In this document: positions 1 through 39,304 of the stretch, piece by piece
How the letters are laid out: each line of letters starts with the position of its first letter
How positions within the stretch are numbered: the stretch's first letter is position 1
IMG/VR virus record: IMGVR_UViG_3300027419_000016
Location: 1 to 39,304 of that record
Origin: a virus
Taxonomy: Duplodnaviria; Caudoviricetes
Length of the DNA stretch: 39,304 bases
Direction: 5' to 3' (one strand)
Made by a program: the position numbers and the translations under genes
Notes under the pieces: model-generated
The model's input: the letters and a program-made list of their open reading frames with translations, nothing else
Databases searched by the model: none
Told to the model about the DNA's origin: nothing

Positions 1-127
1 ATTTCAGAGAGATCCCGAAGCTGTTGAGCATCGGCGTCCTGAAATGATTTCATCATGGGAATAATAAACTCAAAGCGTGCCAGCATTTCGCTCAGGCCAT
101 CAATCTTGCTCGCCCCGGTAGCCAAAT
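1..127. repeat. Terminal direct repeat, left copy (circular assembly overlap)
   Basis: 1-127 is identical to 39178-39304 and an ORF reads through the junction. Confidence 0.95.
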
Positions 128-395
128 CCTTGAGCATTTTAATGTCGGCATCAGTCTTTTTGAGTGTCTGTTCCATCGCTGCGAGTTGGCCTCGCAGTTG
201 GGCGTTCTCGGCCTTTAGCACATCCCTCTCTTTTTCGAGGGCGTTGACCGCATTCTGAAGACTCTGAATGGTATTAGCATCATAGTTTTGACGTTTTTTG
301 CGCCATTCCATGAAGATAAAGAAGATAATACCGACAATCACCGAAAGAAAGGCGAGAATCTGGGCGATGTCATTCAGAAAATCAAGTGATAACAT
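1..395 (-). CDS. Membrane-anchored coiled-coil protein of the lysis region, 5' part (172 aa in total; continues at 39054-39304)
   Basis: ATG at 395 gives MLSLDFLNDIAQILAFLSVIVGIIFFIFMEWRKKR..., one TM helix then heptads; in frame with ORF 39054..39302 across the overlap. Confidence 0.8.
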   Translation of the reverse strand, partial: MLSLDFLNDIAQILAFLSVIVGIIFFIFMEWRKKRQNYDANTIQSLQNAVNALEKERDVLKAENAQLRGQLAAMEQTLKKTDADIKMLKDLATGASKIDGLSEMLARFEFIIPMMKSFQDADAQQLRDLSE

Positions 396-403
396 CCCAC
401 CCC

Positions 404-1636
404 CTACGTCCGTCGTTTGCCTTTGGCGATCCAGTGAACCACGTCGCGCTCAGTATTGGCAACGTTCGCCACCAGATCTCGTGTTTGAATACTGAACTGG
501 GACGCGCTGAGTACGCGGACATCAACATTCGCTGTCCCCCGACCATCAGTATCTGATGGGCCTGTCGGATCAGATCCTGAGCTTCGCCCGCCGCAGATAG
601 CAACAACCGTATAGTTAGCATCATCGAATGGCTCAGGAAGCGTGATTGTTTTTTCTGTCGACATTTGAGAGCCACCAGGGTAGGCGGTAAACGTCACCCC
701 AAACTGTTCCTGAATATCGGTCTGTGTTGAATCGGTTGTGATAAGTTGGCGTTTATAGTGTTGTTTACCAGGTGAAAGGCGTCGCAGATCAGTTACGGTT
801 GTAACAGCTGTTCCGTCAGTTACGACTTTCGCAATTCGCATCTGTCCCGCAGCCAGAGATGGTTCACCAGCACCATTAGCCACTGCTGTATAGGTCAGAT
901 CATCGTTGCTTGTCGGTAGGTCAGCAGACGAGACATCAACATAGGTATCCTTAGACGCCGTGAACGTGTGATTGTAGTTCGGCTTCGTAATGACACGCCC
1001 GCCGACATACGCCCGCCCGCCTGTGAATGCTGAGACGAGGCTTGCGGAGGTGGCAAACGTGAAACCCGTCGCGACGAAATTATCGGCAATATCGGCGAGG
1101 AATCGTTCGGGGGTGCTTGTCTTGGGTCGTTGGTCAGTGATATTCGCATCGACAATCGTGGCAAAACCATTCGCTACAGCGACTTTGGCAATCCGAACAA
1201 ACGGCACACCTGCCCCGAGGGCTGTCACGATATTCGCATCTGTCGGTTCGACAGGTGTGGCAGCGGGTGTCCCTTGAACATCGGCAAATTTCAATGCGCC
1301 CTGGTTATTGGGTGTGCCGAATGCCGTGGTATCGACATAGGCAACAACAATATCAATCCGCGGATTGCCCGAAGCATTCGCTGCAATGGTGACGGTAGTG
1401 GCAGCATCCAACCAACCACGATACATTTCCCGTTGTTGATTAGCCGTCGGGCTGTCATATCCGATAACAATATCGCCAGCCGCTACCTTTACAGTATTGT
1501 CAGGGGTATCGTTTTCTGTCGGTTCGAGATCAGCGTCACCAAGTACACCATCATTGGTAAACAGTGGAGCAGATGCGCGGGCAATCCCGGCATCATTCGT
1601 TTCACCTCCGTCGAGAAATGCGACAAAAGTACTCAT
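404..1636 (-). CDS. Tail fibre / receptor-binding minor tail protein
   Basis: Last gene of the tail module; NPRIDIVVAYVD baseplate-type N-terminus; C-terminal TLPEPF...VHWIAKG motif typical of fibre tips. Confidence 0.7.
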   Translation of the reverse strand: MSTFVAFLDGGETNDAGIARASAPLFTNDGVLGDADLEPTENDTPDNTVKVAAGDIVIGYDSPTANQQREMYRGWLDAATTVTIAANASGNPRIDIVVAYVDTTAFGTPNNQGALKFADVQGTPAATPVEPTDANIVTALGAGVPFVRIAKVAVANGFATIVDANITDQRPKTSTPERFLADIADNFVATGFTFATSASLVSAFTGGRAYVGGRVITKPNYNHTFTASKDTYVDVSSADLPTSNDDLTYTAVANGAGEPSLAAGQMRIAKVVTDGTAVTTVTDLRRLSPGKQHYKRQLITTDSTQTDIQEQFGVTFTAYPGGSQMSTEKTITLPEPFDDANYTVVAICGGRSSGSDPTGPSDTDGRGTANVDVRVLSASQFSIQTRDLVANVANTERDVVHWIAKGKRRT

Positions 1637-1869
1637 GCTTTCTCCTTTTTGATCTTGACAAGTTTTTTACCAGACACCTTAAATGTACCAGGATTTTTCT
1701 GTGCTGCCGAAAATGTTGCATCGTCAACCTCAATATCTAACTCTTCGGCAATCTGTCGTTCACCAGTCAGTTGGGAAATGTTGACAACCTCAATTTTGAC
1801 ACCTTTTGCAATTTCAGCAAAAGCTAGTCGTCCATCGGGATACTGAAATACTTTCTTATGCATCGTCAT
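1633..1869 (-). CDS. Small tail-module protein
   Basis: Overlaps both neighbours by 4 nt. Confidence 0.6.
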   Translation of the reverse strand: MTMHKKVFQYPDGRLAFAEIAKGVKIEVVNISQLTGERQIAEELDIEVDDATFSAAQKNPGTFKVSGKKLVKIKKEKA

Positions 1870-2303
1870 GATGTATACACAAAACCTCGGAATGTTTGCT
1901 GCCAGATGGCATCAATTCCACTACCACTACCATTATAAAATGCCTGTTGGTACTTCAAGTTTTTGCCATCAGATAATCCACTAGATAGCCATGTTTCGTA
2001 GCGAACTGTTCCAATCATTCCTGACCAATTGGAACCTGTTGGATACAAGCCCGCCCCACTGACTGCGGTATGATACAGGTCACTCTCTAGGGTTCCCAAC
2101 AATGTTTGATTAAATAATGGAGTGAGCGTGGTGGTCACGATAGTCATTGTAGAGTTCGGGACGTTTTCGGAAAAGGTCGTCAGTCCGAGCCGTTCGATGG
2201 TTGGTGGTTGAAGAAACTTCTGATCGTCCAATTCACGGCGGAGTTTCCGAATCTCCTCCATGAAATAATTATCTCGATCATTGAAAATTGGATTTGTGCT
2301 CAT
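1866..2303 (-). CDS. Minor tail protein
   Basis: Follows the hub gene; short N-terminal coiled coil then beta-rich domain. Confidence 0.6.
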   Translation of the reverse strand: MSTNPIFNDRDNYFMEEIRKLRRELDDQKFLQPPTIERLGLTTFSENVPNSTMTIVTTTLTPLFNQTLLGTLESDLYHTAVSGAGLYPTGSNWSGMIGTVRYETWLSSGLSDGKNLKYQQAFYNGSGSGIDAIWQQTFRGFVYTS

Positions 2304-3371
2304 TTATCTACTCAATTTCAACTGTACGATCTCATGTCCATCCCGGTCAATTGTGAGAATCATCTCCTCGATGCGATACTGACCGTTAACCTTTGATAGA
2401 GTTTTCAGGTATTCCGTGACGGAAACCTGGACTGTATCACCAATGTTATAAGTACCGAATCTTGGGCTAATATCACCATCAACTACGATGGATGGCATAT
2501 AAATAAACGACTTTCCGAGACGCAATGCCTCATCCGCACTCTCCAGTAGTTCAGTCTCTGTCCCGACACCAGGTTTGTTAACCGATAACTGACGCAGTTT
2601 ATAGGCAGCCCGGGATGAGGTATCGACTGCTGTTTGGTTCAGAACATCATTACCGCTGCCTGCACCCAAGGCCGTGACCTCATTGGCCATTTGAAACCCA
2701 TCCACCGGAAAACGGATCTTGCGGATGTTTCCTGGATAGGTGAACACAATATCCTCACGGACTTGACCGATCCGTGGATAATAGACGTTAAAGACCTTTT
2801 CAGGGGTGATCTCAAAGTCAAAGCCGTTGATAACCTCACTCAATTCGATGATTGCGTCCCGGATATTCTTCTTGGGCGGATAACTGCGATCCCGATTAAC
2901 GCTGGCCTGGATTGTCCCCTGCGTAATACCAAAATCGCCATCGGTGAGGTTCTGGGACGTATTGATAAGGTCCCAGGCAATTTGGCCTGCGTCTGTTGCA
3001 GTATAGCTCTGAGTAATCCCTGTTAATCGTTGACTGAATAGTTCCAACCAGCCGATGGCTTGAATACGAATGGTTGGTTGGGAATCGGCTACCTGTGGCT
3101 CCGCAAACTTCAGTTCACCAGCTGATAGTAAGACATTATCCCGATAAAGCCGGATGTGACTTCGGTTGACAGCTAAGATATCGGTCAACAAATCCATATT
3201 CGACTTGATGGCAAGTTTTTCAGCCTCCCAGAGATTGAGGGATAAATCGAGAAGATCAGCCCGATTCCGACGACGAATCAACATCCGATCTGACGCACGA
3301 GTCGTTAATTCAGCCACCCGTTCATCCAGATAGTTGAAGACTTCAATTCGGTATCGACTGACTGGATTCAT
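2304..3371 (-). CDS. Baseplate hub / Tal-like protein (ReqiPepy6 gp37-like)
   Basis: Follows Dit; motifs GFDFEI, ANEVTALGAG, YNIGDTVQV. Confidence 0.75.
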   Translation of the reverse strand: MNPVSRYRIEVFNYLDERVAELTTRASDRMLIRRRNRADLLDLSLNLWEAEKLAIKSNMDLLTDILAVNRSHIRLYRDNVLLSAGELKFAEPQVADSQPTIRIQAIGWLELFSQRLTGITQSYTATDAGQIAWDLINTSQNLTDGDFGITQGTIQASVNRDRSYPPKKNIRDAIIELSEVINGFDFEITPEKVFNVYYPRIGQVREDIVFTYPGNIRKIRFPVDGFQMANEVTALGAGSGNDVLNQTAVDTSSRAAYKLRQLSVNKPGVGTETELLESADEALRLGKSFIYMPSIVVDGDISPRFGTYNIGDTVQVSVTEYLKTLSKVNGQYRIEEMILTIDRDGHEIVQLKLSR

Positions 3372-4232
3372 TTAGACTCCGTAATAGGTATGCCGATGAA
3401 CGACCGTCGCTGTGCCCGATTCCCCGACCGAGTTGGTACGGAGTTGGATAACGTTTGCACCAGGATCGAGCCACCACCACTGACTATCATCGGTTTTTTT
3501 ACTGAGACGATTAGTTACCCCGCCTTGGATAATGGTTTTGTTGAGCATATCGATCTCAATTGTTTGGCCAGCCGGGAGGGTGTAGTTCAATTCAATGTAT
3601 CGCCCCAAAGTTGTATTGATGATTCGAGGATTAGTGAGTGGGCCAGTCAAGGTAATCACAGGGAATGCTGGCGCATCACCATTATTCGTAACAGTTGCTG
3701 ATCCACCGATCCCGGCATCAAAGACGATTGGTAACGTGACAGGTAGAGTAAAACCACCACCTGAGAGGACATTGATATTTGTGGTAACAGCTGTGAAGGT
3801 TTCGACATAAGGGGTATCGGCCTCAAACGTCAAAATAAACGATGAATTACGGATGTTGGCAATCGGCATGATCGGTCGTCTGGTTTGACCAGTGACTCGA
3901 TACTCAACATTATCCATCGCCGTAAATCGGAGGATTTTTTGGACTAGCTGACCGTTGGCGTCCTTTTCAGGCGCACAAGCAGCAATGAGTGCCCGACGTT
4001 GAGTGACTAAATCACTTTCGCTGGCGACACTGTTGATCTTTCCACGCATGGTAATTGGCCGTTGGCCGAGGAATTGTTGTGGAATATATACTCCATCCTC
4101 ACCTGACCGATCAAATACCTGTGTTCGATCCTGGGCCATATCCAGACCATCAATCGGCTGTAAAACAAAAAACTTGAGGGTCGCATCAGCAATATCATGA
4201 ATCTTTAATCCATTTACATAGATAACTTTCAT
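3372..4232 (-). CDS. Distal tail protein (Dit)
   Basis: Directly after tape measure; NNGDAPAFPVITLTGPLTNPRI and WWWLDPGANVI motifs. Confidence 0.85.
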   Translation of the reverse strand: MKVIYVNGLKIHDIADATLKFFVLQPIDGLDMAQDRTQVFDRSGEDGVYIPQQFLGQRPITMRGKINSVASESDLVTQRRALIAACAPEKDANGQLVQKILRFTAMDNVEYRVTGQTRRPIMPIANIRNSSFILTFEADTPYVETFTAVTTNINVLSGGGFTLPVTLPIVFDAGIGGSATVTNNGDAPAFPVITLTGPLTNPRIINTTLGRYIELNYTLPAGQTIEIDMLNKTIIQGGVTNRLSKKTDDSQWWWLDPGANVIQLRTNSVGESGTATVVHRHTYYGV

Positions 4233-6472
4233 CGTACCCCCAACTGGAAGGCTTGCTCCCGGGCCATGATGAGCGGATCACTTTCGCTGTAGAAATAGTT
4301 GGTATTGTTGATCGTCACCTGCCCGCCCATCCCGGCTGTCAGTTGCTCATTTGGGATGACAACCCCTGCCCGTTTCGGAACCATAATCTCCGGCCCACGT
4401 TCCCCGACAATCATCGGCTTACCCGCATCAAATTCACCGCCATCGGCGAAGGGACTGATATAGCCAGGGGATTTCGTATAGGCAAAGTAGTCATCAACTG
4501 GCGTGGTAATACCTGCCGTTTTTAACAGTCTGGCAGCCATATCTTTATCACCTGCCATATATTTATCCTCAGCCTTAGCCCGAAGTTTTTGATTCATTTG
4601 TAGACTTTCAAGTTTTGATGTACCAGCCGCGGCCCAGTCACCCACAGCACCAATGGATTCCTTTAGATTTTTCATGGTGAATGTCTTGGCAATAATACTT
4701 TTTGCCTCGTCAATCATTTCTCGGACAACCTGCATAAAGGCATCCTTAAGGGATGACCCCATCATCATGCCGATTGTTTCCCCAGTGCCACTGAGGGCAT
4801 CAATTTGGCTTTCGTATGCCTGGGTGACACCACTCGTCGTTTCCCGAACTTTGCTAAGAACATTAACCCGTTGAGCTTCATACTCAGTCATTTGTTCACC
4901 ATGGGAACGACGGAGTAGTTCAATCTCGTCAAGGAGTTGGACACCTTTGATCTCCGTGATGGCGTCATTATGACGCTGTAAAAACTCTCGTTCCCGGGCT
5001 AATTCGGCCTCCAGTGCAGCAGTTTTTGCATCTTGTTCCCGTTTGGCATTCTCGGTGTCAACCTTATAGTCCTCATCCATTTGCGCAAAATGACGAGTGA
5101 AATCCTCATTTTCCCGGGCCAAACGAAGCCGGAGATCTGCGAGTCGTTTTTCATCAGCTGATTTACCTTTGGCAGTTTCCTCATCAATCTGGGCCTGAAT
5201 ATCCTTGACTTTCCGATCATGATCAATCGTCATCTCTTCCTGGCGACGTTTGAAGGTTAGGGCACGATCTTTGTTGCTTTCCTCAAAATCACCCTTTTCC
5301 TCAGCAATTTGAGCTTCCAATTGACGAACTTTGTCCTGGTGGTCAGTAACGATTTTCGCAAGTGATTCACGAAAGTTTCGCTGAGTTTGGCGCATTTGTT
5401 CATCGATTTTAGCGATCTGTTTCGCTGTATCACTTGCCTGTTTCCCGACACCACCACTAAGGTTTTTCTTGGCGTCATTGGCCATTTGTTTTGTATCACT
5501 TGCCACTGTCCCAGCAGTCGCCGTCATCTTGTCCTGGAGTCGATTCATGGCATTAAAGACCACCCCGCCGACCACAGCACTCAATGCGAGAAGAACAATC
5601 GTCACCGGCGCAGCAGCAGCCTGAACAAGCAAGATCGCACTCCGCAATCCGACAAGCGTTGCAGCAAAGGCCGTCGCTGCCCCACCTGCAATAATAAGGC
5701 TCGTGATGAGCTTCGGGTTTTCCTGAAGCCAATTGACTGTGTTTTGAATGAGTGGTTGATAGCCGACCCGTAGAATGTCACCCAGGCGGGCCTTGAGGTT
5801 GAACAATATGGTATCGAGTCGGGCTTGTTGGCCCCCAAGTGTTTGCGATAGTCGGGCAGCGTCCCCAGCATGAATTGAACCCTCACGAAGCAATCCATTA
5901 AGGAGTTTTTGGCGAACAGCTGTATCACTGGTTACCAAGCCGAGATCTTTGACTGATAACCCTTGCTCTTGCAAGATGTTTGATAGGTTTTTGGAGATAC
6001 CAACATTGTCAACCATGATCGAGTTTTGGTTTTTGATACCGATGGTTGCACCAACAATGGCCTCACCAAAAGCCAGCGTTCCCTGGCGGTTAAATGAGGC
6101 AGCATCCTTAAATGTATTCATCAGTTGAATCGCCTCCGGCAAGGCAAAGCCAGTCGCCAGAAGGTTCTTAAGTGCAGTTGCTGATTCTGCCACGGACATA
6201 AGGCCGTCTGAGGCGAGTTCCTTGGCTGCCTGAGTGGTTGCACCAACATCCTGATCGAAGGCCCGAGCAACAGTCGCAACCCCGATCATTGAGTTTTCAA
6301 ACTTGATCGATGCCTGAATTGCGCTGTTAATACCATCCTTAAGTTTCGTTAAAGCAACCGATGAGCCAATGATTTGACCGAGACGGTTAATGCCATCGGC
6401 AACGCTGTTGGTCGCAGCCCTTGTCGAATCCTTGCCTTTGATATTAACGACTAATTCAGTCTCATTGGCCAT
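4229..6472 (-). CDS. Tape measure protein
   Basis: 747 aa Ala-rich helical protein with hydrophobic segments, coiled coil and C-terminal FADGG...VGERGPE motif. Confidence 0.9.
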   Translation of the reverse strand: MANETELVVNIKGKDSTRAATNSVADGINRLGQIIGSSVALTKLKDGINSAIQASIKFENSMIGVATVARAFDQDVGATTQAAKELASDGLMSVAESATALKNLLATGFALPEAIQLMNTFKDAASFNRQGTLAFGEAIVGATIGIKNQNSIMVDNVGISKNLSNILQEQGLSVKDLGLVTSDTAVRQKLLNGLLREGSIHAGDAARLSQTLGGQQARLDTILFNLKARLGDILRVGYQPLIQNTVNWLQENPKLITSLIIAGGAATAFAATLVGLRSAILLVQAAAAPVTIVLLALSAVVGGVVFNAMNRLQDKMTATAGTVASDTKQMANDAKKNLSGGVGKQASDTAKQIAKIDEQMRQTQRNFRESLAKIVTDHQDKVRQLEAQIAEEKGDFEESNKDRALTFKRRQEEMTIDHDRKVKDIQAQIDEETAKGKSADEKRLADLRLRLARENEDFTRHFAQMDEDYKVDTENAKREQDAKTAALEAELAREREFLQRHNDAITEIKGVQLLDEIELLRRSHGEQMTEYEAQRVNVLSKVRETTSGVTQAYESQIDALSGTGETIGMMMGSSLKDAFMQVVREMIDEAKSIIAKTFTMKNLKESIGAVGDWAAAGTSKLESLQMNQKLRAKAEDKYMAGDKDMAARLLKTAGITTPVDDYFAYTKSPGYISPFADGGEFDAGKPMIVGERGPEIMVPKRAGVVIPNEQLTAGMGGQVTINNTNYFYSESDPLIMAREQAFQLGVR

Positions 6473-6486
6473 TTAGTCCGTCCACA

Positions 6487-6810
6487 CTATGTCTTTGATT
6501 GCTCTTTCTGTTTTGGCTTCTTCTCCTCAGTGAAGGCAGTGAGGGCATAATTGAGAAGCACATTGCCATCATCCTTAGATAATTTGCCGAGGTTCTCCCG
6601 GGTGATTGGTAGCACGTTACCGTCGTCATCTGTCAGATCCCATGATTTGGCAATGGACATGACCCCGAAATATCCACGTTCAGTCGCTGATTCAATATCG
6701 AGCACATCCATCTCTGACTGAAACGTCCGCTTAATCAGGACGACGACCTTGATATTTGAATCCGGCAAAGTAATGGTTTTTGTTTTCGATAGTTCACTAA
6801 GTTTTGGCAT
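6487..6810 (-). CDS. Tail assembly chaperone, short (G-like)
   Basis: Between tube and tape measure; WDLTDDDGNVLPITRENL motif. Confidence 0.7.
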   Translation of the reverse strand: MPKLSELSKTKTITLPDSNIKVVVLIKRTFQSEMDVLDIESATERGYFGVMSIAKSWDLTDDDGNVLPITRENLGKLSKDDGNVLLNYALTAFTEEKKPKQKEQSKT

Positions 6811-7287
6811 TTATTCCTCCGTCTTACGTAGTAACTGGTTCTCTAGGTTCATATATTCAATATCCTGGACAATTACTGCAATCGGTGTCGCGAGAAGTTC
6901 TTGCCATGACAAGCCGAACTTGCGTCGATACACATACAGTAAGTAACTCACAGGAGGATCTTCATCGGCAGATCGGCCATCTCGCATCGCTGATAGGTAG
7001 ATGATGAGCCGTTTTCGGTCTTCAACCGGAAACTCCTGGCGAGTTTTGAGATGACTGGCGATATAATGCACGTCCTCCGCTGGTAATTCCCCTACTGTTT
7101 CAGTAGTGATTGGCAGGGGGTTACCAGCATCGTCAGTGAGATTCCAGTCGGCAATGGCTGCCGTGGCCTTTTCTATCAGTGTCGGGGTAAGGCTCAGCGA
7201 TGGCCCGAGTGGTACGAGTGTCTTAATTGTGACGTAGGCTCGCTGAGCTTCTTTAAGATTAGCTGTCGATGGTAACAGCAACCGCAT
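6811..7287 (-). CDS. Tail assembly chaperone, long (GT-like paralog)
   Basis: WNLTDDAGNPLPITTETV motif shared with the neighbour, plus a C-terminal FGLSWQELLATP extension. Confidence 0.65.
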   Translation of the reverse strand: MRLLLPSTANLKEAQRAYVTIKTLVPLGPSLSLTPTLIEKATAAIADWNLTDDAGNPLPITTETVGELPAEDVHYIASHLKTRQEFPVEDRKRLIIYLSAMRDGRSADEDPPVSYLLYVYRRKFGLSWQELLATPIAVIVQDIEYMNLENQLLRKTEE

Positions 7288-7289
7288 GA

Positions 7290-8474
7290 CTAGATCGTTG
7301 CTAGGTTGTTAATGACCTTTACGTCCACTCCCTGAGCGTCTGAGGAGTCATACGTTGGCGCCCAATCAAGCTCCTGGTAGATAATCCCGCCAGATTCAAC
7401 TGGTGGATGACCACCCGCTCGGGCTTTCATGTTGTTAATCGTAATGCGGAGTTCATACGTACTACCTTCACTGAAGTGCCGGATAACCACCGCCCGCTTT
7501 GTCCGAGCGTTAAAGCGATTCAGATCATCAACGGTGTCGAAAAATAACTTCGAGTTAAATTCAGCATCCCCTTGGAGGCGGACCAATGCAGCCGGATCAA
7601 GCGCACCAGACCGCATCGCACCATCCTCTGACTCAAATGGATGAAGGATCTTCCACATCGAACCCTTCTCATGGCGAGTCTGAGCAGCAGACAGAGCAGC
7701 AGCAGCCGTCGCACCATAGCGGAATTCGGTTGCTGACCAGAGGAACGGACTCTTCATGGTGAAGGACGGGGACGCAGGGCGAAGCGTGATGAAATCAGCA
7801 GCAGCCCCGGAAGTGACATCCGTCGTAGTGGTAATACTGGTTGCATCAACAATTGACGCAACAGCAAAGTTGACAGTCGAACCATCAGCCTTAAACAAGG
7901 TCATAATATCACCGACCACCAAACCATCAGTTGGGGATGGGTCATAGTCAGTTTTCAACACGATGGTGTAGGGGTTCGTGCCAGTTGGGGTGCCTGACAA
8001 TTCCCGCACTGAAAAACTCTTGAGGGCCGAAACCTTGAGATTCAACACCATCTTGTTCTCCTCAAAAGTCGGTGAGATTTCTGAGGCCTCGACACCAATG
8101 TAGCGGAAGACCATCGCCCCCTTAGCAATATCGACGGTGTAAGCATTCGGATCGGTCGTGGCCGAGAGAGTGAATGGATGGGTATATGGGCCACCACCGG
8201 ATGGTGCGCCTTTAGTCAAAACCATGTCAAACAGTTTGGCAGCCGTATTGGGTTCGGCATAGACAGAAATTTCCCCCTTATGTGATCGCTGCCCCTGAAG
8301 GACTTGGTGACGGAGGAACTTGTGGCCGACAATCGGATTATCCTCATCAAGATTGATGTTGGTCGTGAGATTTTCACGATAGAGGGGAATGTAGTCGTTT
8401 GGTGTAACAGCAGCAGGCTTCGTCGCCTGAACCTTGAGGGCAAAATACCCTTTATTTGCAATGCGTTCGGCCAT
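7290..8474 (-). CDS. Major tail tube protein with inserted beta domain
   Basis: Position after head-tail genes; tube-like N- and C-termini; central Thr-rich insertion. Confidence 0.8.
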   Translation of the reverse strand: MAERIANKGYFALKVQATKPAAVTPNDYIPLYRENLTTNINLDEDNPIVGHKFLRHQVLQGQRSHKGEISVYAEPNTAAKLFDMVLTKGAPSGGGPYTHPFTLSATTDPNAYTVDIAKGAMVFRYIGVEASEISPTFEENKMVLNLKVSALKSFSVRELSGTPTGTNPYTIVLKTDYDPSPTDGLVVGDIMTLFKADGSTVNFAVASIVDATSITTTTDVTSGAAADFITLRPASPSFTMKSPFLWSATEFRYGATAAAALSAAQTRHEKGSMWKILHPFESEDGAMRSGALDPAALVRLQGDAEFNSKLFFDTVDDLNRFNARTKRAVVIRHFSEGSTYELRITINNMKARAGGHPPVESGGIIYQELDWAPTYDSSDAQGVDVKVINNLATI

Positions 8475-8638
8475 TATTGCTCCTTACCTTCCTTTGTCTT
8501 CTTTGGCTCCTTTTCTGTCACCAACTCAAGATTTGGGTTATCAATTTCGACCGCAGAGACAAAGGTGTCCTGTGGTGCAATGATCCCAACATTGGTAATA
8601 ACGAGTTCGTGGTCAGTCATGTTTTTATAGCGGAACAT
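8474..8638 (-). CDS. Small hypothetical protein (54 aa, absent from ORF track)
   Basis: AGGAG RBS; MFRYKNMTDHELVITNVGII...KEQ; TAATG overlap with the tube gene. Confidence 0.7.
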   Translation of the reverse strand: MFRYKNMTDHELVITNVGIIAPQDTFVSAVEIDNPNLELVTEKEPKKTKEGKEQ

Positions 8639-8649
8639 TCTGCTCCTTC

Positions 8650-9141
8650 CTATGTTCGATTACTTACCGTCAATATATCACTTATTGTCACAATGATGTT
8701 AGCCTCGGCCGTTAAAACATCCTGCGGTCGGGGGGTAACCCCATAATCAACATTCACTATCTGATTATTCACGAGATTGCCCAATGTAAAATTTCGGCGT
8801 AGTACGCCCAGCACAGTATGATCATCATATTCACCAGTTGTTTCGTTGAGGCCCTCGGTAAAATCCTCAAGTCGCCGTTGGGTATTCGCCTCATCGGGCA
8901 TTTTTCCGAAATCGTCTTTTTTATTGAACACGACCTTCACATTGATTCGGTGAGCACGTTCATCGGTTCCGGTTGGGCCAACCTCGACTGTCAGGTTCTC
9001 TTTTTCAACGATAATACAGGGCAACAGCGATTGAGCGATCTGTACTGGATCACCATTAAAATAGGCCCGCATAACATCCCCAAGGTTATCCTTGAGGGTG
9101 CGAATAATAACCTCTGAAAAACTTTCCTTAAAATCAGCCAA
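8650..9141 (-). CDS. Tail terminator / completion-like protein
   Basis: Position before the tube gene; LPCIIV motif; likely TTG start at 9141 after AGGAGG. Confidence 0.6.
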   Translation of the reverse strand: MADFKESFSEVIIRTLKDNLGDVMRAYFNGDPVQIAQSLLPCIIVEKENLTVEVGPTGTDERAHRINVKVVFNKKDDFGKMPDEANTQRRLEDFTEGLNETTGEYDDHTVLGVLRRNFTLGNLVNNQIVNVDYGVTPRPQDVLTAEANIIVTISDILTVSNRT

Positions 9142-9592
9142 TGGCCCTCCTGACCTTATCTCGCATACTGCGTTCAAAGATATGAATAATCGCTTGACGG
9201 CGTGCCTCATCAATCTTCATCATGACCCGCCGTGGCATCCGTTCCCGGCCTAACTGATGTTTCAAAAAATACGGTGTTGGGTTCCATAAACGCATATAAT
9301 CACCCGTGTAATTGAATCGAAAATTACCACGCATGGTTCCACTGCGTTCCAACGTCCCCCGACCAGGAAAATGAACCTGCTTCCATGCCTGATAGGCTGG
9401 ATTGAGCGGAGCCCATGGTTCACCAATGATCTGGCCTTCAGTGGCAAAAACATTAGTTTGGATGAAGTTTCGCATGTAGGTGCCAGTATCCTTCAACTCA
9501 CGACTGAAATCAGACAGGTTGATACCTAACTGTCTGAGTGTTCGGAACGTCTCAGGTGTTCCCTCAAGTTCAATCGTGAGTGATAACATCAA
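9134..9592 (-). CDS. Virion morphogenesis protein (Mu gpG-like)
   Basis: FATEG...WAPL, L.RSG.M and HQLG...MPRR motifs. Confidence 0.8.
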   Translation of the reverse strand: MMLSLTIELEGTPETFRTLRQLGINLSDFSRELKDTGTYMRNFIQTNVFATEGQIIGEPWAPLNPAYQAWKQVHFPGRGTLERSGTMRGNFRFNYTGDYMRLWNPTPYFLKHQLGRERMPRRVMMKIDEARRQAIIHIFERSMRDKVRRAIG

Positions 9593-10539
9593 AACCTCTT
9601 TGAAATCCGCACGAGAACATCCCCACCTGCATCGGCTTCCTCAGCCGTTGCCGTCGTGTCATCCGGCCAACCAGCAACTGAATCAGACACCGGAATGGCC
9701 ACCTCATCAATCCCAACCAGATACATGTTGCGGTTGCGAATATCCTCAAGGATCTTGTTGCCAAGGTCGATCTTTTGCGTACCTTCTTTATTGGTGCCGT
9801 CATACCCAACCCCATAGTCCTGAAGGAGCAGATACCCAGCAGCCAACAGTAGTGTCGCATTGTTGAGTGCGCCCGGAACAGGAATATCCGTCGGAATTGG
9901 CAGGGTATACCCGGCAGCCCGCAATGCACCCTTGACAAGACTTTCAGCATTATCACGAAATCGAGAAATAATATCATCGGTCACGTAATCATTATTCTGG
10001 AATCCAGCCTCATTCCGAATCTCCCACAATGTGGCATAGTGACCATAATCACCACCACGGATCGCCTCAGAGTTAGATAATGGCGTTTCAGCAGTGCTAG
10101 TTGAGTTGTAATAGGTTTGCTTGTACCAGTATCCCGACCCACCTGTTGCGTCCGTATATTCGCTGTAGAGTTGCTCGGGGTCGATATTGACGGTTGCTAA
10201 AATAGAGAAGCTGGCATCAGCAGGCGGTTTGCCAGTTACATTGACTGCCCGATAAATACGAATCTGGTTACCTCGGAGTTTGGTAATCACTTCAAAACGC
10301 TTATGAGCAAACGACAGATTAGCAGTTAGGGTGATGTTTTGGTTGGTAATTGACGAAATCTGACGCAATTCAGACTTTTCGTTACCCAATTGGCCCACAA
10401 TTACATAATCGTCAGTTGCATACCCCTGAGCATTTTCTGCCTGGATGACCGCTTGGGAAGCTGCGGCATCGGCATTAAGTTTGCTTTTTTCAGCAGTGTT
10501 CAGAGGATTAAAGTTAATGAGACGGATAATTTCAGCCAT
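9589..10539 (-). CDS. Head-tail adaptor (Mu gp36-like C-terminal domain) with extra N-terminal beta domain
   Basis: C-terminal half YATL.EIR...GYTLPI...VPGAL...LAAGYL; about 165 aa N-terminal extension. Confidence 0.7.
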   Translation of the reverse strand: MAEIIRLINFNPLNTAEKSKLNADAAASQAVIQAENAQGYATDDYVIVGQLGNEKSELRQISSITNQNITLTANLSFAHKRFEVITKLRGNQIRIYRAVNVTGKPPADASFSILATVNIDPEQLYSEYTDATGGSGYWYKQTYYNSTSTAETPLSNSEAIRGGDYGHYATLWEIRNEAGFQNNDYVTDDIISRFRDNAESLVKGALRAAGYTLPIPTDIPVPGALNNATLLLAAGYLLLQDYGVGYDGTNKEGTQKIDLGNKILEDIRNRNMYLVGIDEVAIPVSDSVAGWPDDTTATAEEADAGGDVLVRISKRF

Positions 10540-10547
10540 TGTTCTCC

Positions 10548-10811
10548 TTATCGACGAACTCTCGGCGTAGTTGATGAACCAATAATTCGTGGCGCAGCAG
10601 GTTGGTTGGTATGCAACTGCGTCGTCTGATCATCAACCCTTGTACTCATCATAGCACTGTCAGTAGCTGTTTGGGTAAACGATTTTTGTAACAATCCAAG
10701 GATATTCAAAAACCCAGCCGTCAAAACAGTACGGAATCGTCCAAAAACTCCCCCTGCTCCAGCAGTTGGCTGGGCAAATTTCGCCTTTCCAAAAGCAAAA
10801 CCGCCAAACAC
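10548..10811 (-). CDS. Hypothetical virion protein with MFGGF N-terminal motif
   Basis: GTG start; N-terminus resembles that of 11230..11841. Confidence 0.6.
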   Translation of the reverse strand: MFGGFAFGKAKFAQPTAGAGGVFGRFRTVLTAGFLNILGLLQKSFTQTATDSAMMSTRVDDQTTQLHTNQPAAPRIIGSSTTPRVRR

Positions 10812-10812
10812 C

Positions 10813-11190
10813 TTACACCTTCGGCTCGTCTACCGTGACAGCTTTATCAACCATTTCCTTAGCCTGATTACGGACTTCAATGCGCCAAAGATACTCATGT
10901 TCACCATTCGGGAACTTACACAGGCCCAAGGTGTCCATCATTCGTTTCAGACTGTCATATTCGTCATTGGACAAAACCTCACCAACGGCGATCTTAAGAC
11001 CAATCGGGTAGGCATTAGCCTGATCCTTATCACTCACCCCAAGCCGATCTACGGCCTTACAGTAAGACAAGATCACTGCCCGTAAGTCCAAAGGTTGCGG
11101 GATGGCTGCTCGGTCTTGAGCATCTTTTTTATAGGTGACGACCTCACCCTCAAAGGTTGTGAACGTTTGAGTTGTATCGAGTGAACGCAT
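10813..11190 (-). CDS. Hypothetical protein (possible fibre chaperone)
   Basis: AGGAGG RBS; lies in the fibre cluster. Confidence 0.6.
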   Translation of the reverse strand: MRSLDTTQTFTTFEGEVVTYKKDAQDRAAIPQPLDLRAVILSYCKAVDRLGVSDKDQANAYPIGLKIAVGEVLSNDEYDSLKRMMDTLGLCKFPNGEHEYLWRIEVRNQAKEMVDKAVTVDEPKV

Positions 11191-11229
11191 TGATTACCTC
11201 CTACTACATATTTGGCATTAGCATACCAG

Positions 11230-11841
11230 CTAAACCGTTGGTGCACTATAAAATGGAACGTAATACACCCCATCAGGGATCGGGTTTGTGGCTTGTTCAT
11301 CTTCGATGTAGACCTTAAACCAACCTACGATCGTGCCTGGCGTTGGCATGTCTGCTGCATCGACAAGCGATTGGCTGGCATCAGTTGTGGACTGACCAAT
11401 GAGGCGAAGGAACTCCTCGCTAACGTCGTCTTGTTCAAGACGAAGAACTGGGATTGCCCCAGCCGATGATTGCTGTCGAACATCCAACTGCCCCGCTGTA
11501 TCGGCAGTTGTCATATTACCAATACCAAACCGTCCATCCGGGCCAATCACTGCGCGAACAAAACTGAAAATACTCCCAATCGGGGTCGTTGTGAAATCAA
11601 ACTCGGTCGGATAGGAACCTGCTGACCAGGTTGCAGCTGCCCGCATCCGAATACCAACCTGGATTGTACTATTTTTCCAATCTACCGGTGATTCGACATA
11701 CCAATTAGGTGCGGCAACATCGTACCAATCCTGTAGAATGTCGCTCACCCAATCATCAAAATTATCAATCCACCAAGGTCTAGTAATAATTGGTAGCGGT
11801 TCACCAAATTGTGGTATGGCATAACCAAATCCGCCGAACAT
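11230..11841 (-). CDS. Short fibre-like virion protein with MFGGF N-terminal motif
   Basis: GRFGIG...LDV beta repeat and C-terminal GWFKVYI...YYVPFY. Confidence 0.6.
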   Translation of the reverse strand: MFGGFGYAIPQFGEPLPIITRPWWIDNFDDWVSDILQDWYDVAAPNWYVESPVDWKNSTIQVGIRMRAAATWSAGSYPTEFDFTTTPIGSIFSFVRAVIGPDGRFGIGNMTTADTAGQLDVRQQSSAGAIPVLRLEQDDVSEEFLRLIGQSTTDASQSLVDAADMPTPGTIVGWFKVYIEDEQATNPIPDGVYYVPFYSAPTV

Positions 11842-11847
11842 TGTTAC

Positions 11848-12066
11848 CTACTTTGCTGATTCATCTTTATTTTTTTTGGAAATTTTTTCAACGGCGGTTT
11901 TTTCAATATTTTTGGTTGTTTGTTCTTGCTGCTCATTAAGCTTCTTTGCTATTGCAGCATTTACCGCCTGTAGCTCGCCCTGGATAGCTTCGAGTCGTGA
12001 GATGAGGTCGTAGGCATACGCCTTGAGGTCTGTAAGAGATAAATTATGCATCGATTGCTCCTTCAT
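11848..12066 (-). CDS. Small coiled-coil protein
   Basis: LKAYAYDLISRLEAIQGELQAVN heptads; likely start at 12051 after AAGGAG. Confidence 0.6.
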   Translation of the reverse strand: MKEQSMHNLSLTDLKAYAYDLISRLEAIQGELQAVNAAIAKKLNEQQEQTTKNIEKTAVEKISKKNKDESAK

Positions 12067-12328
12067 ATATTGCTAACTGTTTTAATAATACATACGACTG
12101 GGCATAAATGTTACCAATTCTATCATTCGGAAACTTGATTGGGTATTCCCTGAGTTCTATCGGCGTTGTTATATTATCTGCTCGTGCATCTGAATCCTTA
12201 TACACAGCAACAGTGACCACACAGGTACTTTCACCCTTCGGCGTGAATAGGTTAACCCTTTCAATCCTGTGGTATGCTCCTTGGACGGTTACGCCACCAT
12301 TTAATTCTACATCTTTTATTAATGCCAT
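12044..12328 (-). CDS. Putative fibre assembly chaperone
   Basis: Directly downstream of the large fibre; MALIK...AYHRI...Y..LK...GA.D pattern. Confidence 0.55.
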   Translation of the reverse strand: MALIKDVELNGGVTVQGAYHRIERVNLFTPKGESTCVVTVAVYKDSDARADNITTPIELREYPIKFPNDRIGNIYAQSYVLLKQLAIYEGAIDA

Positions 12329-12336
12329 AATGCTCC

Positions 12337-15300
12337 TTATCTCTGTCCATACAATGTCGCAACTGATCCAGCGACAAATGACCCTGCCGATGGAATAACG
12401 TCGACACGGGTAATTGCGCTTGTGCTACGCCACTCACCTGCGTTGCGGAAGTTCCACATATCAGCGGCGTTGTTACCGAGGCGTGCACCGGACTCAGATT
12501 CGAATGACTTGTACAGCGTGGTGTCAGCGTAGTTATGAATAATTACCTTCCCAGAACCAATCCTACCTGCTCCGACAGAAGCAGCGGACATTGCCCCAGC
12601 ATCATAATATGTCTGGTTGATGCTTCCACCCGAGAAGCTGAAGTTCGTGCCGTTCAAGATGATTCGTGAGAAGTCGTAGTTTGCATTCGCGTCGTTGTTC
12701 ACACGGATGTACGCGACAGCGTTCGTTGCTGCGGTATCGCTCCGGCCACTCCACACCACGATGAGGTTCCGATAGCCAGATGGGATATTCGTAAACGAGT
12801 ACGACGCTGCCGCTCCTGACGCTTCGTCGAGCTTTACGAGATCTCCGACAACCTGCCAGCCAGAATCATAGACTTGGAGCTGGTTATTCGTCGTATCGTA
12901 CGCCATTGGGGTAAGTCCGGTGAATGCTGTCGGAGTCCCAGACGCTTCTCCTGCCATCGATGGGAAGTAGAAAAATCCGGTCGTTGCGTTCGTAGCGAGT
13001 GCAGCGTTCCCGACGACGACAGACCCGGTATTCATAACACGCAAGTCAGGAGTCGTGTCTGTAGTAACACGGAACTTCGTCGATCCAGCACCAGATGCAG
13101 TGTTCGTCACATCAACGTCGAATGAGTGGATGACGAATGCAGCGTTTAGTGTCGTGGTGAAGTTAAAGACGTTCCCGACGTTCGATGTCTGCTCGGCGGT
13201 CGCAACGTTTAACCGGCCGTCCTTGTACTGCCGGAACCGTTCAGATCCGTCTGTTTTCATATAGATGAGCGACGACGCAACAGCCGATGACGTGTCAGTG
13301 AGATCAATAAGTAGTCCGTGATATGTATATGCACCTGCAACTGCAGAGTTAAACGTAAACGCTCCACCGAGGGCTGCTTTGTTATTGTCGCCAGCAGCCG
13401 AGAGCACCGAGACTGTCCCGCCGAGGAACTGGTACATCGGCGCGTAGATTCTCCCGTCTTTCCCGACAGCGAACATTTCTGTTCCACCGACCGTCGTCTT
13501 GATGAGGCGGCTGGCAGCAGCAGATGCTATGTCCGTAACGGCGATGAGGAGGCCATTATCTGTAAATCCGGCGTTGTTCCATGTCTGAGTTGAAGAGATA
13601 CCGCTCGTATATGACCCAGAGTTTAAGTTGACAGTATGGAGTAAGCCACCGACCATATTCATCTGAAGCGTGTTGCTGCCAGACCCTAGATTGAATACCC
13701 GAGAAGTCGTCGACGATGCCGTGTTCGTGACTGCGACCTTGAACCCTGTGTACGAGTACGTCCCGTTGTTAAATGTAATATTTAGGTCATTCGCAGCAGT
13801 CGGGTTCGCTGTGTCTAGCGTAGCAACCTGGAGAAGGTTCCCCTTAATCCCTTGCTGGAAGTACGCCGAGCCGATCGTGAACCGGAATGAATACGAGGAG
13901 ACAGCCGCAGCAGTCGGCGTAACGTTCTGTGAAAACCCAGCAAACGTGACTGCCGCGTTATTCCAGGTTTGTGTCGCAGTAATTGCCGGAGCTGATGCCG
14001 TAATCGTCCCACCAGTCAATGTCGCGCGAGCGAACGTCGGCGCAGCAGCCGTGTGAATATCTTGTGGCGTCGAGAGCGTAAGCGTTGACCCAGATGGCGT
14101 AACCGTAATCTGGTTCGTCGTCCCAGCAATCGTCAGGTCGCCTGTGAGTGTATTGAGACTCGTTACCCCGCCAGCGCCGGCACTCGATGCAATCGTGACG
14201 GTATCCGTTGCGGCATCTGTCGTGATCGTAATGTTTGATCCAGCAGCCAGCGTAAGCGTATCAGTCGCTGTATCTGCGACAACATCGTCTTGCCCGGCGA
14301 CTGCGATGGTCTTAAACGTGAGCTGGTCGCCAGTATTCGATCCAGACGTAGCCTGAACGACTGCCTGCTCTGCTGACGTAAGATGATAATACTCACCAGT
14401 AGCCCCGCCTTGAATACCAGAGAGATCGTTGTGGCTCGTTACACTTGAGCTACCGAGAACGATATCAAACGCACTGTCGATCTCCTCAAACGTCGCGGAA
14501 CTCTTCTGAATAATAATCCTCGCAACGAGCGTCGCATATGATGAGATGATTCCAGGGAGTGTTGCTGGTGGAGTGGTGATTTGTGCTTGTGCGAGTAAGT
14601 AATCGCCTTGTCCGTAGACGACATGAACGCTTGAGTCATGGACGACGTACACCCAGTGAACGCCATATCTATTAGCTGTAAGCGTCCCGAGTGTCCCATC
14701 GCCATCATCGTACTGGGTGTTGTCAATTTGGCTCTGCGTTGCAACCGAAGTCCAACCACCAACTCCGTTCCTGTACCAGTACGTAAACCTGCCAGCACCT
14801 GAGCTGTCGAACGCAGTGGTTGTGAACCGATTAACGAGTTCCGCCCATAGGACGCCAGCAGTAACCGCAATGTTCCGTGTCCCAGTTTCACTGACGATCA
14901 TCCCTGACGCACGTTTGATCGGGTACACTTCTTCGCCGAATAACTGAACTCGACGGTTGAAGTTCCACGCGTTTGTTCCGCAAAGGCGAACAGTTACTGT
15001 TGTCCCAGAACGATATGCGCTACCTAACGTAAACTCACGCGTGAACGAAATAGCATAATAGTTGGTCGTCGCAAGAATCGAGTCTGTCTCGTAGTCGTAG
15101 TAAATGTAGTTGTATGCATTATCCGTTAACGCGAGCGACGCCACTGCATCCCAAGAGACATAATGAACTGTATCACCCTGCCCTTCGTTCAAGGAAGTCG
15201 GTACTGCTGATGGGCCAGCGTCATCTGTTTTCGAGAGTCCACCACCCGCTGCAATCGCAACTGTCCCGTCACCATTATCGGTGATTATTCCACCCCAAAG

Positions 15301-15903
15301 CCTCCCAGACATCGTGATGTTGCTAAACCAATTAAGTTGATCGGTGAAGTCTGACGTGAGTGCGACCGTTCCCGTAGCATCTGGCAGCGTGTACGTTCGA
15401 TTATCTGTATTGGCGTGCGTAAGTGACCCAGCGAACCAACCAATATTAAGATCCAGTGCTGAGTCGGTGAGTGTGATATTCGTACCACTGGCAGCATTGC
15501 TACCAATTGTAAGTGATTCTCCGAGATTTAATCCGCCATAAAGTATCTGACCACCAGCACGGCCAGCTAAAAGCGCGTATAGATCAAATTCATCCTCAAT
15601 GTCCTCAAATGTTTTAGCTGTAATAGTGTTAGCAATACGGTAACCAGCTTGAATCGCCTTAGCAGTTGTGCCACCTTGGGCCCGCGTGACTGTCCAATTG
15701 TGTCCAGCACCTTTGTCTGTGACACGGACAATTTCAGCATTATCAAGTGTCGCCTCCGCCCCATCGGGCCAAATCGTACAATTAAATGGTGCAGCCGGGA
15801 ATCTCCCGCCTTCGCCAGTTGTAATCGTCAATGTTGTGCCCGTCAGTGATGGTGAGGGAGCAACAGTGATAACTGATTCAGCGAGATTCTTATGAGCGTC
15901 CAT
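12337..15903 (-). CDS. Large fibre/spike protein (1188 aa) with internal repeats
   Basis: EIVRVT...TVTRAQGGTTA anchor; G/T/A-rich; repeated T(W/F)NN...VT.TA units; beta-sandwich C-terminus. Confidence 0.8.
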   Translation of the reverse strand: MDAHKNLAESVITVAPSPSLTGTTLTITTGEGGRFPAAPFNCTIWPDGAEATLDNAEIVRVTDKGAGHNWTVTRAQGGTTAKAIQAGYRIANTITAKTFEDIEDEFDLYALLAGRAGGQILYGGLNLGESLTIGSNAASGTNITLTDSALDLNIGWFAGSLTHANTDNRTYTLPDATGTVALTSDFTDQLNWFSNITMSGRLWGGIITDNGDGTVAIAAGGGLSKTDDAGPSAVPTSLNEGQGDTVHYVSWDAVASLALTDNAYNYIYYDYETDSILATTNYYAISFTREFTLGSAYRSGTTVTVRLCGTNAWNFNRRVQLFGEEVYPIKRASGMIVSETGTRNIAVTAGVLWAELVNRFTTTAFDSSGAGRFTYWYRNGVGGWTSVATQSQIDNTQYDDGDGTLGTLTANRYGVHWVYVVHDSSVHVVYGQGDYLLAQAQITTPPATLPGIISSYATLVARIIIQKSSATFEEIDSAFDIVLGSSSVTSHNDLSGIQGGATGEYYHLTSAEQAVVQATSGSNTGDQLTFKTIAVAGQDDVVADTATDTLTLAAGSNITITTDAATDTVTIASSAGAGGVTSLNTLTGDLTIAGTTNQITVTPSGSTLTLSTPQDIHTAAAPTFARATLTGGTITASAPAITATQTWNNAAVTFAGFSQNVTPTAAAVSSYSFRFTIGSAYFQQGIKGNLLQVATLDTANPTAANDLNITFNNGTYSYTGFKVAVTNTASSTTSRVFNLGSGSNTLQMNMVGGLLHTVNLNSGSYTSGISSTQTWNNAGFTDNGLLIAVTDIASAAASRLIKTTVGGTEMFAVGKDGRIYAPMYQFLGGTVSVLSAAGDNNKAALGGAFTFNSAVAGAYTYHGLLIDLTDTSSAVASSLIYMKTDGSERFRQYKDGRLNVATAEQTSNVGNVFNFTTTLNAAFVIHSFDVDVTNTASGAGSTKFRVTTDTTPDLRVMNTGSVVVGNAALATNATTGFFYFPSMAGEASGTPTAFTGLTPMAYDTTNNQLQVYDSGWQVVGDLVKLDEASGAAASYSFTNIPSGYRNLIVVWSGRSDTAATNAVAYIRVNNDANANYDFSRIILNGTNFSFSGGSINQTYYDAGAMSAASVGAGRIGSGKVIIHNYADTTLYKSFESESGARLGNNAADMWNFRNAGEWRSTSAITRVDVIPSAGSFVAGSVATLYGQR

Positions 15904-15915
15904 ATACCCTCAATA

Positions 15916-15955
15916 TAACAGAGGCAGGCCCATTGCTGGAATCCTGCCTCTGCTA
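15916..15955 (-). terminator. Intergenic stem-loop (terminator or stabiliser)
   Basis: UAGCAGAGGCAGG / CCUGCCUCUGUUA 13-bp stem; weak U-tract. Confidence 0.55.
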
Positions 15956-15969
15956 CACGTTTTAACTCG

Positions 15970-16356
15970 TTAAAACTTTGTCAAACCGATTGATACTTGA
16001 AAGGTCGCCGTTGGGTTTGTCCCGTTTGTGAAAGCGAGGGTGTACAGCGCCCGTAATCGCTTGGCCTGGATAATTTCCTTGGCAGCGATCAGTTCACTAT
16101 CGACACCAGTCATTTGCTGGACAGATCCGCTTGTTACGTCCACCCACTTTTCCCCAGAACTATCAGGACTCCACTGGAGTTTGACATCCAGGGCTGTCGT
16201 ATCGGGTGTTCCACCGATGGCTGTTAAGTCAACCCAGAGCGTCGCCTCACGAAAATCCTCAACATCGAGAACTGTGCTTGCCTGAGCTACACCAGCAGCC
16301 CGCGCAGCGGAAGCCAGAACATCGACGACCTTGTTTACATACTGAATCTTTGCCAT
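15970..16356 (-). CDS. Beta-sandwich virion protein
   Basis: Alternating beta pattern, LQWSPD...WVD; lies in the head cluster. Confidence 0.6.
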   Translation of the reverse strand: MAKIQYVNKVVDVLASAARAAGVAQASTVLDVEDFREATLWVDLTAIGGTPDTTALDVKLQWSPDSSGEKWVDVTSGSVQQMTGVDSELIAAKEIIQAKRLRALYTLAFTNGTNPTATFQVSIGLTKF

Positions 16357-16365
16357 ACATACCGC

Positions 16366-17871
16366 CTAGAGCGACAACAGAATATCAATCGGATCATCAG
16401 TGGCAGCAGCATTGCCGAGTGCCTTACCGATCTTCCGAGATTGATCTTCGGCTGCACCAATTGTCACTGTTGCTGTCCGGGCACTTTCGACATCACCCAC
16501 AAGCAGCTTTGTGACCTTATTCATATCGGCTGGGAAATCAACAACTGTTGCGCCAGCAAGCGTTACAGCTTTAAGCGACGCAGTGTAGTCTCCATCCGTA
16601 CCGACAATTCCAATAACTTTAGTCGTCCCCGCATCAGCAAAAGCTCGCGGAGGAACATTGTAAGCTGGTTGATCGCCCACTGGAACACTCACAACACCTT
16701 TCGAGGCATTACCCGCGGTGATAGTTGTGATTGTCTGTGCGCCAGACGTTTCAGTGAAAGTGATTGTGCCAACTGCATTGCCAGATAATTCAATACCTAG
16801 AATAACACCCCAGTCGGCTTTGACTGTGATAACAGGTGTCACACCAGTCAGAACGATGTCTTCCTTGACTACAGTTACACCACCATTAGTTGTACCGTAA
16901 ATTGAAACGGTTTGTGTGTCTCCAGCTGAATCTGAAACAATTGTTACTGAGTCATTAGCTGGTTGATTAGCAAAGTTGCCGCCAGTATCAGAGTCAATTG
17001 TAACGTTTGCAAACGAGCTATCAACTAATACGCCTACGCGGCCAGCTTTACAGGATTTGAGTCGCGCGCCGTAAGGGATTGGGCCATCTGCAACAGCCGT
17101 GAAATTGCCGTAGATACCCATAAACATCGCGGCATCAACAACCTGCGCACCCTCGTCGTTAATCCCGACAATGTTCGCCTCGTTAGTGTCAGCCTCAACA
17201 TAATCGCCTGCACCGTCGACAGAAATTAGGCGATTTGTATTGATTGTGCCTGTGCCAGTTGTATCTGTACGAAGTTTTCCAAAGGCAAGCGCATTCAATT
17301 CATCAGTTTCGGCAGTCAACCCTGAAAGTTTCTGAAGTTCATCGCGAGTTGCTGTCGTCGTTGGCAACACTGCGTCAAAGTACCATTGAGTTGTTGAGCG
17401 GCAGATAAAGACTGCCATACGCTCACCACCCAGGTTAACAGGAGCGTTTGCGCCTGCGCTGTTAATCTGTGCGCCAGTCGCAGGATAAACCTTCAGAGCT
17501 TGTGCGCCAGTATTTACGACAATTACAACGTGGTCTGCTGTACCCGCTGGCAATCGGACGCCAGCCGTACCATCAGCACCAGTCACAATGTTCATCTCAG
17601 CTGTAAGAGCGGTTGCATCTCCTTGAACAGTGCCAGCGGCGGCCTTAGTTGCGCTCGCGCGCGCTAGGCGACCGTCAGGGCTATAGAGAGCGGCTTTACT
17701 CGGTACAGCTGCGCCAGTCGTTGCACCGTCAAGGCGGTTAATTTCAGTGGCGTCAGCTGTCACACCATCAAGAGCAGCCAATTCGGTTGCGATATCGTCC
17801 ATATTCTGGCCGTTGATTACGGCACTATCGAGTGCCGTTCGTCCACGCAAACGACGAGTAACCTTCGTCAT
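16366..17871 (-). CDS. Head fibre / decoration protein with split DUF2190-like cement domain
   Basis: TA...E(I/L)N.L.G repeats; C-terminal half resembles 19236..19625 with a large insertion. Confidence 0.6.
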   Translation of the reverse strand: MTKVTRRLRGRTALDSAVINGQNMDDIATELAALDGVTADATEINRLDGATTGAAVPSKAALYSPDGRLARASATKAAAGTVQGDATALTAEMNIVTGADGTAGVRLPAGTADHVVIVVNTGAQALKVYPATGAQINSAGANAPVNLGGERMAVFICRSTTQWYFDAVLPTTTATRDELQKLSGLTAETDELNALAFGKLRTDTTGTGTINTNRLISVDGAGDYVEADTNEANIVGINDEGAQVVDAAMFMGIYGNFTAVADGPIPYGARLKSCKAGRVGVLVDSSFANVTIDSDTGGNFANQPANDSVTIVSDSAGDTQTVSIYGTTNGGVTVVKEDIVLTGVTPVITVKADWGVILGIELSGNAVGTITFTETSGAQTITTITAGNASKGVVSVPVGDQPAYNVPPRAFADAGTTKVIGIVGTDGDYTASLKAVTLAGATVVDFPADMNKVTKLLVGDVESARTATVTIGAAEDQSRKIGKALGNAAATDDPIDILLSL

Positions 17872-18120
17872 TTAGGCCCCCTTCTTTGATTTCTTGGTTT
17901 TCTTTTCTTCAACTTCTTCTGTCTCGTTGGTTGGTCCACCAACCACTTCTTCGGTTGTTTCCTGGGGCTCTTCAGCCTGTTCACTCGTAACCTCAGATTC
18001 CTGACGAGCAGCACCAGCATCGATCAAGGTCTGAGCGATTTCGGCATCAACGATCATCTTATCCCCGGCATTATATGTTTCGCCATCATGCATAATTGTG
18101 CTTAAGACTTCTAATTTCAT
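17872..18120 (-). CDS. Small post-capsid protein
   Basis: HDGETYNAGD...AQTLIDAGAA motif; GGGAGG RBS. Confidence 0.7.
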   Translation of the reverse strand: MKLEVLSTIMHDGETYNAGDKMIVDAEIAQTLIDAGAARQESEVTSEQAEEPQETTEEVVGGPTNETEEVEEKKTKKSKKGA

Positions 18121-18147
18121 TGTTCCTCCCGTGATTTATTGATGTAT

Positions 18148-18196
18148 TACCAGACGACTCCAGCCCCGAGACTATCCCGAAGCTGGAGTCCGATAC
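18148..18196 (-). terminator. Strong hairpin downstream of the major capsid gene
   Basis: GACUCCAGCUUCGGGA-UAG-UCUCGGGGCUGGAGUC 16-bp stem whose G-U pairs form only on the minus-strand RNA. Confidence 0.65.
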
Positions 18197-18259
18197 CAGT
18201 TTGAAGTCGGGAGACCGTCTTACGAAGTAAGATCATGACATCTCCTCTCTTTAACCTAG

Positions 18260-19204
18260 TTAGGCAACTGCGTTTTTGACAAGGTAGGCAGCGTTCGCAG
18301 CGACAACTTTCTGTTCGTAGTAGTCAGATACCGAGACGAACTCACCCTTCACACCCGGCTCAGTCCAGCGTTCCACTTCACGTGGTGAACGGAGGGTCAT
18401 GGTGTAGCCCAGGGATGGAGCCTTAATCTTCGGTGAAGGCTCAACGTATGCAACCCATAGGTGCTTGCCCCAAACTTGACCAATCGCGTCAGTTTGACCT
18501 TCATCGGCGGTGTTCTTCTTAACATTGCCGACCCAGACATTTGCGATACCACTTTCCGAGAACAAGCTCTTAAAGAGTTCGAGGGTCAAGACGGCCAACT
18601 GGCTGTATTTAACACGCTCAAGGAGATCTGGGTGGTGCATGAGTTTCGCCCACACGTCGTAGCCCATGAAGATGGTGTTTGGCATACGAACAGAACCAGT
18701 GTTGACCGTGTTGATTGCGGTCTGGATGTTGGCAAACGGATCGGAGTTAGCGTAATCGCTCCACTGTGACGTGCCAGATAAGGTGGTGTTCTGGGTGATA
18801 ATAGCTGTGTCGGCGAGAGTAGTCGCGAGAGCATTTTCTTTCTCAAGCCAGATCGCCTCAGTCAAGAGCTCGGTTGCATCGGTGCGAGGCTCAAGCGGGC
18901 TATCATACTGCTCAAGGACATCTCGATCAATGAAGTGTTCAAGCGCATGGTCATTCAACGGGCCATAGGTCTGCTGAGTGACGTTGTAAGTTACTTCATT
19001 GGCTCGGGCACGACCCGTCCGACGGGTATTCGACGGTATACGAAGGTTGGTCTTATCGTACTCGAAGTAGATACCAGTTTTCTTGTCGACTTTGACCACC
19101 GGGAAAATCTTCTCAGAAATATAGCCCATGCCGTTAAGCATGTTCGAGTATTTCACTGAGAGGTTGCGCAACACCTTATCGGCGTATGCATCACGTACTT
19201 GCAT
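18260..19204 (-). CDS. Major capsid protein (HK97 fold)
   Basis: 314 aa after protease and cement genes; WSDYANSDP, PNTIFMG motifs. Confidence 0.9.
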   Translation of the reverse strand: MQVRDAYADKVLRNLSVKYSNMLNGMGYISEKIFPVVKVDKKTGIYFEYDKTNLRIPSNTRRTGRARANEVTYNVTQQTYGPLNDHALEHFIDRDVLEQYDSPLEPRTDATELLTEAIWLEKENALATTLADTAIITQNTTLSGTSQWSDYANSDPFANIQTAINTVNTGSVRMPNTIFMGYDVWAKLMHHPDLLERVKYSQLAVLTLELFKSLFSESGIANVWVGNVKKNTADEGQTDAIGQVWGKHLWVAYVEPSPKIKAPSLGYTMTLRSPREVERWTEPGVKGEFVSVSDYYEQKVVAANAAYLVKNAVA

Positions 19205-19235
19205 GGCGTTCCTTTCGTTCTAACTCTCACTAATC

Positions 19236-19625
19236 TTAGGCAGTAGCAGCGTAGCGACCGTGGCCCATTGGGACAAATTCGATAATATCATCGGCATCAC
19301 CATCCTCGAGTGCCCGTCCCAACACATAGTTACCCGTTGTGGTAGTAGCAACCGCTTTGCCAGCACTATCTGCGGTAAGGAAGTTGCCAGCTGTGACAGA
19401 ACCACCAAGTTTGACCTTAGCCGTACCACCAGCACCAATGAGATGAACCTCGGCAGTCTCATTTTGCTCTGGTTTGTTGCGAAGGGTACCAAGCAAAACA
19501 TCGGTTGCAGCAGACGCAAGACCGACGGTGTTGGCAGCCGTAAACTTCACGATGAAGAATTGCTTTGCGGACAGGTCAGCACCTGCCTTGAATCCTTTAA
19601 TCGGCCCGTAATTGGATTGCGACAT
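19236..19625 (-). CDS. Capsid cement / decoration protein (DUF2190-like)
   Basis: G.V.AG..LT.DSAGKAV...LGRALE motif; directly before the capsid gene. Confidence 0.8.
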   Translation of the reverse strand: MSQSNYGPIKGFKAGADLSAKQFFIVKFTAANTVGLASAATDVLLGTLRNKPEQNETAEVHLIGAGGTAKVKLGGSVTAGNFLTADSAGKAVATTTTGNYVLGRALEDGDADDIIEFVPMGHGRYAATA

Positions 19626-19643
19626 GGTTATTCCTTTCTAGGC

Positions 19644-21011
19644 TTATGCCTGATCTTCAACACGCTTGAAAAGTTCTGGATGTGCCTCGGAAACATTGAG
19701 GAGGGCTTTGCCTGGGCTAAGTTTTTCGTCAGCCTTCATCGCTTCCTCAACTAGCTGGTCAATCTTGGCCACCGGATCAGCAATTTCAGCAGCTGATGAA
19801 CCAGCCTCGCTCAATTTGATCTCAGCAACAGCATCCATGACCTTTTCAAACAGTTCCTTCTGTTTGTCATTGAATGACATCACCAATTCAACCAACGGCC
19901 CGCGTGCTTTCGGGTATACCTTCCCACCCTTTTCAGACGCAATGAACGTTTTGTTGACGTAGGTTTCCGTCTTCAACTTTTTGTTTTCCTCGGCCTGAGC
20001 CTTTAGCGTCGCCAGTTCAGCAGCACTAATGGTAACGGTCGCTTCTTTACCCTTGACCGCATCCTCAGCACCACCCTCACCGTCGCCACTGTCCTCAGCC
20101 GATCCATCGGCTTCATCGGATTCCTCTGTGTCATCCGTATCGTCCGATTCATCTGACTCATCCTCAGATTCCTCAGACTCTTCGGACTCGTCATCCGTTG
20201 AATCAGCATCTTCAGACTCCTCAGATTCAGTTTCCAAGACATCGCCGAACTTCTCCTTATCCTCATCCGTGAGTTCATCAGCGTGTTCATTTAAAAACGC
20301 TTTCTCCTCATCGGTAAGGTCGGCCACATCTTTTTCTCGAATTTCCTCGAGTGTAAGCATTGGGTCTCCTTCCTTCTGTTCCTCATCTGCTTTGAGGAAT
20401 AGGCTGATTTTACTATATTTCTCCTTCTCCTCATCTGTCAATTTTTCACTGGCTGTCAATGCCTGAAGTCGCTTAAACAATGGACGGTTGGTGAGCGTCC
20501 CGGCAATCAACACTGCCCCATGAAATGTTCCATGCTCGGGATCAATGTAGTTGAAGGTGAACTCAGGTGACATGAAGCGGTAGCGTTTATTTTTCAGCTT
20601 ATCCTTGCCAAGATCATTCCACTCGACATCGGCCCATAACTCGTTGCCGTTTTCAATGGCCAAATTGGTAATCCAACCCGCAGCCTCTCCGCCATCGTGG
20701 TCAATATCAATCGGAATACCCTTACGGATGTTTTCATTGGCTACCATCTGCTCGAGGTGGGTCGTGGTGACTTCAAACTCACCATACTTCTCTGTGTTGA
20801 ACTTGGCAGCAATAAGTAGTTGGACACGGGATACCGGCTGGCCTTCTGAGCCCTTAAACAGATCAATCATGCCATAGACATTTTCTGACGCCTTGAGCTG
20901 AGTACGACAAATGGCGATGGCATTCTCTTTTGGTTTCCCGTCCTTCATGACTTCAGCGACACACTTTTCCATTTTCTTCTGCATGGATTTAGACATTCCC
21001 GGGTACGGCAT
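19644..21011 (-). CDS. Mu-like prohead protease / scaffold
   Basis: IDIDH...AAGWI...VEW...YRFMSPEF...LTNRP; acidic linker; likely start 21011; internal RBS+ATG at 20360. Confidence 0.9.
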   Translation of the reverse strand: MPYPGMSKSMQKKMEKCVAEVMKDGKPKENAIAICRTQLKASENVYGMIDLFKGSEGQPVSRVQLLIAAKFNTEKYGEFEVTTTHLEQMVANENIRKGIPIDIDHDGGEAAGWITNLAIENGNELWADVEWNDLGKDKLKNKRYRFMSPEFTFNYIDPEHGTFHGAVLIAGTLTNRPLFKRLQALTASEKLTDEEKEKYSKISLFLKADEEQKEGDPMLTLEEIREKDVADLTDEEKAFLNEHADELTDEDKEKFGDVLETESEESEDADSTDDESEESEESEDESDESDDTDDTEESDEADGSAEDSGDGEGGAEDAVKGKEATVTISAAELATLKAQAEENKKLKTETYVNKTFIASEKGGKVYPKARGPLVELVMSFNDKQKELFEKVMDAVAEIKLSEAGSSAAEIADPVAKIDQLVEEAMKADEKLSPGKALLNVSEAHPELFKRVEDQA

Positions 21012-21031
21012 AGATACTCCTTCTTGCATTA

Positions 21032-21835
21032 TTATTTTAGTTTAAGCTTTGTCAGGCATTTACACCATGGGTGAGCAGGGGTGGATCGTCGGGGGCCAAG
21101 CAATGTTGGGAAATCCTCATCAAACGGAACTTCCATCCGATCTAATGGTCGACAGACGTTACACGCCCCTGGCTGACCATCAAACCAGATTTTATACTCG
21201 GCTCCTACCCGTTCCCCGACGCTCAGCACACCTTCCGAATACGCTCGGACAGTCTCCGTATGGGCAATCATGCCAGCCCGGTAGGGATTATCAACCAACT
21301 TCGCTAGACGGTCTGTGGCCTGGGATTGGTTGAAGCCCTGCTTGAGTGACGATAGGAGATTTTGTTTGACCTGCTTGATCGTTGTCTCGTTAATATCCCC
21401 GGCCAACCGAAGGGTATACTTCCGCAACGCAGCCTGGGCGAGATCATCACCTGGCATAAACCCAGACGAAAACCCAAAGTCTGCCTCTTGGGCCAATGCC
21501 CCGATCGAGAACGAATCAAAGAGAATCTGGTCAAGATCAACATTGATCGTCACGATCTCCTCTGGCCAATCGTCCGTAATAAGCGGTTCCGCAGCCTTGA
21601 TGAGACGAGCATTGTATTCTCCCCAATTGACCCGTTGACCAACCCGACCAGCTAGATCACGAAAATAGCGGGTGAAATGACGGCGAATCTTGATATTCGT
21701 CGCAATCAATTTTTTGAAGGCATCCCGATCCTTTTTGTACTCAGGATGCCACCCCTCGCCTGGCTGGAGTGACGCATATAGCTCGGCGAGTTCGTAACTA
21801 CTTTCCTTCAGTGAGAGCATGGTCAACCTTTTCAA
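21032..21835 (-). CDS. Minor head morphogenesis protein (Mu gpF / SPP1 gp7 family)
   Basis: RA.MIAHTET.RAY, CxxC and PAHPWCKC motifs. Confidence 0.85.
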   Translation of the reverse strand: MKRLTMLSLKESSYELAELYASLQPGEGWHPEYKKDRDAFKKLIATNIKIRRHFTRYFRDLAGRVGQRVNWGEYNARLIKAAEPLITDDWPEEIVTINVDLDQILFDSFSIGALAQEADFGFSSGFMPGDDLAQAALRKYTLRLAGDINETTIKQVKQNLLSSLKQGFNQSQATDRLAKLVDNPYRAGMIAHTETVRAYSEGVLSVGERVGAEYKIWFDGQPGACNVCRPLDRMEVPFDEDFPTLLGPRRSTPAHPWCKCLTKLKLK

Positions 21836-23141
21836 ACATGGTCATAACTTTTTCTGTCAAGGTTTCCCGTTCCGTCATAGACAATTTCTCGTCATCCGAC
21901 TCGTCTTCTGATGGCTTTGGTGTCGATTTTTCTTTGGGTTTCTCTTCCTTCAGGTCTTCGGGCAATTCAGGCAAGCCCATCTCATTGCGAATATGCCGTT
22001 CAAGGCCGGGATCGTACGTTAACATGCCAGATTGGGTAATGCGTTGCAGGGCTGTCGAGAGCATATTCACATCGGTTTTATCAATGTTTGAGAACTTGAG
22101 ATAGGGGTATTTCTCAACATAGAAATTCATATCCACCAACTGTTTAATAACCTGATTGGTGATGGTATCAGCAATGTAGCGGGCGACAGCTTTGAGCGAG
22201 AGCAAGAATAGTTCGCTCTGGTCTTCGGACAGTGATCGAGAGCCAGAAGATGTTGCACCCAATTCCAAAAATTGTGCCAGGGTGTTTTTTGAAATCTGGC
22301 GGTCATGGTGGGCAATTGCAGGCATGATCTGGCGGTTGCTTCCGGCCTTGGCATCCAGGAATCCGAACTCCCATCCCTTTTTGTATTTGAGGCGAGCTTG
22401 TTCATTGGCCCGCAGATTCTTCAGCCATTCTTCAGCCTCGGCTTGGTCGGTTGCTGACGCACCATCGGGCACGACCGCATACGGGATACCGACACCCTGA
22501 CGCTCATGGGCAATGCCGTCGATCTTATAGAATGCGTCCTTCATATACCACGACTTATAAGCGGACCGGAGGATGGAGATCCCCTCCCAGTTATCACCTT
22601 CTTTTTCGTTAACCAGCACCAAGAGCTTCTCCATTGGAATTTTAGCTTCACCGCCCGTCGGCATGATCTGGTGAATCCCCGGCACGCCTGGATCAGCTTC
22701 CCAGGCATAGATGGTCTGTGGGAGACGGGGGGCAAGTTTCTTGAGGACAATTTGGCCATAGACGTTGGTTGTATAGACCTTCTCAAACACCATCCGGCCA
22801 TAGTCAAGATAGAGGAGTGCCTGGCGGAGAAACTCCGGCCAACTCATATCGAGATCTTCGAATAAGTTTTTATCAACAAACTCAGCAATCTCCTGATCCT
22901 GCTCGTCCTCGCTGGCTGGTTCAACTGTCCAGTTGGAGGAGATAATCGGCAATTTCATTGAGAGGAGTGTGGCTCGGACAGTCGCATCACCCTTACGCAT
23001 TTGGTCATAAATATCGATCCCATTGATACCAGTGAGATCGGAATTATAGTCATTGTCGGAGATGATACCGCCAGTGATGACTGTACCAGTCCCGCCAAGC
23101 TCGGTATTGAGATCGACTTTTCTTTTTGTCGCCATCCGCAC
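21798..23141 (-). CDS. Portal protein (DUF935 / Mu gp29-like)
   Basis: Follows TerL; G.SILRSAY..WY.K, ERQGVGIP, GSRSLSE motifs. Confidence 0.9.
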   Translation of the reverse strand: MRMATKRKVDLNTELGGTGTVITGGIISDNDYNSDLTGINGIDIYDQMRKGDATVRATLLSMKLPIISSNWTVEPASEDEQDQEIAEFVDKNLFEDLDMSWPEFLRQALLYLDYGRMVFEKVYTTNVYGQIVLKKLAPRLPQTIYAWEADPGVPGIHQIMPTGGEAKIPMEKLLVLVNEKEGDNWEGISILRSAYKSWYMKDAFYKIDGIAHERQGVGIPYAVVPDGASATDQAEAEEWLKNLRANEQARLKYKKGWEFGFLDAKAGSNRQIMPAIAHHDRQISKNTLAQFLELGATSSGSRSLSEDQSELFLLSLKAVARYIADTITNQVIKQLVDMNFYVEKYPYLKFSNIDKTDVNMLSTALQRITQSGMLTYDPGLERHIRNEMGLPELPEDLKEEKPKEKSTPKPSEDESDDEKLSMTERETLTEKVMTMFEKVDHALTEGK

Positions 23142-23164
23142 TCCTTATTTAGCTTGAGTATACT

Positions 23165-24475
23165 CTAAAATTTCCGTGACATTAAACTGGGCAATACTTT
23201 ACCACCCTGATCGGGTTCCGTCTCAGGTGATTTTGGCAGGCTCATATCCCGCTGAAAATAGGCCAAAATGCAGGCATCAGCAAGATCCGGGCTACGGTAG
23301 CCACGCTTTTTGTATTGGTCTTTACTTTCAATGCACCGACGTTCAAATCGATCCATCGACCATTGGCGAGTAGATAGTTCCATGAGCAAATCCTGGTTAA
23401 GTGGCAGTTCAAGATCAGTCACCAGACTGGCAAACGAAAACCACATTTCCGAAATAAGATTGGGGTATTTGTCCTTATCTTTCGGTTCACCACCAAAGTT
23501 AATTGCGATGACATGATAACCACGCTTAATCATCTCATCAACGACACCACCGCCAACCCCGCCATCATCAATTTTGAGTAGTATCCGTGTATCAAACCCT
23601 AGGAAGTCCTCTAATAGATCACACGTCTCAGTCGTGCGTTTTTTCTCGTGAGTTTCCCATTTGAGTGTCTTGCGACCCTGGCGCATCCAAAATACGCTGC
23701 GGTCACCGCCAAACCGGGCTACATCCACCCCGACTTCTTTAAGGCCCGTTAACTCAACCTCCTGATTCATTGCTTTCAGAATATCATCCCGGCCGATGAT
23801 AGCGAACTCATTTTGCGACAATGGCTCCCCAAGCCATTTATGGGTATACAATGCCGGATAGTTCTTCTTATCGTGTTCGATCTCTAGCTGAATCTCTTTA
23901 GTGAGCAGGCCGTGACGTTCGAGGACATCAAAATTGACCATCTTCACATAGGTACGATCCGGCTTATGGAGCACGAATTTCACAAACACTGGGTCGAGTT
24001 CGGTAAATCGGTTGAAGGTGAAGATGATCTGTGACCCTTCCTTACGAATGGTTGGGGTGAGAATGTCCAAGGACTCATTGGTCACTCCTTGAGCCTCCTC
24101 GACCCAACAAATATCAATGCCTTCGGTACTTTTGATCTCGTTGATGTTTGACCGCAATCCTTTGAAGATGAACTCGCTGCCTGTCGCCAGGTTTTTGATT
24201 GAGTCCTTGGTGATGTAGAACTCATCAAACCCATACTTCTCGATAATATCCTTAAGAAGTTTGTGGACAGAATCCTTGATCGTTTTCTGAATCTCCCGGG
24301 TACAGAGAATCCGAAGCTGCTCCCTACGGGATCGAAGAATCAACGCCTCTGCCACCTGATAGCTTTTACCAGAGTTCCGACCACCGTAGAGGACGATGTA
24401 TCGCCAGTAGGGATTGAATAGCTCTTTGAAGGGCTTAAGAAACTCGACCTCAATCGTTGGATTCATCGTCATCAC
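23165..24475 (-). CDS. terL: Terminase large subunit (PBSX family)
   Basis: Walker A GGRNSGKS, Walker B WVEEA, nuclease GVDVARFGGD and SPDLADA. Confidence 0.95.
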   Translation of the reverse strand: MMTMNPTIEVEFLKPFKELFNPYWRYIVLYGGRNSGKSYQVAEALILRSRREQLRILCTREIQKTIKDSVHKLLKDIIEKYGFDEFYITKDSIKNLATGSEFIFKGLRSNINEIKSTEGIDICWVEEAQGVTNESLDILTPTIRKEGSQIIFTFNRFTELDPVFVKFVLHKPDRTYVKMVNFDVLERHGLLTKEIQLEIEHDKKNYPALYTHKWLGEPLSQNEFAIIGRDDILKAMNQEVELTGLKEVGVDVARFGGDRSVFWMRQGRKTLKWETHEKKRTTETCDLLEDFLGFDTRILLKIDDGGVGGGVVDEMIKRGYHVIAINFGGEPKDKDKYPNLISEMWFSFASLVTDLELPLNQDLLMELSTRQWSMDRFERRCIESKDQYKKRGYRSPDLADACILAYFQRDMSLPKSPETEPDQGGKVLPSLMSRKF

Positions 24476-24848
24476 CGACGAATTTTACCAGGGCGGTCTT
24501 TAATTCGAGTTCGCCGCCAAGTTCAGTTTTTTTAGCAAACTCATGACGCATTTTTCGTTCCAAAAACCACTTTGCCGTTTCCGGGTGTTTAAGATCATCA
24601 ACAACTGTCTGCCGTGCCCGCAGAATCGGACCTTCTTTCCATGCCTCTTTTTGCTCGACAAATTCTGGATGACGTTTCTGATAGTCATACAGGGTTGCTG
24701 GATTGATTTCTGCGTACGCACATGCTTCACGATCAGACGCACCAATCATGAATGCTTGACGAAGTAGCTCGACCTTTTCTTTCGTGATTGCTTCAGGTCG
24801 CCCAACCTTCTTTTTGACTTTTATAGTAGGCTGTTTTTTCTTTTTCAT
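24450..24848 (-). CDS. terS: Terminase small subunit
   Basis: GRP plus HTH (GASDREACAYAEI..ATLYDY); overlaps terL. Confidence 0.8.
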   Translation of the reverse strand: MKKKKQPTIKVKKKVGRPEAITKEKVELLRQAFMIGASDREACAYAEINPATLYDYQKRHPEFVEQKEAWKEGPILRARQTVVDDLKHPETAKWFLERKMRHEFAKKTELGGELELKTALVKFVGDDDESND

Positions 24849-24855
24849 AAGCTAT

Positions 24856-24930
24856 TGGAGCGCCGGGGTCAGACTCTCACTGCCCTCTACTCCCTGGATG
24901 GGAGTCGCAACGATTCTTTGCTTCCGGCGC
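24856..24930 (-). tRNA. Non-canonical tRNA-Gly(UCC)-like element embedded in the mom 3' end
   Basis: GCGCCGG/CCGGCGC acceptor, U73, encoded CCA; GCAA/UUGC D stem; ACUCC/GGAGU stem with loop CA-UCC-AG; bulged T arm. Confidence 0.85.
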
Positions 24931-25274
24931 AGATATTCTCCTAGGTATTTTCTCATATCCTGATCTAGTGGCATAAGGAATTTGTGTTTTCCCTTACTAA
25001 TGAAGTATTCAGCCTGTGGGTCAAGATGTTTACGGACTGCCTCAAGTGACTGTTTGACACCCATACTATGGATAGTCTTTGGATGAACTTTTTTACCCCG
25101 GACGATAAATGCACTCCGCGTCCCTTTATTAACATGACCTTCATATAACCAATTGCCTGCCTGATAGATTTTGCCTTCGTGGTTTTGGTCAGCATCGGCA
25201 TAACTGACAATAAGGCGGAGGCCGGGGTTTTGTTTGAACAACATCTTGATTGCAATACTGAGAATCTTGGTGAC

Positions 25275-25292
25275 TGTGTGTGTGTGTGTGTG
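25275..25292. repeat. (TG)9/(CA)9 simple sequence repeat inside mom
   Basis: 18-nt perfect dinucleotide run exactly at the frame break. Confidence 0.95.
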
Positions 25293-25502
25293 CTCAAAGC
25301 GACCCTCGTTAATTCACATACCTGTGTTTGATCTAGTCCGTATGGGCTACCAATGTGGTTGTTGGCCCCACGACTAAAGAGAACGCATCCAATGAACTTT
25401 TCATCCTCCCACACCCCGATCTTCACGAGTTTACCCGCAGGGAGGCTGTGGGAATAGTGAAAACTCTCACAGGCATATTTCGCTGCTTGGTGGGTACACC
25501 AA

Positions 25503-25991
25503 TCAAGCCGTAAATTCATGGCCACATTCCGGACAGGTTACTTGCTTCTCATTGAGTCGATCAAGGCTCGGTGGATTTTCACTGCTTGGTTGGAATCGGT
25601 CAGCCAGATCGGCCAGCGGGGTGGATTTTGAAAGGTCGACATGATAATCATTCAACCGCAATGATGGGACAGCCAGGACTAATTCAGCTAGTTTCTGTTG
25701 GTCATATTCCCCTGCCCGATCATTGTCAGATAAGGCGTATTCCACCCATTCCTTTTCTGTCGGTGCGTCGACGACACTTACCCAAACCTCAGAAATACCA
25801 AGATCCTTGTAAGCCCGCAAACGCATATTCCCACCGAGAACTACCCCGTCCGTCGTTACAATCAACGGCTTGTATTGCCCCAATTGGTTAATTTGCCGTT
25901 TAAGACGATCAAAATCGTCTTTATTGATTGTCCTGGGATTCTTATCCCAATTCTTCAACTTCTCAATCGGCCACAATAGTTTTTCGGCCAT
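25503..25991 (-). CDS. ParB/Srx N-terminal domain protein with C-terminal Zn ribbon
   Basis: KNPRTI, PLIV...VLGGNMRLRA, DNDRAG, CPECGHEF; start after GGGAGG. Confidence 0.85.
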   Translation of the reverse strand: MAEKLLWPIEKLKNWDKNPRTINKDDFDRLKRQINQLGQYKPLIVTTDGVVLGGNMRLRAYKDLGISEVWVSVVDAPTEKEWVEYALSDNDRAGEYDQQKLAELVLAVPSLRLNDYHVDLSKSTPLADLADRFQPSSENPPSLDRLNEKQVTCPECGHEFTA

Positions 25992-26013
25992 AATACCTCC
26001 CACGATTCACCCC

Positions 26014-26022
26014 AATATACCA
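26014..26022 (-). promoter_or_regulatory. Candidate extended -10 promoter (TGGTATATT)
   Basis: TGn plus TATATT upstream of parB-mom; same 9-mer at 27975-27983. Confidence 0.45.
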
Positions 26023-26032
26023 CAACCTCCCC

Positions 26033-26374
26033 CTATGCCAATAATTCCCGCTCTGTTGGGTTCGTAAGATAGATGACCTCCGGATAGAGCAAGAGAATCG
26101 CATCCCGCTTTTGCTTCCAGATCTCAGTGGCGAATCCTTTAGTTTCCACGTACTTCTGGCGGCCGTCAGGCAAGGTGACACGAAAATAAACCCTGTGGGT
26201 ACGCCACAACTTGCCATTCATCCGAATCTCGAACTTCACCTGTTTCTCAAGCCCTATGATCTTCCCTGCCTTTAGAAGTGACTCAAGCCAGAGATAATCA
26301 CCAAATTCCATTTTTGAATCGAAGGTTCCCTTCGTGTTCATGACCCGCTGATTACGGTATTTTCGTTGAAACAT
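26033..26374 (-). CDS. DUF1064-family PD-(D/E)XK-like nuclease
   Basis: KYRN, FDSKME, LEKQVKFEI, VETKGF; start after GGGGAGG. Confidence 0.8.
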   Translation of the reverse strand: MFQRKYRNQRVMNTKGTFDSKMEFGDYLWLESLLKAGKIIGLEKQVKFEIRMNGKLWRTHRVYFRVTLPDGRQKYVETKGFATEIWKQKRDAILLLYPEVIYLTNPTERELLA

Positions 26375-26379
26375 CACAT

Positions 26380-26461
26380 ACCTCCCCACAGCCCATGACA
26401 AGAGAAGCTCAAACAGTGTGCGGTCGAGACACACTATCCCCATCATGGGCCAAGGGAAGGT
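26380..26461 (-). promoter_or_regulatory. RBS-sequestering long hairpin
   Basis: ACCUUCCC pairs with GGGGAGGU; GGCCCAUGA/UCAUGGGCU; AGUGUG/CACACU. Confidence 0.55.
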
Positions 26462-26488
26462 GGGGAGTGTGTGGCTCCCCAGAAAGAA

Positions 26489-26695
26489 TCATGCCTGTCG
26501 TTGGTAGCGTGTTTCACCGTAGTATTCGTGGATAATATCATGGCACAATCGGCAGATGAGGATGACCATTATGTCTCGCATCGGGTGTTTGTAGTACCGT
26601 GATCCCTTTTTACGTCCCGGCCAAATTGCATGGTGTTCAGTTAGTGGGCCATGGATACCACACAGTGGACAAATACCAAGCTTCTGATTACTCAT
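26489..26695 (-). CDS. Small HNH endonuclease
   Basis: CPLC...TEHH...CRLCH..IH; real start at 26695. Confidence 0.8.
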   Translation of the reverse strand: MSNQKLGICPLCGIHGPLTEHHAIWPGRKKGSRYYKHPMRDIMVILICRLCHDIIHEYYGETRYQRQA

Positions 26696-27083
26696 AGCGG
26701 AAAAACAAATACAGTTGCGTACGATTATTAACGATGGTGTAGAACATGTCGGTCGTGAGTTGGCGCATAATCCAGATCCCCCGGCCCGATACGGCCTGGT
26801 GGTCGGGCAAGTCACGCTCCATCCATTCGCTGTAGTCAAACGTACCCATGTTTTCAACCATGAATTTGATATGTGATGGATAGACAGTTACCTCAAGGGT
26901 AATATCCCAATCGTGAGCGATAGAAACATAATAGGCATTACCCAATGCCTCTCGCACGGCCAATTGCACGTCATACTGCCAATCAACATCAAAACCAGAG
27001 AGGACAATCTTCAGAAACTCAACAAACCGATGAATCAGGCTCGCTGGATAGGTTGCCGTGCTGGTCGTGCCGATTTCCAACAT
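26688..27083 (-). CDS. RsbW-like HATPase_c (anti-sigma / Ser kinase family) protein
   Basis: N-box LAVREALGNA, G1-like VENMGTFD, G2 SGRGIWIM; AAGGAGG RBS. Confidence 0.8.
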   Translation of the reverse strand: MLEIGTTSTATYPASLIHRFVEFLKIVLSGFDVDWQYDVQLAVREALGNAYYVSIAHDWDITLEVTVYPSHIKFMVENMGTFDYSEWMERDLPDHQAVSGRGIWIMRQLTTDMFYTIVNNRTQLYLFFRYE

Positions 27084-27171
27084 GGCATGATTCCTCCTTG
27101 TTAAGGTAGTGGGGTGAAGATAAATACACTAGGGCTACTTGTGACCCCATAGGTTGCCCCATGTGGCCAGT

Positions 27172-27241
27172 TGGAGCGAACGAGTGGGTACGAGCCACCA
27201 ACCTGTCGCCGAAGCGACTGCTCTCCTTGAGCTACGTCCGC
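27172..27241 (-). ncRNA. Anticodon-less tRNA-like RNA with Gly-type acceptor stem
   Basis: GCGGACG UA GCUC AAGGA GAGC A GUCGC UUCG GCGAC AGGUU GGUGG CUCGUAC CCACU CGUUCGC U CCA. Confidence 0.85.
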
Positions 27242-27261
27242 ATAGGGGCTTACGCCCCGGG

Positions 27262-27897
27262 TCACATGGCAAGAATCTTGTCGGCATACTGCCAACCTTT
27301 GCTTTTTGGGTTTTTAATCCCGCCTTCCCCGGCATTATAGGCTGCCAGGGCTGCCCGCAGGCCAAGACGGTTGATTTTATCGGCCATCACTCCTGAAAAC
27401 CAACGAAGCGACCAGTTAGGATCGAACGCCTGATCAGCTGTGATGTCTGGATGACTCCGGAGGTTGATTTGCGCGATACCGTAATCACCTGTTCCCGATA
27501 TAACGGCTGTTTGGAAACCGGACTCGTGCCTGATTTGGTTAACAAGGACTCGGATATAGGATTGGCTACCGATAGATGATTCGATGATTGCTCTGGTTTC
27601 TTGTTCGGACAATCGTCTGGATTGTGTCCGAGGTGGTGAGTATGATTCGTCTGTTTGCGCGGTAGTAGTCCGAGTATCCCGAGGGATAATAGTATGAATA
27701 GGATCACCGATAACAAAGGTAACATGTTCCTCCTTTTTTGCTACTAAAAAAGTCGGCCGAGGTGGCATCTGTAAAAATGCTACTTCTGACCGACTCAATT
27801 TGTTTTCCGCTCCAGACCATAGTCCTCCAGCACGCTCGGCATATCCTACTACTAAAAGTGTGCAAAGAATGGTTAACGCAATACTTAGTCTGTTAAT
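27262..27897 (-). CDS. Lytic transglycosylase (SLT domain), probably membrane-anchored with an ATT start
   Basis: HESGF, GIAQI, AAYNAG motifs; frame is open upstream through a TM helix to ATT after AAAGGAG. Confidence 0.8.
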   Translation of the reverse strand: MNRLSIALTILCTLLVVGYAERAGGLWSGAENKLSRSEVAFLQMPPRPTFLVAKKEEHVTFVIGDPIHTIIPRDTRTTTAQTDESYSPPRTQSRRLSEQETRAIIESSIGSQSYIRVLVNQIRHESGFQTAVISGTGDYGIAQINLRSHPDITADQAFDPNWSLRWFSGVMADKINRLGLRAALAAYNAGEGGIKNPKSKGWQYADKILAM

Positions 27898-27974
27898 ACT
27901 CTCTCCTTTAGCCTTGCAGTGCGGTATTCCTGTAGAAAAGACAGATCATGCGGATCGAGGGGAGGCTTACTTAT

Positions 27975-27983
27975 AATATACCA
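27975..27983 (-). promoter_or_regulatory. Candidate extended -10 promoter (TGGTATATT)
   Basis: AT-rich gap upstream of the SLT gene. Confidence 0.45.
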
Positions 27984-28002
27984 TTTTTATCATTATGGGT
28001 CG

Positions 28003-28500
28003 CTACCATTGTAATTCTTTCGCTTCCTCAAGAAGGATTGGTCGATATCCAACCTCCTCAAGGGATAGTTTAATGTGCCACGGTCGTTTAGCAATTTCAT
28101 CAAGCCGATGATTACCGGTGTGGAGATGGCCATGGATATTGACCTCACAACCTGGTGGAAGGTGTCTAGAAGGAATGTGGGTAAAGTATACACCACGGTA
28201 CTCCATCGCGTCACAGGCCCATGTAAAGCCCCGATTGAGGTACCATGATGGGCGATGATCGTGATTACCACGTACAAGAATTTTTGTTCCAGGGAGTGAA
28301 TCCATAATCCCTTTTAATTCTGTTTGGCGATTGAATATAACATCACCCAAATGAATGACGAGATCGTTATCATCGACAACCACTCTCCAGTTGTAAAGTA
28401 TTTGCTCCTGATAATCCTCTGGCCTGCCCATCTCAATAATTCCAGGATGGTTAAAATGGGTATCGGTAATTACCCATATTTTCTTTGGTTTATTTATCAT
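28003..28500 (-). CDS. Calcineurin-like metallophosphoesterase
   Basis: DTH, HLGD, GNHD, THIP, HGHLH motifs; likely start 28500. Confidence 0.9.
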   Translation of the reverse strand: MINKPKKIWVITDTHFNHPGIIEMGRPEDYQEQILYNWRVVVDDNDLVIHLGDVIFNRQTELKGIMDSLPGTKILVRGNHDHRPSWYLNRGFTWACDAMEYRGVYFTHIPSRHLPPGCEVNIHGHLHTGNHRLDEIAKRPWHIKLSLEEVGYRPILLEEAKELQW

Positions 28501-28957
28501 CACTCCCTTCCGTCTCTTGGTCGAGTTGCTTGAGGGCAGCAAGTCGTTTATATTTCTCTTCCGTCGTGTGACCATCCCAGTGGTTGGGGGTTGCCCCGCG
28601 CACCTCATCTTGCTGTACCAGGTGAGCAAACAGTAGCAAATCATCATCGTGAATGTGCCACGTCGCCTGTCCAGTTGGGAGATGAATACAGACAATGTTT
28701 CTCCAGTTATCTTCCCAAGACGTATCACTATTTGGATGGCGGCAGAGATGACTTTCGAATAACTTGCTCAGTGCCGAGACAAGCCTATTTCTCTCACTGT
28801 ATACCTCCCTCGCCCCTTCAGCCCTGGCAGTCTGTTCTCGGGCCTTACATTCTTCTTCTGTAAAATACTTCACTTTGCGAATACTTGCCTTCGATGCATG
28901 CCGTTTACATTTGCTTGGTGCTTTGCGTTGGCATAGTTTACACTCGTCATTCTTCAT
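28490..28957 (-). CDS. Conserved phage protein with WDGH motif
   Basis: LPTGQATWH...WDGHTTEEKYKRL. Confidence 0.7.
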   Translation of the reverse strand: MKNDECKLCQRKAPSKCKRHASKASIRKVKYFTEEECKAREQTARAEGAREVYSERNRLVSALSKLFESHLCRHPNSDTSWEDNWRNIVCIHLPTGQATWHIHDDDLLLFAHLVQQDEVRGATPNHWDGHTTEEKYKRLAALKQLDQETEGSDDK

Positions 28958-29195
28958 GGCTTGGCTCCTTCCGTATCGTCAACTTTTCTAACTGCTCTTT
29001 CATCCCCTCAAAGCCTGGTACATCTCGTGGCTCTGGTTCGTAGGGTAGCTCATCCACGATCTCAATCGTCCGAGCGATCACTCGCTGGTAGGAATCTATG
29101 AGCCACTTTTCTACGCTTTTGTGGTCAAAAAACGTCGTACCCGTGAATTTGATAATTTCATCGGCAACTAATTGGGTCAGGTCTGGGTGTGCCAT
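28947..29195 (-). CDS. Hypothetical protein
   Basis: GGAGG RBS; coupled to neighbours. Confidence 0.6.
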   Translation of the reverse strand: MAHPDLTQLVADEIIKFTGTTFFDHKSVEKWLIDSYQRVIARTIEIVDELPYEPEPRDVPGFEGMKEQLEKLTIRKEPSHEE

Positions 29196-29608
29196 TATTC
29201 CTCCGCTACTTGCTGGGGGTCGGGTTCAATTACCACCATCAGGCGACTGAGTATTTTGGCGGATTTTTCCTCGATGATGTTATGAATCTTGGTATCAATA
29301 ATTCTGGCTAGCTCTTCTTCGAGTTGGTGTGTCCCCCATCTTTTTGTCATTCGATCTTCGACTATACTCTCAATGGCCGGTGTCAATTTCTCCAAGACAA
29401 TCTTTTTAATGTCAGAAGCTAGATCGTCCTTCCCAATAGTGGAGTATGTGTTTTCATTAACTATTTGGTTAGCCAAAATCTCTTTTGCTTTCTGCTGCAC
29501 TGCATAGGCAACCTGCCGTGGTAGATCTTCTACATGGTAACCTTCTGTTAATAAACCACGGACTTTTTCCTCATCAATCTCTATCTCGAATTTCATCCTT
29601 CTCTCCAT
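29195..29608 (-). CDS. Hypothetical helical protein
   Basis: Overlaps the next gene by TAATG. Confidence 0.65.
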   Translation of the reverse strand: MERRMKFEIEIDEEKVRGLLTEGYHVEDLPRQVAYAVQQKAKEILANQIVNENTYSTIGKDDLASDIKKIVLEKLTPAIESIVEDRMTKRWGTHQLEEELARIIDTKIHNIIEEKSAKILSRLMVVIEPDPQQVAEE

Positions 29609-29611
29609 TCT

Positions 29612-29769
29612 CCAGACGCCCTGTGTTGGTGGGAGGTAGCTACCGCCTCGGCCTACTGCCTCATTCCGATATTTCCGATTCTAAGGGCATACGCTACCTA
29701 CAACTGTGTCCTGGATCGCTGCAAGGCAGGTTCTTGGCTCTCCAGGGGCCCACCAGACAAGGCATCTGG
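29612..29769 (-). ncRNA. Structured intergenic RNA (three-way junction on a long closing stem)
   Basis: CCAGAUGCCUUGU/ACAGGGCGUCUGG, UGGUGGG/CCCACCA, CCUGGA/UCCAGG, AGGUAGC/GCUACCU. Confidence 0.65.
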
Positions 29770-29776
29770 TTGTTAA

Positions 29777-29890
29777 TTAGCCAAGTAGTAGACCAGTGAT
29801 TACCCCTAGGATAAAACCGAGAATCAATCGTGTTTGATGTACATACTTGAGTTGAGGTGTCCATCTTTCTCTTTTAGTTAGGTCGCTCAT
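29777..29890 (-). CDS. Small membrane peptide (37 aa)
   Basis: MSDLTKRERW...LILGFILGVITGLLLG; GAGG RBS; TAATG coupling. Confidence 0.55.
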   Translation of the reverse strand: MSDLTKRERWTPQLKYVHQTRLILGFILGVITGLLLG

Positions 29891-29982
29891 TACACCTCTT
29901 TCCTATGCCAACTACTTTCGTGTTCTATGTGTCCCAGACGCCCTCGGTGCAGGTGGCAGGTTTTGAACATACTCTCAGTCAT
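29890..29982 (-). CDS. Small peptide (30 aa)
   Basis: AGGAG RBS before ATG 29982; upstream extension runs through hairpins. Confidence 0.35.
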   Translation of the reverse strand: MTESMFKTCHLHRGRLGHIEHESSWHRKEV

Positions 29983-30220
29983 GACTCCTACCCTTTGTAT
30001 TTGTCCTGCCTTGAAACGCGTAGCGACCTGCGTAGCTAGTGGCGTCATAAGAACTGCGCAGAGAACGCCTGGGGGTTTTTTCAATGGATATTCTTTGGGA
30101 TAACCAGGGTAATTATTCCCAGCTTCTCCTGTGGCCATAGGTGGCCTACCTATGATGGCATTCTTCGGCCGGGCTTATTAAGGCCCAGTCGGTGCCTAAA
30201 TATCCAAGCCACGCAAATTC

Positions 30221-31945
30221 TTATAGGTACTGCGTCGCAAACCACGCAAATGGCGTTGGATAGGTAGTTGGATTGATAATTCGCTGTAACAAATACTCAT
30301 TCGAGTTACGGGAGAGCAGGATACTGACATTCGCCTTGGTATTGCTCAGATAGCCGTTCTGTTTGAAAAATGGGATACTGGCACACTTCACTTCGTGAAA
30401 AGCTGCGGCCTCGAATTGGGTGAAGTGGTTGGCATGGTACCAGTTTTTGAACGTGTAGCCGACCTGGTTGCAATCCTGACGCAGTTCCATCCCCCAGAGG
30501 CCATTGGTGAGCGTATTGCCTGATACGAGCGTACCAGAGGCATTGTTGAGGGTAATCGGGATATTGGCAGTTCGGTGTTCAATCGCCATCGTGATCGTAT
30601 TATTCAAGATATTGCTGCTGATGAGCCGTTCCCATTGATTGGCAGTAGAAGTTGCCCGAATCCCGAACCCAATCACCCGACTGAAAGTATTGTTCTCGAT
30701 GGTGACCTCTTTGGCGTAGCGGGCAATTTCGAGGGCTGCTGCGCTATTTCCGGCCCCGCCGGTATTATCAAGAATCTGGTTGTTATTGATATTGACCGTC
30801 TCGGTGGTGTGAAACAGGTAGATTGCCCGCTCAAGGTATTGCAGGAGGTTGTAGCCCATCGTTACGTCTTTGGCGTCTGCAACCACGATCCCCGAGAAGT
30901 TGAGACATTGAACTGTATTGGCACTGATTATCAGATCACGCACACCTGTAATGAGCATCCCCCGCTTGGCGTGCTGTTTATCGGATGGCGGAAGCGGATA
31001 GTACTGGGGTTCGATCCCCTGTGTCGGGTCGCAGGTGGTATCCAGGCCACGCAAAATGTTGGCGGTAATGATAATGTTCTCAGCACGCGGGTTGGTATTT
31101 ACTGTTCCGCCAGGAGTTACGACCACCTCCTCGCTGTCGATGTTGATGAGTGCGCCCTTGACCCCGAAGAATGGTGATCCATTAGACGGATTCGGTGATG
31201 GCCGAAACCAGAGTAATCCTGGGTTTTGCGATGGGTCGATCATGCGCGGAACAACGACGGCCCCAACCCGCTCAGGGCAATCCTGGGGGACGCCATTGGC
31301 GTAGGGACAGAAGACAGCCTGTGATTGCTGCCAGATCGGGAGTGCGCCAGGCAACGACTCAACCGGAGTGTTTGGATAGGTATCGAAAACATAGGCAGAG
31401 GTAAGCGTCGGACTAAAAGATGGGTTTCCGCCATTCCAGTCAGAATCGCCCGCAAAGGCTCCTGCGTGGATGGTCAGGGTGTTGCCAGTAATAGTGAGGT
31501 CCTTGGCTCCCAAGCGGGAATCAATGCCCGCAAACATTCCATCCACCGTGTTGCCAATAATGGAGATCCCATCAGTATTCATGAGCTTGAAACCTGTGCC
31601 GTACCCCAGGTCAGAGCCGTAGGTAAGGGTACTCACAAGCTTCACACTGCTAATGGTGACCCCGGAGACGTTTTCGAGGACAAAGCCGTCCACACGGGCC
31701 GTAGCTGGTGTCAGAACAGTATTTGCTTGGCCGAAGATCGTTTGTCCGTTTTTGGGGTGGATCGCAGCCGTCAGTGGTATCTGCTCATCCGGTAAGCGCA
31801 GACAGGTATTTTCTGGTTGTGCTTGGACTTGAGCCGGGATGTCGGCCGGGGTGAGGTCAACGGGGTCAGTGCAGTCGGCAGCTTGGGCAGATTGAACAGT
31901 GAATAATAGCCCGATTGCCATAAGAATTATGATGAGTATTTTCAT
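30221..31945 (-). CDS. Exported right-handed parallel beta-helix (pectin-lyase/NosD-like) protein
   Basis: Signal peptide ending AQA; repeated I.I.GNT / NN.I rungs; several Cys. Confidence 0.8.
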   Translation of the reverse strand: MKILIIILMAIGLLFTVQSAQAADCTDPVDLTPADIPAQVQAQPENTCLRLPDEQIPLTAAIHPKNGQTIFGQANTVLTPATARVDGFVLENVSGVTISSVKLVSTLTYGSDLGYGTGFKLMNTDGISIIGNTVDGMFAGIDSRLGAKDLTITGNTLTIHAGAFAGDSDWNGGNPSFSPTLTSAYVFDTYPNTPVESLPGALPIWQQSQAVFCPYANGVPQDCPERVGAVVVPRMIDPSQNPGLLWFRPSPNPSNGSPFFGVKGALINIDSEEVVVTPGGTVNTNPRAENIIITANILRGLDTTCDPTQGIEPQYYPLPPSDKQHAKRGMLITGVRDLIISANTVQCLNFSGIVVADAKDVTMGYNLLQYLERAIYLFHTTETVNINNNQILDNTGGAGNSAAALEIARYAKEVTIENNTFSRVIGFGIRATSTANQWERLISSNILNNTITMAIEHRTANIPITLNNASGTLVSGNTLTNGLWGMELRQDCNQVGYTFKNWYHANHFTQFEAAAFHEVKCASIPFFKQNGYLSNTKANVSILLSRNSNEYLLQRIINPTTYPTPFAWFATQYL

Positions 31946-32151
31946 GATGTACCTTTCTTTTTCTTGGGTTTGGTTACCCTAGCAAACCGTTGGACTCGTT
32001 TGGCAATATCCCCGGTGGTGTCCAGTGATGCCAGCCAGAGGGTTTGGGTACATGGATGCCCGACGCAGCAACAGTTTTCTTGGATACCTGTTTGATGGGC
32101 TGGCGGACATTTTATGTGTGATTTATGGTCTTTGAATAATTCTTTGTTCAT
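31942..32151 (-). CDS. Small Cys/His-rich hypothetical protein
   Basis: ATGA coupling; CPPAH...CCC..HPC. Confidence 0.55.
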   Translation of the reverse strand: MNKELFKDHKSHIKCPPAHQTGIQENCCCVGHPCTQTLWLASLDTTGDIAKRVQRFARVTKPKKKKGTS

Positions 32152-32387
32152 AGGTTTTTGATTACCTCCCGTAGTTGGCTCATACCACCATCACAGAATA
32201 TCGAATTGCGGTCTGAGTACTCCGATATTCGGTGGTTAATAAACTTTCGCATATACACAACTTTGCCGACACCGAAAGTTCTTTTTCTGATTGATTCGGC
32301 AGCGACAAACTGAAATTCACGATTTGGATACCAATCAGTTACGATCCTGTGTTGTCGTGGTAGTAACCCAACGATAGTTATTTTCAT
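32148..32387 (-). CDS. DUF2325-like small protein
   Basis: ITIVG...VVYMRKFINH...CDGGMSQL. Confidence 0.5.
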   Translation of the reverse strand: MKITIVGLLPRQHRIVTDWYPNREFQFVAAESIRKRTFGVGKVVYMRKFINHRISEYSDRNSIFCDGGMSQLREVIKNL

Positions 32388-32575
32388 TTGATAATATGTG
32401 CTCCTGTCCCTTCATCCCGAATGGTATTGTCACGAATCAGGACATAATACACACCCTTCTCAGACTGATGAATGTTGAGGATCATGAACCCATCGCTCAG
32501 TTTATCGGCCAGATCCTTCTCAAATTGGAGTCGGTCACCATCGTAGGGTAGGAATACGCTGATGATATTTTTCAT
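32384..32575 (-). CDS. Hypothetical protein
   Basis: AAGGAG RBS; ATGA coupling. Confidence 0.6.
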   Translation of the reverse strand: MKNIISVFLPYDGDRLQFEKDLADKLSDGFMILNIHQSEKGVYYVLIRDNTIRDEGTGAHIIK

Positions 32576-32781
32576 GCTTGCTCCTTTGGTGTCTGTTCGT
32601 GTTCCCGGTGACAAGTATCGACCATATCCTGCATCAGACGAAGATCCTGTTTCATTTTCCCCCAGGTTTCCTCAAGATTACGTAGATCACCTGCCATATT
32701 GCCGATAGCAATGACCTTGCCGAACTGGTAAGCAATCATATTACTCAGGATAACCAGGATAAAAAGAGGTAGTTCACTCAT
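32572..32781 (-). CDS. Small membrane protein
   Basis: GGAGG RBS; N-terminal hydrophobic helix. Confidence 0.6.
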   Translation of the reverse strand: MSELPLFILVILSNMIAYQFGKVIAIGNMAGDLRNLEETWGKMKQDLRLMQDMVDTCHREHEQTPKEQA

Positions 32782-33043
32782 TGGCTTCCTCCAGAAGTTT
32801 CTCGTATTTATTAACAATGGCATTTTCTATGGCAGTGTAAGATTCCCGACTGGTCGGAACGACGTAGTTCACTTGTGTATCACCTAATTTTTTTCCGGGA
32901 AATACCAACCGATAGCCACCTTTCATGCGTGTATAGATTGCAATCGAGGCGATGGATAACTGGTTGTCGATGGTGCAATTAGCGAATGCGACCAGGCCGT
33001 CCTTTGGTCGGACGGGGATAATCTCGATGTTTGTAACTGTCAT
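32774..33043 (-). CDS. spoVG: SpoVG-family nucleic-acid-binding protein
   Basis: M.VT.I.I.......LVAFA...ID....I..I.I......L.FP.KK pattern. Confidence 0.75.
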   Translation of the reverse strand: MTVTNIEIIPVRPKDGLVAFANCTIDNQLSIASIAIYTRMKGGYRLVFPGKKLGDTQVNYVVPTSRESYTAIENAIVNKYEKLLEEANE

Positions 33044-33816
33044 GACCACCCCTTTGCGTATTCCTTTTCGCGCTTTTTGATTGCCAGACATGCCAGGAAA
33101 ATCGGGATATTAGCCTCATGTTCCTCTTTACTCATCTCATGGACGGCAGGAACGCCAGTTTCCTTGTCGATCCGCAGCAGCATCTGATTACCAATCACTG
33201 GCCCATGTTCTTCCTCATAGGCGAGCCGATAGCCTGTCACCTGATAACGCATATCGGTGTAGATCCCACCAGAGGTCTTGTTGTCGATTAGGGTCAGTAC
33301 ACCATCCACATAGGCTAGTAGGTCAAGTAACCCAACGTATTCATACTTTTGCGAAAATACGAGTCGTTCAGCAGCTACAAACACAACATGGTGGTCACGT
33401 TCCCACGATAGGAAGGCGTTAATGCCTGGCAAGAGGTTGATGTCATCCGGCAGCGGTGGAAGCTCAGTTTTATTGATCTTGGCGTTGGCATAACTCTCAA
33501 TCCAATCATGGACAAGGCCACCGATGGTCGCCGCCCGATCCCGGGCAAGTTCGTACTGTTTGACCGATTCCTCGACAATCGGCAGGATCTCCTCGACTGA
33601 CAGCATTTGTCCAGCTTTGCCGTCCAAAAAGTTGAGAATATGGCTGGCATTGAGTCGCGTCGCCCAGGGCAGCAATGCCCGGGATTTATCGAGGACGCCC
33701 GTTGCTCCGGTAACAGAAACAAGATAATCTTTCCGGCCCTTCAGCTGGTACCGATGACTTTCCGGCCAGAAATCGATCTCAACTTGATCGTTATACAGTC
33801 GCTGGGTCAGTTTCAT
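33040..33816 (-). CDS. PD-(D/E)XK exonuclease-like protein
   Basis: SVT...VLDK, A.IG..VH, E.LV, G.LDL, IDNKT, Q..GY motifs. Confidence 0.85.
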   Translation of the reverse strand: MKLTQRLYNDQVEIDFWPESHRYQLKGRKDYLVSVTGATGVLDKSRALLPWATRLNASHILNFLDGKAGQMLSVEEILPIVEESVKQYELARDRAATIGGLVHDWIESYANAKINKTELPPLPDDINLLPGINAFLSWERDHHVVFVAAERLVFSQKYEYVGLLDLLAYVDGVLTLIDNKTSGGIYTDMRYQVTGYRLAYEEEHGPVIGNQMLLRIDKETGVPAVHEMSKEEHEANIPIFLACLAIKKREKEYAKGWS

Positions 33817-34819
33817 CGTCCCCTCCGTCCTCAGACGTTGTGCCATTCATGAGTGCCTTCGCCAGTTCCGTGACATCCTGATCAGTTAATTTATTCAGGT
33901 CAACACTATGTTTTTCTGCATACTCTTCAAGGGATGGATACTTCGCCAGGATCAGACTGTAAAAGAATTTTAGTTGTTTTTCGGACGCTGGCGTGGTTGA
34001 ACGTTCCGGTTTTTGTTCAACTTCTTCAGCCTCTACCTCGTTGGGTTCAGCTACCTTGGCTGACTTCTTGGACTTTTTCTCATCAGTGGGTGGCAATGGT
34101 TCCTCGGGTTTCTGTTTGCTCCAGGCGAATGTTTTAGTACCTTGGCAGGCATCGATAATCTTTGAAAAATCCGGCTCGATAATCTTGCCGAGTTGCCCTG
34201 TCCGATCCTTGGCCGTGTATTTGTCATTTGATGGGTCGACGATAATGATCCGCTTTTCTTCGCCTTCCTGACTGGTAGTGACAGTCATGTAACCGACGAT
34301 ATCGACGATACTGACCAGTTCATCCGAAAGCTTAGTTTCAACCTTCGGCCGTTTAATCATCCGATCCTCATCCTTTGATTCCTCAAGGTGGGCAACAATA
34401 ATAACGTGTTTGCCAAGATCGCGCAGGACTTTTACATAATCCCGCATGGTCTTTTTAAGCCAGCCCCAGCCAGCCATCGTCGGCGCACCGTCCTTTTGCA
34501 CGAGTTTTGAGTCGTTCTGGGCAACCATGAACCGCTTGAGTTTTTCCATGAGTTCACCAATCGGATCGATGGCAATCGTGTCATATTGGGGGAGTTTGGC
34601 GACTTCCAAGAACTCACGCATATCCCGCCAGGATTCGATCTGGGCGACATCCAATTTGATTCCCCGCAGCCCAAAATACTTCGCACCATTCTCACAGTCA
34701 GCCAGGATTGGATTGGGTGCAGTCGAGATGAAAGTCGTTTTGCCGACTCCACCCTCACCATAGACCAACATTACCACCGACGGCTTCATCTGCGGATCTC
34801 CTGTGTTATATATCTTCAC
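33791..34819 (-). CDS. sak4: Sak4-like AAA_24 ATPase (single-strand annealing recombinase)
   Basis: LVYGEGGVGKTT, DCENG, TIAID, IVAH, DIVGYM, AKDR; C-terminal ASEKQ domain. Confidence 0.85.
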   Translation of the reverse strand: MKIYNTGDPQMKPSVVMLVYGEGGVGKTTFISTAPNPILADCENGAKYFGLRGIKLDVAQIESWRDMREFLEVAKLPQYDTIAIDPIGELMEKLKRFMVAQNDSKLVQKDGAPTMAGWGWLKKTMRDYVKVLRDLGKHVIIVAHLEESKDEDRMIKRPKVETKLSDELVSIVDIVGYMTVTTSQEGEEKRIIIVDPSNDKYTAKDRTGQLGKIIEPDFSKIIDACQGTKTFAWSKQKPEEPLPPTDEKKSKKSAKVAEPNEVEAEEVEQKPERSTTPASEKQLKFFYSLILAKYPSLEEYAEKHSVDLNKLTDQDVTELAKALMNGTTSEDGGDDETDPATV

Positions 34820-35027
34820 GGCTACCTCCAGCTTCTAATAGGTTGGTCGACAAAAAACGTGACCGCAAGCGCACATACTCAGACGCACTCACCAAGCCAC
34901 GCAGATACCAGCGACGGAATATTTTCAGCTTGCGATCCGCAGCCTCAAACACATATCGCAGGATGGATTCTTGTTCTCGCTTGTACTCACCAGATTTGAA
35001 CTTATTACGTGCTTCTTGCACCGTCAT
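34806..35027 (-). CDS. Hypothetical basic protein
   Basis: GGAGGT RBS. Confidence 0.6.
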   Translation of the reverse strand: MTVQEARNKFKSGEYKREQESILRYVFEAADRKLKIFRRWYLRGLVSASEYVRLRSRFLSTNLLEAGGSREDI

Positions 35028-35123
35028 TTTTTACCTCCACTCACATATTATTGACATTGACTGGCCGACACATCTTCGTTACATGCACACCCTCCTTATT
35101 CTCAACCTCCGTATGATGATCTA

Positions 35124-35152
35124 ATGGTACGCTATACGTCAGAGTTTGTCAA
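35124..35152 (-). promoter_or_regulatory. Sigma70-type promoter
   Basis: TTGACA-17 nt-TACCAT. Confidence 0.75.
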
Positions 35153-35156
35153 GAGT

Positions 35157-35336
35157 CTAGCGTATACTTTCTGGTTTACGGTGGCGGATATATTTCCGAT
35201 CAATATCCCTGGCAATGCGACACACGAGGCTACAATACGCATTTTTTGTGATGAGTTTGAAACACCATTGGCAGTGCCGGGGCGACCGTCCCTCGGTTTC
35301 GGGATCGCACGTCGGGTGGTGAACAGAACGAATCAC
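35157..35336 (-). CDS. Small Zn-finger protein (59 aa, absent from ORF track)
   Basis: GTGA overlap; CQWC...YCSLVC. Confidence 0.6.
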   Translation of the reverse strand: MIRSVHHPTCDPETEGRSPRHCQWCFKLITKNAYCSLVCRIARDIDRKYIRHRKPESIR

Positions 35337-35566
35337 TGATCGAGACTCCGATAGGTTTCTTTCCGATAGCGCAAAATCTCCTGGCCTGTCACCAGATAGT
35401 ATGGCGTCGTTCCTAGGGCAACGTTATCAGCTTTCAGTTTTCCGGCCCGAATGAGGCGCAGGATGAATTTGTAGGATTTTCGGCCAGTACTGCTCACAAT
35501 CCAACCATGATCGGCAATCACTGCTGGACGGTAAAACTTACCTGGTTCGATTTCAGTAATCATCAT
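35333..35566 (-). CDS. Xis/MerR-like HTH DNA-binding protein
   Basis: ILRLIRAGKLKA...YLVTGQEILRY; start after AAGGAG. Confidence 0.65.
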   Translation of the reverse strand: MMITEIEPGKFYRPAVIADHGWIVSSTGRKSYKFILRLIRAGKLKADNVALGTTPYYLVTGQEILRYRKETYRSLDQ

Positions 35567-35672
35567 CTTCATCTCCTTGCGTTGCATCACCAATGGCGAA
35601 TAATAAAAAGCTAATAAGCAAAACCTGCATAAGCAGAAGAACCCCAAATACAACCCACGCCAGATCAGTCAT
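35553..35672 (-). CDS. Small membrane peptide (39 aa)
   Basis: MTDLAWVVFGVLLLMQVLLISFLLFAIG plus acidic tail. Confidence 0.55.
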   Translation of the reverse strand: MTDLAWVVFGVLLLMQVLLISFLLFAIGDATQGDEDDDY

Positions 35673-35979
35673 GACGAATCTCAAGATCGAACGTGTCCTT
35701 GCTGCCCGTAATATCGCTCAAAATGTGAGCCAAGAGATGATGAACTTCTTTTTTGTGGCCCAGGATGGCAATCAAGGCCGGATCATCGGCCATAGAACCG
35801 CTATCGGAATGGTCACCAATGATCATGGTAAACTCCAAGGCCCGCTTATCGTTTGCCTCGTGTAGATCACGAATGTGACGGGATAGAATCTCCGCTGATG
35901 AACGGATGTAGGATCGCAACCGTAGTGCTTCATGATAGTGATCAATTGGATTCATGTTGTCCATCGTTTTGCCTTTCAT
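35665..35979 (-). CDS. Hypothetical protein
   Basis: Open frame in the early operon. Confidence 0.55.
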   Translation of the reverse strand: MKGKTMDNMNPIDHYHEALRLRSYIRSSAEILSRHIRDLHEANDKRALEFTMIIGDHSDSGSMADDPALIAILGHKKEVHHLLAHILSDITGSKDTFDLEIRHD

Positions 35980-36068
35980 GTTGCTGATCTACTAATCGTT
36001 TAAACCACTCATGGACTTCGATAGCTAACGCCTCATCACCAGAACACCACATGGACTCAGGCTCATAT

Positions 36069-36494
36069 CTACCACCAACAGGTATACTCGTAGTCTGCAT
36101 AGGTAGCTCCTTCCTCATTCAGAAGGTCAGTTAGTGACTTTAATGTCTCGCGTAAATTAGTGAAGTAATACTCGTCATAGTCTGTCCCACCGAAGAAAAA
36201 CCCAGGGCGTGTTGGTAAAAGTTCACTAGATTTATCAGGGTTATTCAAAACCTCTTGGCAGATGTCCCGAAGTTTTGCTAGATCGTCAAAACCAACCGTA
36301 TAGGTTGCCTGATTATCGACCCCGTCTTGGATGTTTTCAACGAACCAATTGTGGATTTGGTTAGCCTTGCGCCACGTCATAACGTGTTCAGTAATCGTCT
36401 CGACGCGTTCGGGATTTACCTTCGACGGTAGATTTTTCAGGTATTTACTACTACCAATCATCGTCACTTTTCGTAGATACATATCGAGCCCCAT
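36069..36494 (-). CDS. Conserved phage early protein (MGLDMY...WRKANQIH family)
   Basis: GGAGGT RBS; WRKANQIHNWF, LLPT..GFFFG motifs. Confidence 0.75.
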   Translation of the reverse strand: MGLDMYLRKVTMIGSSKYLKNLPSKVNPERVETITEHVMTWRKANQIHNWFVENIQDGVDNQATYTVGFDDLAKLRDICQEVLNNPDKSSELLPTRPGFFFGGTDYDEYYFTNLRETLKSLTDLLNEEGATYADYEYTCWW

Positions 36495-36530
36495 AGAACC
36501 TCCACTCACTTCTTTATTACCTTATTCCTA

Positions 36531-36586
36531 CCCGGCTCGGCTGGATCGAGGGAATTTTGTTATTGCCCTGATCGCAGCCTGCCGGA
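36531..36586 (-). promoter_or_regulatory. Long bulged hairpin in the early 5' UTR
   Basis: CCGGC/GCCGG, GGCUG/CAGCC, GAUC/GAUC, AGGG/CCCU nested stems. Confidence 0.55.
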
Positions 36587-36609
36587 TGGAACGATTTGTG
36601 AATACTTTA

Positions 36610-36638
36610 ACTATATTCATATTGTCCAAGTTTGTCAA
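36610..36638 (-). promoter_or_regulatory. Sigma70-type early promoter
   Basis: TTGACA-17 nt-TATAGT. Confidence 0.8.
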
Positions 36639-36680
36639 GCCCCAGACATATCCACAGGCTATCAACAAAACAACATAACC

Positions 36681-37019
36681 CTAGAACACAATCCACTCTG
36701 TCAGGTGATAGGCTGTCAAATTCCCAAGATTCGCTAACCCAATGAGGATTTTGATAGCCATAAGGCTAACGATACTTATAGTCAACAATCCACGCAGCCA
36801 ATAGTTTGTCACGAAACGGTAGGCCAAATAGATAATCGTCAAACAACCGATCATAAATACGAGGCTCACCAGCGTAAACCAGACATCCCCATACGACCAT
36901 ACCCAACGCATGATTGGGTTTTCTTCGTTGAGGTAGTTTTGCTGGATAATGGTTGAATACCAGTCGAGCGCAAAGGCAAAAATTGTCAGCGAATATAACA
37001 TAACAGTAGTTTGTAACAT
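36681..37019 (-). CDS. DUF5658-like membrane protein
   Basis: D..ST...EENPIM motif, three TM segments; start may be 37001. Confidence 0.65.
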   Translation of the reverse strand: MLQTTVMLYSLTIFAFALDWYSTIIQQNYLNEENPIMRWVWSYGDVWFTLVSLVFMIGCLTIIYLAYRFVTNYWLRGLLTISIVSLMAIKILIGLANLGNLTAYHLTEWIVF

Positions 37020-37038
37020 ATATATGGTAATTTGTCAA
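37010..37038 (-). promoter_or_regulatory. Candidate sigma70 promoter
   Basis: TTGACA-17 nt-(TGn)TACAAA. Confidence 0.45.
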
Positions 37039-37039
37039 G

Positions 37040-37360
37040 TTATTCGGACGTGGTTATTCCCACTAGCCTATTAACAAGTGCTTCTTTCGGGAGGTGTCAC
37101 ACGGTTGTCTCCCCGTCCCTCCTGTATCCTAACTCTGCACCAGTCCGCTACTTGGGTTAGCTGGCCGTTTCAACCCTCACATCGCTCAGGAGACGATAGA
37201 GCGTAGGCATTCGTTCGTGGCTACCCTCCTCAGGCGGTAGCTACCTGCCTGACCACGGGACATTAAGAGGCATCCAAGGGGGGCGTCCACGATTGGCCGT
37301 TAGCCTCACCGATCCCCTCAGGTGTGGGAGACCATTTGGTTGATGTCACCACAATGGTCG
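37040..37360 (-). ncRNA. Hairpin-dense non-coding region (candidate large ncRNA or replication origin)
   Basis: No credible ORF; many nested stems. Confidence 0.4.
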
Positions 37361-37366
37361 AAAACC

Positions 37367-37393
37367 AAAAAACCCCAGGCTTACGCCAGGAGT
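37367..37393 (-). terminator. Rho-independent terminator
   Basis: CUCCUGGC-GUAA-GCCUGGGG followed by U6. Confidence 0.7.
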
Positions 37394-37397
37394 CTCT

Positions 37398-37483
37398 TGG
37401 ATGATACACGACAAGCCGTAACCGAAGTTACGATTAGGTGTCTATATTGTGGGCAGCTTTCGCTGCTTGTCGATATCATACCA
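37398..37483 (-). ncRNA. C4-antisense-like three-stem small RNA
   Basis: AUGAUAU-CGACAAGC/GCUUGUCG-U-GUAUCAU closing stem, GAAA- and UUCG-capped hairpins, 3' CCA, then terminator. Confidence 0.65.
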
Positions 37484-37515
37484 CGATTGAACACGATGGT
37501 CGACCAGTGTGTCAA
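37475..37515 (-). promoter_or_regulatory. Tandem candidate promoters
   Basis: TTGACA-18 nt-TTCAAT and TCGACC-17 nt-(TGn)TATGAT. Confidence 0.5.
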
Positions 37516-37516
37516 C

Positions 37517-37525
37517 TGTGGATAA
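37517..37525 (-). promoter_or_regulatory. Consensus DnaA box
   Basis: TTATCCACA one base from the -35; one-mismatch copy at 36648-36656. Confidence 0.45.
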
Positions 37526-37557
37526 ATGCGAATCCCTGCCCAGAGGCAGGGACGCAT
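37526..37557 (-). terminator. Stem-loop ending a short transcript
   Basis: AUGCG-UCCCUGCC/GGCAGGGA-UU-CGCAU, then UU. Confidence 0.55.
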
Positions 37558-37591
37558 GATACTCAAGGAGGGTTCCTTATAGTTCAGAATC

Positions 37592-37620
37592 ATGGTAGCT
37601 GTTTTTTGTGGTTTTGTCAA
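37592..37620 (-). promoter_or_regulatory. Sigma70-type promoter
   Basis: TTGACA-17 nt-TACCAT. Confidence 0.7.
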
Positions 37621-37733
37621 TAGTAAGCCCCAACCAGACAGTCGTTGACACGAGGAGTCCAGTCAGGGCAAAAGGTGTTCGGCGATGGTGCCACAGTGGG
37701 CACAGACGATCAACCGAACCTATGTAGTCTAGC

Positions 37734-37832
37734 AAAAAATATCGGCTGGTACCCCCCAAGGCGAGAACCAGACGACCCGACCGGAGGTATGGTGGGCCGT
37801 TGTTTCCTCGGGGGAGACCAACCGACATTTTT
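37734..37832 (-). terminator. Long rod-like hairpin with U-tract ending the late operon
   Basis: AAAAUGUCGGUUGGU/ACCAGCCGAUAUUUU, UCCCCCGAGG/CCUUGGGGGG, ACGGCCC/GGGUCGU. Confidence 0.6.
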
Positions 37833-37846
37833 ACAGGGAAATGGTT

Positions 37847-38146
37847 TTAGAGGGATTTTCTAGCGAATTGAATGAACTCGATTGTCTTTTTAATCGCACT
37901 CTTAAGGGTTTCGTAGGCCCCAATTGCACCGATCCCAAGGGCGACCGTCGTACCGGCAATGGCATCGATATTGTCTTGGGTGAGCATGTCCTGAGAAAAC
38001 GCATAGCCGACGGTGGCAATTCCAGCCAGACCGAAAGCGATGATCTTGGCATTATTGCTGGTCACAGGCACGCCGTCAGTTTTTTTAGCGGCCTGGACAA
38101 TAGCAGCTACGACGGCTGCCAAGATAGTAAAGGTTGCGGATGTCAT
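37847..38146 (-). CDS. Putative holin
   Basis: 99 aa, about three TM segments, GAYE..K motif; coupled to the endolysin. Confidence 0.75.
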   Translation of the reverse strand: MTSATFTILAAVVAAIVQAAKKTDGVPVTSNNAKIIAFGLAGIATVGYAFSQDMLTQDNIDAIAGTTVALGIGAIGAYETLKSAIKKTIEFIQFARKSL

Positions 38147-39057
38147 TTCTCCTCCTCACGAATGAATTGACGCAGTAGGTCGGCAAACCCACTTTTGATC
38201 TTTTGCCACGGTGTCATGTTGAGAATACCATTCTGCAATGCCTGAATTTCCCGATCTTTAGCCCCCAACTGCGATTTTAGGTCACTAACCACTGTATCCT
38301 GCATGGCTTTAGTTTTCTCGCGTTCTAGGGCAAATAATGCCTCCATACGTGCCTGTTCTGCTTTGCGGATTTCATCATAGGCCTGTTCACGTTGGGCGAC
38401 GGCCTGCGGACTTTGCGTGTAAAACAGCACAATATCCCGCATGACATGATCTTCTCCGCGCTGGATCGACTCCATAATGACATTGGTGTCATTCTGACGG
38501 CCCACGGAATCAATCTCGCCAAGGATTCCCTGGCGTGCGCCTTCCAGGGTTCGAATGATCACGAGATTGATGAAATGGCGCAAAGCATCATCTTCACGAA
38601 TCAACTTGGCTGCATGTTCATTGTAGGGTAATGATGGCATAGGAACCTCCATGTTTTGCTTGGGATGTAACCAACCTAGGACGCCTGTATAATCATGTCC
38701 TTGAACGTGTGCGACCCCCGTGCCACCTGTATTGGGCCAATTTTGATCGAAGGATGTGAAACCACGTTCCGTTCCACTCATAAAAATTGCGATATGCCCA
38801 AATGGCCCAACTTCTTCGCCCCAGATCATAATATCGCCCGCCCGTGGGACGCCTGTTGATGTGTTAGGGATACGTTCGTAATACTCAGGTAGATAGGTAT
38901 CCCAAACATCTTTAGCCCCCGAGACAGGCGGACTCTGGGGGATATTTAGCACCTCTTTGACGTACTGACGGTAGACATCCATGCACTGCGTGCCATAATA
39001 GCCGTCGTAGTCGATCTTCTTGCCATCATATTTGTCGATGAACTCCTGTAAGGTCAT
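38143..39057 (-). CDS. Endolysin: CHAP domain plus helical / coiled-coil C-terminus
   Basis: DYDGYYGTQCMD (Cys), GHIAIF (His), DQNW; start 39057 via ATGA overlap. Confidence 0.9.
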   Translation of the reverse strand: MTLQEFIDKYDGKKIDYDGYYGTQCMDVYRQYVKEVLNIPQSPPVSGAKDVWDTYLPEYYERIPNTSTGVPRAGDIMIWGEEVGPFGHIAIFMSGTERGFTSFDQNWPNTGGTGVAHVQGHDYTGVLGWLHPKQNMEVPMPSLPYNEHAAKLIREDDALRHFINLVIIRTLEGARQGILGEIDSVGRQNDTNVIMESIQRGEDHVMRDIVLFYTQSPQAVAQREQAYDEIRKAEQARMEALFALEREKTKAMQDTVVSDLKSQLGAKDREIQALQNGILNMTPWQKIKSGFADLLRQFIREEEK

Positions 39058-39304
39058 GCACCCGCCTTTTGGGTCGCTTCCCAATACTCTAATACCTTTT
39101 CCAGATTAGTCTTGAGTTTTCCAAGCGTTTTCTCATTGGATTCCGTTGCCTTGCGGTCGTCACGAATCATCTGGCGAATTTCAGAGAGATCCCGAAGCTG
39201 TTGAGCATCGGCGTCCTGAAATGATTTCATCATGGGAATAATAAACTCAAAGCGTGCCAGCATTTCGCTCAGGCCATCAATCTTGCTCGCCCCGGTAGCC
39301 AAAT
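39054..39304 (-). CDS. 3' part of the origin-spanning membrane coiled-coil protein
   Basis: In frame with 1..395. Confidence 0.8.
   Translation of the reverse strand, partial: LATGASKIDGLSEMLARFEFIIPMMKSFQDADAQQLRDLSEIRQMIRDDRKATESNEKTLGKLKTNLEKVLEYWEATQKAGA
39178..39304. repeat. Terminal direct repeat, right copy
   Basis: Identical to 1-127. Confidence 0.95.

What the first reader, a model, noticed from the sequence alone, without database searches (positions are those of the whole stretch)
24852..25525. Mom gene switched OFF by a (CA)9 microsatellite: candidate phase-variable DNA hypermodification
Seen: the longest dinucleotide run I noticed in the genome (25275-25292) sits exactly at the frame break. 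(CA)8 gives ...ELTRVALSTHTHTVTKILSIAIKMLFKQNPG..., a continuous 223-aa protein, and both halves are otherwise intact. Known: slipped-strand repeats switch bacterial mod methyltransferases on and off; Mu Mom is toxic and blocks restriction. Inference: progeny are a mix of modified and unmodified genomes, hedging between ordinary and modification-dependent restriction.
Basis: partly seen in the sequence, partly recalled or inferred. Interest (0 to 1): 0.85.

Follow-up and report, generated by a model that had tools for sequence, protein, structure and literature searches.

The report
Slipped repeat silences phage Mom cassette
A groundwater phage carries an otherwise intact Mom-like DNA-disguise gene knocked out of frame by one extra CA in a nine-unit repeat, likely a young, reversible slip rather than a proven on/off switch, and the gene's tail hides a conserved glycine-tRNA look-alike that likely supplies the enzyme's glycine.

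Summary
(CA)9 at 25275-25292 is the genome's only dinucleotide run above 4 units. It splits a Mom-family gene between the equivalents of Mu Mom's essential R111 and S124. Eight units restore the loop length of 110 of 118 homologs, and both halves are as conserved as intact homologs.

Switching is not shown. Every assembly seen has 9 units, no raw reads were served, and none of 193 distinct other mom genes has a dinucleotide run of 5 or more. The idea has a precedent in the T2 agt contingency locus. I found no evidence for a nuclease that targets the Mom mark.

It keeps the GlyRS identity bases and CCA, and has a bulged T-stem. Across 55 copies, 18 of 22 pairs covary. A Mom-profile hit lies beside 88 of 91 informative loci found from the RNA alone. 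Since Mu Mom uses Gly-tRNA, this is likely a private glycyl donor. My searches did not find it in print, but this scan noted both ideas earlier on other DNA.

Verdict: a real, lineage-specific, probably reversible knock-out of a parB-N/mom/tRNA-like/terS cassette.

The parts
25503..26003 (-). ParB-N-like gene overlapping the mom start; the usual upstream partner
   Evidence: phrog_620 E 7e-27; PF02195 E 5e-4, below the curated cut-off; a similar gene lies within 700 nt upstream in 103 of 205 mom loci
25293..25525 (-). 5' half of the Mom-like gene; holds the equivalents of Mu Mom H58, Y59 and R111
   Evidence: mapping to Mu Mom
25275..25292 (-). (CA)9 tract, one unit longer than the in-frame family length, in the coil between the R111 strand and the S124 helix
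   Evidence: residues 88-93 are coil in the model of homolog P0004
24852..25274 (-). 3' half of the Mom-like gene, out of frame with the start; holds the equivalents of S124 (Thr here), D149 and Y159
24965..25525 (-). Reading frame actually open from the start: 186 aa, of which 102 are out-of-frame residues
24856..24930 (-). tRNA-Gly-like RNA inside the last 26 mom codons: G1-C72, C2-G71, G3-C70, U73, encoded CCA, TCC in a 5-nt loop on a 6-bp stem, bulged A in the T-stem, A8, no GG in the D-loop, no TTC in the T-loop
   Evidence: cloverleaf at -30.7 kcal/mol, z -2.6; alignment and covariation; missed by ARAGORN and Rfam
24450..24848 (-). Terminase small subunit; starts 3 nt after the mom stop and 7 nt after the RNA's CCA, with no Shine-Dalgarno-like site
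   Evidence: phrog_4102 E 8e-21
27172..27241 (-). Second tRNA-like element: Gly-type acceptor, U73 and CCA, but a 4-nt UUCG loop in place of the anticodon loop; link to Mom not shown
   Evidence: ARAGORN tRNA-???; Rfam RF00005 44.3 bits

Best explanation
One extra CA in a lineage-specific (CA)9 tract frameshifts an otherwise intact Mom-like gene, likely by a recent replication slip that loss of one unit would reverse, in a cassette whose tail RNA likely carries the glycine that the enzyme is predicted to put on adenines of the phage DNA. Shown: the frameshift falls between the R111 and S124 equivalents, so the 186-aa product and the internal 130-aa frame each lack essential residues. Shown: the cassette is parB-N, mom, tRNA-Gly-like RNA, terS, and the RNA is conserved and tied to Mom-like genes. 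Inferred: the tract arose in this lineage inside a Thr/His-rich loop, the 8-unit allele was the working one until recently, and the 9-unit allele now dominates the sampled population, whose virions would be unmodified. Inferred: the tract mutates well above background, so ON revertants would be a small minority favoured on restricting hosts. It works like the T2 agt contingency locus as a by-product; that it was selected as a hedge is not shown. Inferred: host GlyRS would charge the RNA, while the T-stem bulge and altered loops would keep it from EF-Tu and the ribosome.
For: Frame arithmetic and rarity of the run. Family loop of 6 residues in 110 of 118 homologs. No other decay: 75 of 83 conserved columns against a median of 73, and a fully paired RNA. 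Nine units in every assembly, so not an artefact. The tract exceeds the 5-unit screen, and T2 agt and T4 rIIA repeat frameshifts revert about 1,000 and 10,000 times faster than point mutations. The clade aligns to Mu Mom: profile E 1.5e-17, and the model of P0004 has 8bv8 as best Foldseek hit, E 3.6e-11, TM 0.72. RNA: 71 of 151 mom tails carry the GCG/CGC acceptor with TCCA against 0 of 2703 background windows; 97.1% of cells paired and 18 of 22 pairs with two-sided changes, slid controls 36-44%; 33 of 36 loci picked by the N-half have it; 88 of 91 informative loci picked by the RNA have a Mom-profile hit within 1.2 kb on the same strand. Mu Mom uses Gly-tRNA(Gly). The genome avoids 6-mer palindromes (309 against 503 expected), which points to restriction pressure.
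Against: No ON allele and no length variant was seen anywhere. The tract is absent from 193 distinct other mom genes. Broken mom genes occur without long repeats: 6 of 194 distinct loci, a set biased towards intact genes. The 8-unit allele would put His-Thr where homologs mostly have Thr-Pro (77 and 92 of 118), and its activity is untested. The whole clade lacks the R151, W181 and W48 equivalents needed by Mu Mom, so the chemistry may differ. Mu itself has no such RNA and works with all three E. coli tRNA-Gly isoacceptors. Palindromes containing Mu Mom's SAS target are avoided as much as others (0.58 against 0.61 and 0.70), which gives no sign of past protection at SAS sites.
Confidence: 0.5

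Rival explanations
1. Young one-way pseudogene: slippage killed a dispensable gene, and reversion is negligible or useless because the repeat has already damaged the loop.
For: Only 9 units seen; no tract in 193 other mom genes; 6 of 194 loci broken by ordinary lesions; the repeat overwrites a Pro conserved in 92 of 118 homologs.
Against: No second lesion in the gene or in the RNA. His at loop position 5 and Thr at position 6 each occur in open homolog genes. A perfect 9-unit tract is above the published instability screen.
Confidence: 0.27
2. One reading: an evolved bet-hedging switch giving a substantial mix of modified and unmodified progeny, balanced between ordinary and modification-dependent restriction.
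For: Exact analogy to T2 agt with TgvAB and McrA/BC. The only long repeat of the genome lies in its only recognised DNA-modification gene. In-frame G9 runs occur at one shared site in two unrelated mom genes, L246 and L286.
Against: No mix seen and the tract is not conserved. No nuclease against the Mom mark in the searches or passages read. The poly-G scan found 2 loci, both in frame.
Confidence: 0.12
3. Leaky expression: nine units are kept because RNA polymerase or the ribosome slips by two bases on the repeat, giving a small dose of a toxic enzyme.
For: A two-base shift re-pairs perfectly on a period-2 repeat (sequence). The OFF frame stays open for 102 codons, against at most 91 in 149 homologs; p about 0.04 by synonymous resampling, 12 of 575 in this genome. 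Mu Mom is lethal when overexpressed.
Against: No stimulatory structure downstream, no canonical slippery heptamer at the break (sequence), no conservation in any relative, and the open-frame statistic is weak and post hoc.
Confidence: 0.08
4. Assembly or PCR-stutter artefact: the real genome has 8 units.
For: The records may share reads: L001 is identical over 20,627 bases and X1 is marked as a possible source.
Against: Different assemblies agree, including Logan's contig at depth 22 and G002, which differs at 11 other positions. An 18-base run is shorter than the 127-base overlap of this assembly.
Confidence: 0.03

Closest known systems
Contingency locus in phage T2 agt (Gomez, Barrick, Waters preprint, PMC12633550; parts 1-2 of 6 read)
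   Same: A simple repeat inside a phage DNA-modification gene whose one-unit slip frameshifts it; reversible; affects restriction.
   Different: agt has a poly-A run and both states and both selections were measured. Here it is a dinucleotide tract in a Mom-like gene, only OFF is seen, and no counter-selecting nuclease is known. The preprint surveyed mononucleotide runs; it also cites a poly-G tract in a BPP-1 methylase, a paper I did not read.
Phage Mu Mom, PF25680, PDB 8BV8 (PMC13219725, PMC7261163)
   Same: GNAT fold; H58, Y59, R111, D149 and Y159 equivalents kept; late-gene position.
   Different: About 20% identity. S124 is Thr here; R151, W181 and W48 are not kept in this clade. Mu has com and no tRNA-like tail and uses host tRNA-Gly; this clade sits between parB-N and terS with its own RNA.
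[quoted passage not shown]
   Same: A coding repeat with a unit not divisible by three, above the 5-unit screen, in a DNA-modifying gene.
   Different: Those are bacterial methyltransferases with tract-length variation across strains; none is seen here.
Staphylococcus aureus non-proteogenic tRNA-Gly NP1-NP3 (PMC7826273; passages read)
   Same: GlyRS identity set kept, 6-bp anticodon stem with a 5-nt loop, altered D and T arms, paired with a GNAT-fold glycyl transferase.
   Different: Those are chromosomal and feed Fem transferases, and weaken EF-Tu binding by base-pair choice. Here the RNA is phage-borne, mostly inside the enzyme's own reading frame, has a bulge between T-stem pairs 50-64 and 51-63, and a D-armless class exists.

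Membership tests
Mom family (PF25680) | Profile match above the curated cut-off | tested here: met
   61.3 and 70.2 bits against cut-off 27.1 for the two halves; phrog_1384
Mom family (PF25680) | GNAT fold like 8BV8 | tested here: met
   Tested on the closest intact homolog P0004, not on the broken gene: pLDDT 95.5, best hit 8bv8, TM 0.72
Mom family (PF25680) | H58, Y59, R111, D149, Y159 equivalents | tested here: met
Mom family (PF25680) | S124 equivalent | tested here: inconclusive
   Thr here; Thr in 34 and Ser in 84 of 118 homologs
Mu-type Mom chemistry (6-NcmdA at SAS) | R151, W181 and W48 equivalents | tested here: not met
   Asp and Lys at the first two, and no Trp in register at the third, across the clade
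Mu-type Mom chemistry (6-NcmdA at SAS) | Glycyl transfer to N6 of adenine | not testable with these tools
   needs an enzyme assay
SSR phase-variable locus | Coding repeat, unit not a multiple of 3, at least 5 dinucleotide units | tested here: met
   criterion
SSR phase-variable locus | Detectable length variants without selection | tested here: inconclusive
   9 units in all assemblies; contigs only, probably not independent; criterion
SSR phase-variable locus | Tract shared by related alleles, with varying length | tested here: not met
   0 of 193 distinct other mom genes; no close sister phage found
SSR phase-variable locus | Measured reversibility and selection for both states | not testable with these tools
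   needs reads or culture
tRNA-Gly-like donor RNA | Cloverleaf supported by covariation | tested here: met
   rows were chosen on acceptor pairing, but the D, anticodon and T stems were not, and 14 of their 15 pairs change on both sides
tRNA-Gly-like donor RNA | GlyRS identity bases G1-C72, C2-G71, U73, C35, C36 | tested here: met
   window copy has all; U73 in 94 of 102 distinct elements; C35 and C36 at 90% or more in A2; set. G1, C2, G3 were required by my scan
Canonical (proteinogenic) tRNA | U8, D-loop GG, U33 in a 7-nt loop, T-psi-C loop, unbroken T-stem (recalled features) | tested here: not met
   window copy lacks all five; bulged A in 45 of 55 full-length and 34 of 34 D-armless copies
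tRNA-Gly-like donor RNA | Expressed, charged with glycine, weak EF-Tu binding, used by Mom | not testable with these tools
   needs biochemistry

The most novel reading that the evidence does not exclude
A switchable, self-supplied DNA-hypermodification cassette. A widespread phage clade of Mom enzymes carries its own EF-Tu-evading glycyl-carrier RNA, often written inside the enzyme's last codons and just ahead of terminase. In this phage a dinucleotide tract toggles the enzyme, the first such switch in a Mom gene, so that modified and unmodified virions arise from one lineage.
Probability: 0.3. Interest if true: 0.82.

Novelty: new variant of a known kind. Interest (0 to 1): 0.6.

Why it matters
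Phage contingency loci have been shown for mononucleotide runs in T-even phages. A dinucleotide tract in an adenine hypermodification gene would extend them to another repeat type, enzyme and phage group, and OFF phages would be a natural probe for defences against the Mom mark. The tail RNA matters more. It suggests how phages avoid competing with EF-Tu for Gly-tRNA, gives sequence evidence that the large uncharacterised Mom-like clade uses glycine, and defines a tRNA-like family that tRNA finders mostly miss (ARAGORN at default called 20 of 151 tails). It is testable in a cultured phage: Arthrobacter phage Shade has an unannotated copy.

Tried and rejected
Read-level test: one DNA run (X1) was listed, kept as contigs; no RNA holder listed. 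Two layings showed one contig and no variant contig, which cannot exclude rare alleles.

G002 as a diverged genotype that kept 9 units: rejected. Of its 11 differences, 7 are non-synonymous and 5 are T>G or A>C, which resembles sequencing error (pattern recalled), so I drew no divergence time from it.

Sister phages: terminase and mom scans found only this phage at high identity; the best cultured terminase is 40% identical. The host was not determined.

Enrichment of repeats in mom genes: none for dinucleotides (0 in 110.9 kb against 17 in 925 kb of flanks). The poly-G scan gave 2 in-frame loci. The frameshift in Salinibacter phage B2_17 lies at a 5-T run only.

Programmed -1 frameshift: no downstream structure. 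Promoter scan at chance level. SAS-site signal in palindromes: none. phmmer of the 3' half alone against PDB found no Mom hit. The joined protein was not folded, so the 8-unit loop is untested in structure.

Literature: ten searches listed no paper on a repeat switch in mom or on a mom-linked tRNA-like RNA. One supplement of PMC13219725 was unreadable and two had no text on its homologs, so gene context there may be unseen. One earlier scan note says this layout is reportedly in print; I could not verify that.

Full report
Observation. The window is a complete circular phage genome with a 127-base terminal repeat and siphovirus-like head, tail and lysis genes. (TG)9 lies at 25275-25292 and reads (CA)9 on the coding strand; no other dinucleotide run exceeds 4 units, and 60 Markov simulations gave at most 5. 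Of 3-13 units, only 5, 8 and 11 open the frame; 8 gives 223 aa and 9 gives 186 aa. Both halves match phrog_1384 and PF25680.

Is nine real? Logan's contig of run X1 covers the stretch in one piece at the same length, depth 22, with no variant contig; the tool skips letters inside repeats, and contigs drop rare alleles. L001, L002 and L040 also have 9. G001 is identical over 20,627 bases; G002 differs at 11 of 21,843 positions with no indel. Those differences are mostly non-synonymous and look like sequencing errors (error pattern recalled). So 9 is the majority allele, but the records are best counted as one population.

What the break does. A profile of 67 clade sequences hits Mu Mom (8bv8_A, E 1.5e-17; hhalign probability 98.4). 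The model of the closest intact homolog P0004 has 8bv8 as best fold match. The tract falls in the coil between the strand holding the R111 equivalent and the helix holding the S124 equivalent, both essential in Mu Mom. The 186-aa product lacks the S124, D149 and Y159 equivalents, and the internal 130-aa frame lacks R111 and S124, so neither should be active (inference). The loop has 6 residues in 110 of 118 homologs and 7 in 7, so 8 units is the family length. The halves keep 75 of 83 conserved columns against a median of 73. Against activity: the 8-unit loop would have His-Thr for the usual Thr-Pro, and the clade lacks R151, W181 and W48 equivalents.

Is it a switch? The tract passes the screen used for phase-variable mod genes. 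T2 agt shows that repeat frameshifts in phage modification genes revert about 1,000-fold faster than point mutations. But phase variation requires detectable variants and reversibility, and none was seen. No dinucleotide run of 5 or more occurs in 193 distinct other mom genes. Homolog loops match a CA repeat at no more than 10 of 16 positions, and a scan for a CA run at this site returned only this phage. Six of 194 distinct loci are broken by ordinary lesions; searches kept only the best 80 of 593 and of 196 loci, which favours intact genes. Among 68 loci chosen through the RNA rather than the protein, none was frameshifted. Two unrelated genes carry an in-frame G9 at one shared site, a possible second hotspot. 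No nuclease against the Mom mark appeared. I read the tract as young, private to this lineage and probably reversible; selection for hedging is not shown.

A split mom-like gene in Salinibacter phage B2_17 is followed by an annotated tRNA-Gly. The same element lies inside the last 26 codons of this gene, at 24856-24930. It folds as a cloverleaf, and ARAGORN and Rfam miss it. In 151 tails from 148 loci, 71 have the GCG/CGC acceptor with TCCA against 0 of 2703 background windows, and 80 of 104 candidates lie inside the reading frame. For 55 full-length copies, 97.1% of cells pair and 18 of 22 pairs change on both sides; slid controls give 36-44%. The rows were chosen on acceptor pairing, but the other three stems were not. 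A D-armless class of 34 pairs at 100%. A bulged A splits the T-stem in 45 of 55 and 34 of 34 copies.

Link to Mom. A model built from the 55 gave 59 hits in 100 further loci (560 kb), 56 within about 100 nt after the mom match (compared by hand; a few are near-twins of training rows). It also hit 33 of 36 loci picked by the N-half, several of them duplicates. In the reverse test, a pattern for the bulged T-arm, acceptor and CCA gave 120 loci from 6 of 64 parts of IMG/VR. A Mom-profile hit lay directly upstream in 68, elsewhere on the same strand within 1.2 kb in 20 (14 downstream), and was absent in 3; 29 had too little flank and were dropped. The pattern came from mom-linked copies, so more distant family members are untested. 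Mu has no copy, Shade has an unannotated one, and Appa has a canonical tRNA-Gly on the opposite strand.

Mechanism. Mu Mom transfers glycine from Gly-tRNA(Gly) to adenine and probably reads the acceptor end. The RNA keeps the GlyRS identity set and the 6-bp anticodon stem described for staphylococcal non-proteogenic tRNA-Gly. Its bulge lies in the first three T-stem pairs, which set EF-Tu affinity. I infer a private glycyl carrier; expression, charging and use are untested. With 9 units ribosomes stop about 35 nt before the RNA. terS follows 3 nt after the normal stop and has no Shine-Dalgarno-like site, so the OFF state may also affect terS coupling; this is speculative. A ParB-like activator of another phage DNA-modifying enzyme is published (abstract only), a lead for the upstream gene.

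Papers seen. PMC12633550: parts 1-2 of 6. PMC13219725: part 1 of 12, sections 10, 13 and 14, passages, two supplements searched and one unreadable. Passages only: PMC7261163, PMC5909438, PMC7826273, PMC7824862, PMC12191111, PMC11868660. PMC13229309: abstract. Canonical tRNA features are recalled.

Novelty and score. Repeat-driven switching of a phage modification gene is known; a dinucleotide tract in a Mom-like gene would be a new variant and is unproven. The mom-linked RNA was not found in ten literature searches. This scan noted both a poly-G mom switch and such RNAs earlier on other DNA; I found the RNA before consulting those notes. Interest 0.6.

Noticed in passing
window 27172-27241 (-): Second tRNA-like element with a Gly-type acceptor, U73 and encoded CCA, whose anticodon loop is replaced by a UUCG tetraloop; it follows a lytic transglycosylase (SLT) gene at 27262-27798. 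It could be another amino-acid carrier or a decoy immune to anticodon nucleases.
   Followed up: partly
window, whole genome: Strong avoidance of restriction-type words: 6-mer palindromes 309 against 503 expected; GGACC/GGTCC 6 against 43; GCCGC/GCGGC 25 against 58; GACGTC and GGATCC absent.
   Followed up: partly
window 26688-27083, 32774-33091, 38143-39084: Anti-sigma-type ATPase domain (PF13581), SpoVG and CHAP endolysin. No integrase, repressor, polymerase or helicase was recognised among the ORFs scanned.
   Followed up: no
window 12337-15903, 16366-17871, 30221-31945: Large ORFs of 1188 and 501 aa with no PHROG or Pfam match inside the structural region, and a 574-aa beta-helix protein.
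   Followed up: no
L212 1501-2234 (Salinibacter phage B2_17, OR896349): Mom-like gene frameshifted at a 5-T run and followed by an annotated tRNA-Gly of the same family.
   Followed up: partly
L246 2849-2857 and L286 942-950: In-frame G9 runs at the same position of two unrelated mom genes; candidate poly-G switches.
   Followed up: partly
L069, L084, L090, L279, L295: Tandem pairs of Mom-like genes; both copies in L090 contain in-frame stops.
   Followed up: no
A3 (for example L003 1657-1725, L088 3588-3657): A 67-70-nt class of the RNA lacks the D-arm but keeps the acceptor, bulged T-arm and CC in the anticodon loop.
   Followed up: partly

Follow-up and report, generated by a model that had tools for sequence, protein, structure and literature searches.

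A tRNA-Gly-like element is written into the last codons of mom, the gene for a DNA-modifying enzyme, in the virus genome analysed here (the window, 39,304 nucleotides). Comparison with homologous loci confirms that this element is real, that it covaries, that its glycine identity is conserved and that it is tied to mom. Since homologues carry the covarying element at the same place, the chance explanation is removed.

In phage Mu, Mom moves glycine from Gly-tRNA(Gly) to the N6 of adenine, giving 6-NcmdA in DNA (Silva et al. 2026, PMC13219725); this use of Gly-tRNA(Gly), which a sequence-only reading of the window had already brought up, is thus on published record. According to the available part of that paper, the Mu enzyme is fully active with ordinary E. 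coli tRNA-Gly (3 of 3 isoacceptors), and Gly-tRNA(Ala) is rejected (PMC13219725). The GlyRS determinants given in the accessible text of another study are G1-C72, C2-G71, C35, C36 and U73; the enzyme from L. plantarum prefers a purine4:pyrimidine69 pair and needs the whole L shape (PMC10464925). EF-Tu reads the pairs 49-65, 50-64 and 51-63 (PMC3239215), and proteinogenic S. aureus tRNA-Gly has G49-U65 and G51-C63 (PMC12256121), as far as the available portions of these papers go. Genes for tRNA-Gly(ACC) are described in part of a further source as universally missing, and a human tRNA-Gly with ACC is charged (PMC8007984).

The element and the gene that contains it

The record (39.3 kb) is complete, with direct terminal repeats, and Pfam identifies genes for capsid, tail and terminase. 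The element sits in the last 79 bp of mom, in the phage late region, where, read from 24930 to 24856, it encodes the last 25 residues of the minus-strand ORF 24852-25244. In addition to the parts listed in Table 1 it has a D stem (GCAA/UUGC) and an anticodon stem (ACUCC/GGAGU) that closes the loop CAUCCAG. On re-reading, the sequence, the coordinates, the peptide and the position of CCA one base before the stop were all as first reported.

Table 1. Positions of the element, its parts and the neighbouring genes in the window
Feature	Position	Strand	Remarks
tRNA-Gly(UCC)-like element, full D-arm-bearing 75-nt form	24856..24930	minus	within last 25 codons of mom
Acceptor stem, 5' strand GCGCCGG (G1, C2, G3)	24924..24930	minus	paired with 24860-24866 (CCGGCGC)
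Anticodon UCC (C35, C36)	24896..24898	minus	in loop CAUCCAG; A at position 33
T arm GGCAG/UGAGAGU/CUG(A)CC	24867..24884	minus	bulged A at 24869, between pairs 51-63 and 50-64
Discriminator U73 and encoded CCA	24856..24859	minus	followed by one A, then mom stop TAG 24854-24852
mom, 3' reading frame	24852..25274	minus	C-terminal half of Mom domain and tRNA-coded tail; PF25680 E 1.8e-19
mom, 5' reading frame	25271..25525	minus	carries Arg equivalent to Mu Mom R111; PF25680 E 9.2e-17
(CA)9 repeat	25275..25292	minus	junction of the two mom frames
ParB-N-like gene overlapping mom start	25503..26003	minus	PF02195 E 5e-4, under curated cut-off
Small terminase subunit, probable	24450..24848	minus	inferred from position ahead of large subunit; no Pfam match
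Terminase large subunit	23165-24475		PF04466

The bacterial tRNA-Gly identity set (G1-C72, C2-G71, C35, C36, U73) is present in the element, as had been claimed for it. Canonical translational features are missing: position 8 is A and not U, position 33 is A and not U, the D loop has no GG, there is no UUC T loop, and the T stem is bulged. Pair 4-69 is C4-G69, against the purine4:pyrimidine69 preference of L. plantarum GlyRS. In the T stem the element has G49-C65 and C51-G63 in addition to the bulge, and G49-U65 and G51-C63 are both lost.

The cloverleaf with a bulged T stem is both the minimum free energy (MFE) and the centroid fold of the element (-30.7 kcal/mol; z -2.59, with 3 of 200 shuffles equally stable), and it persists when flanks are included (z -1.45). 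A single-sequence fold of this kind is modest evidence by itself and suggestive only. Neither ARAGORN nor Rfam at E<=10 called the element at 24856-24930. The covariance model described below (R1) gives it 80.4 bits, the sole match in the genome, a score obtained with the element in the R1 training set.

Mu Mom (PF25680, PDB 8BV8) belongs to the same protein family as the mom product here, and both halves of the gene lie above the PF25680 cut-off (70.6 and 61.8 bits against 27.1), which agrees with the first description of the host gene as Mom-like. Of the catalytic residues, the equivalent of Mu Mom R111 is kept (ELTR), and the position of S124 is taken by Thr, which 30 of 115 relatives also have there. 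The PYPK motif of the family is absent. The reading frame is not intact, a point that the sequence-only reading had overlooked. Its two frames overlap and meet at (CA)9 (a frameshift), and the 5' frame continues past the repeat out of frame to a stop at 24965. This is the sole dinucleotide repeat of at least 5 units found in the 39.3-kb record; among 242 loci, it occurs in mom only in two records of the same phage, and it exceeds by one unit the spacing implied by, and inferred from, the family alignment. The repeat has the same length in L001 and L002, neither of which is an independent record. A contig of one sequencing run (X1), possibly the source and not independent either, shows no difference, the repeat letters themselves lying outside that comparison. 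The repeat may be a phase-variable on/off switch for DNA modification, the mark of a slippage-made pseudogene (a fixed break) or an assembly slip. With mom frameshifted in this genome, the unit is therefore either switched off by the repeat or decaying.

ParB-like genes stand before mom in annotated phages, and the gene upstream of mom in the window is ParB-N-like. On the other side, the ATG of the probable small terminase gene lies 8 nt past the CCA of the element. A promoter scan gave results at chance level (6 found, 4.1 ± 1.9 expected).

A second tRNA-like gene is found on the minus strand at 27172-27241 (Rfam tRNA, 44 bits). It has a glycine-type acceptor (GCG...CGC), U73, CCA and intact D and T arms, and a cUUCGg tetraloop instead of the anticodon loop, making it an anticodon-less tRNA. 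A gene for a histidine-kinase-like ATPase of the anti-sigma type (PF13581) and an SLT transglycosylase gene flank it on the minus strand at 26688-27083 and 27262-27798. A pattern search for other copies of this anticodon-less tRNA returned only two records of the same phage.

Distribution and conservation of the element

Homologues were sampled from three collections, with 593, 168 and 564 confirmed loci; the best 80 of each were taken, giving 240 loci. An earlier strict descriptor matched 127 of 241 loci, a few of them spuriously, and missed variants, so R1 was used instead. This covariance model was made from 103 full-length elements; 50 of these come from the same 240 loci, and matches of those are circular. 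R1 gave 188 matches over the 240 loci. Five were left out, namely the tandem second copies at L107, L123 and L219 and weak matches elsewhere at L048 and L133. In this best-80-per-collection sample the element thus lies at the 3' end of mom and on the same strand as the gene in 183 of 240 protein-selected loci, one of which (L047) is weak. By collection these are 65/80 viral loci, 42/80 from species genomes and 76/80 from metagenomes.

When 63 related proteins are aligned, the alignment matches Mu Mom over its whole length (HHalign 98.4%) and PDB 8bv8 (E 1.9e-17). Many relatives run about 25-35 residues past PYPK, with tails that are in different frames (e.g., GGATPTPALQ or, in another frame, RRGSTDPHAP), and it was these tails that first pointed to conservation of the nucleotide sequence. 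Of the 165 distinct elements in the best-80-per-collection sample, 141 are contained entirely in the ORF, the stop falls within 22, and the remaining 2 were scored as downstream. One of the latter, L216, was scored wrongly; there two mom copies stand in tandem and the element follows the second. The 3' end of the element falls in three reading frames (97, 32 and 12 elements). The stop codon lies 3' of G1 in 163 of the 165, and G1 is within one base of the YPK codon end in 132 of 161.

The 57 of 240 loci without an element (again for the best 80 per collection) include prophages of Yersinia/Serratia, Bacillales, Amycolatopsis and Bacteroidales. ARAGORN found no tRNA-Gly in their fetched flanks, and in 37 of the 57 the ORF ends no more than 3 residues from YPK. 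These nearby ends, the end of Mu Mom at PYPK, the three reading frames and the 22 elements with an internal stop together argue that the tail does not reflect a protein constraint. In a FastTree of 223 Mom cores, presence or absence of the element takes 8 changes against a shuffled mean of 47, a result that is clade structure only and not co-evolution. Full and D-armless forms are interleaved on the same tree (35 changes for three states). Tandem pairs of elements occur at one mom end (L219 771-918, L107 970-1108, L123 3080-3243, L322 and L358), and the subtypes of a pair sometimes differ.

Seven cultured-phage loci were examined. In the Arthrobacter phages Sonny (L363 2098-2171) and Wyborn (L364 2104-2177), a tRNA-Gly(UCC)-like element that is missing from the annotation overlaps the mom stop. 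The element of Salinibacter B2_17 is bulged and lies just downstream, wholly past the annotated mom stop, and that of Microbacterium phage Appa is downstream of mom on the opposite strand. The other three, Mu, phiEf11 and P12002L, have no element.

The acceptor stem has 7 of 7 pairs in 163 of 165 distinct elements. GCG/CGC (G1-C72, C2-G71 and G3-C70, the last of these also a GlyRS determinant) is found in 161 and U73 in 160. The anticodon is NCC, within a 7-nt loop, in 143 of 165; UCCA is encoded in 123 and absent from 42. NCC and UCCA are the features whose conservation had been put forward as a check on the element. ACC is the commonest of the 143 anticodons (76), followed by UCC (55), CCC (10) and GCC (2), and such freedom at position 34 is expected if the element is read by the synthetase but not by the ribosome.

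The non-translational features are family-wide and not peculiar to this copy, where every one of those first listed was seen. The bulged A of the T stem occurs in 153 of 165 elements, C51-G63 in 137 and A8 in 147; of 161 parsed elements, only 34 have a T loop of the UUC type. Full-length elements number 91 of 165; the other 74 are short, a linker replacing the D arm, with GG kept in 69. Position 4 of pair 4-69 is a pyrimidine in 81 of 103 aligned elements. When two D-armless examples were folded, the full model was the MFE structure in neither, and one lost the acceptor stem too.

A methanogen-provirus lineage differs at the discriminator base, where it has the archaeal A73. A73 with an ACC anticodon and no CCA is found at L091 3103-3182 (a Methanobacterium ferruginis provirus), L376 1316-1395 (minus strand) and L192 2388-2467. 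L091/L374 and L376 represent two archaeal genomes, L376 being the second from the phylum of the L091 host. The tRNA-Gly(UCC) of the L091 host also has A73 and lacks CCA, matching the element. These A73 cases are close relatives, probably from one lineage or event. The mom gene in L376 is broken. U73 is kept at L089, on a Woesearchaeota MAG, and A73 also occurs outside the host-assigned cases, at L068 and L224. A search of 329 genomes of one archaeal phylum gave a Mom match in only 3, and one of these (L375) is without the element.

The pairing can be followed independently of mom. A DNA pattern that fixes only the T arm and the last 7 bases matched at least 120 viral loci (about 1400 are estimated), from which 114 distinct elements were obtained. 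The acceptor pairs 4-7, which the pattern does not select, are perfect in 110 of the 114, against 8.5 ± 2.6 (maximum 19) over 1000 permutations. In the 103-row alignment, with relatedness uncorrected, 96.8% of cells pair, double-sided changes occur at 17 of 21 pairs, and the covariation score is 0.619 compared with 0.157 for shuffles and at most 0.147 for slid controls. Pairing was in part a basis for choosing the acceptor, anticodon and T stems of that alignment. The D stem played no part in either search, and it has double-sided changes at 4 of 4 pairs and 94.7% of its cells paired. Covariation among homologues, which had been named as a way to check the fold, is present in both sets, with no correction for relatedness in either.

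The reverse test took the 80 pattern-found loci that had long flanks: 72 of them have a Mom-like ORF on the strand of the element, 3 have none, and at 5 the flank is too short. Fourteen of the 72 belong to more distant Mom clades and have the element at the 5' end, in 13 cases in the same open frame as the Mom domain, and all 12 proteins of these clades given to Pfam were above the Mom cut-off. At L313 the element lies upstream of the start codon.

In-frame 5' elements with a bulged T arm are found at L247, L257, L278, L282, L288, L289, L291, L292, L299, L303, L315, L316 and L318; among 5' elements a start codon between CCA and the Mom domain is often missing, and many have an anticodon loop of 8 nt. 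The 3 loci of the reverse test that have a bulged element and no mom nearby are L255, where by eye the element is free-standing between promoter-like and terminator-like sequences, L269, where it follows a glycosyltransferase, and L308. An HMM Mom match at L308 was rejected as false; the element there is degenerate (no GCG start, no NCC), with a ParB-N gene on one side and terminase on the other, and looks like a remnant in decay since mom was lost.

A possible glycyl donor and other explanations

The mom 3' end doubles as a conserved, deformed tRNA-Gly. Judged from these sequence patterns, it is rather likely that this is excised, glycylated and kept from EF-Tu and the ribosome as a private, non-ribosomal glycyl donor for Mom. 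The elements keep the features read by GlyRS and discard those read by EF-Tu and the ribosome, and this favours a dedicated donor. RNase P would cut at G1 on untranslated messages, a 3' nuclease or the CCA-adding enzyme would complete the 3' end, and host GlyRS would charge the product with glycine. The bulge beside pair 51-63, C51-G63 and the loss of U8 and D-arm contacts would weaken EF-Tu binding; Mom would therefore draw on an unshared glycyl pool, separate from translation, to modify adenine of phage DNA.

Several observations count against a donor. Pair 4-69 is of the GlyRS-disfavoured type, the short form may lack the L shape, UCCA is not encoded in 42 of 165 elements, and the copy here is without C56 and in a frameshifted gene from which PYPK is also gone. 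Ribosomes translating through the element would hinder its folding. Because Mu Mom uses all three ordinary isoacceptors, and because 57 of 240 loci, and Mu and phiEf11 among the cultured phages, have no element, it is an accessory and not a requirement: a quarter of the sample does without it.

A cut at G1 would fall just after the Mu-length catalytic core and leave the message stop-less. Such a message could feed back through tmRNA tagging, or a tail-less enzyme could be released. Feedback through stop loss, which the sequence-only reading had regarded as built in, is unsupported speculation. G1 adjoins the last conserved codon in 132 of 161 elements, which leaves almost no room for an earlier stop, so the pattern carries no sign of selection for feedback. 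The placement of the stop 3' of G1 may be geometry rather than design; a spacer before G1 of at least one whole codon occurs in only 29 elements, which leaves a selection test on stop placement without power.

A wider proposal can be made, which is less likely than not to hold as a whole. Mom genes, as a widespread class, would encode their own RNA co-substrate, the transcript yielding either Mom protein or, if cut at the codon that ends the catalytic core, a minimal, ribosome-proof glycine carrier (down to a 68-nt, D-armless form, and with ACC, an anticodon forbidden elsewhere). The discriminator would be re-tuned to the host synthetase, and loss of the stop through the cut would determine how much enzyme is made relative to the co-substrate.

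The fold might instead stay in the mRNA as a cis-acting tRNA mimic, bound by Mom or GlyRS and regulating expression of mom or terminase, and never act as a glycine donor; the thrS operator is a cis-acting tRNA mimic that controls expression in this way. Embedding in coding sequence at either mom end, 3' here and 5' in frame in other clades, fits such a role (compare the 5' case in the accessible part of PMC3146451), as does the start of the next gene 8 nt past CCA. However, U73 and the CCA encoded in 123 of 165 elements are needless in a retained fold, and the positions in Appa (opposite strand), B2_17 (past the stop) and L313 (before the start) suit a trans-acting product. Regulation in cis is considered unlikely.

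It is quite improbable that the element is an ordinary phage tRNA-Gly, or an anticodon-nuclease decoy, that aids translation and owes its place at mom solely to the depletion of host Gly-tRNA by Mom. There are near-canonical members (L038, L293 and L068), the T-stem bulge is absent in phages Sonny, Wyborn and Appa, and the element is annotated as tRNA-Gly in two cultured phages. These features are outweighed by ACC as the commonest anticodon and by the frequencies, given above, of A8, the bulge, the missing D arm (74/165) and the UUC-type T loop.

Very improbable is a processing signal only, in which an uncharged substrate of RNase P and the CCA enzyme separates mom from the packaging genes on the late transcript and makes mom mRNA less stable. 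The stop 3' of G1 in nearly all elements (163/165) would be in keeping with this, as would C56, which is absent from this copy and kept in 134 of 158 parsed homologous elements, and the 6 nt after the element end, which are AU-richer than the gene (0.69 vs 0.54). The conserved C35 and C36 with a free N34, the covarying anticodon stem and the archaeal switch to A73 are left unexplained by it. An artefact (chance fold, protein-level conservation, attachment-site remnant or DNA packaging signal) is hardly credible: the z values are modest and the 3' form is directly ahead of the terminase genes, but a chance fold, a protein constraint and an attachment-site remnant are rejected in view of homologue conservation and covariation at unselected positions, the three frames and the stop inside 22 elements, a complete cloverleaf that differs from host tRNA-Gly, and the recurrence of this T-arm motif at the 5' end of other mom clades.

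Known systems and significance

A related element has been described before. In the mom gene of Dehalococcoides ssrA islands, a 76-bp tRNA-Gly-like 'pseudo-tRNA' lies in the first 150 bp (McMurdie et al. 2011, PMC3146451). As far as the available text allows comparison, the two have in common a fold in mom coding sequence, a variable first anticodon base ('DCC' there) and a conserved 3' end. The Dehalococcoides form is at the 5' end and comes from 16 islands and one fosmid, and the accessible part of the paper gives no function or link to Mom chemistry (PMC3146451). In contrast, the elements considered here, compared with it by description, are at the 3' end, in phages of many hosts, and include D-armless and archaeal A73 forms. 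The literature searched, mostly open-access, yielded no description of a 3'-embedded or D-armless form or of an embedded tRNA tied to Mom chemistry. The 5' pseudo-tRNA in mom was thus known before; the 3'-embedded, widespread form with minimal variants appears to be new. Mu Mom ends at PYPK, has no element and uses host tRNA-Gly, and no phage-encoded tRNA is mentioned in the available part of its description (PMC13219725).

The non-proteinogenic tRNA-Gly species of staphylococci serve as the functional model for the mom elements. The S. aureus tRNA-Gly(UCC) species NP1, NP2 and NEW, used by FemXAB, keep glycine identity, have lost the EF-Tu determinants of the T stem and work with a GNAT-fold partner, and in the accessible portions of these papers they are free-standing chromosomal genes with a regular T stem and UCC only (PMC12256121, PMC3239215). 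The mom elements differ in lying inside the ORF of the enzyme, in the bulged T stem, in the use of any NCC and in the frequent loss of the D arm. Allo-tRNAs and selC* tRNAs, with 8/4 or 9/3 acceptor branches, are likewise described, in the available text, as non-canonical cloverleaves of bacteria and phages from metagenomes (PMC5389517); the mom elements have 7 bp and a bulged 5 bp and are inside a gene.

The pseudo-tRNA noted in mom in 2011 is now linked to the use of Gly-tRNA(Gly) by Mom reported in 2026. The pairing of mom with an element is common, occurring in about three quarters of the near homologues sampled (best 80 per collection), and standard tRNA finders miss the copy in the window, which is read as a protein tail instead. 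Since a reconstituted Mom assay exists and cultured phages of non-pathogenic hosts carry the element, the question of its role is directly testable. If the element is a glycyl donor, the gene for an enzyme would carry its own RNA co-substrate within its codons, and the family would offer a natural collection of tRNAs that GlyRS can charge and that evade EF-Tu, among them D-armless bacterial-type forms and tRNA-Gly(ACC).

What the first reader, a model, noticed from the sequence alone, without database searches (positions are those of the whole stretch)
27172..27241. Second Gly-acceptor tRNA-like RNA with its anticodon loop replaced by a C(UUCG)G tetraloop
Seen: 70-nt cloverleaf with U8, GCUC/GAGC D stem, D-loop GG, A15-U48 pair, 5-bp T stem, GCG/CGC-U-CCA acceptor end, but the anticodon arm is GUCGC-UUCG-GCGAC. 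GNRA-capped hairpins flank it (GGGGC-GUAA-GCCCC and CAUGGG-GCAA-CCUAUG). An ultra-stable tetraloop suggests selection rather than decay. Inference: it cannot decode, so it may be an anticodon-nuclease-proof aminoacyl carrier, a decoy for tRNA-targeting defences or GlyRS, or a processing signal.
Basis: partly seen in the sequence, partly recalled or inferred. Interest (0 to 1): 0.85.

Follow-up and report, generated by a model that had tools for sequence, protein, structure and literature searches.

The report
Anticodon-less glycine tRNA mimic in phage
A groundwater phage carries a 70-base gene shaped like a glycine tRNA whose codon-reading loop is sealed off, so it cannot translate and is predicted to be poorly charged with glycine; it likely acts as a decoy for host proteins that attack tRNA ends, although no relative or RNA data yet show its job.

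Summary
Window 27172-27241 (minus strand) is a real tRNA-type cloverleaf: Rfam tRNA 44.3 bits, all 21 pairs formed, Gly acceptor G1-C72/C2-G71/G3-C70/U73/CCA, and a C(UUCG)G cap in place of the anticodon loop, between two GNRA hairpins.

The 'first' RNA (24856-24930) overlaps the 3' end of mom. It belongs to a covarying family found at 115 of 160 mom loci, in which 107 of 108 distinct RNAs keep the anticodon CC that GlyRS reads. The finding's RNA has lost that CC and lacks the family's T-stem bulge, so a Mom glycyl carrier is unlikely.

It belongs instead with a broad set of short-loop tRNA look-alikes in phages (about 510 viral stretches estimated), where UUCG is rare. It is the only one seen with both a Gly acceptor plus CCA and a neighbouring mom. 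No independent relative was found.

Best reading (0.35): a selected, non-decoding, mostly uncharged tRNA-Gly end mimic acting as a decoy. Rivals: processing signal, retired mom RNA, Mom carrier. New variant of a known kind.

The parts
27172..27241 (-). 70-nt tRNA-Gly-acceptor look-alike with a C(UUCG)G cap in place of the anticodon loop (the finding)
   Evidence: ARAGORN; Rfam RF00005 44.3 bits; fold; model R1 30.3 bits; model R2 56.9 bits
27210..27213 (-). UUCG tetraloop closed by C-G, replacing the 7-nt anticodon loop; no C35/C36
   Evidence: sequence; hairpin scan
27245..27258 (-). upstream GNRA (GUAA) hairpin, ending 3 nt before G1
27148..27163 (-). downstream GNRA (GCAA) hairpin, starting 8 nt after the CCA
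   Evidence: pair probabilities 0.99-1.0
27142..27264 (-). predicted 123-nt closed unit; a 6-bp helix starting at the stop codon of the transglycosylase gene pairs with 27142-27147 (could be chance)
   Evidence: pair probability 0.98 for 5 of 6 pairs; no covariation available
24856..24930 (-). the 'first' RNA: mom-linked tRNA-Gly-like cloverleaf with UCC in the loop and a bulged A in the T stem, overlapping the last codons of mom
   Evidence: model R1, built without it, gives 76.8 bits; no Rfam tRNA match at E<=10
24852..25525 (-). mom-like gene (PF25680) in two reading frames, with a (CA)9 run at about 25275-25292 at the frame change
   Evidence: Pfam/PHROG; frames; same repeat count in L001 and L002; N-half 81% identical to intact P0002; profile of homologs hits PDB 8bv8
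27262..27798 (-). upstream gene, SLT lytic transglycosylase domain (start codon uncertain); its stop codon begins the RNA unit
26688..27083 (-). downstream gene, HATPase_c_2 domain, with no homolog found at E<=1e-10; it starts 88 nt after the CCA

Best explanation
This gene encodes a tRNA-shaped RNA with a host-like glycine acceptor end and no anticodon loop; it is likely cut out of the late transcript, is predicted to stay mostly uncharged, and likely serves as a decoy for host proteins that read the tRNA-Gly acceptor end. Shown: the cloverleaf; the Gly acceptor and encoded CCA; loss of C35/C36; loss of U54/A58; U51-A63 in place of G51-C63; and its place on the same strand as, and about 1.65 kb upstream of, a mom gene that has its own CC-bearing Gly RNA. 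Inferred: (1) RNase P and 3' trimming release a 70-nt RNA ending in CCA-OH, since G18-G19, U55-C56, U8-A14 and A15-U48 are kept; (2) GlyRS charges it far below normal because the anticodon contacts are gone; (3) it cannot decode, and EF-Tu binding is weakened; (4) the capped arm offers no anticodon loop to cut, so it persists and soaks up enzymes that recognise only the CCA end and first base pairs of tRNA-Gly (toxSAS pyrophosphokinases of the FaRel2 type, GNAT toxins), sparing the Gly-tRNA pool on which translation and Mom depend.
For: Structure is kept while decoding features are lost: 21 of 21 pairs form, and the length changes and T-loop substitutions fall in loops. C54 occurs in 1 of 271 parsed canonical tRNAs. 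Tetraloop hairpins cluster at the locus. 4-nt loops are the commonest shortened class in viral contigs: of 121 hits, 9 had 3-nt, 45 had 4-nt, 21 had 5-nt and 33 had 6-nt loops, and 13 had 1-2 nt. So such RNAs recur as a design. Poor charging: C35 mutants lose 105- to 1500-fold (PMC9908026 passages), and mom-linked RNAs keep CC in 107 of 108. FaRel2 acts on deacylated tRNA, reads G1-C72, C2-G71, G4-C69 and Pu5-Py68, and modifies a minihelix (bioRxiv 10.1101/2024.07.05.602228 passages). The finding has three of these plus G4.U69. The phage's mom-tail copy has C4 and C5, and only 13 of 116 mom-linked RNAs have G4 plus purine 5, against 24 of 30 canonical Gly calls. Other 4-nt-loop look-alikes sit in tRNA-conflict settings: an RtcR/RtcB-like locus (L388), an RNA ligase gene (L510) and a TROVE gene (L441).
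Against: No independent relative exists to show conservation: terminase and mom queries return only two near-identical copies, and the UUCG-Gly patterns find only this phage. Most short-loop look-alikes lack CCA (3 of 67 end in NCCA) and lie in mixed contexts, so the class points to no single mechanism. The finding is an outlier in that class: the only one of 35 with C54, U58 or a 5-nt D loop, which may mean decay. The host and its defences are unknown. Position 4-69 is a wobble, not the G-C that FaRel2 prefers. GNAT toxins act on charged tRNA, so an uncharged mimic may bind them poorly. Its closest sequences are Gly-like RNAs with CC loops, several lying just upstream of mom genes, which fits a retired mom RNA just as well.
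Confidence: 0.35

Rival explanations
1. Cis-acting processing or stability signal. The tRNA shape would recruit RNase P and 3' trimming enzymes to cut the late transcript between the transglycosylase gene and the genes running to mom. The flanking tetraloop hairpins would protect the new mRNA ends, and the Gly identity would be inherited, not needed.
For: It sits alone in a 178-nt gap of a co-oriented gene run, starting at a stop codon and flanked by stable hairpins. Elbow contacts are kept. Most class members have arbitrary acceptors and no CCA, as expected if only shape matters, and one lineage lies in front of DUF6353 genes.
Against: A complete Gly end with CCA is seen in 1 of 67 class members, and that one is also the only one with mom in its locus (80 of the 121 loci had 5-kb flanks). 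Loss of U54/A58 should weaken the elbow that RNase P reads, whereas 34 of 35 class members keep it.
Confidence: 0.25
2. Retired copy. It would be a former stand-alone mom-linked tRNA-Gly-like gene (the upstream type), made redundant by the copy at the end of mom, that lost three loop bases and is drifting.
For: The nearest sequences among 427 ARAGORN calls in the fetched loci are Gly-like RNAs with CC loops, some just upstream of mom. 13 of 27 other aberrant GCGG-type Gly hits in viral contigs have a mom-like gene in the locus. C54 occurs in 10 of 108 mom-linked RNAs. The T arm aligns with the family's bulged arm by one deletion. mom itself is out of frame in this phage.
Against: There is no mismatch in 21 pairs despite about five changes at normally fixed loop positions (rough estimate: a few percent under neutral decay). 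The flanking tetraloop hairpins are intact. The T-arm ancestry test was a tie: best score 22 for both mom-linked and canonical tRNAs.
Confidence: 0.2
3. Nuclease-proof glycyl carrier for Mom. GlyRS would charge it through the acceptor arm alone and Mom would take the glycine.
For: Mom uses Gly-tRNA-Gly of any isoacceptor and probably reads only the 3' acceptor end (PMC13219725 sections 10 and 14). Acceptor-T minihelices are charged by GlyRS (PMC9908026). mom lies 1.65 kb downstream on the same strand. U51-A63 resembles the weak-EF-Tu pair of staphylococcal non-proteogenic tRNA-Gly (PMC7826273).
Against: CC is kept in 107 of 108 mom-linked RNAs, including D-armless ones. The bulged T stem (105 of 108) is absent. 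The score against the family model is 30 bits, against 77 for the mom-tail copy. No second example was found at 171 mom loci. Staphylococcal carriers keep C35/C36.
Confidence: 0.14
4. RNA brake on Mom. The uncharged mimic would occupy Mom's tRNA site and damp or delay DNA modification.
For: It is co-oriented upstream of mom. Mom is thought to read the acceptor end. Stable Gly-tRNA analogues competitively inhibit the related transferase FmhB (PMC7826273 passages).
Against: It is not seen at other mom loci. Uncharged host tRNA-Gly could already do the same. There is no direct evidence.
Confidence: 0.06

Closest known systems
Canonical bacterial tRNA-Gly (Rfam RF00005)
   Same: Cloverleaf, G1-C72/C2-G71/G3-C70, U73, CCA, U8, A14, G18-G19, U55-C56; scores above the family's gathering threshold.
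   Different: 4-nt capped loop with no anticodon, 5-nt D loop, C54/U58, U51-A63.
Non-proteogenic tRNA-Gly NP1-NP3 of Staphylococcus aureus (PMC7826273)
   Same: Gly acceptor, altered T loop, non-G-C pair at 51-63, kept out of translation.
   Different: NP tRNAs keep C35/C36 and are charged as well as normal tRNA-Gly; this RNA has no anticodon.
mom-linked tRNA-Gly-like RNAs (no paper found in my searches; also noted in earlier AI findings of this scan) and phage Mu Mom (PF25680, PDB 8bv8, PMC13219725)
   Same: Same phage operon, Gly end with U73-CCA, relaxed T loop.
   Different: No CC, no T-stem bulge, not at or next to mom, host-like G4/A5; 30 bits against the family model, against 77 for the mom-tail copy.
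Phage tRNA-like RNAs of unknown function: T5 RNA1 and RNA2 ('tRNA-like stable RNA') and RNA3 ('putative tRNA-like RNA') in record AY543070; tLRNA families skipping-rope RF02924, DUF2693-FD RF02926, salivarius-1 RF03030; SpF41 RF02435
   Same: Non-decoding tRNA-shaped RNAs in phages.
   Different: The T5 RNAs have other architectures (73-144 nt, no 4-nt capped arm in the predicted folds; R2 scores 8-15 bits). No Rfam match to these families here. I know the tLRNA label and its preprint only from earlier AI notes and have not read the paper.
[quoted passage not shown]
   Same: tRNA-like element proposed as a competitive inhibitor of a tRNA nuclease; 4-nt-loop look-alikes also occur in an RtcR/RtcB-like locus (L388).
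   Different: No Ro60 or RtcB gene was detected in this phage and no Y RNA Rfam match. YrlA has no free CCA acceptor end (recalled).

Membership tests
Functional tRNA-Gly (RF00005) | Cloverleaf above the Rfam gathering score | tested here: met
   44.3 bits against 29
Functional tRNA-Gly (RF00005) | 7-nt anticodon loop with C35-C36 | tested here: not met
   4-nt UUCG loop
Functional tRNA-Gly (RF00005) | Acceptor identity G1-C72, C2-G71, U73, CCA | tested here: met
   sequence; determinants from PMC9976931 and PMC7826273 passages
Functional tRNA-Gly (RF00005) | T-loop U54 and A58 | tested here: not met
   C54, U58; canonical set has T54 in 261 of 271 and A58 in 262 of 271
mom-linked tRNA-Gly-like RNA | CC kept in the anticodon loop | tested here: not met
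   family 107 of 108; absent here
mom-linked tRNA-Gly-like RNA | Bulged base in the T stem | tested here: not met
   family 105 of 108. The finding pairs 5 of 5 without a bulge; a bulged parse needs a U.C mismatch
mom-linked tRNA-Gly-like RNA | Overlapping or adjacent to mom | tested here: not met
   1.65 kb and four genes upstream; another RNA fills the mom-end slot
Non-proteogenic aminoacyl donor tRNA | Charged efficiently by GlyRS | not testable with these tools
   predicted poor from the C35 data
Non-proteogenic aminoacyl donor tRNA | Weak EF-Tu pairs in the T stem | tested here: inconclusive
   G49.U65 (tight type), G50-C64, U51-A63 (not G-C), compared
Short-loop phage tRNA look-alikes (set assembled here) | tRNA body with a paired 5-bp arm and 4-nt loop | tested here: met
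   The search pattern was derived from this RNA, and R2 also scores canonical tRNAs at 55-68 bits, so the 56.9-bit score is not diagnostic
Short-loop phage tRNA look-alikes (set assembled here) | Canonical D and T loops | tested here: not met
   only 1 of 35 (this RNA) has C54, U58 or a 5-nt D loop
tLRNA families and SpF41 (RF02924, RF02926, RF03030, RF02435) | Match to the Rfam model | tested here: not met
   only RF00005 reported at E<=10 over 27090-27290 (same-clan overlaps are hidden); RF02924 and RF02435 gave 0 matches in the genome
Any functional RNA | Expressed and processed | not testable with these tools
   no RNA holder listed

The most novel reading that the evidence does not exclude
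The phage runs a two-RNA system around Mom. A CC-bearing, host-unlike glycyl carrier is written into the end of mom, and an anticodon-less, host-like acceptor mimic either shields the Gly-tRNA supply from tRNA-end toxins or feeds or brakes Mom directly, all under a (CA)n-switched mom gene. That would be a purpose-built RNA decoy or carrier pair serving a DNA-hypermodification enzyme.
Probability: 0.2. Interest if true: 0.8.

Novelty: new variant of a known kind. Interest (0 to 1): 0.47.

Why it matters
Phages are known to counter tRNA-targeting defences by supplying replacement tRNAs (stated in the FaRel2 preprint). A sealed-loop RNA that copies only the acceptor end would be a different counter-measure, a decoy, and it is easy to test with purified GlyRS, Mom and Gly-selective toxins. 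The comparison also gives a usable rule: RNAs beside mom keep the anticodon CC even when they lose the D arm, so loss of CC marks this RNA as doing something else. It also shows that hundreds of short-loop tRNA look-alikes in phage genomes, usually dismissed as undetermined tRNAs, recur as a design. The single copy limits the claim. The mom-tail family is the stronger discovery in this window.

Tried and rejected
Close relatives: mom C-half and terminase queries gave only two near-identical records. The HATPase had no homolog. BLASTN of the RNA region against phages and plasmids gave only short chance hits.

One search found nothing because my pattern miscounted the D loop, so that zero is void.

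C(UUCG)G Gly-type pattern in viral contigs: 119 loci from 52 of 64 parts; I inspected the 34 matches with at least 6 acceptor pairs or a mom hit, and only this phage fits. Short Gly-type pattern in metagenomes: 119 loci from 30 of 64 parts, 109 distinct matches, 26 dropped for poor acceptor pairing; only this phage has UUCG.

mom in the records of other odd Gly-type RNAs: 0 of 5 and 0 of 4, but the records are mostly partial and no positive control rang.

Expression: no RNA holder listed; the contig cannot show repeat-length variation. The promoter scan found 9 sites against 9.7 expected, none near the RNA. The T-arm ancestry test was a tie. My first CC-counting script misparsed most rows (that part void) and was redone by alignment column.

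Rejected: tmRNA or Ala-type carrier (G3-C70, not G3.U70; bacterial AlaRS does not use G4.U69); tRNA-Arg(UCG) origin (U73 and the Gly end; best Arg score 54.5 against 63-70 for Gly-like); assembly artefact (identical in several assemblies, no variants, although these may share a source); repeat element. PADLOC scan of neighbouring genes: nothing convincing apart from a ParB/methylase-linked domain.

Full report
Setting. The window is a complete 39.3-kb virus record with terminal repeats. Its genes are those of a tailed phage, read almost wholly from the minus strand. The one public run that holds the region is a groundwater metagenome, possibly the source. The host is unknown. The RNA lies in a 178-nt gap between an SLT transglycosylase gene and an HATPase_c_2 gene. 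Downstream, on the same strand, come HNH, resolvase-like, ParB-like, mom and terminase genes.

Observation. All stated features are present. ARAGORN calls the RNA, and calls nothing in 40 shuffled genomes. Rfam tRNA scores 44.3 bits in a targeted scan, although the whole-window scan missed it. Two of the genome's three strong coding-strand tetraloop hairpins are here. That helix has no comparative support and could be chance.

The other Gly RNA. A second cloverleaf at 24856-24930 overlaps the last codons of mom and keeps UCC in its loop. I fetched 160 mom loci (the best 80 of 590 viral and the best 80 of 191 genomic). I built model R1 from 35 hand-picked RNAs, leaving out both window RNAs. Its stems covary: 17 of 21 pairs change on both sides, 0 of 500 shuffles as high (the seeds were chosen for folding, so this leans high). 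R1 gave 125 matches. I dropped 9 by eye as ordinary tRNAs or weak hits, leaving RNAs at 67 of 80 viral and 48 of 80 genomic loci, 108 distinct, which include 27 of the seeds. Many have lost the D arm, yet 107 of 108 keep CC in the loop and 105 of 108 have a bulged T stem. The model favours CC by training. Still, the CC-less finding scores 30.3 bits, above the weakest matches reported in those searches, so similar variants should mostly have shown. The mom-tail copy scores 76.8. A mom-independent pattern for short GCGG-type Gly RNAs gave 29 viral loci; leaving out 2 copies of this phage, 13 of 27 carry a mom-like gene. Earlier AI notes describe the same family; I had found it before reading them, and they are not independent support.

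Charging. Mom transfers glycine from Gly-tRNA-Gly of any isoacceptor and is thought to read the acceptor end (PMC13219725; I read the abstract, sections 10, 13, 14 and 38, and term searches of the text and of two supplementary files; one scanned file could not be read). Those searches found no mention of phage-encoded tRNA-like RNAs. E. coli GlyRS loses 105- to 1500-fold on C35 mutants, although minihelices can be charged (PMC9908026, passages). Staphylococcal donor tRNAs keep C35/C36 (PMC7826273, passages). With the family's CC conservation, this makes the finding a poor carrier candidate. Model R2 found no second CC-less Gly mimic at 171 mom loci; I inspected the hits that were not family members.

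The wider class. A pattern for a tRNA body with exactly 15 nt between D stem and variable loop, with any acceptor, hit 121 viral loci in 15 of 64 parts (about 510 estimated). These gave 67 distinct RNAs, 35 of them well paired, with UUCG in 2, GNRA in 4 and other loops in 29. Three of 67 end in NCCA. Only this phage's copy has a full Gly end, and only it has mom in the locus (41 loci had 300-nt flanks only). Among 121 hits with shortened arms, 4-nt loops were the commonest (45; 6-nt 33, 5-nt 21, 3-nt 9, 1-2 nt 13; by distinct sequence 33 against 30 for 6-nt; 5 of 64 parts). Random decay, which should favour one-base losses, would not give this. Contexts are mixed: DUF6353 genes, tRNA arrays, an RNA ligase, a TROVE gene, recombination genes. 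In metagenomes, related RNAs with G3.U70 head arrays of tRNA-like units, one in an RtcR/RtcB-like locus. Model R2, built from 34 selected members, scores the finding at 56.9 bits but scores ordinary tRNAs as high, so it proves nothing about membership. The finding is the class's outlier in its D and T loops.

Mechanism. What the RNA preserves exactly is the acceptor end of a host-type tRNA-Gly and the overall shape. What it drops is everything used for decoding and for GlyRS anticodon reading. Proteins that need only the preserved part include toxSAS of the FaRel2 type, which modify deacylated tRNA-Gly/Thr, read pairs 1, 2, 4 and 5, and accept a minihelix (bioRxiv 10.1101/2024.07.05.602228, abstract and passages). 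The finding matches three determinants plus a wobble. The mom-tail copy does not, and only 13 of 116 mom-linked RNAs have G4 plus purine 5, against 24 of 30 canonical Gly calls. I therefore favour an acceptor-end decoy (0.35). Release, abundance, low charging and toxin binding are all inferred. A cis cut-and-protect signal (0.25) and a retired upstream-type mom RNA (0.20) are close rivals: the nearest sequences are upstream-type Gly-like RNAs, and the T-arm ancestry test was a tie. A Mom carrier (0.14) and a Mom brake (0.06) remain possible.

Against my reading. There is no independent homolog, so selection on this copy is argued only from its internal pattern. UUCG is rare in the class and could arise by one deletion. 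mom is out of frame at a (CA)9 run in the window and in L001 and L002, so a Mom-related role may be dormant.

Known relatives and novelty. It fails membership of functional tRNA-Gly, of the mom-linked family, and of the Rfam tLRNA and SpF41 families. T5 carries annotated tRNA-like RNAs of unknown function with other shapes. YrlA was proposed as a nuclease competitor (PMC7790460, passages). Paper searches (listings only, except the papers named) found no description of a sealed-loop Gly-acceptor RNA in a mom phage. PMC9976931, PMC10690425 and PMC7609411 were seen as passages. The library lacks most subscription papers. A tLRNA preprint named in earlier notes was not read and may cover such RNAs. 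Verdict: real feature, new variant of a known kind, interest 0.47.

Noticed in passing
window 24856-24930 (-): mom-tail tRNA-Gly-like RNA, missed by ARAGORN and Rfam. It belongs to a covarying family at 115 of 160 mom loci, with D-armless subtypes, kept CC and a bulged T stem; it explains the GGxxPTxxLQ-type tails of many Mom proteins.
   Followed up: yes
window about 25275-25292 (-): (CA)9 run at the frame change that splits mom; both halves look intact (N-half 81% identical to a full-length homolog). Possibly a phase-variable switch, possibly an assembly slip.
   Followed up: partly
window about 37370-37480 (-): Predicted three-way junction with a long closing stem, GAAA and C(UUCG)G loops, followed by a GUAA hairpin with a U run, in a 560-nt stretch without a convincing gene; no Rfam match.
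   Followed up: partly
L388:4001-4074, L349:4001-4072, L371:55-126, L392:301-372, L393:301-370: tRNA look-alikes with 4-5 nt purine-rich loops, G3.U70 and U73-CCA, heading tandem tRNA-like units. L388 lies in an RtcR/RtcB-like/SPFH locus and L349 lies before a similar SPFH gene. They could be AlaRS-chargeable without an anticodon.
   Followed up: partly
L439, L445, L454, L465, L479, L490, L507, L436, L438, L433: A lineage of 4-nt-loop tRNA look-alikes without CCA, with covarying arms, lying upstream of DUF6353 (phrog_2152) genes.
   Followed up: partly
L168:6882-6942 (-), L172:6764-6824 (-), L101:3670-3731 (+): tRNA-like RNAs with no anticodon arm at all; L168 and L172 have a Gly-type end and sit in a tRNA array.
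   Followed up: partly
L417:301-372 (-), L381:937-1010 (-): Gly-end look-alikes with 3- and 4-nt loops and T loops AUCGUAC and AUCGUCG, close to the finding's odd T loop; contexts too short to judge.
   Followed up: no
window 29608-29890 and about 37240-37260 (-): Two non-coding stretches share a short self-complementary motif centred on GGTAGCTACC, possibly an operator site.
   Followed up: no
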